A stretch of 33,801 nucleotides of DNA from a virus (Duplodnaviria > Caudoviricetes). Shown one piece after another: positions 1 to 33,801 of this stretch. The stretch spans positions 1 through 33,801 of the IMG/VR virus record IMGVR_UViG_3300049486_000043; one strand, written 5' to 3'. The notes beneath the pieces were generated by a model. The model was not told where the DNA came from, ran no database searches, and saw only the letters and a list, made by a program, of their open reading frames with translations. How positions within the stretch are numbered: position 1 is the stretch's first letter; each line of letters starts with the position of its first letter. The position numbers and the translations under genes are program-made.

Positions 1-127
1 GTAAAGTTTTTCCACACTGGACTATTTGTCAGTCCAGCGCGTTTTGCATCTTCAAGGCTGAAAGATTCAGTCCAAGTGTCTCCGTTGTCGGCTCTTTTAC
101 CGTGTAGAATGCAGATAGTATCGTCGC
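1..127. repeat. Terminal direct repeat, left copy (circularisation overlap)
   Basis: 1-127 is identical to 33675-33801; 127 matches a common assembler k-mer; a CDS reads through the junction. Confidence 0.95.
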
Positions 128-407
128 TTTTGCGATCGCGAGTGATGCTGTGATGCTGAGCTCGAATCAACGAGTTCATCATGCGAGCTGACATCTCGAC
201 CTTGCCTTTCACGTAGTAAAGACCTCCGCCTAAAGCTTGGCGAGGATCAACGTTTAAAGACTTAGCTGTTTCGACTATTGCGAATATTCCTTCCGCGCCC
301 ATCTTGGCGTAGTGAGGTGTTTTCATCAGCATTTGGCAAAGCTGCTGTGTATTTTGCAACTCTGTCATTACCGATGATGGTGTACTTTTCATAACTTCGT
401 TATTCAT
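1..407 (-). CDS. RecT/Redbeta-like single-strand annealing protein, 5' part (continues at 33674..33266; about 271 aa in total)
   Basis: Missed by the ORF track. ATG at 407 after AGGAG; manual translation MNNEVMKSTP...LNVDPRQALGGGLYYVKGKVEMSARMMNSLIR...FSLEDAKRAGL..VWKNF continues in frame across the junction; lies upstream of a YqaJ exonuclease. Confidence 0.85.
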   Translation of the reverse strand, partial: MNNEVMKSTPSSVMTELQNTQQLCQMLMKTPHYAKMGAEGIFAIVETAKSLNVDPRQALGGGLYYVKGKVEMSARMMNSLIRAQHHSITRDRKSDDTICILHGKRADNGDTWTESFSLEDAKRAGLTNSPVWKNF

Positions 408-418
408 GTGGTTTTCTC

Positions 419-745
419 CTATTGTGTAGCTGTGGCTTGCGCTCTACTGAGGGCAACACCGAGGTTAAACAAGTGATCTGAAAATTCAGGGGTCCTTTTC
501 TTAAGAATCGGTTGTCCCGCAGGCAGCTTCAAATCAAACTGACCGCAAATTTCGTCTAAACAATCTTCTAATTTGGCAACATCGCCAGTCACATAGACCG
601 CTTCAATAACTCCAGTCAAAAAGTCACGAACACTGTCTAAATCTGGGATATCGTCTTCATGAACCCAGCCGTAATCGGCTGGTGATTCAGGTTCTGGGTC
701 TGGATCGTACCAAGAATCCGGGGGTCCGTAATCGCAATACGCCAT
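419..745 (-). CDS. Hypothetical acidic protein
   Basis: ORF track 419..757; probable ATG at 745 after GGAGG; tightly packed in the leftward operon. Confidence 0.7.
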   Translation of the reverse strand: MAYCDYGPPDSWYDPDPEPESPADYGWVHEDDIPDLDSVRDFLTGVIEAVYVTGDVAKLEDCLDEICGQFDLKLPAGQPILKKRTPEFSDHLFNLGVALSRAQATATQ

Positions 746-747
746 GA

Positions 748-1026
748 CTACCTCCATACCGTTGAGTGTTTTAGAATCTCAACACGGTAGGAACCGCGAA
801 ACGCCATGCTTGTTTTAATTTCGATTGGAATAAAACGGGTTTTTTGCTCAAGATCGCGAATTTCTTCAGCAGATATTGAGTCCATCTGGCAAACTAAATC
901 AAAATAAATATTATCTTGATCGGCACCTTTAAAAATGAAGTGACAGCTAGGGGCTTCATACCGTGCAACGGACTGAGCCTCTTTAACTTCTTGATCGATT
1001 AGCTTGAGGATTCTCGCGCTTATCAT
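748..1026 (-). CDS. Hypothetical protein, first gene of the leftward operon
   Basis: ATG at 1026 preceded by AAGGAGAAAACCAC; no HTH or peptidase motif visible. Confidence 0.7.
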   Translation of the reverse strand: MISARILKLIDQEVKEAQSVARYEAPSCHFIFKGADQDNIYFDLVCQMDSISAEEIRDLEQKTRFIPIEIKTSMAFRGSYRVEILKHSTVWR

Positions 1027-1123
1027 GTGGTTTTCTCCTTCGTGTAGCAAGTTCTTAGCTCATGATGCATGATATTACCTATTCCGAGGTAAGCTACAGT
1101 GGCACCTATCGCTTTATGTACAT

Positions 1124-1153
1124 ATCTTACACTGGAGTGATATTTCCGGTCAA
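1124..1153 (-). promoter_or_regulatory. Putative sigma70-type leftward early promoter
   Basis: Minus strand TTGACC-N18-TAAGAT in the divergent intergenic region. Confidence 0.55.
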
Positions 1154-1245
1154 GTGGAATTACCTTTTTTTTTCATAGCGTCAAAATTCCGGTTAAGATA
1201 TTTTGGAATAATAAACTTTAAGATCACACAAAAGGATACACTACA

Positions 1246-1530
1246 GTGGAACTTGACTACTACCTGTTTAAGAGCAAAAGGACTCAGAAGGAATTCGCGG
1301 AAAAGATAGACATGTTGCCGCATTCACTATCATTTATCGTGAATGGGAAGAAAGCTCCGAATTTGTATCACGCAATGCAAATTCATTATGAGAGCGGCGG
1401 TAAGGTTACACTCTTTGACCTTTTAAAGCCAGATGAAAAGGAAAAACTTGATAAAAAATATGGCATCTTAAAGAAGGAATGTGTATACAGGAAAGACATG
1501 CCAACTGAGGAAGATAATGCCTCAGGATAA
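1246..1530 (+). CDS. Cro-like XRE helix-turn-helix regulator
   Basis: TQKEFAEKIDMLPHSLSFIVNGKKAP HTH and IHYESGGKVTLFDL tail; first gene of the rightward operon; GTG start after AGGA. Confidence 0.85.
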   Translation: MELDYYLFKSKRTQKEFAEKIDMLPHSLSFIVNGKKAPNLYHAMQIHYESGGKVTLFDLLKPDEKEKLDKKYGILKKECVYRKDMPTEEDNASG

Positions 1531-1537
1531 AAAAGAC

Positions 1538-1619
1538 GAGGGTCTCCCCAAACCACTAGTTCGACCCTCTGGGCTACACGCAGGAGAACTCCCCCTTTAT
1601 AAGGGGCGTTCTGCTGTGA
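1538..1619 (+). promoter_or_regulatory. Two-box RNA element copy (hairpin with AAACCAC loop, GCTACACGC, second long hairpin)
   Basis: GAGGGTC/GACCCTC stem (1538-1544/1563-1569), AAACCAC 1550-1556, GCTACACGC 1573-1581, then AGAAC..CCCCTT-TAT-AAGGGG..GTTCT stem. Confidence 0.6.
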
Positions 1620-1761
1620 GATGTACTGAATTTAACATAGGTAACACTTTCAAGCTACACATTTCTCGTAAAAATGTGAGGCTAAATAAAATAGGCTCTT
1701 ACACAAAGACCAAAAATTGAAACCTTTAGCAATGAATCATAAAAAAAAGAAAAACCTCGTC

Positions 1762-1833
1762 TATGACTCACAGACAAAAGGGATGCTTCCTGTTATGACG
1801 CACAACAAAAAAGGAAATTTTCTGTTATGACTC
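1762..1833. repeat. Three direct repeats TATGAC(T/G)C at 32-bp spacing
   Basis: TATGAC at 1762, 1794 and 1826 with partly similar spacers (CAAAA..GG...CTGT). Confidence 0.75.
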
Positions 1834-1951
1834 GGCTACATTATATCAGGTCTATCTTTTTCCGCCACACTTTTTTAGACAAAGAGTGTTCAAGTCCCTA
1901 CACCCCAGTGTATGCGGACCTCTACGTAAATTTAAACTCAGGTATCACGAA

Positions 1952-2164
1952 ATGAATAAACAAGGATTCTTCCTGCCATACGACCTTATTGAAAAAATTG
2001 GGTGCACCGCCGCTATGAAACTAGCAATGTTTCACTATCAAAAAACCCCCATGGGGAGACACACACTATCAAAGCTCATCCGAGAAGGATATCTCCTCAA
2101 AGGAGAAGAACGAGTGACTATCGCTCCTCACGTGATAGAACTTTTCGCCCAAGGTAAGGAGTAA
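1952..2164 (+). CDS. Hypothetical protein upstream of the initiator
   Basis: ORF track 1886..2164 (GTG); ATG at 1952 is the more plausible start; may be a small winged-helix-like protein. Confidence 0.55.
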   Translation: MNKQGFFLPYDLIEKIGCTAAMKLAMFHYQKTPMGRHTLSKLIREGYLLKGEERVTIAPHVIELFAQGKE

Positions 2165-2168
2165 AAAG

Positions 2169-3080
2169 ATGACTAGAGACACACTCTTTTGGCTCTACGC
2201 TGACAACTATCGGACGTACAACGTACACGTCGCAAGAAAACTGGGATCTATATACGCGGCGATACTCCTATCCGAGATCGCCAGCAGGTATAAATACCAC
2301 AAAGAAAAACATGAATTGGAAATTGACTCTGAAGGCAACGGCTGGTTCTACTTTACTCAGGAAGAGATAGAGCGACGAACCACCATGAGTCGTAAGCAAC
2401 AAGATACAGCATTAGAAATTTTGGTGTCAAAGGGATTGATCGAAAAAAAAGTGATGGGTCTTCCAGCTAAACGATTCTTCAGATTGAAAGCTGACGAAAT
2501 CAATAAGTTTTTTGAAGAAGAAAGCGAGGGTGATGACCAAACAGGGGTACAAACTAGTTTGTCCAAAACGGACAAACTGGATTGTCCGAAAGGTACAAAC
2601 TGGTCTGACCAAAAAGGGCAAACTGCTCATATATATAAAGAACCTAAAGAAGAACCTCATAAAGTATCTATATCGGCTGGCGCCGAAAGAGAGAGAGAGA
2701 GGTTGGTTTTACCCCCCATTGGTCTTAAAAAGACCTACGGCGAGCTGAATCTTGTCAAACTCAAGGACGAAGAGCACGCGAAGCTCATTGAGAGGTTCGG
2801 CGCTGACCAAACCAAAGTGCTCATCGACAGGCTCGACCTCTATCTCGGACAGAAAGGCGACAAGTACAAGAGCCACTACGCAACAATTCTTGCGTGGATC
2901 GAGCGCGACAAGAGCGACGCCAAGAAAGACGAAGCCTCACCAGTAGCTAAACACCGTCAGGGATCAAAGCTTGCCTTCGAGAAGGAAAAAGACACGTGGA
3001 AGCCACCAGCTCCAGAGAAGAAAGTCTACACCGATGAGGAGAAAGAGAAGCTCTTCAAAGAATACGGAGTCCGTTTATGA
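2169..3080 (+). CDS. Phage replication initiator (lambda O / DnaD-like replisome organiser)
   Basis: N-terminal wHTH (GWFYFTQEEIERRT...KGLIEKKVMGLPAKRFF), central iteron-coded linker, C-terminal KYKSHYATILAW motif; followed by a DnaC-like gene. Confidence 0.85.
   Translation: MTRDTLFWLYADNYRTYNVHVARKLGSIYAAILLSEIASRYKYHKEKHELEIDSEGNGWFYFTQEEIERRTTMSRKQQDTALEILVSKGLIEKKVMGLPAKRFFRLKADEINKFFEEESEGDDQTGVQTSLSKTDKLDCPKGTNWSDQKGQTAHIYKEPKEEPHKVSISAGAERERERLVLPPIGLKKTYGELNLVKLKDEEHAKLIERFGADQTKVLIDRLDLYLGQKGDKYKSHYATILAWIERDKSDAKKDEASPVAKHRQGSKLAFEKEKDTWKPPAPEKKVYTDEEKEKLFKEYGVRL
2534..2665. repeat. Probable replication origin: four 23-bp iterons plus AT-rich tract within the initiator gene
   Basis: CAAACT cores at 2550, 2573, 2596 and 2619, each preceded by G(A/T)CC(A/G)AA; followed by CATATATATAAAG and two AAGAACCT copies. 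Confidence 0.8.
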
Positions 3081-3637
3081 GCTGGGAAGACTTCTGCAAG
3101 CTAAACAACGTCGGCGTACGCTTCCAGAACGCGCAGATAGGACGAGCAGAAAAGCTGCCTAATGAAATCGTCACCAGTGGACTTGCTTGGTGTCAAAAGC
3201 CGCATAGCCTCGTATTGCATGGACCGGCAGGAAGAGGGAAAACATACCTGACTCACTGCCTCATAAGAGAAGCTATCCGTCGTTTCGGTCTATGTGCCGT
3301 CCGGTGGATAAAGTCCAAAGCTTTAGACGACAGGATCTTAAAAGATTTCAACCAATACGGAGACTCGAGCTACCTGATAAAAACTTTCATTGAAGTACCA
3401 ATTTTGTTTATAGACGACTTCGGTGTTGATAGGTCCTCTGAAAGAACGGAAAGAGACTATTACGAGCTGATTGATGCTAGATGGGAGAACATGAGCCCAA
3501 CCGTGATTACTACGAACTTGACGCCCGAGTTGCTAGAAGAAAAGTATGGTTCGAGGATTTTTTCACGGCTAAAAGATTCTAAATGGATCAGCTTTAACGG
3601 ATTACCAGATTTAAGAGGAGAAAATATATGCCACTAA
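3077..3637 (+). CDS. DnaC/IstB-like AAA+ helicase loader
   Basis: Walker A GPAGRGKT, Walker B ILFIDDFG, ITTN sensor and RIFSRL motif. Confidence 0.9.
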   Translation: MSWEDFCKLNNVGVRFQNAQIGRAEKLPNEIVTSGLAWCQKPHSLVLHGPAGRGKTYLTHCLIREAIRRFGLCAVRWIKSKALDDRILKDFNQYGDSSYLIKTFIEVPILFIDDFGVDRSSERTERDYYELIDARWENMSPTVITTNLTPELLEEKYGSRIFSRLKDSKWISFNGLPDLRGENICH

Positions 3638-3942
3638 TAGTTTTGCAGGAAGCAATAGAGCAGGTGTACGGAAACTTGGACAGATTTGATTTCGGAGAGA
3701 TGCTACGTGTCTCGAGGGAAGCGATAGGACTTAAACAATTTAAAGCGTCTGAATTCTTGGGGATTGCTCCCGCTCGGCTCAAGAACTTGGAGACCGGATA
3801 CTTTCGGTCAATGCCAAGTGAAGCTGAGATGCAAGCGATATCAAGGCTTTACGATATTCAATACGGCATCGTCCACGAGAAGGCAAAGTCTCATGTCGAC
3901 GAACATACAAAAGCTAAAAAGGTAAGGATGCATGATGAGTAA
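3628..3942 (+). CDS. XRE-family HTH protein
   Basis: LRVSREAIGLKQFKASEFLGIAPARLKNLETG pattern. Confidence 0.75.
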   Translation: MPLIVLQEAIEQVYGNLDRFDFGEMLRVSREAIGLKQFKASEFLGIAPARLKNLETGYFRSMPSEAEMQAISRLYDIQYGIVHEKAKSHVDEHTKAKKVRMHDE

Positions 3943-4183
3943 GACATGTAACATCTGCTACGAGGAGAAGCCTCTTGAGCAATTTTACATACAAAAGGGT
4001 AAACCGATGTGTCGATGCAAGGATTGTCAGCGAATGTATGCTCGCAAGTGGCATCAACTTAACAAGTTAAAGATGATGGAAACTCGGGCTAAGTTTCACA
4101 ATTCAAGATACAGAACTAAAAAAATGGCAGAAAAACAGGCGATGGAGTTCAAAAGTGCAAGCACAAGAACCGAGGAGACCTGA
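3932..4183 (+). CDS. Small zinc-finger protein
   Basis: KTCNICYEEKPLEQFY...CRCKDC, like the N-terminal Zn ribbon of phage HNH/EndoVII proteins; no nuclease domain follows. Confidence 0.7.
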   Translation: MMSKTCNICYEEKPLEQFYIQKGKPMCRCKDCQRMYARKWHQLNKLKMMETRAKFHNSRYRTKKMAEKQAMEFKSASTRTEET

Positions 4184-4724
4184 TGAAATCATTGACGATG
4201 AGATGTTCGAAAGAGAGTTCGATCGAATGCTTCGGGAGTTTCTCTTGCCAAGAGAATACGCGGTCCTCCAGCTCAGGTTCTGGGAAGAGCTTACTCTTCG
4301 AGAAGCCGGTAAAAGACTTGGGATTTCTCAAGAGAGGATCAGGCAAATTGAGCTCAAAGCCCTTCGCAAAATGCGGCATCCAAGCCGGGTTAAGGAGCTT
4401 ATGAAACTAGGCGGCTTAGTAGATCAAGTGAGGAGATGGTGGAATGGTGAGTCAACAGAAAAGACTTTTAATTCACCTATGGAATTCCCCCATGATGACA
4501 ATCAAGTTGTTCTTACTAAACGACCTAACGTTACAGAAATTGACCCAGATGGACCGGTTCCGGACTTCGTAGTGATCGAAAGATGGGACTCAGAAAGCCC
4601 GCCATACTTGGCGATTAGGGTCGGTGAGCTTGGGAAGTTTCCTCCATTGACGATGGACCAGTACAACAAATGGCTTAAAGAAGCTTTAGAGAGAGAGCAA
4701 GATGCACTTGGTTATTCAAAGTAA
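4155..4724 (+). CDS. Protein containing sigma70 region 4 only
   Basis: LLPREYAVLQLRF..LTLREAGKRLGISQERIRQIELKALRKMRHPSR closely follows RpoD region 4.2; no region 2 is visible. Confidence 0.8.
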   Translation: MQAQEPRRPDEIIDDEMFEREFDRMLREFLLPREYAVLQLRFWEELTLREAGKRLGISQERIRQIELKALRKMRHPSRVKELMKLGGLVDQVRRWWNGESTEKTFNSPMEFPHDDNQVVLTKRPNVTEIDPDGPVPDFVVIERWDSESPPYLAIRVGELGKFPPLTMDQYNKWLKEALEREQDALGYSK

Positions 4725-5307
4725 GCCGCAAGCGCAAGCGAGGCATAGACACCGATTTCAAGGTGGGCGCGTTATAACGTTTGATCCCGATAGTCGCGAT
4801 AAAAAAGCGTGCCAATCCCTGGTCGTTTCGCAAATGCGTCTAAAACGCACAGAAATGCTCCCAGAAACGCCGATCGCGATGGAGTTGATAAACTATACCA
4901 AGATACCCGAATCGTGGTCTAAACGGCGTCAAAATGAGGCGGAAGGCAAACCGTGTATTGTGCGTCCTGATTTGGATAACTACATTAAGTTTTACGGCGA
5001 TGTATTGAATGGCATCGCGTTTCATGACGATCGGCAGATAACATCGATCTGGTCAGAGAAACTTTATTCTGGTAATCCTAGAGTAGAGATAATTTTAAAA
5101 CCTTATGGGGTCAATATGATTAGTGAACATGCGATAACCATAAAGGGCGAAATCAACTTAGAAGACTTAAATTACATGGTTAAAAAAGCAAATCGCCTTG
5201 GCATGCAAAACAGACAGATAGTGCGAGTCTACTCGCAAGAAGACGACGAAGGAAGACACATTTATTTCGAAGCCGAGGCAATAAAAAGCTATGCAGACGC
5301 TGAGTAA
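4702..5307 (+). CDS. rusA: RusA-family Holliday junction resolvase with C-terminal extension
   Basis: KPQAQARHR start, RPDLDNYIKFYGDVLNGIAFHDDRQI catalytic motif, KLYSGNPRVEI. Confidence 0.9.
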   Translation: MHLVIQSKPQAQARHRHRFQGGRVITFDPDSRDKKACQSLVVSQMRLKRTEMLPETPIAMELINYTKIPESWSKRRQNEAEGKPCIVRPDLDNYIKFYGDVLNGIAFHDDRQITSIWSEKLYSGNPRVEIILKPYGVNMISEHAITIKGEINLEDLNYMVKKANRLGMQNRQIVRVYSQEDDEGRHIYFEAEAIKSYADAE

Positions 5308-5563
5308 TATGATGACTGAGTATCGATTTGAGCTTCCTTTTCGACCAAATGACAACGTTGTTCTCTTGGTCAGCAATGGGAAGATGGCAGGAATTGCAGC
5401 ACCTAGCGAGAAATATGCGAGAAGCCACGCCGACAAAATACACGAGCTTATGATTTTGGTTATGAAACAACCAAACACAAAGTCAGGTGTCTGGATTTTC
5501 CGGATAAGTGACAACTGGAAGACCGTATACGGAGAGCTGATCGCAACAAAGGAGGAAAAGTGA
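5291..5563 (+). CDS. Hypothetical protein
   Basis: ORF track; packed in operon. Confidence 0.6.
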   Translation: MQTLSNMMTEYRFELPFRPNDNVVLLVSNGKMAGIAAPSEKYARSHADKIHELMILVMKQPNTKSGVWIFRISDNWKTVYGELIATKEEK

Positions 5564-5772
5564 AGTACCAATTAACCATCGAAGGCGACTTTTACGAAGA
5601 TTGGGAAGAGCTCAAGCAGTTTGTCCATGCAAGAGACGCTATCTCGGCTATGTGGGAAGCCCGGCAGAAACTAAGAACTCAGCTTAAACATGGTGACTTT
5701 GAAGATGAAAAGGTCATTAGATTTTTAGAGGAATTACAAGATTTATTATACGTTGCAGCATTGGAGGATTAA
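5560..5772 (+). CDS. Hypothetical protein
   Basis: GTG start after GGAGG, GTGA overlap with the previous stop. Confidence 0.7.
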   Translation: MKYQLTIEGDFYEDWEELKQFVHARDAISAMWEARQKLRTQLKHGDFEDEKVIRFLEELQDLLYVAALED

Positions 5773-5966
5773 TGAACAAACATTTAGAGATTGCATATCA
5801 ACACTTGGTTAATGGACTCAATACATTTGAAGTCAATTCGCCTCAATGGAAGTTTTGCCTAACATCGTTGATTGGCTATGGCGGTATGGTACACGAACTT
5901 ACCGTATCGGACGATGACGACGACGGCGAGTGCGATCTATGCGCGAGGTGCCAATGCAGTTCATGA
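5772..5966 (+). CDS. Hypothetical protein
   Basis: TAATG coupling and GGAGG RBS. Confidence 0.65.
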   Translation: MNKHLEIAYQHLVNGLNTFEVNSPQWKFCLTSLIGYGGMVHELTVSDDDDDGECDLCARCQCSS

Positions 5967-6268
5967 CATGCACGACATGTCAACGCGTTGTCCAGCTTAA
6001 CAACACTGGAATTTGTTTGGGATGCCAACGAGGTTTCCCAAACATGGATGCCGAAGACGTGTACAAGCCGCCTGTAAAAACAGATAAAGAGCTTGAAATT
6101 GAGAAACTTAAAACAAGAGAAAAGGAGTTGGAAGATGCCATTAACAAAGGGTTACAGCAAGAAGACAATCAGCAAGAACATAAAGAAGGAAATGGAGAGC
6201 GGCAAGCCTCAGAAGCAAGCAGTGGCAATCGCACTCAACGTCGCAAAAGACGCCAAAAAGAAGGCTAA
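5954..6268 (+). CDS. Hypothetical protein with N-terminal CxxC..CxxC and coiled coil
   Basis: ATG at 5954 after GAGG; CTTC...CLGC. Confidence 0.6.
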   Translation: MQFMTCTTCQRVVQLNNTGICLGCQRGFPNMDAEDVYKPPVKTDKELEIEKLKTREKELEDAINKGLQQEDNQQEHKEGNGERQASEASSGNRTQRRKRRQKEG

Positions 6269-6278
6269 GAAAAAATAA
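6135..6278 (+). CDS. Small Lys-rich phage protein (MPL.KG.S...KQAVAIAL type)
   Basis: ATG at 6135 after AAGGAG; MPLTKGYSKKTISKNIKKEMESGKPQKQAVAIALNVA, a pattern I recognise from phage small proteins. Confidence 0.75.
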   Translation: MPLTKGYSKKTISKNIKKEMESGKPQKQAVAIALNVAKDAKKKAKKK

Positions 6279-6288
6279 AGGAGAAAAC

Positions 6289-6606
6289 ATGAGCATTGAA
6301 TGCATGAAATACAAGCCGGTAAACAAAGGCGTTCTGCTTGGATATGCCGATATTTACGTACCAAAGATGGGACTTGAAATCTACGGATGCTCCTTCTTTC
6401 AAAAAGATGGTCGCCGTTGGATAAACTTTCCCTCGAAGGAATACAAAAATGATCTTGGCGAGACCAAGTACGCTTCGATCGTGAGATTCCGCGAGGCAAG
6501 CCATATGGAAGCTTTTACCGAAGCATGTAAAAAAGCCATTGAGAAAAAGTGCGCAGAAACACAACCGGTACAGCAAAGCCATGAAGAAGAGGAACTCCCT
6601 TTCTGA
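6289..6606 (+). CDS. SpoVG-like nucleic-acid-binding protein with SSB-like acidic tail
   Basis: LGYADI...GLEIYGC...KDGRRWINFPSKEY pattern and C-terminal EEEELPF. Confidence 0.65.
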   Translation: MSIECMKYKPVNKGVLLGYADIYVPKMGLEIYGCSFFQKDGRRWINFPSKEYKNDLGETKYASIVRFREASHMEAFTEACKKAIEKKCAETQPVQQSHEEEELPF

Positions 6607-6914
6607 TGGATAATGAAAGAATGAGGGCATTAGCGCATATGGAACAAGACAGCTTAGCTTTAGGATGTGGCGAATGGTGTGCAAACCTTTATGACTCCTC
6701 CGGCAATGTCGTTCTTTGCGCTTGTGGAGCTCCAGCAGGTTGCGCAGTTATGGGAAAACACTCGATGTTAGCGTGGTGCGAAAAATGCTCACCAGTTGAA
6801 AAGCACGAAGCAAAGATGGTTTATAAGCCGCCTTTAGAAATAGATAATTATATTAAAGACAATTGGATTATTAATCTTGAAGAAACAAAAGAAAACATTG
6901 GAACAACTGATTAA
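6606..6914 (+). CDS. Hypothetical Cys-containing protein
   Basis: TGATG coupling; CACG...CEKC. Confidence 0.6.
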   Translation: MDNERMRALAHMEQDSLALGCGEWCANLYDSSGNVVLCACGAPAGCAVMGKHSMLAWCEKCSPVEKHEAKMVYKPPLEIDNYIKDNWIINLEETKENIGTTD

Positions 6915-7188
6915 TGAGTTCTTAGATGTATGGGATTGCAAACAACAAATAGCGTTTTTGCGAGACATCATACCTTTATTTGAGCTCTACGACGTTGAAG
7001 ACGAAGACGATTGGGTCAAAAATGCTGTCGGCGAAGAGGATGAAAGAAACGTACGATTGGTTCGTACAGTTTATTTAATTTCAAGAATTGCCGAGTTCCA
7101 CGCTGGTAAGCTTTGCTCAATCAAGATGAACTTTAAGGATCTATGGCAAAAAATGGAAAAGCAAAATATCGAATCGAATAAGGCATGA
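6877..7188 (+). CDS. Hypothetical protein
   Basis: ORF track, TTG start; fills the operon gap. Confidence 0.6.
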   Translation: MKKQKKTLEQLINEFLDVWDCKQQIAFLRDIIPLFELYDVEDEDDWVKNAVGEEDERNVRLVRTVYLISRIAEFHAGKLCSIKMNFKDLWQKMEKQNIESNKA

Positions 7189-7304
7189 CTAAGAAGAAGT
7201 ATTACAAAAAGAACCATAGGGATTGTCCATGCTGTGGATGGCAAGGTCACGTTAGGTTGAATACTAGAAAATGGTTAGGACATAAGAATGGAATGGATCA
7301 ATAG
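7185..7304 (+). CDS. Small basic Cys-containing protein (39 aa)
   Basis: Below the ORF-track cutoff; ATGA overlap; MTKKKYYKKNHRDCPCCGWQGHVRLNTRKWLGHKNGMDQ. Confidence 0.5.
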   Translation: MTKKKYYKKNHRDCPCCGWQGHVRLNTRKWLGHKNGMDQ

Positions 7305-7506
7305 AGAGACTGAATTTCCTGATTGCGATTGGATTCTTTGTTGCGCTGGAGACAAGGTTTTTATCTGCGAATTAGTGGAAAGCAAGTGGGGGAACCGTTA
7401 TCACTCGACTGATTGGGGGCATGGAGAATTTCAGGATATGCCCGAGTGGACTCATTGGATGCCTCTTCCCAAACCATACAAGGAAAAACCATGCGATGGT
7501 TCATAG
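7288..7506 (+). CDS. DUF551-like protein
   Basis: MEWI....P start and THWMPLPKP end. Confidence 0.8.
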   Translation: MEWINRETEFPDCDWILCCAGDKVFICELVESKWGNRYHSTDWGHGEFQDMPEWTHWMPLPKPYKEKPCDGS

Positions 7507-7994
7507 CGGATACACACTTCAATCATGCTAATGTCATAGTTTATGATAAGCGACCTTTTAAAGATGTAATTGAGATGGAGAACGAAATTGTACGTAGATG
7601 GAATTCAAGTATTAAACATGACGATGTCGTGTATCACCTTGGTGATTTTGCTTTCGGTTCTATCCAATTACAACATGAAATACTTAGCAAGCTCAACGGA
7701 CAAAAAATACTCATCAGGGGAAATCACGATGGATCTGAGAATAGGTGTAAAAAGTCGGGTTGGCATTTCGTCTGTGACGGAATTCTCTTGGCTATTGGTG
7801 GATTTACTGTTTGCCTTAGTCATGATCCTTCTGTGGTTCCTAAGGATTTTATGCTTTTGCATGGTCACACTCATAAGCATTCCGATAGACCTAACGGTAT
7901 TTGCGTCTCTTGCAATTTGTGGAATTATAGCCCAGTCAGTGAAAAAACTATTATCAACAAACTCAAAGGAGTAAAAAATGATTTATGCAGTTAA
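7491..7994 (+). CDS. Calcineurin-like metallophosphoesterase
   Basis: ATG at 7491 after AGGA; ADTHFNH, HLGDF, GNHD, SHDP and HGHTH motifs. Confidence 0.9.
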   Translation: MRWFIADTHFNHANVIVYDKRPFKDVIEMENEIVRRWNSSIKHDDVVYHLGDFAFGSIQLQHEILSKLNGQKILIRGNHDGSENRCKKSGWHFVCDGILLAIGGFTVCLSHDPSVVPKDFMLLHGHTHKHSDRPNGICVSCNLWNYSPVSEKTIINKLKGVKNDLCS

Positions 7995-8256
7995 ATTCGT
8001 ATACAATGATGGAAAAGATCTTCTCTGCAATGTAGCAGAAGAAAATATCGGTCTTTTCTTTGCCAATATTAATCAAAAACAAGTGTTTTATGATGAAAAG
8101 AATAATGTTGGATTCTGGACCGATATAAGTACGGTTCGTTATATAGAATTAAGAAAAATAGAAGACAAGGGGGATCAAAATGCTAAGCCAGAGGCAGAAG
8201 CAGGCTCTAACGCAATACCAATTGATCAGGGAATCCCTGAATCGCCAGCGGTCTAA
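7978..8256 (+). CDS. Hypothetical protein
   Basis: AAGGAG RBS; ORF track. Confidence 0.7.
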   Translation: MIYAVKFVYNDGKDLLCNVAEENIGLFFANINQKQVFYDEKNNVGFWTDISTVRYIELRKIEDKGDQNAKPEAEAGSNAIPIDQGIPESPAV

Positions 8257-8440
8257 GCTTGACGATCAGGAAAACGAGGCTTTTAAAGCCCTAATCGAAC
8301 AGCTTAAAGATGACGAAAGCCCGCCTACAGAAAAAACACTAGGCGAAACGCTCAAAGGGTTGTTCTATTCAGGCAAAGGCAAAACGAAGTTTTGCTTTAC
8401 TCGGAGTGCAACGCCCGAGCGTGATTGCGGCATACCGTAA
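8180..8440 (+). CDS. Hypothetical protein (N-terminal coiled coil)
   Basis: AAGGGGG RBS; ORF track. Confidence 0.55.
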   Translation: MLSQRQKQALTQYQLIRESLNRQRSKLDDQENEAFKALIEQLKDDESPPTEKTLGETLKGLFYSGKGKTKFCFTRSATPERDCGIP

Positions 8441-8470
8441 GGTTTTGCGACCAATGCCGCGCTTTTTAAC

Positions 8471-8503
8471 GCCCAAACCACATTAGGGCATAACGCTACA
8501 AGC
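8471..8503 (+). promoter_or_regulatory. Two-box RNA element copy upstream of the packaging module
   Basis: GCCC-AAACCACATTA-GGGC hairpin, then GCTACAAGC directly before the AGGA RBS of the gene at 8513. Confidence 0.6.
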
Positions 8504-8512
8504 AGGATTAAA

Positions 8513-8701
8513 ATGAGTAAAGAACTTACTATAATTCTTAAAGATACGGAAAGAACGTATCGCCAAAAGTTCCTCGTCTACGAGGATATCCAGTTGATCC
8601 CAGAAGATCCAACGATTGTTTCATGTATTGAACAAGCTCGAAAAAACTTTAATGGTGAACCGGAAGATATTCAAATCCGAGTTCTCCTAGTGGTGAGGTG
8701 A
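8513..8701 (+). CDS. Hypothetical protein
   Basis: AGGA RBS; ORF track. Confidence 0.7.
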   Translation: MSKELTIILKDTERTYRQKFLVYEDIQLIPEDPTIVSCIEQARKNFNGEPEDIQIRVLLVVR

Positions 8702-8703
8702 TT

Positions 8704-9099
8704 ATGGCGGAAGGCAAACCGGGAAGAGCAAAGCTTCAAGTAGATTGGGATATTGTAGACGTCCATCTTGAGGCTCACTGTACTGGCACTCAAATAGCCG
8801 GAGTGCTAGGAATGTGCGCTGAAACGCTATACATTCGTTGTCGAGAAGACAAGGGTATGACGTTTGAGGAGTACATGTACTCGAAAAGAGACAAAGGGAA
8901 GGCACATGTCAAACACAAGCAGTACGAGGAAGCTCTCAAGGGAGACCGCGGAATGCTTGTATGGCTTGGCAAAAACTGGCTAGACCAAAAAGATAATCAC
9001 GACGTGAATGTGACAGGCTCAATGAGCGTTGCGGTTGTAAATTATGGCGACGATCCAGAACCAAAGCCATATGAAAACGATCAGGAAGAGGAAAAATAA
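8704..9099 (+). CDS. Putative terminase small subunit
   Basis: N-terminal HTH (CTGTQIAGVLGMCAETLY), MLVWLGKNWLDQKD motif, position upstream of the large subunit. Confidence 0.7.
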   Translation: MAEGKPGRAKLQVDWDIVDVHLEAHCTGTQIAGVLGMCAETLYIRCREDKGMTFEEYMYSKRDKGKAHVKHKQYEEALKGDRGMLVWLGKNWLDQKDNHDVNVTGSMSVAVVNYGDDPEPKPYENDQEEEK

Positions 9100-9344
9100 T
9101 GAGTGGTGAATGTGACATGTGTGGCGAGCACACGCTTGATTGCGAGTGCAATAAAGAAAGTGTGACTTGTAGTCCAACGGAACTTCGGGATAAATGTAAT
9201 AACATTAATCATTTGCTAACGTGTCTTTTGATTATTCTTCAGGGAGACGAATATAGAGCCTATAATGGATCTCCACATCTAACTTTAATTTTAGATATTC
9301 ATGAAAAAGTCAAAGAGATCGAAGAAAAACTGAGGCGTATTTAA
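9099..9344 (+). CDS. Hypothetical protein with Cys/His N-terminus
   Basis: MSGECDMCGEHTLDCEC; TAATG coupling at both ends. Confidence 0.65.
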   Translation: MSGECDMCGEHTLDCECNKESVTCSPTELRDKCNNINHLLTCLLIILQGDEYRAYNGSPHLTLILDIHEKVKEIEEKLRRI

Positions 9345-10660
9345 TGGTTGATCTTGTCATCCCAAACTTTAAGCCGCGTCCATACCAGTTGCCATTTCTA
9401 AAGGCGATGGATAATGGATGCAAGAGAGCTGTACTTGTGTGGCATCGGCGAGCTGGCAAGGAAATTGCATGCTGGAACTACATGATTAAGCAAGCTTTTT
9501 GGCATAGAAAAGGGACTTACGTTTATTTCTTTCCTACTTCTACCCTAGGAAGAAGAATTCTTTGGGATGGAGCCAACAAAGACGGCAAGAGATTCATCGA
9601 TTATATCCCAAAAGAGATAATTGATGGTCAGCCTAATAGTGTTGAGATGAAAATAAAGCTTAAAAACGGATCAATTATCCAAATTATGGGTTCTGATCAG
9701 ATAATCAACGTCGGTATTAACCCTGTTGGTTGCGTTTTCTCTGAATTTTCACTCCAAGATCCAAAAACGTGGGCATTTACCAGACCTATCTTGAGAGAAA
9801 ACGGTGGGTGGGCAATCTTTAACTTTACACCAAGAGGTAAGAATCACGCCTATGACCTTTATCTTATGGGAAAAAACAATAAAGACTGGTTTGTTTCAAA
9901 GCTTGGCGTTGATGATACCAATGTCCTAACTCCTGAGGACATTGACGCGGAACGAAACGAAGGGATGTCAGAGCATCTTATTCAGCAAGAGTACTATTGC
10001 TCGTTCGATCAAGGTGTCGAGGGTGCGTACTACGCTAAACTATTGAACCGTGCCGAATTAGATGGAAGAATTACTTGTGTTCCAGCAGACCCACACGCTG
10101 CCGTAAATACTTACTGGGATTTAGGTGTGGGAGACGAAACAGTCATACTCTTCGCACAAAATTGCGGACAAGAAATACATTTAATTGATATGTATCGTAA
10201 TCAAGGTGAAGGATTGAACCACTATGCAAGAATTCTTAAGGAAAAAGCTTCCGCAAATGACTGGAATTATGGTGAGCATTTTGCTCCTCACGACATTCAA
10301 GTTAGAGAGCTTGGATCAGGAGCTCAAACTCGATTAGATATTGCGCGGGATCTTGGTATTAAGTTCTTAATAGTGCCGAATTTACCTATAGGTGAAGGGA
10401 TAGAATTAGCTCGTGGTATTTTCCATAGACTGTGGATAGACTCAAAAAACTGCAATTATTTTATTAAAGCAGCGGAAAATTACCATAAGCATTACAACGA
10501 AAAGCTTAACGTTTACAGTGAACGACCTGTACATGATTGGTCATCTCATACTATGGACGCCTTTAGATATATGGCGATCATGGTGAACAAGAGAAGATCA
10601 GCTGGAATGACGGAAGCTGAAGCGGAAAGATTGCAAAGGCAATACCAATTTAGGTATTAA
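9344..10660 (+). CDS. terL: Terminase large subunit
   Basis: PRPYQ, WHRRAGK Walker A, CVFSE Walker B, FTPRG coupling motif, YWDLG and HDWSSHTMDAFRY nuclease motifs. Confidence 0.95.
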   Translation: MVDLVIPNFKPRPYQLPFLKAMDNGCKRAVLVWHRRAGKEIACWNYMIKQAFWHRKGTYVYFFPTSTLGRRILWDGANKDGKRFIDYIPKEIIDGQPNSVEMKIKLKNGSIIQIMGSDQIINVGINPVGCVFSEFSLQDPKTWAFTRPILRENGGWAIFNFTPRGKNHAYDLYLMGKNNKDWFVSKLGVDDTNVLTPEDIDAERNEGMSEHLIQQEYYCSFDQGVEGAYYAKLLNRAELDGRITCVPADPHAAVNTYWDLGVGDETVILFAQNCGQEIHLIDMYRNQGEGLNHYARILKEKASANDWNYGEHFAPHDIQVRELGSGAQTRLDIARDLGIKFLIVPNLPIGEGIELARGIFHRLWIDSKNCNYFIKAAENYHKHYNEKLNVYSERPVHDWSSHTMDAFRYMAIMVNKRRSAGMTEAEAERLQRQYQFRY

Positions 10661-10710
10661 GTTGCAAATGAAATGTTTTTTAGATACTGTTTTAGAAAAA
10701 GGAATATATC

Positions 10711-10842
10711 ATGAAAAAGAAGGCAGCTCCAGCCAAAAAAGCCAAGAAATCTATGGCATCTGGTCTTAAAAAAGCAGATAAAATGGATTACGGCAAAGTA
10801 AAGTCTCAAAAAGGCTTAAAAAATATTAAAGAGCCATGCTAA
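10711..10842 (+). CDS. Small Lys/Ala-rich basic protein (43 aa)
   Basis: Below the ORF-track cutoff; AAGGA RBS; MKKKAAPAKKAKKSMASGLKKADKMDYGKVKSQKGLKNIKEPC. Confidence 0.65.
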   Translation: MKKKAAPAKKAKKSMASGLKKADKMDYGKVKSQKGLKNIKEPC

Positions 10843-10867
10843 ATGGCGAATAAGTAATAGATAAGAA

Positions 10868-10987
10868 AACCCTCAAACCACAATAGGGTTACATGGCTAC
10901 ACGCGGGGCAGTGACTGATCATCACGTTCGTTGCCGAATCAACGGCTCCGCACTTTTCTCATTCGGGAGAAATATAAAACCGAGTGC
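10868..10987 (+). ncRNA. Candidate structured RNA / leader upstream of portal (includes a two-box element)
   Basis: AACCCT-CAAACCACAAT-AGGGTT hairpin; GCTACAC; three-way junction closed by GCGGGGC/GCTCCGC; TTTCTC/GAGAAA hairpin. Confidence 0.5.
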
Positions 10988-10996
10988 AGGGGTGCG

Positions 10997-13096
10997 ATGT
11001 CACGAGATTTGGCGATTGTCAATGAATACAATGACTTCTACGAAGAAGCATATTACGCTTGGAACCCATTTTATCCACTAGCGGATAGAGACTTACGTTT
11101 CTATTTAGGGGATCAATGGGACGCGAAAGAGCGTCAAAAACTCTTTCAAGAAGGGCGTAATGCGTTCGTCTTCAATAGAGCTCGCCGTAATATCAACATG
11201 GTTACGGGCTATCAGCGGCAACACCGTCTGAGTAGCGTCGTTTCGCCCGTTGAAAATTCCGATCAGGAAACCGCTGATCAACTCACCCAACTACTTCTTT
11301 ATGTGATGCAATCATCAGATGGCTATCGCGTCATCTCGGATTGCTTTGGTGGTGCCTGCAAAACCGGCTGGAATTTGATGACTCTGTACATGGATTACAG
11401 AGACGACCCAATCAATGGAGACATCAAGTTTGGCAGAGAGCCATATTCCGGTTTTATCACAGATCCCTATTTTACAAATTTAGACTTCTCGGACTGTTCC
11501 TACATCATACGCAGAAAATACCTATCGGTTGATCAAGCAGCATCAATGTTGCCGGGAATGGAAAAGGAAGTATTTAAGGTTCATGGCTTTGGGTGGTCAA
11601 GAGACGATAAGTTCACGTGGCTTCCCTACCAACAGCAACCAAACGGTCAAGACCTAATCGCATTCAACGAATTCTATCGTCAAAAGTGGAAAAACGTTCC
11701 CACTTTAGTAGACATGGAGACGGGAGAGTTCCTTGAATGGGATGGAGACCAAGATCGCCTTGAGCTTTTCAGAAGCATGTATCCCAATATGGAAGTGATC
11801 AAGCGTCCAAAACGCTACATCGAAAAGCATATCATTCTCAATGACCAATATATGAAGACAGAGGTCAATCCATATGGGCTTGACGAGTACCCATTTGTGC
11901 CTTTTGTGGGTTATTTCGAGCCAGAATCTGACTTTTGGGAATTGAAAGTCCAATCATTGATGAGATGCCAAATCGATCCGCAAAAAGAGGCAAACCGCCG
12001 CAGATCTCAGATGATCGATATTTTCGACTCACAAATCAACTCAGGATACATTGCCGATGAAGACTCTGTCATCAATCCTCGCTCACTCTTTCAAACTTCC
12101 CAAGGAAAAGTCATCTGGAGAAAAAAAGACGCTAAACCCGGAGCCGTCGAAAAGATCCCACCCGGACAAGTGCCACCCTCAATGTTCCAACTGCAAGAGC
12201 TGTTCGACCGAGACATGCAAGAAATCCTCGGAATCAATGACGCCGCATTCGGAATAGCCGACTCAGGTAATGAGTCTGGAATCATGATGATGCTTCGTCA
12301 GGGAGCCACGATCACCAATCTGCAAGACGTCTTTGACAATCTTCGATTCTCGCAAAGAGCCGTTAGCAAAAAAGTTCTTAAATTGATCCAGACATGGACT
12401 CCACAAAAGATTGAAAGAATTATTCGTCAAAAGCCTACACAGCAGTTCTACGACAAGGAATTTACAAAATACGATGTCGCTGTACAAGAAGGAATGTTGA
12501 CCGATACACAAAAACAAATCTACTTCAGACAGCTTGTGGATTTAAAACAGCTTACCGATGCGCCTTCACAAGGACCTATCACAGCGGAAATGCTTGTAGA
12601 AGCTGCTCCAATTCAAGGAAAAACAACCCTTCAGAAGCAAATTTCACAAAACGAACAATCTCGCATGGAAGCTGCTCAGAAACAGGCTCAAGCCCAACAA
12701 AGCATGCTCAAGATGCAAGAACAAGCTGTCACAGCCAAAGCAATATCCGATATTGCGTTGTCAAAGGAAAGATTCACAAGATCAGTTGCAAATATGGGTC
12801 TGGAAGACGAAAGAGCTGCAAGAGCCGTTCAAGACAGATCACAAGCTGCTCTCAACAACGTGAAAGCAGCTGCGGAAATACAGGGAATGACACAAGACCA
12901 GTTATTGAAGTCATTCCAAATCGTCAAGCTTATGGAAGAGCTAGCACATGCAAAAGAAGAGCAGGTGAAAGAAGACGATGTAAACATTTCTGCAAGAGCG
13001 GAACAAGCAGCAATGCCGCAAATGCAGGAAATCCCCGGGGGTCAACAGATCCTTGGGAAACCAATGAACAATATGTCGGAGGTGCCAAATGGCTAA
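10997..13096 (+). CDS. Portal protein (P22-like, long C-terminal coiled-coil barrel)
   Basis: ATG at 10997; DLRFYLGDQW, FNRARRNINMVTGYQR, YPFVPF, IDPQKEANRRRSQ, SGI...LRQ motifs; Q/A-rich tail; downstream of terL. Confidence 0.92.
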   Translation: MSRDLAIVNEYNDFYEEAYYAWNPFYPLADRDLRFYLGDQWDAKERQKLFQEGRNAFVFNRARRNINMVTGYQRQHRLSSVVSPVENSDQETADQLTQLLLYVMQSSDGYRVISDCFGGACKTGWNLMTLYMDYRDDPINGDIKFGREPYSGFITDPYFTNLDFSDCSYIIRRKYLSVDQAASMLPGMEKEVFKVHGFGWSRDDKFTWLPYQQQPNGQDLIAFNEFYRQKWKNVPTLVDMETGEFLEWDGDQDRLELFRSMYPNMEVIKRPKRYIEKHIILNDQYMKTEVNPYGLDEYPFVPFVGYFEPESDFWELKVQSLMRCQIDPQKEANRRRSQMIDIFDSQINSGYIADEDSVINPRSLFQTSQGKVIWRKKDAKPGAVEKIPPGQVPPSMFQLQELFDRDMQEILGINDAAFGIADSGNESGIMMMLRQGATITNLQDVFDNLRFSQRAVSKKVLKLIQTWTPQKIERIIRQKPTQQFYDKEFTKYDVAVQEGMLTDTQKQIYFRQLVDLKQLTDAPSQGPITAEMLVEAAPIQGKTTLQKQISQNEQSRMEAAQKQAQAQQSMLKMQEQAVTAKAISDIALSKERFTRSVANMGLEDERAARAVQDRSQAALNNVKAAAEIQGMTQDQLLKSFQIVKLMEELAHAKEEQVKEDDVNISARAEQAAMPQMQEIPGGQQILGKPMNNMSEVPNG

Positions 13097-13310
13097 AAAA
13101 AGTATGCCGAAAGGAATGCCCTACGCTGCCAGAGATGGTAACGAGAAATTCCGCGGGAAAATGTCTGGTCGTATGGCTGAAGTAATGGGACATGCAAGTC
13201 CTGTCTACAGCATCGACACGAATGCCGAAGCTTACGATATGGGACGCGTAAAACCTATGAAACAAGGTTCTCGTGGATACCCTGAGCAAGCTTGGGAATA
13301 TCAATACTAG
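13089..13310 (+). CDS. Hypothetical protein
   Basis: GGAGG RBS; ORF track. Confidence 0.7.
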   Translation: MAKKSMPKGMPYAARDGNEKFRGKMSGRMAEVMGHASPVYSIDTNAEAYDMGRVKPMKQGSRGYPEQAWEYQY

Positions 13311-13322
13311 GGTAGGTAAAAA

Positions 13323-13694
13323 ATGAAGCAAGAGACTGGGGAAACCCGCAACGCAATAATGGAAGACGTGCAAAAGCGCCTAGAGCAGATCTTAGCTGCC
13401 AATAAGAATCGCAAAGAGCCTTATTGGGTCGTTCTGTTTGCAAAGCCGTTCAAAGGATGCGTGGAAGGGAAGCCCACACTTGTTCAACACGTCAAAGCTT
13501 ACCCTAACCGACCTGCATCGCAAGTCGGGATGATCACTGGGAAAGTTGACAACTCAACGGGACAAATCCAATGGGAAGTCAATATGCCTCAGAGACCATT
13601 TGACTTTGACGCGCTCCAGTTGTTTGGAGCAAAGCCCTGTAATGAAGTGGTCACAGAAACCACGACTATTCCGGGAGCTTACGTAACACAATAG
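13323..13694 (+). CDS. Hypothetical protein
   Basis: ORF track; in head operon. Confidence 0.75.
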   Translation: MKQETGETRNAIMEDVQKRLEQILAANKNRKEPYWVVLFAKPFKGCVEGKPTLVQHVKAYPNRPASQVGMITGKVDNSTGQIQWEVNMPQRPFDFDALQLFGAKPCNEVVTETTTIPGAYVTQ

Positions 13695-13822
13695 TGCCGC
13701 CGGCATTGGCTAAACCACCCCAGTAATGGGAGCCAAATCGGGCGTAAACCTTAAGGAGCTACACGCGATGAGCGAAGACCAACACGTTTCGGGCGAACAA
13801 GTATCGAGTGCCGCCGACTCGG
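13692..13822 (+). promoter_or_regulatory. Structured leader of the scaffold gene (two-box element plus duplicated GCCGCCG / TCGGGCG motifs)
   Basis: TTGGCT/AGCCAA stem enclosing AAACCAC and a CCCA-GTAA-TGGG GNRA hairpin; GCTACACGC between the RBS and ATG; AGTGCCGCCG twice and TCGGGCG twice. Confidence 0.6.
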
Positions 13823-14436
13823 TTGCAGTTGCAACTAATGACTCAGCTGGAAGCCAGCAACAGGAACAGTATGTTCCTCTTTCTGCGCTTCAACAGGAAC
13901 GAGCACAACGGCAACAGCAGCAAGAAGAACTTCGGATGATCAAAGATCATCTTGCTCTACTTCAATCTAACCAGATGCGTCAACAGGCACAAGCCCAAGA
14001 CGAGAAAGGGAAGATGTCAAAGGATGACGTTATTACTTATGGAGACCTTGAGCAGGTCTTAGAAAGGAAAGAACGTCAATTCAAGATGACAATTGAAGAG
14101 ATGAGGATGGTTCAACAGTATCCAGATTATCAAGAAGTCGTAACCAAGTATTTACCCGAAGTTTTGAAAAACAACCCAGCACTTCGCAATACCTTGGAGC
14201 AGTCTCAGGACTTCAACCTTGCTTATTACCTAGCGAAAAACTCCGAATCTTACAAGTCATCCGCGAAGACGCAGCAGCGCAATGCTGATGCAGAGCGAAT
14301 GGTTAAGAATGCAAACCAATCTGGTTCGCTATCGGCTATTGGCGGGACTTCTCCCATCAATAACGCTAAGAGATACAAGGAGATGAGTGATGCGGACTTC
14401 AAAAAGGAAATGGCGAAAAACCTGGGATACACCTAA
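13768..14436 (+). CDS. Putative capsid scaffolding protein
   Basis: ATG at 13768 after TAAGGAG; VPLSALQQERAQRQ coiled coil, YPDYQEVV, MSDADF C-terminus; directly upstream of the capsid gene. Confidence 0.8.
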   Translation: MSEDQHVSGEQVSSAADSVAVATNDSAGSQQQEQYVPLSALQQERAQRQQQQEELRMIKDHLALLQSNQMRQQAQAQDEKGKMSKDDVITYGDLEQVLERKERQFKMTIEEMRMVQQYPDYQEVVTKYLPEVLKNNPALRNTLEQSQDFNLAYYLAKNSESYKSSAKTQQRNADAERMVKNANQSGSLSAIGGTSPINNAKRYKEMSDADFKKEMAKNLGYT

Positions 14437-14449
14437 GAGGAATTAAAAC

Positions 14450-15391
14450 ATGACTATTACAACAACTAGCGTGTTGCCTCCAGCTGTACGGGAGTACTAT
14501 GACAGACTGTTATTGATGACTGCTTATCCACAGCTCATCCATACAAAGTTTGCTCAGAAACGTGTACTCCCCGAAAAGAATGGCGACACCATTGTCTTCC
14601 GTAGGTATTCCCGTCTTGCGACAGTACCTATCCCATTAGTTGACGGCGTAACGCCCCCGGGCGCACCGCTTTCGGCGACAGACATCAAAGCACAAGTTTC
14701 CTTCTATGGTAACTTTGTGACGATCACCAACCAAGTCGAGCTAACTGTTGAGGACAGAGTCCTTAACGAAAGTGCACGCCTCTTGGCTCAAAACATGGCT
14801 CAGACCATGGACGAGGTCACAAGAGACGTTCTTGCTTCGACAAGCTCCGTTCTGCAATGCAGCAATGGAGTTAACGGAAACACCCCGACGGAACTCACAA
14901 AAGCCGATATCGATGCAGCAGTAAAAACGTTGCTAGGTAACGATGCCGAAATGATTTCTGAAGTGGTCACAGGGGCTAATTTGTTCGCGACAGCTCCGGT
15001 CAGACCGGCTTTTTGGGGCTACATCGACACAGATTTGCTTGATGACCTTGAGTCTGTAGCAAACTTCTTGCATTCCGCTAACTACCCTAACCAGCAAACC
15101 GTTTTGGATGCTGAGTGGGGAGCTACTGGAAACGTAAGATGGCTGTACACATCAGTAGGTAGCGTATCTAGCGCAACTCCTGCTGTTTACAACAACTTCA
15201 TCATCGGAAAAGAAGCTTATGCAGTCGTTCATCTCCGTAGCGAGACTGGCGAATTCTACATTGAGCCGCTTGGTTCTGCTGGTGCAGCTGACCCATTACA
15301 TCAACGTGGTTCTGTCGGCTGGCAGCATCCGTTTGTAAGCCGAATCCTTAACGATTCGTTCATGATTAACTTAATGGCAACCCACTCATAA
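14450..15391 (+). CDS. Major capsid protein (N4-gp56-like family)
   Basis: YYDRLLL, LPEKNGDTIVFRRY, L.DGVTP.G, YGNFVTIT, EWG...NVRW, DPLHQRGSVGW motifs. Confidence 0.92.
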   Translation: MTITTTSVLPPAVREYYDRLLLMTAYPQLIHTKFAQKRVLPEKNGDTIVFRRYSRLATVPIPLVDGVTPPGAPLSATDIKAQVSFYGNFVTITNQVELTVEDRVLNESARLLAQNMAQTMDEVTRDVLASTSSVLQCSNGVNGNTPTELTKADIDAAVKTLLGNDAEMISEVVTGANLFATAPVRPAFWGYIDTDLLDDLESVANFLHSANYPNQQTVLDAEWGATGNVRWLYTSVGSVSSATPAVYNNFIIGKEAYAVVHLRSETGEFYIEPLGSAGAADPLHQRGSVGWQHPFVSRILNDSFMINLMATHS

Positions 15392-15403
15392 GGAGATGAA
15401 ATT

Positions 15404-16045
15404 ATGGCACAGATGAAAACATATAGTTTCACTAGCGCTGCATCTCCTGCAAACGTCGATATTGACGTTGGCTTTGATGTTGCATTTGTTGAACTCATTA
15501 ACGAAACAGGACAAGGGTCATCCGCGAACCCGGGCGTTGTAAAACGCGCTCGCTGGAGTGATACAATGGCTAACGCAGAAGCTGCCTTGGTGAAAAACAC
15601 CGATGGTGCTGCTACTGATACTAGCTCATTCGTTACTTCTAACGGATTCTCCATGATCTCTGACTCTGCAACTTATGGCTCTGCCATAAGCGCTTTCACC
15701 AACGCAAACCCTGCGGTTATTACCGTATCGGACGCGGCTGGTGCTGGTTTTGCTGTCGGAGACACAGTACAAATCGCAGAAATGGCGTACAGCGGTGCAG
15801 GTGCAAACCCGAACCAACAGTACGTAATTGCTTCGATCAGCGGTAACGCAATTACCACAACTGAAGACTCTTCCGCTTATGGAGTAAGAGTTTCCGGCGG
15901 TAATTTGTTCCGCGTATCGGATGTCGATGGAAAACCAGTTGCGATTGTCAACAGAGCACAAAGAAAACTCAGAATTGGCACAGGCTTACAAGCCGCTTCT
16001 TCTGTAATTCACGTGATTATCTGGGGCAAAAACAGCGTAGTTTAA
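15404..16045 (+). CDS. Virion (capsid decoration-like) protein with inserted FCCH-like beta domain
   Basis: Follows the capsid gene with a strong RBS; ISAFTNANPAVITVS...GFAVGDTVQI segment. Confidence 0.65.
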   Translation: MAQMKTYSFTSAASPANVDIDVGFDVAFVELINETGQGSSANPGVVKRARWSDTMANAEAALVKNTDGAATDTSSFVTSNGFSMISDSATYGSAISAFTNANPAVITVSDAAGAGFAVGDTVQIAEMAYSGAGANPNQQYVIASISGNAITTTEDSSAYGVRVSGGNLFRVSDVDGKPVAIVNRAQRKLRIGTGLQAASSVIHVIIWGKNSVV

Positions 16046-16051
16046 TTGATT

Positions 16052-16083
16052 GGGTGGGGACTATTTGTCCCCATCCTTAACTT
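16052..16083 (+). terminator. Hairpin after capsid/decoration genes (weak terminator or mRNA-stabilising stem)
   Basis: GGGTGGGGAC-TATTT-GTCCCCATCC followed by TTAACTT (poor U tract). Confidence 0.55.
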
Positions 16084-16095
16084 AAGGAGATAAGA

Positions 16096-16461
16096 ATGAG
16101 CAGAGTAAAAGATGCAGAACGCGATAAGGACACAGCCTTCATTGCAGCACTCCCCATCGTAGGAAAACAGCCTTCTTCAGAGAAAGAAGAGAAATACCTA
16201 AGAGAGGTTTGCGAGTATGAGTTTTACAACTTAGAAGAGCCCGGTCTAGCAGTAAAGTTTCCCTATGGTTCAACACGAAATCAACACAATTTCACGTTCT
16301 ACCACGGCGGAAAATACCGCGTACCTAGACACGTCGCTCGCCATGTCGAATCTTGTGCTACCCCGATTTGGGATTGGCGACCAGATGGAACAGGAAAAAT
16401 GGCTAAGCAACGAGTAGGTGAAAAGTCAAGGTTTCAAATGCGCCACGTATTTTCAGAGTAA
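16096..16461 (+). CDS. Hypothetical protein
   Basis: TAAGGAG RBS; ORF track. Confidence 0.75.
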   Translation: MSRVKDAERDKDTAFIAALPIVGKQPSSEKEEKYLREVCEYEFYNLEEPGLAVKFPYGSTRNQHNFTFYHGGKYRVPRHVARHVESCATPIWDWRPDGTGKMAKQRVGEKSRFQMRHVFSE

Positions 16462-16471
16462 GAGGTAAAAG

Positions 16472-17362
16472 ATGGCAACTTGGACTTTAGCAGAGATTAG
16501 AAACAAAGTTAGGCAAGTAACGGGAAGATACTCAGATGATGAGCTTTCTACTACTCAGCTTGATAATTACATTAACCAGTATTATCAGTTTACTTTTCCG
16601 GCTGAAGTTAAACTCGAAAGGCAATATCAGTATTACGAGTTTATTACTACTGCAAACCAAGCTTATTATGATCTGCCTACGAACTACACAAACCTAGTTC
16701 CTCCAGCAATCATCGATTGGCAAAGTCTGCTTTGGTACCAAGATCCCGGTTACTTTTATCAAAATAACCCTCTGCAAATACAGCAATCGATTCCTTGGAC
16801 TGGAGACGGTGTAACCGTCGCATTCAATACGACAGCTCAAGGATTTCCCATTATGCCGGGCACTTTGGTGATTACGGATAACGTGGAATATTTTGAGGAT
16901 ACAAATAAAAACTGGACAACAGCAAACGTCAACATTGTTGGAACTCTCGGCGGAACATGCCAAGTGAACTACGATACAGGCGTAATCTCGGTGACGTTTA
17001 ATACGGCTCCCGCGAATGGTCAAAACATCTACCTTACTACGGCTCTTTTCAATCCGGGAAGACCGCAAGCAGTACTGATGTTTAACAACCAGCTCCAGTT
17101 TTTCCCAGTACCGGACACGGCGTATCGATTCCAGTGCAAAGCCTATAAAGTTGTTGATCCTCTTGTAAATGCCACTGATCGTCCCCCTCTTGATGAGTGG
17201 GGACCTACTATTGCCTATGGTGCAGCAAGAAACATCATGGCAGATTTCGGCGAAAATGATGCCTACGCGGAGACAACCGCACTTTACAAAGAGCAAGTTG
17301 CTTACATCATGGTGCGCACCGAGCAAACCTTGCTAAACACGAGGAGTGCACCAGACTTTTAA
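16472..17362 (+). CDS. Putative head-tail adaptor / tail tubular protein A-like
   Basis: TLAEIRNKVR...LDNYIN N-terminal helices, GRPQAVL..FFPVPD and IAYGAA motifs; position in gene order. Confidence 0.7.
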   Translation: MATWTLAEIRNKVRQVTGRYSDDELSTTQLDNYINQYYQFTFPAEVKLERQYQYYEFITTANQAYYDLPTNYTNLVPPAIIDWQSLLWYQDPGYFYQNNPLQIQQSIPWTGDGVTVAFNTTAQGFPIMPGTLVITDNVEYFEDTNKNWTTANVNIVGTLGGTCQVNYDTGVISVTFNTAPANGQNIYLTTALFNPGRPQAVLMFNNQLQFFPVPDTAYRFQCKAYKVVDPLVNATDRPPLDEWGPTIAYGAARNIMADFGENDAYAETTALYKEQVAYIMVRTEQTLLNTRSAPDF

Positions 17363-17364
17363 AT

Positions 17365-17700
17365 ATGTATGTGGATGAAACTGGACAGTGCTGGTTCTTT
17401 GAGCCACAAAGTGGGGAATATGAAACCCGTCTTTGGAGGAAATTTATCAGCTATGACAATGAAAATCCCCAGTATTGGGAAGAGTTTGTAAAGAGAACAA
17501 AAGAATACATCGAAGCTGGTTACAAGAGAATTGGAGCAAAACTAATTATCGAGTTGATCAGATGGGATGATGAGTGTAGGAAAAACAAAATAACGGCTAA
17601 CTTTTCAAATGATTTTCACGCTTATTACGCAAGGAAGTTTGTAAAAGCGTACCCCGAGCATAAGGGATTATTTGAATTGAGACCCATAAAGAGGACATAA
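17365..17700 (+). CDS. Hypothetical non-structural-looking protein inserted in the tail module
   Basis: Charged/aromatic composition (IIELIRW, FSNDFHAYYARKF, LFELR) unlike its neighbours. Confidence 0.65.
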   Translation: MYVDETGQCWFFEPQSGEYETRLWRKFISYDNENPQYWEEFVKRTKEYIEAGYKRIGAKLIIELIRWDDECRKNKITANFSNDFHAYYARKFVKAYPEHKGLFELRPIKRT

Positions 17701-17701
17701 T

Positions 17702-18370
17702 ATGGCATGGGATACACTTCAGCCAACAAACACCACTAAGATTCGAAATCTAGGGGTTGTGATACGTCCAAATTGGGCGGCAATTCAAACAGCGGATAGC
17801 ACTTTCACGCCTGATGCGCTAAATTTCAAAAATAGAACGCCATCGGTTGTGCCTATCGATCCAGCAGCGATTGCAACTGCATACATTGCATATTGCAAAG
17901 AAGATGCGGCAGGTAACCCAGAATTATTTGGTATTTCTGCGGCGTCTGAAATCGTTCAGTTCACCAAAGCTGGAAGATTAGGCGTTGCAACTCAAGGTGT
18001 TAATGCTCTTAACTTCATTATGGATTCTACCTCCTTTACTTACGGTAAGAATCAAATGATTGTTGCTTCAGGAAGCTTTTCTGCTGCTGGAGCTTTGCTA
18101 TCTGGCGTAAATATGTCCGCTGTATCCCATCCCGGAACCGGTAGCTATAACATAGCCGTAAATGCCGACGTCTTACTCAATAGCAACTATCAAGTGATCG
18201 TCACATGTTTCAATAATGGTGCTTTTGGAGACAGCGAAAGAGTAGCAAACTTGGTTACAAAAGGTGTCCCGTCCGCTGGTAACCCAACCAATATAGCAAT
18301 TAAAATTAGAAGCGGTGGTGGTTCTTCCAACGATCAAAAATTTGACGTCATTGTAATAGGTGGTAGATGA
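17702..18370 (+). CDS. Virion structural protein (tail-associated)
   Basis: G/A/S/N-rich, C-terminal beta domain (HPGTGSYNI...FDVIVIG). Confidence 0.65.
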   Translation: MAWDTLQPTNTTKIRNLGVVIRPNWAAIQTADSTFTPDALNFKNRTPSVVPIDPAAIATAYIAYCKEDAAGNPELFGISAASEIVQFTKAGRLGVATQGVNALNFIMDSTSFTYGKNQMIVASGSFSAAGALLSGVNMSAVSHPGTGSYNIAVNADVLLNSNYQVIVTCFNNGAFGDSERVANLVTKGVPSAGNPTNIAIKIRSGGGSSNDQKFDVIVIGGR

Positions 18371-20490
18371 CATTGCAGCCGATGATCATAGCTCCTTTTC
18401 AAACTGGACTCGATACAGATATCGAGCCATGGATCGCTCCACCAGATTCGTTTGGTGAGGCAGTGAATGTCCATGTTCATCATGGATATGTCGAAAAAAG
18501 GGGTGGTTATCGCGTATTTGGTCAATTAAAGAAGACACAAACTGCCGTAAACATAGCAAATATTACCCAAGCAGCAAACGGCGTGGTCACTACAGCTGCA
18601 AACCACGGCTATTCGACTGGTGATTTAGTTTACATCGTCGGTGTAACCGGAATGACACAGGTCAACAATGAGATTTTCACAATCACTGTCACCGGATTAG
18701 CTACATTCGAATTGAATATTGATACTACGACATATGGTGCCTATGTAGCAGCTGGGACAGTAGCTAAAATCATCGATGATACTGATCGTGTCATGGGCAT
18801 AGCCCGTTACTTGCAAAGCACTGGCGAACAATTAAGCTTAGCATTTAGCCAAACGAGGGCAAATCTATATGACAGTTCGACAACGGATTACTTGCCTCTT
18901 GATTCTGCGGCAATAATGAGCGGGGGAGAGTTTGATTATGTCTGGGCAACGAACTGGCAAAGCACGGATGTAGTCAACAGACTCTATTTTACCAACGGAA
19001 AAGCGTGGGATGGTGCTAATCTTGATGGCATTCGCTACTATGACAACTCAGGGACCGGGAATGTAACCACTGCATTTAGACCCGCATTAGGTGGCGGACG
19101 CACACTTTATGGAGGAAAACTCCTATTTGTTCTAAAACAACGACTTCTTGTCTTAGGAACATTCGAATTTGATGGAGCAACTTTAAGCGCACATCCACAA
19201 AGAGCGCGTTGGTGCCAAGCCCAAGGACCTTCAAACTGGGATGATCTTACTCCTGGAGGCGGTGGATTCGTAGATGCGCCAACAGGCGACCAAATCATCA
19301 GTGCTAGATCACTTTCTGATCAAATTATCGTGTTTTTCACCAATTCTGTGTGGACTTTGCGTCCTGTTGCAGATCCTGCACTGCCATTTCGTTGGGACAA
19401 AATCAATGATTTTAGAGCTTGCGATGGCAAAATGGCATCAATTGGCTACGATCGCTTTGTTATTGCGCTTGGAATTCGAGGAATTACCGCAACAGATGGG
19501 GTTGAAACACGCAGAATCGACACAAGAATCGCTGATTTTACGACAGATGAGATCAATGTTGATCACTTTCGTAAGGTATTTTGTGAAAGAAGCTATGCAA
19601 ACCAACGGTGGTGGACTTTATATCCTCCGATCGAGGTGCAAGAAAACCAAGCAGCTTTAATATACGATGACGATTCAGCTGCATTCACTACATATGACAT
19701 CGAAATGAATTGCCTAGGCTATGGGAATTTTGCCGAAGACTTTGGACTAGATGACTTTACATCGTCCAACGATCTTGATTGGACGCTCGATGACGCCGGA
19801 GAAAACACGCTACTTGATTTCTTTTGGCAGGACAACCAAGAAACTTTGCTCGGGGGGAACATAACGGGAACGGTCTTTGTTATGGAGACTGGAGCGAGTG
19901 ACGATGGGGAAAACATTGAAACTGCGCTTGTTTCCGCTGCATGGAACCCATTTAAAGAGCAAGGCGCATGCGCTCAAATGAGTTACATCGACATCTATTT
20001 TGAAACCGATCAAAGAACTCGCCTCCAAATCGGTTTTTATAAAGACGATATGACTGATCCGTATGTGGTTCGGGACTTTGACCTTTTACCCAACCTGAAT
20101 TTCGTTGAAAACATTCAAAACGTTTCTTTGACAAATCCATGCAATATCAATTGCGCAAATAGCGGACTTATTACGGGACAAACAGTGTTTATTTACGGTG
20201 TAGACGGAACACTTCAGGTAAATGGCGGACCTTATACGATCACGGTTGTCGATGAAAATAATTTCACCTTAGACGGTATAGATGCAACAGCATTTAGCCC
20301 TTTTACCGGAGGTGGCGGCGTCTACCTAAGAGAATTCTATAAAACAAAAGTTTGGAAAAGGCTATTTGCTGGCGGTATTGGATACGAACACAGAATCAGA
20401 ATTTCATCAAGTGGCATAGATACCCCATTTAGAATCCATTCATTTAAGCCATATTTTAAACCACGTGGAAAGAGGACTATTGGAGAATGA
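18367..20490 (+). CDS. Putative tail hub / nozzle (tail tubular protein B, P22 gp10-like) with two FCCH-like inserts
   Basis: 707 aa, beta-rich, N....G.VEKRGG start, RARWCQ..P.NW, typical podovirus position. Confidence 0.75.
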   Translation: MTLQPMIIAPFQTGLDTDIEPWIAPPDSFGEAVNVHVHHGYVEKRGGYRVFGQLKKTQTAVNIANITQAANGVVTTAANHGYSTGDLVYIVGVTGMTQVNNEIFTITVTGLATFELNIDTTTYGAYVAAGTVAKIIDDTDRVMGIARYLQSTGEQLSLAFSQTRANLYDSSTTDYLPLDSAAIMSGGEFDYVWATNWQSTDVVNRLYFTNGKAWDGANLDGIRYYDNSGTGNVTTAFRPALGGGRTLYGGKLLFVLKQRLLVLGTFEFDGATLSAHPQRARWCQAQGPSNWDDLTPGGGGFVDAPTGDQIISARSLSDQIIVFFTNSVWTLRPVADPALPFRWDKINDFRACDGKMASIGYDRFVIALGIRGITATDGVETRRIDTRIADFTTDEINVDHFRKVFCERSYANQRWWTLYPPIEVQENQAALIYDDDSAAFTTYDIEMNCLGYGNFAEDFGLDDFTSSNDLDWTLDDAGENTLLDFFWQDNQETLLGGNITGTVFVMETGASDDGENIETALVSAAWNPFKEQGACAQMSYIDIYFETDQRTRLQIGFYKDDMTDPYVVRDFDLLPNLNFVENIQNVSLTNPCNINCANSGLITGQTVFIYGVDGTLQVNGGPYTITVVDENNFTLDGIDATAFSPFTGGGGVYLREFYKTKVWKRLFAGGIGYEHRIRISSSGIDTPFRIHSFKPYFKPRGKRTIGE

Positions 20491-21044
20491 CGCTTCCAAC
20501 CAATAACGTTTATCCTCTAGTCACGACTTTTAGAAGCGTAGATGACATTAATAAATATCTTCGAGATCTAGTTTTTGCTCTCGAAGATAGAGACGTTCAG
20601 CTAGCAGATGCGACAAACGGAGATATCCGAGGAAGCGCATTTCAGCAGAGAGAAAAGTGGACTCCCATATTAAAAGGGGTTACCACAGCAGGAACATTTA
20701 CCTACACCCACCAAGTGGGATGGGTATTTAGACAAGGGCTCATTGTTGACGTATGGTTTGACATTTTGTGGACCGCACAAGCAGGAGCAGCAGGAAATCT
20801 ATACGTAGAACTTCCATATAAAGTCGCGTTAAGCGATGGAAAACCTTTCGTAGGACCCCTGCAAACAGCGACGATAGCGTATGGAGCTGGGCAAACTGTC
20901 TTAACGATCAATGCAATTCCTTCAACATTTAGAGGGGAAATTTGGTCGTCTGGATCAGCAGCAGCCACAGCGAACATTGCAGTCGCGGCAGCAGGGCAAC
21001 TGATAGGACATGTGAGATACATAGGAGTTGCAGATGAGCGATGA
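20487..21044 (+). CDS. Tail-associated protein (needle/short-fibre-like)
   Basis: N-terminal helix, then WTPIL.G....G...Y..QVG...R.G..V.V.F...LP fibre-tip-type domain. Confidence 0.6.
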   Translation: MTLPTNNVYPLVTTFRSVDDINKYLRDLVFALEDRDVQLADATNGDIRGSAFQQREKWTPILKGVTTAGTFTYTHQVGWVFRQGLIVDVWFDILWTAQAGAAGNLYVELPYKVALSDGKPFVGPLQTATIAYGAGQTVLTINAIPSTFRGEIWSSGSAAATANIAVAAAGQLIGHVRYIGVADER

Positions 21045-21642
21045 AAAAGACATTAAGGACTTGAGATGGATAAGAATTTTTACACCTATTCATATCCCAA
21101 AGTACCTGATTGAACAAATAAAAGACCGCGATTGGAAAGTGGATGATTATATTCGCTACCACGAGCTTAACTGTGTTACCGAGAAGGAAGGTCAGCAGAC
21201 TTTAAACCCCTTTTCTCACCTGTATGTCTTGGTAAACGAGCAGAACATAACAAAGGGCTTCTTGTGGTTTACAGTTGAGCCTTTGACAAAAGATATTTGC
21301 ATCCAGAATTACTCAATAGACAAAGAATATTGGGGAAAAGGGAGAGCGGTAGAAAAGCTGGCTGAACACATAAAATTTATTAAGAAAAAAGGCAATCTTA
21401 ATAAAGTTTATTGGATAACAAATTATCCAAAACATAGCCAGAAATATGGTTTTAAACAATCCAAAAGCGTATTAATGGAATATACGGAGGAACAAGATGG
21501 GCAAAACATTCACGGGGGGAGCAACACACGAAAAGAACATCAACATGTTGACCCCAGAACAAACCCAATTTCTGAGCAGTGTGCTCGGGGGAGTGGGGGG
21601 ACAAGCGGGGCAAGCATACCAGCAGTTCTTGCAGCCGTATAG
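21034..21642 (+). CDS. GNAT-like protein preceding the ejection genes
   Basis: ATG at 21034 after AGGAG; KGFLWF, SIDKEYWGKG (acetyl-CoA motif A-like), KYGFKQ. Confidence 0.6.
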   Translation: MSDEKDIKDLRWIRIFTPIHIPKYLIEQIKDRDWKVDDYIRYHELNCVTEKEGQQTLNPFSHLYVLVNEQNITKGFLWFTVEPLTKDICIQNYSIDKEYWGKGRAVEKLAEHIKFIKKKGNLNKVYWITNYPKHSQKYGFKQSKSVLMEYTEEQDGQNIHGGSNTRKEHQHVDPRTNPISEQCARGSGGTSGASIPAVLAAV

Positions 21643-22258
21643 TCCTGAACAGTATCAAGATGTTTTTAATAAAGCTGTTGTTGATCCAACGATGAAACAG
21701 TACAACCAACAAGTTGTACCATCCATCCAACAGAGATTCGTAGATGCTAACGCCGGAGCTTCCTCCGCATTGAATCAGGCACTCGGTAAGAGTGCTGAAG
21801 ATTTAGGAACAATGCTAGGTAGTCAGTATTTGAATTTCTTTAATCAACAGCAAGCAAACACTCTCTCTGCATTAAGCGGTCTTGGGGGATTAGCAGGTCA
21901 GCAAACATTTACACCGCTTGTAAGTCAGAACCAAGGAATTCTTGGACCTCTTATTCAAGCAGGCGGACAAATCGGAGCTGCTGCCGCAATGTCTTCTGAG
22001 AAAGTTAAAGAAAATGTCAGACCTTATGAAAAGGGACTCGATGTAATTAAAGATCTTGAGGTTAAGATTTATGATTATATCTCTGAAGTAGGCGGAGCAA
22101 AAGACAAAGTGGGAGTGATAGCAGAAAAAGTGCCTAAGGAAATCCAAGGTGAAATCCAAGGTATTAAAGCTGTCGATCTTTACGGTCTTGTTGGTTTGCT
22201 TATCAATTCCGTCAAGGAGTTGAACGAAAGAATCGTACAACTTGAGGAGGCAATTTAA
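21497..22258 (+). CDS. Putative DNA ejection/pilot protein with C-terminal peptidase S74-like autocleaving chaperone domain
   Basis: G/Q/A-rich helical N-terminus; SSEKVKENV...GVIAEKV...VDLYGLVGLLINSVKEL C-terminus. Confidence 0.75.
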   Translation: MGKTFTGGATHEKNINMLTPEQTQFLSSVLGGVGGQAGQAYQQFLQPYSPEQYQDVFNKAVVDPTMKQYNQQVVPSIQQRFVDANAGASSALNQALGKSAEDLGTMLGSQYLNFFNQQQANTLSALSGLGGLAGQQTFTPLVSQNQGILGPLIQAGGQIGAAAAMSSEKVKENVRPYEKGLDVIKDLEVKIYDYISEVGGAKDKVGVIAEKVPKEIQGEIQGIKAVDLYGLVGLLINSVKELNERIVQLEEAI

Positions 22259-23625
22259 TGCCAGCACCCATTGTTTATCAAAAAGATGCCGCACTTGTTG
22301 AAGGTATCCGAGGCGCCGGATCAGCGTTTGCACAAGCTCTTGCTCAAAGAAATTTGGAGCAAAAAGAGCTACAAAAGCAAGAAAAAGAGCGTGATCGCTA
22401 TAAGCAATCGGGTGGAGTTCTAAACGAGATTTTATCGGCACTTCCTCAAGATGCAACACCGGAGCAATATCAAAATGCTCTAACGTTAGCTATCCAAAAG
22501 GGAGTACCGCTGGAGTTAGTAAAACAGGCATCCGATTTATATAAGCCCATTTTGCAAGAAAGAGCTAAACAAGCCGGAGCGCAAAATTTCTTCAGTAGTA
22601 TTTTTGGCAATCAAGCAGGTGGTGTGCCAAGTATGTCACCAATGACAGCACCTCCTATGGGACAAACAAGTTTGCCAATAGATCAAGGCTCTCCAGCTTA
22701 TGAGCTTCCTAATGCTCAAATCGCACCGCCTATGATTCCGGGAGTTGAAACACAGCCGCAACCACAAACTCAGCCAAGAGGCTTTGATATCACCACGACT
22801 TCAATGGATAACCTAATGAAGTTGATGGCTAGCCCATACAAGCAACATCAAAATCTGGCTGAAGCAGAGATCCGAAGACGTGAAATAGAAGACAAAAAAT
22901 TCATTGAGGAAAGGAAGTATCATACTAAAGGAGCCGAGTCCGCTCAACAAGATGCGAATACTTTGAGAAAATCTATTCGTGGAAAAGAAGGAGCGCTTCA
23001 ATTAGCCCGCCAAGCGATCGAAACAGGTGAGACGGGTCCGCTTTCTTGGGCAAATATTTCACAGAGATTAGGTTATCCTGAGTTGATGAATCAGGCAGGC
23101 ACCGAGCTTACTCAAGCAGGAAAAGAATTCTTCTTCGGTAACATGCAAAAAGTCTCTGCTAAAGCGCAGAACCAATGGCTTGAGCAAAGAATCACTAAAT
23201 TGGCTGCTGAAGTTGGAGACCCAAGAATTTCAGCCCTTACAAAGCAAACAATGCTTGAGGGAGAACTTGATCTCGATAAGGCATACTTAGATGCTTATGA
23301 TCGTCTTGCAAAAGAAGACATGCAGAAATACAAGTACGTGAAAAACGATATCGAAGAAAGAGCCTACAACGAGTCGCAAGCACAAGCGGAAAAAATACTT
23401 GAGAAGGTTGCCTTCCGAACACGTTCCCTTTATGAAGAAGAGAAGGGAGCAGACTGGCTCCTGAAAAATGCCTTGAAAAAAGTTCCTAAAGGAACGGTTT
23501 TAACTCCTAAAATGGCAAAAGTTCTCGCTTCAAAATATGAAGGCGACTTCAAAAAAGCAGTGGAAAACGCTAAAAAGTTGGGATACACAATCCCAAGCAG
23601 AAGTGAGGTGGAAGAATGGCAGTAA
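22258..23625 (+). CDS. Putative internal virion / DNA ejection protein
   Basis: Helical and Q/A/E/K-rich; podovirus gene order. Confidence 0.65.
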   Translation: MPAPIVYQKDAALVEGIRGAGSAFAQALAQRNLEQKELQKQEKERDRYKQSGGVLNEILSALPQDATPEQYQNALTLAIQKGVPLELVKQASDLYKPILQERAKQAGAQNFFSSIFGNQAGGVPSMSPMTAPPMGQTSLPIDQGSPAYELPNAQIAPPMIPGVETQPQPQTQPRGFDITTTSMDNLMKLMASPYKQHQNLAEAEIRRREIEDKKFIEERKYHTKGAESAQQDANTLRKSIRGKEGALQLARQAIETGETGPLSWANISQRLGYPELMNQAGTELTQAGKEFFFGNMQKVSAKAQNQWLEQRITKLAAEVGDPRISALTKQTMLEGELDLDKAYLDAYDRLAKEDMQKYKYVKNDIEERAYNESQAQAEKILEKVAFRTRSLYEEEKGADWLLKNALKKVPKGTVLTPKMAKVLASKYEGDFKKAVENAKKLGYTIPSRSEVEEWQ

Positions 23626-24944
23626 ATAAATATGCTCCCACAGAAGAAGAACTTGATTTCATGGAGTATTCTGTTAAAGAAGCTCCTAAAGAGAAAACTG
23701 TGCCATGGTACAAGTCATATCCATCAGCTGCCGCACAAGCTGTACTTGAAGGAGTCATAAGCGTTGGCGAAATGATGGGTCCAACAGGAACACCAATGGA
23801 ACGCCAGCAAGCTAGAGAAAGCAGACAAAAGCTTTATGAAGAATACTTACCTACTGGAGATAGTTATGGTCCAAATGCCATAAAAAGAGGTGGTAAAACA
23901 GCTGTAGAATCTTTGGCATTTCCGGGAGCTGGTTTAGCAACCGCAGGTCGTGCTTTATTAGGTGGTGCACTCGCTGAAGGAGCTAAGGAATTAGGAGCTC
24001 CTGAAATTGTCCAAACTGGAATTGAGATTGGAACTCAGTTAACTCCTAATTTATCTAAGAAAATCCCCAACAAACTTCCGACTCAAGCTGCTGCAAAAGA
24101 AAGACAGCTAATGGAAGAAGCCAGACGTTTAGGTCTAACTGAAGAAGAGCTAGCGCTTACCTTAAATCAAAGAGGACCAGCAAAGGACTTTTTAGTTGAT
24201 ATCTCCGCTAAAGGTGGTCGTGTTAAGGAGAGATTTGATAACACACGCCAAGCATTGGGAAGAGTTTGGGAAAATCTTCGTGGATCTCCTGATGCCCAAA
24301 AAACTCTCACTGGGCAGCAATCTTCTCAGCTGATCAATGGCATGTCAAAGAAACTTGCAAATCTACCAGCAGAACAGAGAACCAGAATACTCCAAGACTA
24401 CAACGATTTTCTCGGTTCACAGATGAGAGGTGAAGATGTCATCGACTTTTGGCAGAAGATGAATTACTACATCAATAAAGGCGAAGGAAAGCTTGGCACA
24501 TTGAAAGAAGATTTACAATCAGCGTTAATGCAGATCTCCCCAGAACTAGGAAAAGATTTCAAAATCACAAATGAGCTCTATGGAAACTTCCATAAATTAG
24601 CTGAAAGAATGGGACCAAATATTGCAGAAAGCTTGATTCATGCTGGTGAGCAAGGAATCGTAGTTTCGGCGATTACCTCTGGAAATTATCCTCTTTTACA
24701 AAAGGTATTAGGTCCTCTGGCAGCAAGGCAACTTGCAACAGAGATGACGACGAATCCTAGAATGATGAATCTTTCTAGCCGATTTATCAACTCTCTTGAG
24801 AGGGGATTACCAGTGGTTGCAAAAAAAGTGTATGAACAAATGCTCATTGAAGTTGGCAAAACAAATGCCGAAGCTGCAATGAAGATGTCAAATTTGGATT
24901 TAGACAATCTGTTTGAGGCATTAGATCAAGAAAATCAAGATTAA
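23616..24944 (+). CDS. Putative internal virion / DNA ejection protein
   Basis: Helical with Gly/Ala hydrophobic stretch (PGAGLATAGRALLGGALA); gene order. Confidence 0.65.
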   Translation: MAVNKYAPTEEELDFMEYSVKEAPKEKTVPWYKSYPSAAAQAVLEGVISVGEMMGPTGTPMERQQARESRQKLYEEYLPTGDSYGPNAIKRGGKTAVESLAFPGAGLATAGRALLGGALAEGAKELGAPEIVQTGIEIGTQLTPNLSKKIPNKLPTQAAAKERQLMEEARRLGLTEEELALTLNQRGPAKDFLVDISAKGGRVKERFDNTRQALGRVWENLRGSPDAQKTLTGQQSSQLINGMSKKLANLPAEQRTRILQDYNDFLGSQMRGEDVIDFWQKMNYYINKGEGKLGTLKEDLQSALMQISPELGKDFKITNELYGNFHKLAERMGPNIAESLIHAGEQGIVVSAITSGNYPLLQKVLGPLAARQLATEMTTNPRMMNLSSRFINSLERGLPVVAKKVYEQMLIEVGKTNAEAAMKMSNLDLDNLFEALDQENQD

Positions 24945-24959
24945 CAATAGGAGGAAACT

Positions 24960-25715
24960 ATGGCAAATTTTAACCCACTTGGCTACACGGGAAAGGTCCC
25001 AGCTAGCTTAACACGTCTTGGCGTGTGTCAATTCAATCCAGTCGATTTTTCAGTTAGCGAAGACGGTGTCGTTTCGCTTGGCGGAACAGGAGCAGTACAA
25101 ACAATTAACTCGCTTCTTCCAACAGCTGGAAACATTGTGATTGCAGGTACAGCATTACAAATTACGGTATCAAATGCCGGTTCGACGGTAACGTTATCTC
25201 TACCAGCAGCTATAACAACTCCCGGATCGTTGACAACTACATCAACTCTCGGAGCTGGAACATCTTTATCAGCTGGTACGACAATTACCGCAGGTACAGG
25301 AATAACCTCTATTACAGGAAACATTGTTGCAACTGCTGGAAACGTCACAGCTGGCGCAGCAATGTCGGCTACAACTACTGTAACTGCCGGAACAGATTTA
25401 GTCTCGACAGCAGGTAACGTTTTAATCCAAGGGGCTGCTAAGCAATTACGCGTAGAAGGCGGCGCCGTCACTGACTTTATCGGACAAGCAACGCTAGTAG
25501 CTGGAACAGCAACTATTGCAAATACGAATATTGCCGCTGGGGACAGAGTTTTTGTATCCAGAAGCGATGTAAACGGTTCAACCGCTCTTGGTGTATTTGA
25601 TATCTCAATTACTCCAGCAACATCGTTTACAATCGATGCAAGAAACCCAACTGATGCAACAGTTCAAACAAATGATGTGTCTATCGTTGATTACTTCATC
25701 GTGCGTCAACTTTAA
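24960..25715 (+). CDS. Fibre-like virion protein
   Basis: T/A/G-rich ~6-residue repeats (TAGTGI, TAGTDL) suggesting a beta helix; GQATLVAGTATIAN tip domain. Confidence 0.7.
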   Translation: MANFNPLGYTGKVPASLTRLGVCQFNPVDFSVSEDGVVSLGGTGAVQTINSLLPTAGNIVIAGTALQITVSNAGSTVTLSLPAAITTPGSLTTTSTLGAGTSLSAGTTITAGTGITSITGNIVATAGNVTAGAAMSATTTVTAGTDLVSTAGNVLIQGAAKQLRVEGGAVTDFIGQATLVAGTATIANTNIAAGDRVFVSRSDVNGSTALGVFDISITPATSFTIDARNPTDATVQTNDVSIVDYFIVRQL

Positions 25716-25727
25716 TAGGGGGCTGTC

Positions 25728-26051
25728 ATGGCGGAATTTTTAGGATTTGAGCTAAAAGAATTTGATACGGCGACATTGACTGGATCATTCCAGAACTATG
25801 GATCAGCTTTGTCAAATGCTGGGCGATCAGCTGAATTTATTAACACTTCGACTGTCGATGTGTATATCACCGTGGACGGAACGAACAATGCCTTAAGAGT
25901 TCCAGCAGGTAAATCAGTTTCAGTTCCATCTTATCCTCAACATAATTCTTTAAACGAAGGAGCATTTGTCCTACGAAAAGGAGTTCAGTTGAAGGTAAAA
26001 CAAGTAACTGCCGCTGCCGCTGGAGCTTTAATTGGGCATATATACACATGA
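25728..26051 (+). CDS. Small beta-rich virion protein
   Basis: AGGGGG RBS; ORF track; in tail module. Confidence 0.65.
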   Translation: MAEFLGFELKEFDTATLTGSFQNYGSALSNAGRSAEFINTSTVDVYITVDGTNNALRVPAGKSVSVPSYPQHNSLNEGAFVLRKGVQLKVKQVTAAAAGALIGHIYT

Positions 26052-26057
26052 GGTACT

Positions 26058-26609
26058 ATGACAAATAGAGCAGTGCAAAATAGACCAATGAAATTTGGGG
26101 AGCGAGATAGACGAGAGTTTATCGTTCAAGATTCCGAAGTTTCAGTGATTGCCATTAACAACTCTAGTGGAAGTCCAGTCTTCTTAGGAAGAGCTAAGGT
26201 TGGCGTCCAAGAGAGTGAAGAAAAATGGCAAATTAGAAAGATTACCTATGATGACAATGAAGGCGTCACTCGAATCGAATGGGCTCAAAATGACGAGGGC
26301 AATGCTTCCTCTGAATACGAGTTTGCTTGGTCGTCTGTTTCTACATTGACTATCACTGGTATCACGCAAGCTAACCCAGCTGTTGTGACAGTTTCTTCCA
26401 TCGGAGCCCTTCAAAATGGTGATCTCGTAGTCATTACCGGCGTTGCTGGAATGACAGAGGTGAATTTTGATGGACCGAATATCTATACGGTAGCTGGAAT
26501 TGCAGGCGCAACATTTCAACTTCAGGGGATAGACTCTACTGCTTTTGGTGCTTATACATCAGGCGGAACAGTCGACCTTGGAGACTTTTTAACCTATACG
26601 TATTCGTGA
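26058..26609 (+). CDS. Tail protein with C-terminal FCCH-like domain
   Basis: FLGRA..G......WQIRKITY N-terminal motif; ITGITQANPAVVTV...GVAGMTEVN...IDSTAFGAYTSGG. Confidence 0.7.
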   Translation: MTNRAVQNRPMKFGERDRREFIVQDSEVSVIAINNSSGSPVFLGRAKVGVQESEEKWQIRKITYDDNEGVTRIEWAQNDEGNASSEYEFAWSSVSTLTITGITQANPAVVTVSSIGALQNGDLVVITGVAGMTEVNFDGPNIYTVAGIAGATFQLQGIDSTAFGAYTSGGTVDLGDFLTYTYS

Positions 26610-26617
26610 GGATATAG

Positions 26618-33801: not shown

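Follow-up and report, generated by a model that had tools for sequence, protein, structure and literature searches.

We show that the 33,801-nt phage DNA stretch analysed here (hereafter, the window) carries six copies of a two-box element (box A, AAACCAC; box B, GCTACAC), and we propose that the copy behind the cro-like gene is probably the gene of a leftward small RNA of ~95 nt, with the other five copies being mRNA targets repressed at translation. The boxes themselves are likely the docking sites of this small antisense RNA. At the level of sequence comparison, we show complementarity between boxes and seeds, terminator-like anatomy on the minus strand, and phage-specific covariation of seeds with boxes. 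The features concerned are the following.

405..430, minus strand: predicted target, box B, SD, box A and AUG of a RecT-like gene
419..745, minus strand: gene of a conserved acidic leftward protein of unknown function
1024..1048, minus strand: predicted target, box B, SD, box A and AUG of the first leftward gene (748-1026)
1246..1530, plus strand: cro-like HTH gene (PHROG transcription-regulator matches, E 8e-4 to 3e-3; HTH_3 below cut-off)
1528..1622, minus strand: predicted small RNA, ~95 nt, with 5' hairpin, linker seed and terminator; putative 5' end
1528..1537, minus strand: U-rich terminator tail, extending to the cro stop codon
1538..1569, minus strand: terminator hairpin, loop GUGGUUU (1550-1556) being the complement of box A
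1572..1588, minus strand: linker seed complementary to box B, with an anti-SD extension, partly inside the 5' hairpin
1586..1611, minus strand: 5' hairpin of the predicted RNA
1629..1637, minus strand: candidate extended -10 promoter TGnTAAATT, within the part retained by close strains
8471..8515, plus strand: predicted target, box A within a hairpin of 4 bp and box B lying against the SD of ORF 8513
10868..10908, plus strand: predicted target, hairpin with box A; box B overlaps the portal-leader junction at its 5' arm
10903..10953, plus strand: separate conserved portal-leader structure, two hairpins and a predicted three-way junction
13706..13770, plus strand: predicted target, box A hairpin and box B, scaffold-like gene

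The initial annotation had described six copies of the element, four of them with differing but paired stems (GAGGGTC/GACCCTC, GCCC/GGGC, AACCCT/AGGGTT, TTGGCT/AGCCAA), and both observations were confirmed. Box A lies at +1550, +8475, +10875, +13712, -1033 and -414, and box B, GCTACAC(GC), at +1573, +10896, +13758, -1048 and -430, with the variant GCTACAAGC at +8495; the A-B spacing is 20-46 nt, and the order is reversed in part of the copies. When B may follow A by 7-55 nt or precede it by 7-35 nt, AAACCAC + GCTACA pairs are enriched over shuffled background (6 observed; mean 0.063, maximum 1 in 300 dinucleotide shuffles), a significance overstated by the motif having been picked after sequence inspection. 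Across 30 related records, RAACCAC-N3-30-ACACG gave 21 matches in 11 records, compared with 4 for the reversed control pattern; a collection-wide pattern scan, in which all 80 loci among the matches listed were single matches, was set aside. The suggestion of a genome-wide RNA-level regulatory element is supported, and the element is under selection in relatives. Its placement in six gene leaders holds for five copies, but the copy at 1538-1581 lies in no gene leader: no protein-family match or substantial ORF follows before 1886/1951, its AGGAGAA has no gene behind it, and no ORF with a family match overlaps 1531-1622.

Since no separate complement of both boxes was found in the window besides the antisense of the copies, we read the post-cro copy on the minus strand. 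There, a terminator-like site was called, and 1528..1622 folds at -35.6 kcal/mol with an architecture matching that in relatives. The window element alone folds equally on either strand (minus -35.6, other strand -35.0), with a fold z of -2.2 on the minus versus -3.4 on the other strand. In 27 related hairpins, isolated non-Watson-Crick stem positions read on the minus strand as G-U in 13 cases, A-C in 0 and other in 4; the isolated wobble count was 9:0 in the 13 hairpins first found by the plus-strand box sequence. These counts were made after excluding L288, whose TGG falls in the stem, and near-duplicates such as L321, and they replace the raw per-strand G-U counts (43 vs 4), which were dropped because the G/U-rich complement of the box biases 67 auto-collected box-A hairpins likewise (86 vs 36). 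Hairpin stability was higher on the minus strand in 23/27, and the 10-nt tail held on average 7.1 vs 1.4 U, with 25/27 hairpins drawn from a U-tail-filtered list. No TGG-loop terminator was found at 16 of the 45 loci with the leftward gene. The MAFFT terminator alignment kept only 3 consensus pairs, and a search with the model built from it matched significantly only the window. A promoter search for the small RNA yielded no clean peak or clear promoter. One candidate (1763-1736) was rejected because it sits in a stretch, 1704-1792, that close strains replace.

Seeds and boxes change together between phages. In 21/24 phages (permutation mean 7.0), the loop 6-mer had its exact complement at the same phage's first leftward start codon, and in 15/24 (permutation mean 3.4) the 7-mer did; 0/100,000 permutations were as high as observed, although kinship among phages inflates permutation tests. 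Three of the 27 phages, having no defined leader, were left out of this count, and three leaders were hand-anchored on the box. Two-site pairing energy with the own left-operon region averaged -31.9 vs -25.9 ± 0.6 when permuted, and -24.3 on the opposite strand, the sense strand being better in 25/27. The cognate pairing was top-ranked in only 10/27, with the window 12th and L306, L333 and L357 at 18-26. Genome-wide, box pairs sort by phage: AACCAC+AACACG occurs seven times in G002, six times in G007 and never in the window, while in G003 the loop and six sites have all changed to ATACCAC. In L301 and L316, where the sequence is unrelated, seed-box matches run to 14 nt, and in G004, G022 and G033 they take in the SD; G019 carries a variant with two loop seeds and one linker seed. 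Wobble-keeping changes among target deviations were not enriched by rate (25/525 vs 6/149, p 0.83), a post hoc count of their transition share gave 25/41 vs 6/21 (p 0.03), and loose wobble-allowed genome scans for pairing sites returned noise.

Within the window, predicted duplexes of the linker seed with the five targets range from -20.5 to -27.8 kcal/mol, and these targets rank 1-5 among 57 window starts, a ranking not independent of the boxes. The RecT-like gene begins at 407 and continues through the terminal repeat, and ORF 8513 is the first gene ahead of terS/terL. By comparison with relatives, 13768 is the most likely start of the scaffold gene, a start that places box B between SD and AUG. 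The portal AUG (10997) lies ~95 nt past box B; the conserved structure of this leader shows two-sided changes in 9/9 predicted pairs (15 sequences), and box A is held unpaired, in a loop with varying closing stems, in 13/14 portal leaders with the box. In a portal-switch simulation, freeing box B left predicted portal RBS access unchanged (mean -0.01, 11 leaders). In several genomes, late targets are incomplete or missing. The gene of the acidic leftward protein is, in most relatives, both the leading leftward gene and the target bearing the box; its product matched no fold in PDB or BFVD at E<=0.001 and had no GenBank phage match.

We infer both the production of the RNA itself and repression as its effect. 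Its loop would first kiss box A, exposed in late leaders by a short hairpin, and the linker would then zip across box B and the SD without Hfq; targets of the B-SD-A type require the two helices to form in a crossed order. Pairing that covers or abuts the ribosome-binding site would turn translation off, by direct occlusion of SD or start at four targets and indirectly at portal. The conserved core target would be the leftward recombination operon, with late targets (terminase-region, portal, scaffold, capsid and tail leaders) added in some lineages. The RNA would be fully antisense to a rightward transcript running on from cro, an overlap that could dampen the replication genes or remove the RNA by titration.

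The initial annotation had read all six copies, along transcription, as sites of a single RNA-binding protein. Its interpretation is partly supported overall: translational control is the most likely mode, but a protein is probably not what reads the boxes. The post-cro copy is under selection as an opposite-strand terminator, as the minus-strand G-U bias (13:0) and U tails indicate, the leftward copies have no hairpin, and the boxes vary widely among phages, tracking the sequence of the post-cro element. As for the proposed readers, homologues of the SpoVG-like protein occur in 18/20 relatives regardless of box type, and the Lys-rich ORF 10711 encodes a late peptide of 43 aa. (The SpoVG-like protein has an acidic C-terminal tail, EEELPF, of a kind typical of ssDNA-binding proteins; only 3/17 members of its family match SpoVG, and the family matched no solved structure.) A phage protein with phage-specific recognition, using the boxes as translational operators and having in the post-cro copy either a decoy or a plus-strand site, would, by co-evolving, equally give concerted change of all copies per genome, and it agrees with the loop position of box A in late copies, whose closing stems vary, and with the window element folding as well on the plus strand. 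Nevertheless, we consider it improbable, given that box B spans unrelated sequences of up to 14 nt and that no window gene is confined to box-sharing genomes, a comparison that could miss small fast-evolving genes.

It is also unlikely that the small RNA pairs with the boxes but activates late genes, acts mainly on termination or RNA stability, or matters only through left-operon pairing. The portal leader would suit such effects, its RBS being sequestered by default in the prediction and its box B lying ~95 nt upstream, next to a conserved structure, as would the several genomes with incomplete late targets; however, the predicted duplex covers the SD or SD-AUG spacer at 4/5 window targets, and three of those four have no inhibitory structure to open. 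Nut-like antitermination, in which, behind cro and where modules begin, hairpin and box serve to load a modified RNA polymerase, appears highly unlikely. The first copy is located where nutR is in lambda and has a hairpin downstream, but such a hairpin usually has no plus-strand U run, the leftward copies lie astride SD and AUG without a hairpin, the early proteins encoded leftward are not Arg-rich, and PHROG and Pfam revealed no antiterminator family among 56 proteins. These searches also gave no N-like Arg-rich early protein, although N proteins are small and fast-diverging and could be missed. Short, exact repeats that may resemble conserved host RNAs could be DNA sites (promoter or operator halves) or matches to 16S rRNA or tRNA, yet the 20-46 nt spacing, reversed order and compensatory stems make this extremely unlikely; moreover, a fixed host RNA could not track boxes that differ from one phage to the next.

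A regulatory small RNA paired to the boxes, as we favour, would look like a phage small RNA with a regulon over its own early and late modules, in genomes without recognisable CI (no CI-type peptidase in 22 records; no integrase in the window genome), whereas phage antisense RNAs in the literature compared here target one operon or host genes. The phage host is probably an environmental chlamydia (Chlamydiota), and the result points to a sizeable family of tailed phages that infect environmental chlamydiae and shows a way in which these phages could control genes in Hfq-less hosts. More tentatively, the RNA might be an RNA-only master repressor in these CI-less, mostly integrase-less phages, acting in trans to silence genes for recombination and morphogenesis and itself titrated by the convergent transcript from cro, with seeds setting immunity groups and an unintegrated persistent state being held; this is possible, though we would not expect it. 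Re-tuning of seeds from phage to phage would provide natural orthogonal RNA-target sets, and seed swapping a direct test.

Among known systems, C4 of P1/P7 controls an antirepressor operon; no antirepressor matched among the 56 proteins here, the targets being recT, portal, scaffold and two ORFs of unknown function. Rfam, C4 covariance models included, returned only mir-1306 (E 1.1) for the window and only tRNA for five related loci; the element had no match. In C4, which RNase P cuts from a larger transcript and which has three stem-loops, two short seeds, a' and b', each pair with a target box; one pairing covers the RBS, and the other confers phage specificity (PMC5320573). The predicted RNA shares, by sequence, two phage-specific seeds against two target boxes, one at the RBS, but differs in having two hairpins instead of three with both seeds in loops, one seed lying in the terminator loop and the other in the linker, and in being a separate gene antisense behind cro with targets dispersed over early-left and late modules. 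By contrast with nut/N, where a sense-strand hairpin and box stand on both early transcripts away from RBSs, the leftward copies here bracket the SD without a hairpin. OOP RNA is leftward with its own terminator. It is a small antisense RNA of the cro-replication region of lambdoid phages (PMC12197685), cis-antisense to cII, whereas the predicted RNA lies over no recognised gene and its targets, which covary with it, are in trans. Chlamydial IhtA, whose Hfq-independent 7-nt loop seed blocks a start region (PMC4355289), is a precedent, although this host RNA has three stem-loops, its seed in loop 1, the target CAUGGCG and a dispensable terminator loop. P4 CI RNA likewise exerts RNA-based control via two complementary sites (PMC4825925), but it sits between them and is processed from its own target transcript, with termination at flanking seqA/seqC; the targets here are distant RBSs, 0.5-12 kb away on both strands. 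In its predicted mode of action, the RNA works like the P1 C4 or P4 CI antisense RNAs while being a member of neither.

The two-box element, which pairs AAACCAC (box A) with a GCTACAC-type word (box B), is a real feature of the window. The six copies and four stems first described are present at the same positions; against these six copies, 300 shuffles averaged 0.063 and never gave more than 1, for a motif chosen post hoc. In relatives, the element recurs at matching locations with other stem sequences, and the pattern gave 21 matches, in 11 of 30 related records, versus 4 for the control; Rfam returned no match for the element. Box A is AAACCAC in the window and, among the genomes compared (G numbers), GAACCAC in G001, G002, G007, G009, G011, G014, G017 and G018, ATACCAC in G003, GCACCAC in G006, G010 and G012, and GCACCAT in G015. 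Box B also shifts between phages, and copies inside a single genome vary in concert. Because the boxes are phage-specific and a genome's copies change together, a co-evolving partner is needed. A tail gene also has box B plus a near-box-A in its first codons (24960-24990, plus strand), which may reflect coding constraint; in G002, G003 and G007, full targets lie ahead of a long late ORF.

No gene follows the copy behind cro, and a run of A precedes it on the plus strand; on the minus strand, it reads as a GC-rich hairpin followed by a U tail. We collected 27 hairpins of this kind: those of the window and G003, and 25 chosen from 80 scanned YqaJ loci once locus L288 and near-duplicates had been removed. 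In every case, a 5' hairpin is followed by a linker and then by a terminator that has TGG at its loop, TGG being a selection criterion. Stem sequences are highly varied, with four to six pair types at each of the outer seven positions, and isolated non-Watson-Crick positions, read on the minus strand, include 13 G-U and no A-C (9:0 in the 13 hairpins first found via plus-strand boxes). Such a terminator is present in 29 of 45 loci having the leftward gene and enough sequence (near-duplicates counted) and absent from 16, with 8 further loci too short; additional cases are G031, G033, G022, G004 and G019. In the window alone, both strands fold equally, and no peak was seen for a promoter of the predicted RNA. 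The proposed elements are as follows.

1538-1581, plus strand: two-box copy behind cro
about 1622 to 1528, minus strand: extent over which an RNA of ~95 nt would be transcribed
1629-1637, minus strand: extended -10, perhaps the promoter of this RNA
748-1026, minus strand: first leftward gene, predicted target
407, minus strand: recT start, predicted target
8513, 10997 and 13768, plus strand: starts of an ORF, the portal gene and (most likely) the scaffold gene, predicted targets

The terminator loop would kiss box A, while the linker would pair across box B and the Shine-Dalgarno (SD) sequence, blocking initiation. In 21 of 24 phages, the exact complement of the phage's own loop 6-mer lies within ~15 nt of the first leftward start codon, whereas permutations averaged 7.0 and never exceeded 15; shared ancestry of the phages inflates these statistics. 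Each of five loop types found its own match, and two-site pairing was better with a phage's own left-operon region than in permuted pairings or on the opposite strand, with linker matches of up to 14 nt in sequences dissimilar to the window's. In the window, the linker region is predicted to form duplexes of -20.5 to -27.8 kcal/mol and the loop duplexes of -9.6 to -11.6; these would mask the SD of ORF 8513 and of both leftward genes, and at scaffold would lie over the SD-AUG spacer. Cognate pairing ranked first in only 10 of 27 cases, the window ranking 12th; a wobble-rate test was negative, a post hoc count alone giving p 0.03; and no switch was predicted in the portal leader.

The initial annotation took the copies as binding sites for one RNA-binding factor. 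A protein partner would also fit the identity of the post-cro copy to the targets; however, the strand asymmetry of the post-cro element, the wide range of seed variation and the leftward sites devoid of a hairpin argue against it. The element stands, and its reading is recast: the copies are predicted to form the target network of a phage-encoded two-seed antisense RNA.

Other structures were noted as well. Upstream of the predicted RNA, a hairpin at 1654-1685 (minus strand) contains a second anti-box-B word, and a second minus-strand terminator at 1755-1779 has TATAAT upstream (1836-1841); together these are possibly a longer RNA or a second antisense RNA. In two close strains, 1704-1792 is swapped for 106-135 other letters. 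A putative permuted RNA (locus L259, 4390-4470, minus strand; G019) has three seeds, one in the 5' loop, one in the linker and one in the terminator loop; all three have matches in the left leader, and two of them in the portal leader as well. The portal leader of the window (10903-10953, plus strand) and relatives contains a junction of two covarying hairpins with loop CUGAUCA, then an anti-RBS hairpin; it occurs in box-less phages too and has no Rfam match. In the scaffold leader (13694-13818, plus strand), GCCGCC...GGGCG precedes the SD and GGGCG...GCCGCC falls within the first codons, words seen across 21 genomes compared and possibly an autoregulatory site or switch; box A there is either an upstream insertion forming a hairpin or encoded in codons 3-6.

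The 33.8-kb window, a complete virus record whose direct terminal repeats measure 127 nt, encodes a P22-like portal, terminase, capsid, O-like and DnaC-like replication proteins, RusA and a Cro-like HTH protein, with a RecT/YqaJ operon running leftward. Capsid relatives are numerous at 65-91% identity (80 of 102 kept), all GenBank phages falling below 60%; by blastn, none of 20 related records taken whole has more than 30% of its DNA in common with that of the window. Words of the ATTCCG type recur in the stretch separating the divergent genes (1135-1200) and are possible Cro operators. The SpoVG-like protein (6289-6606, plus strand), which has an acidic C-terminal tail and in G016 sits within the recombination operon, is likely an ssDNA-binding protein. 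ORF 7413-7994 (plus strand) overlaps ORF 7570-7974 in a different frame, and its motifs DTH, GD, GNHD and HGH we take to be metallophosphoesterase-like.

A close capsid was found on four GTDB contigs, one within a Chlamydiae MAG and three in unrelated bins, the latter probably mis-binned. Capsid matches occur in 12 of 401 genomes from the phylum of that MAG. One genome of this phylum, G205, carries a broken capsid (74-75%) and terminase remnants (contig C4, ~208.6-212.3 kb; L368, L369) in a 223-kb contig near housekeeping genes (malate dehydrogenase, citrate synthase), and a 59% homologue of the conserved acidic leftward protein is labelled Candidatus Rhabdochlamydia. The host of the close phage family, as distinct from more distant YqaJ loci, is likely environmental Chlamydiota.

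Of the predicted targets, the left operon is the conserved one; the late ones are variable, with up to six exact box pairs in G007 and seven in G002. Across 22 records, S24 peptidase was found in none, tyrosine integrase in 2 (1 above cut-off) and resolvase in 5; the window has none of the three. Therefore, the predicted RNA could maintain a persistent unintegrated state, or it could simply time the lytic cycle. Chlamydia has no Hfq, and repression by IhtA uses a 7-nt loop seed (PMC4355289, PMC9426522).

We found no description of this RNA in searches of an open-access library; subscription papers and supplementary motif lists of large structured-RNA screens (e.g., PMC8040213), outside this scope, could contain one. 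In C4 of P1/P7, two seeds are phage-specific and one of them pairs at the RBS (PMC5320573). The predicted RNA resembles C4 and P4 CI (PMC4825925) in mode of working and OOP (PMC12197685) in genomic position, and lacks the features that define each of them.
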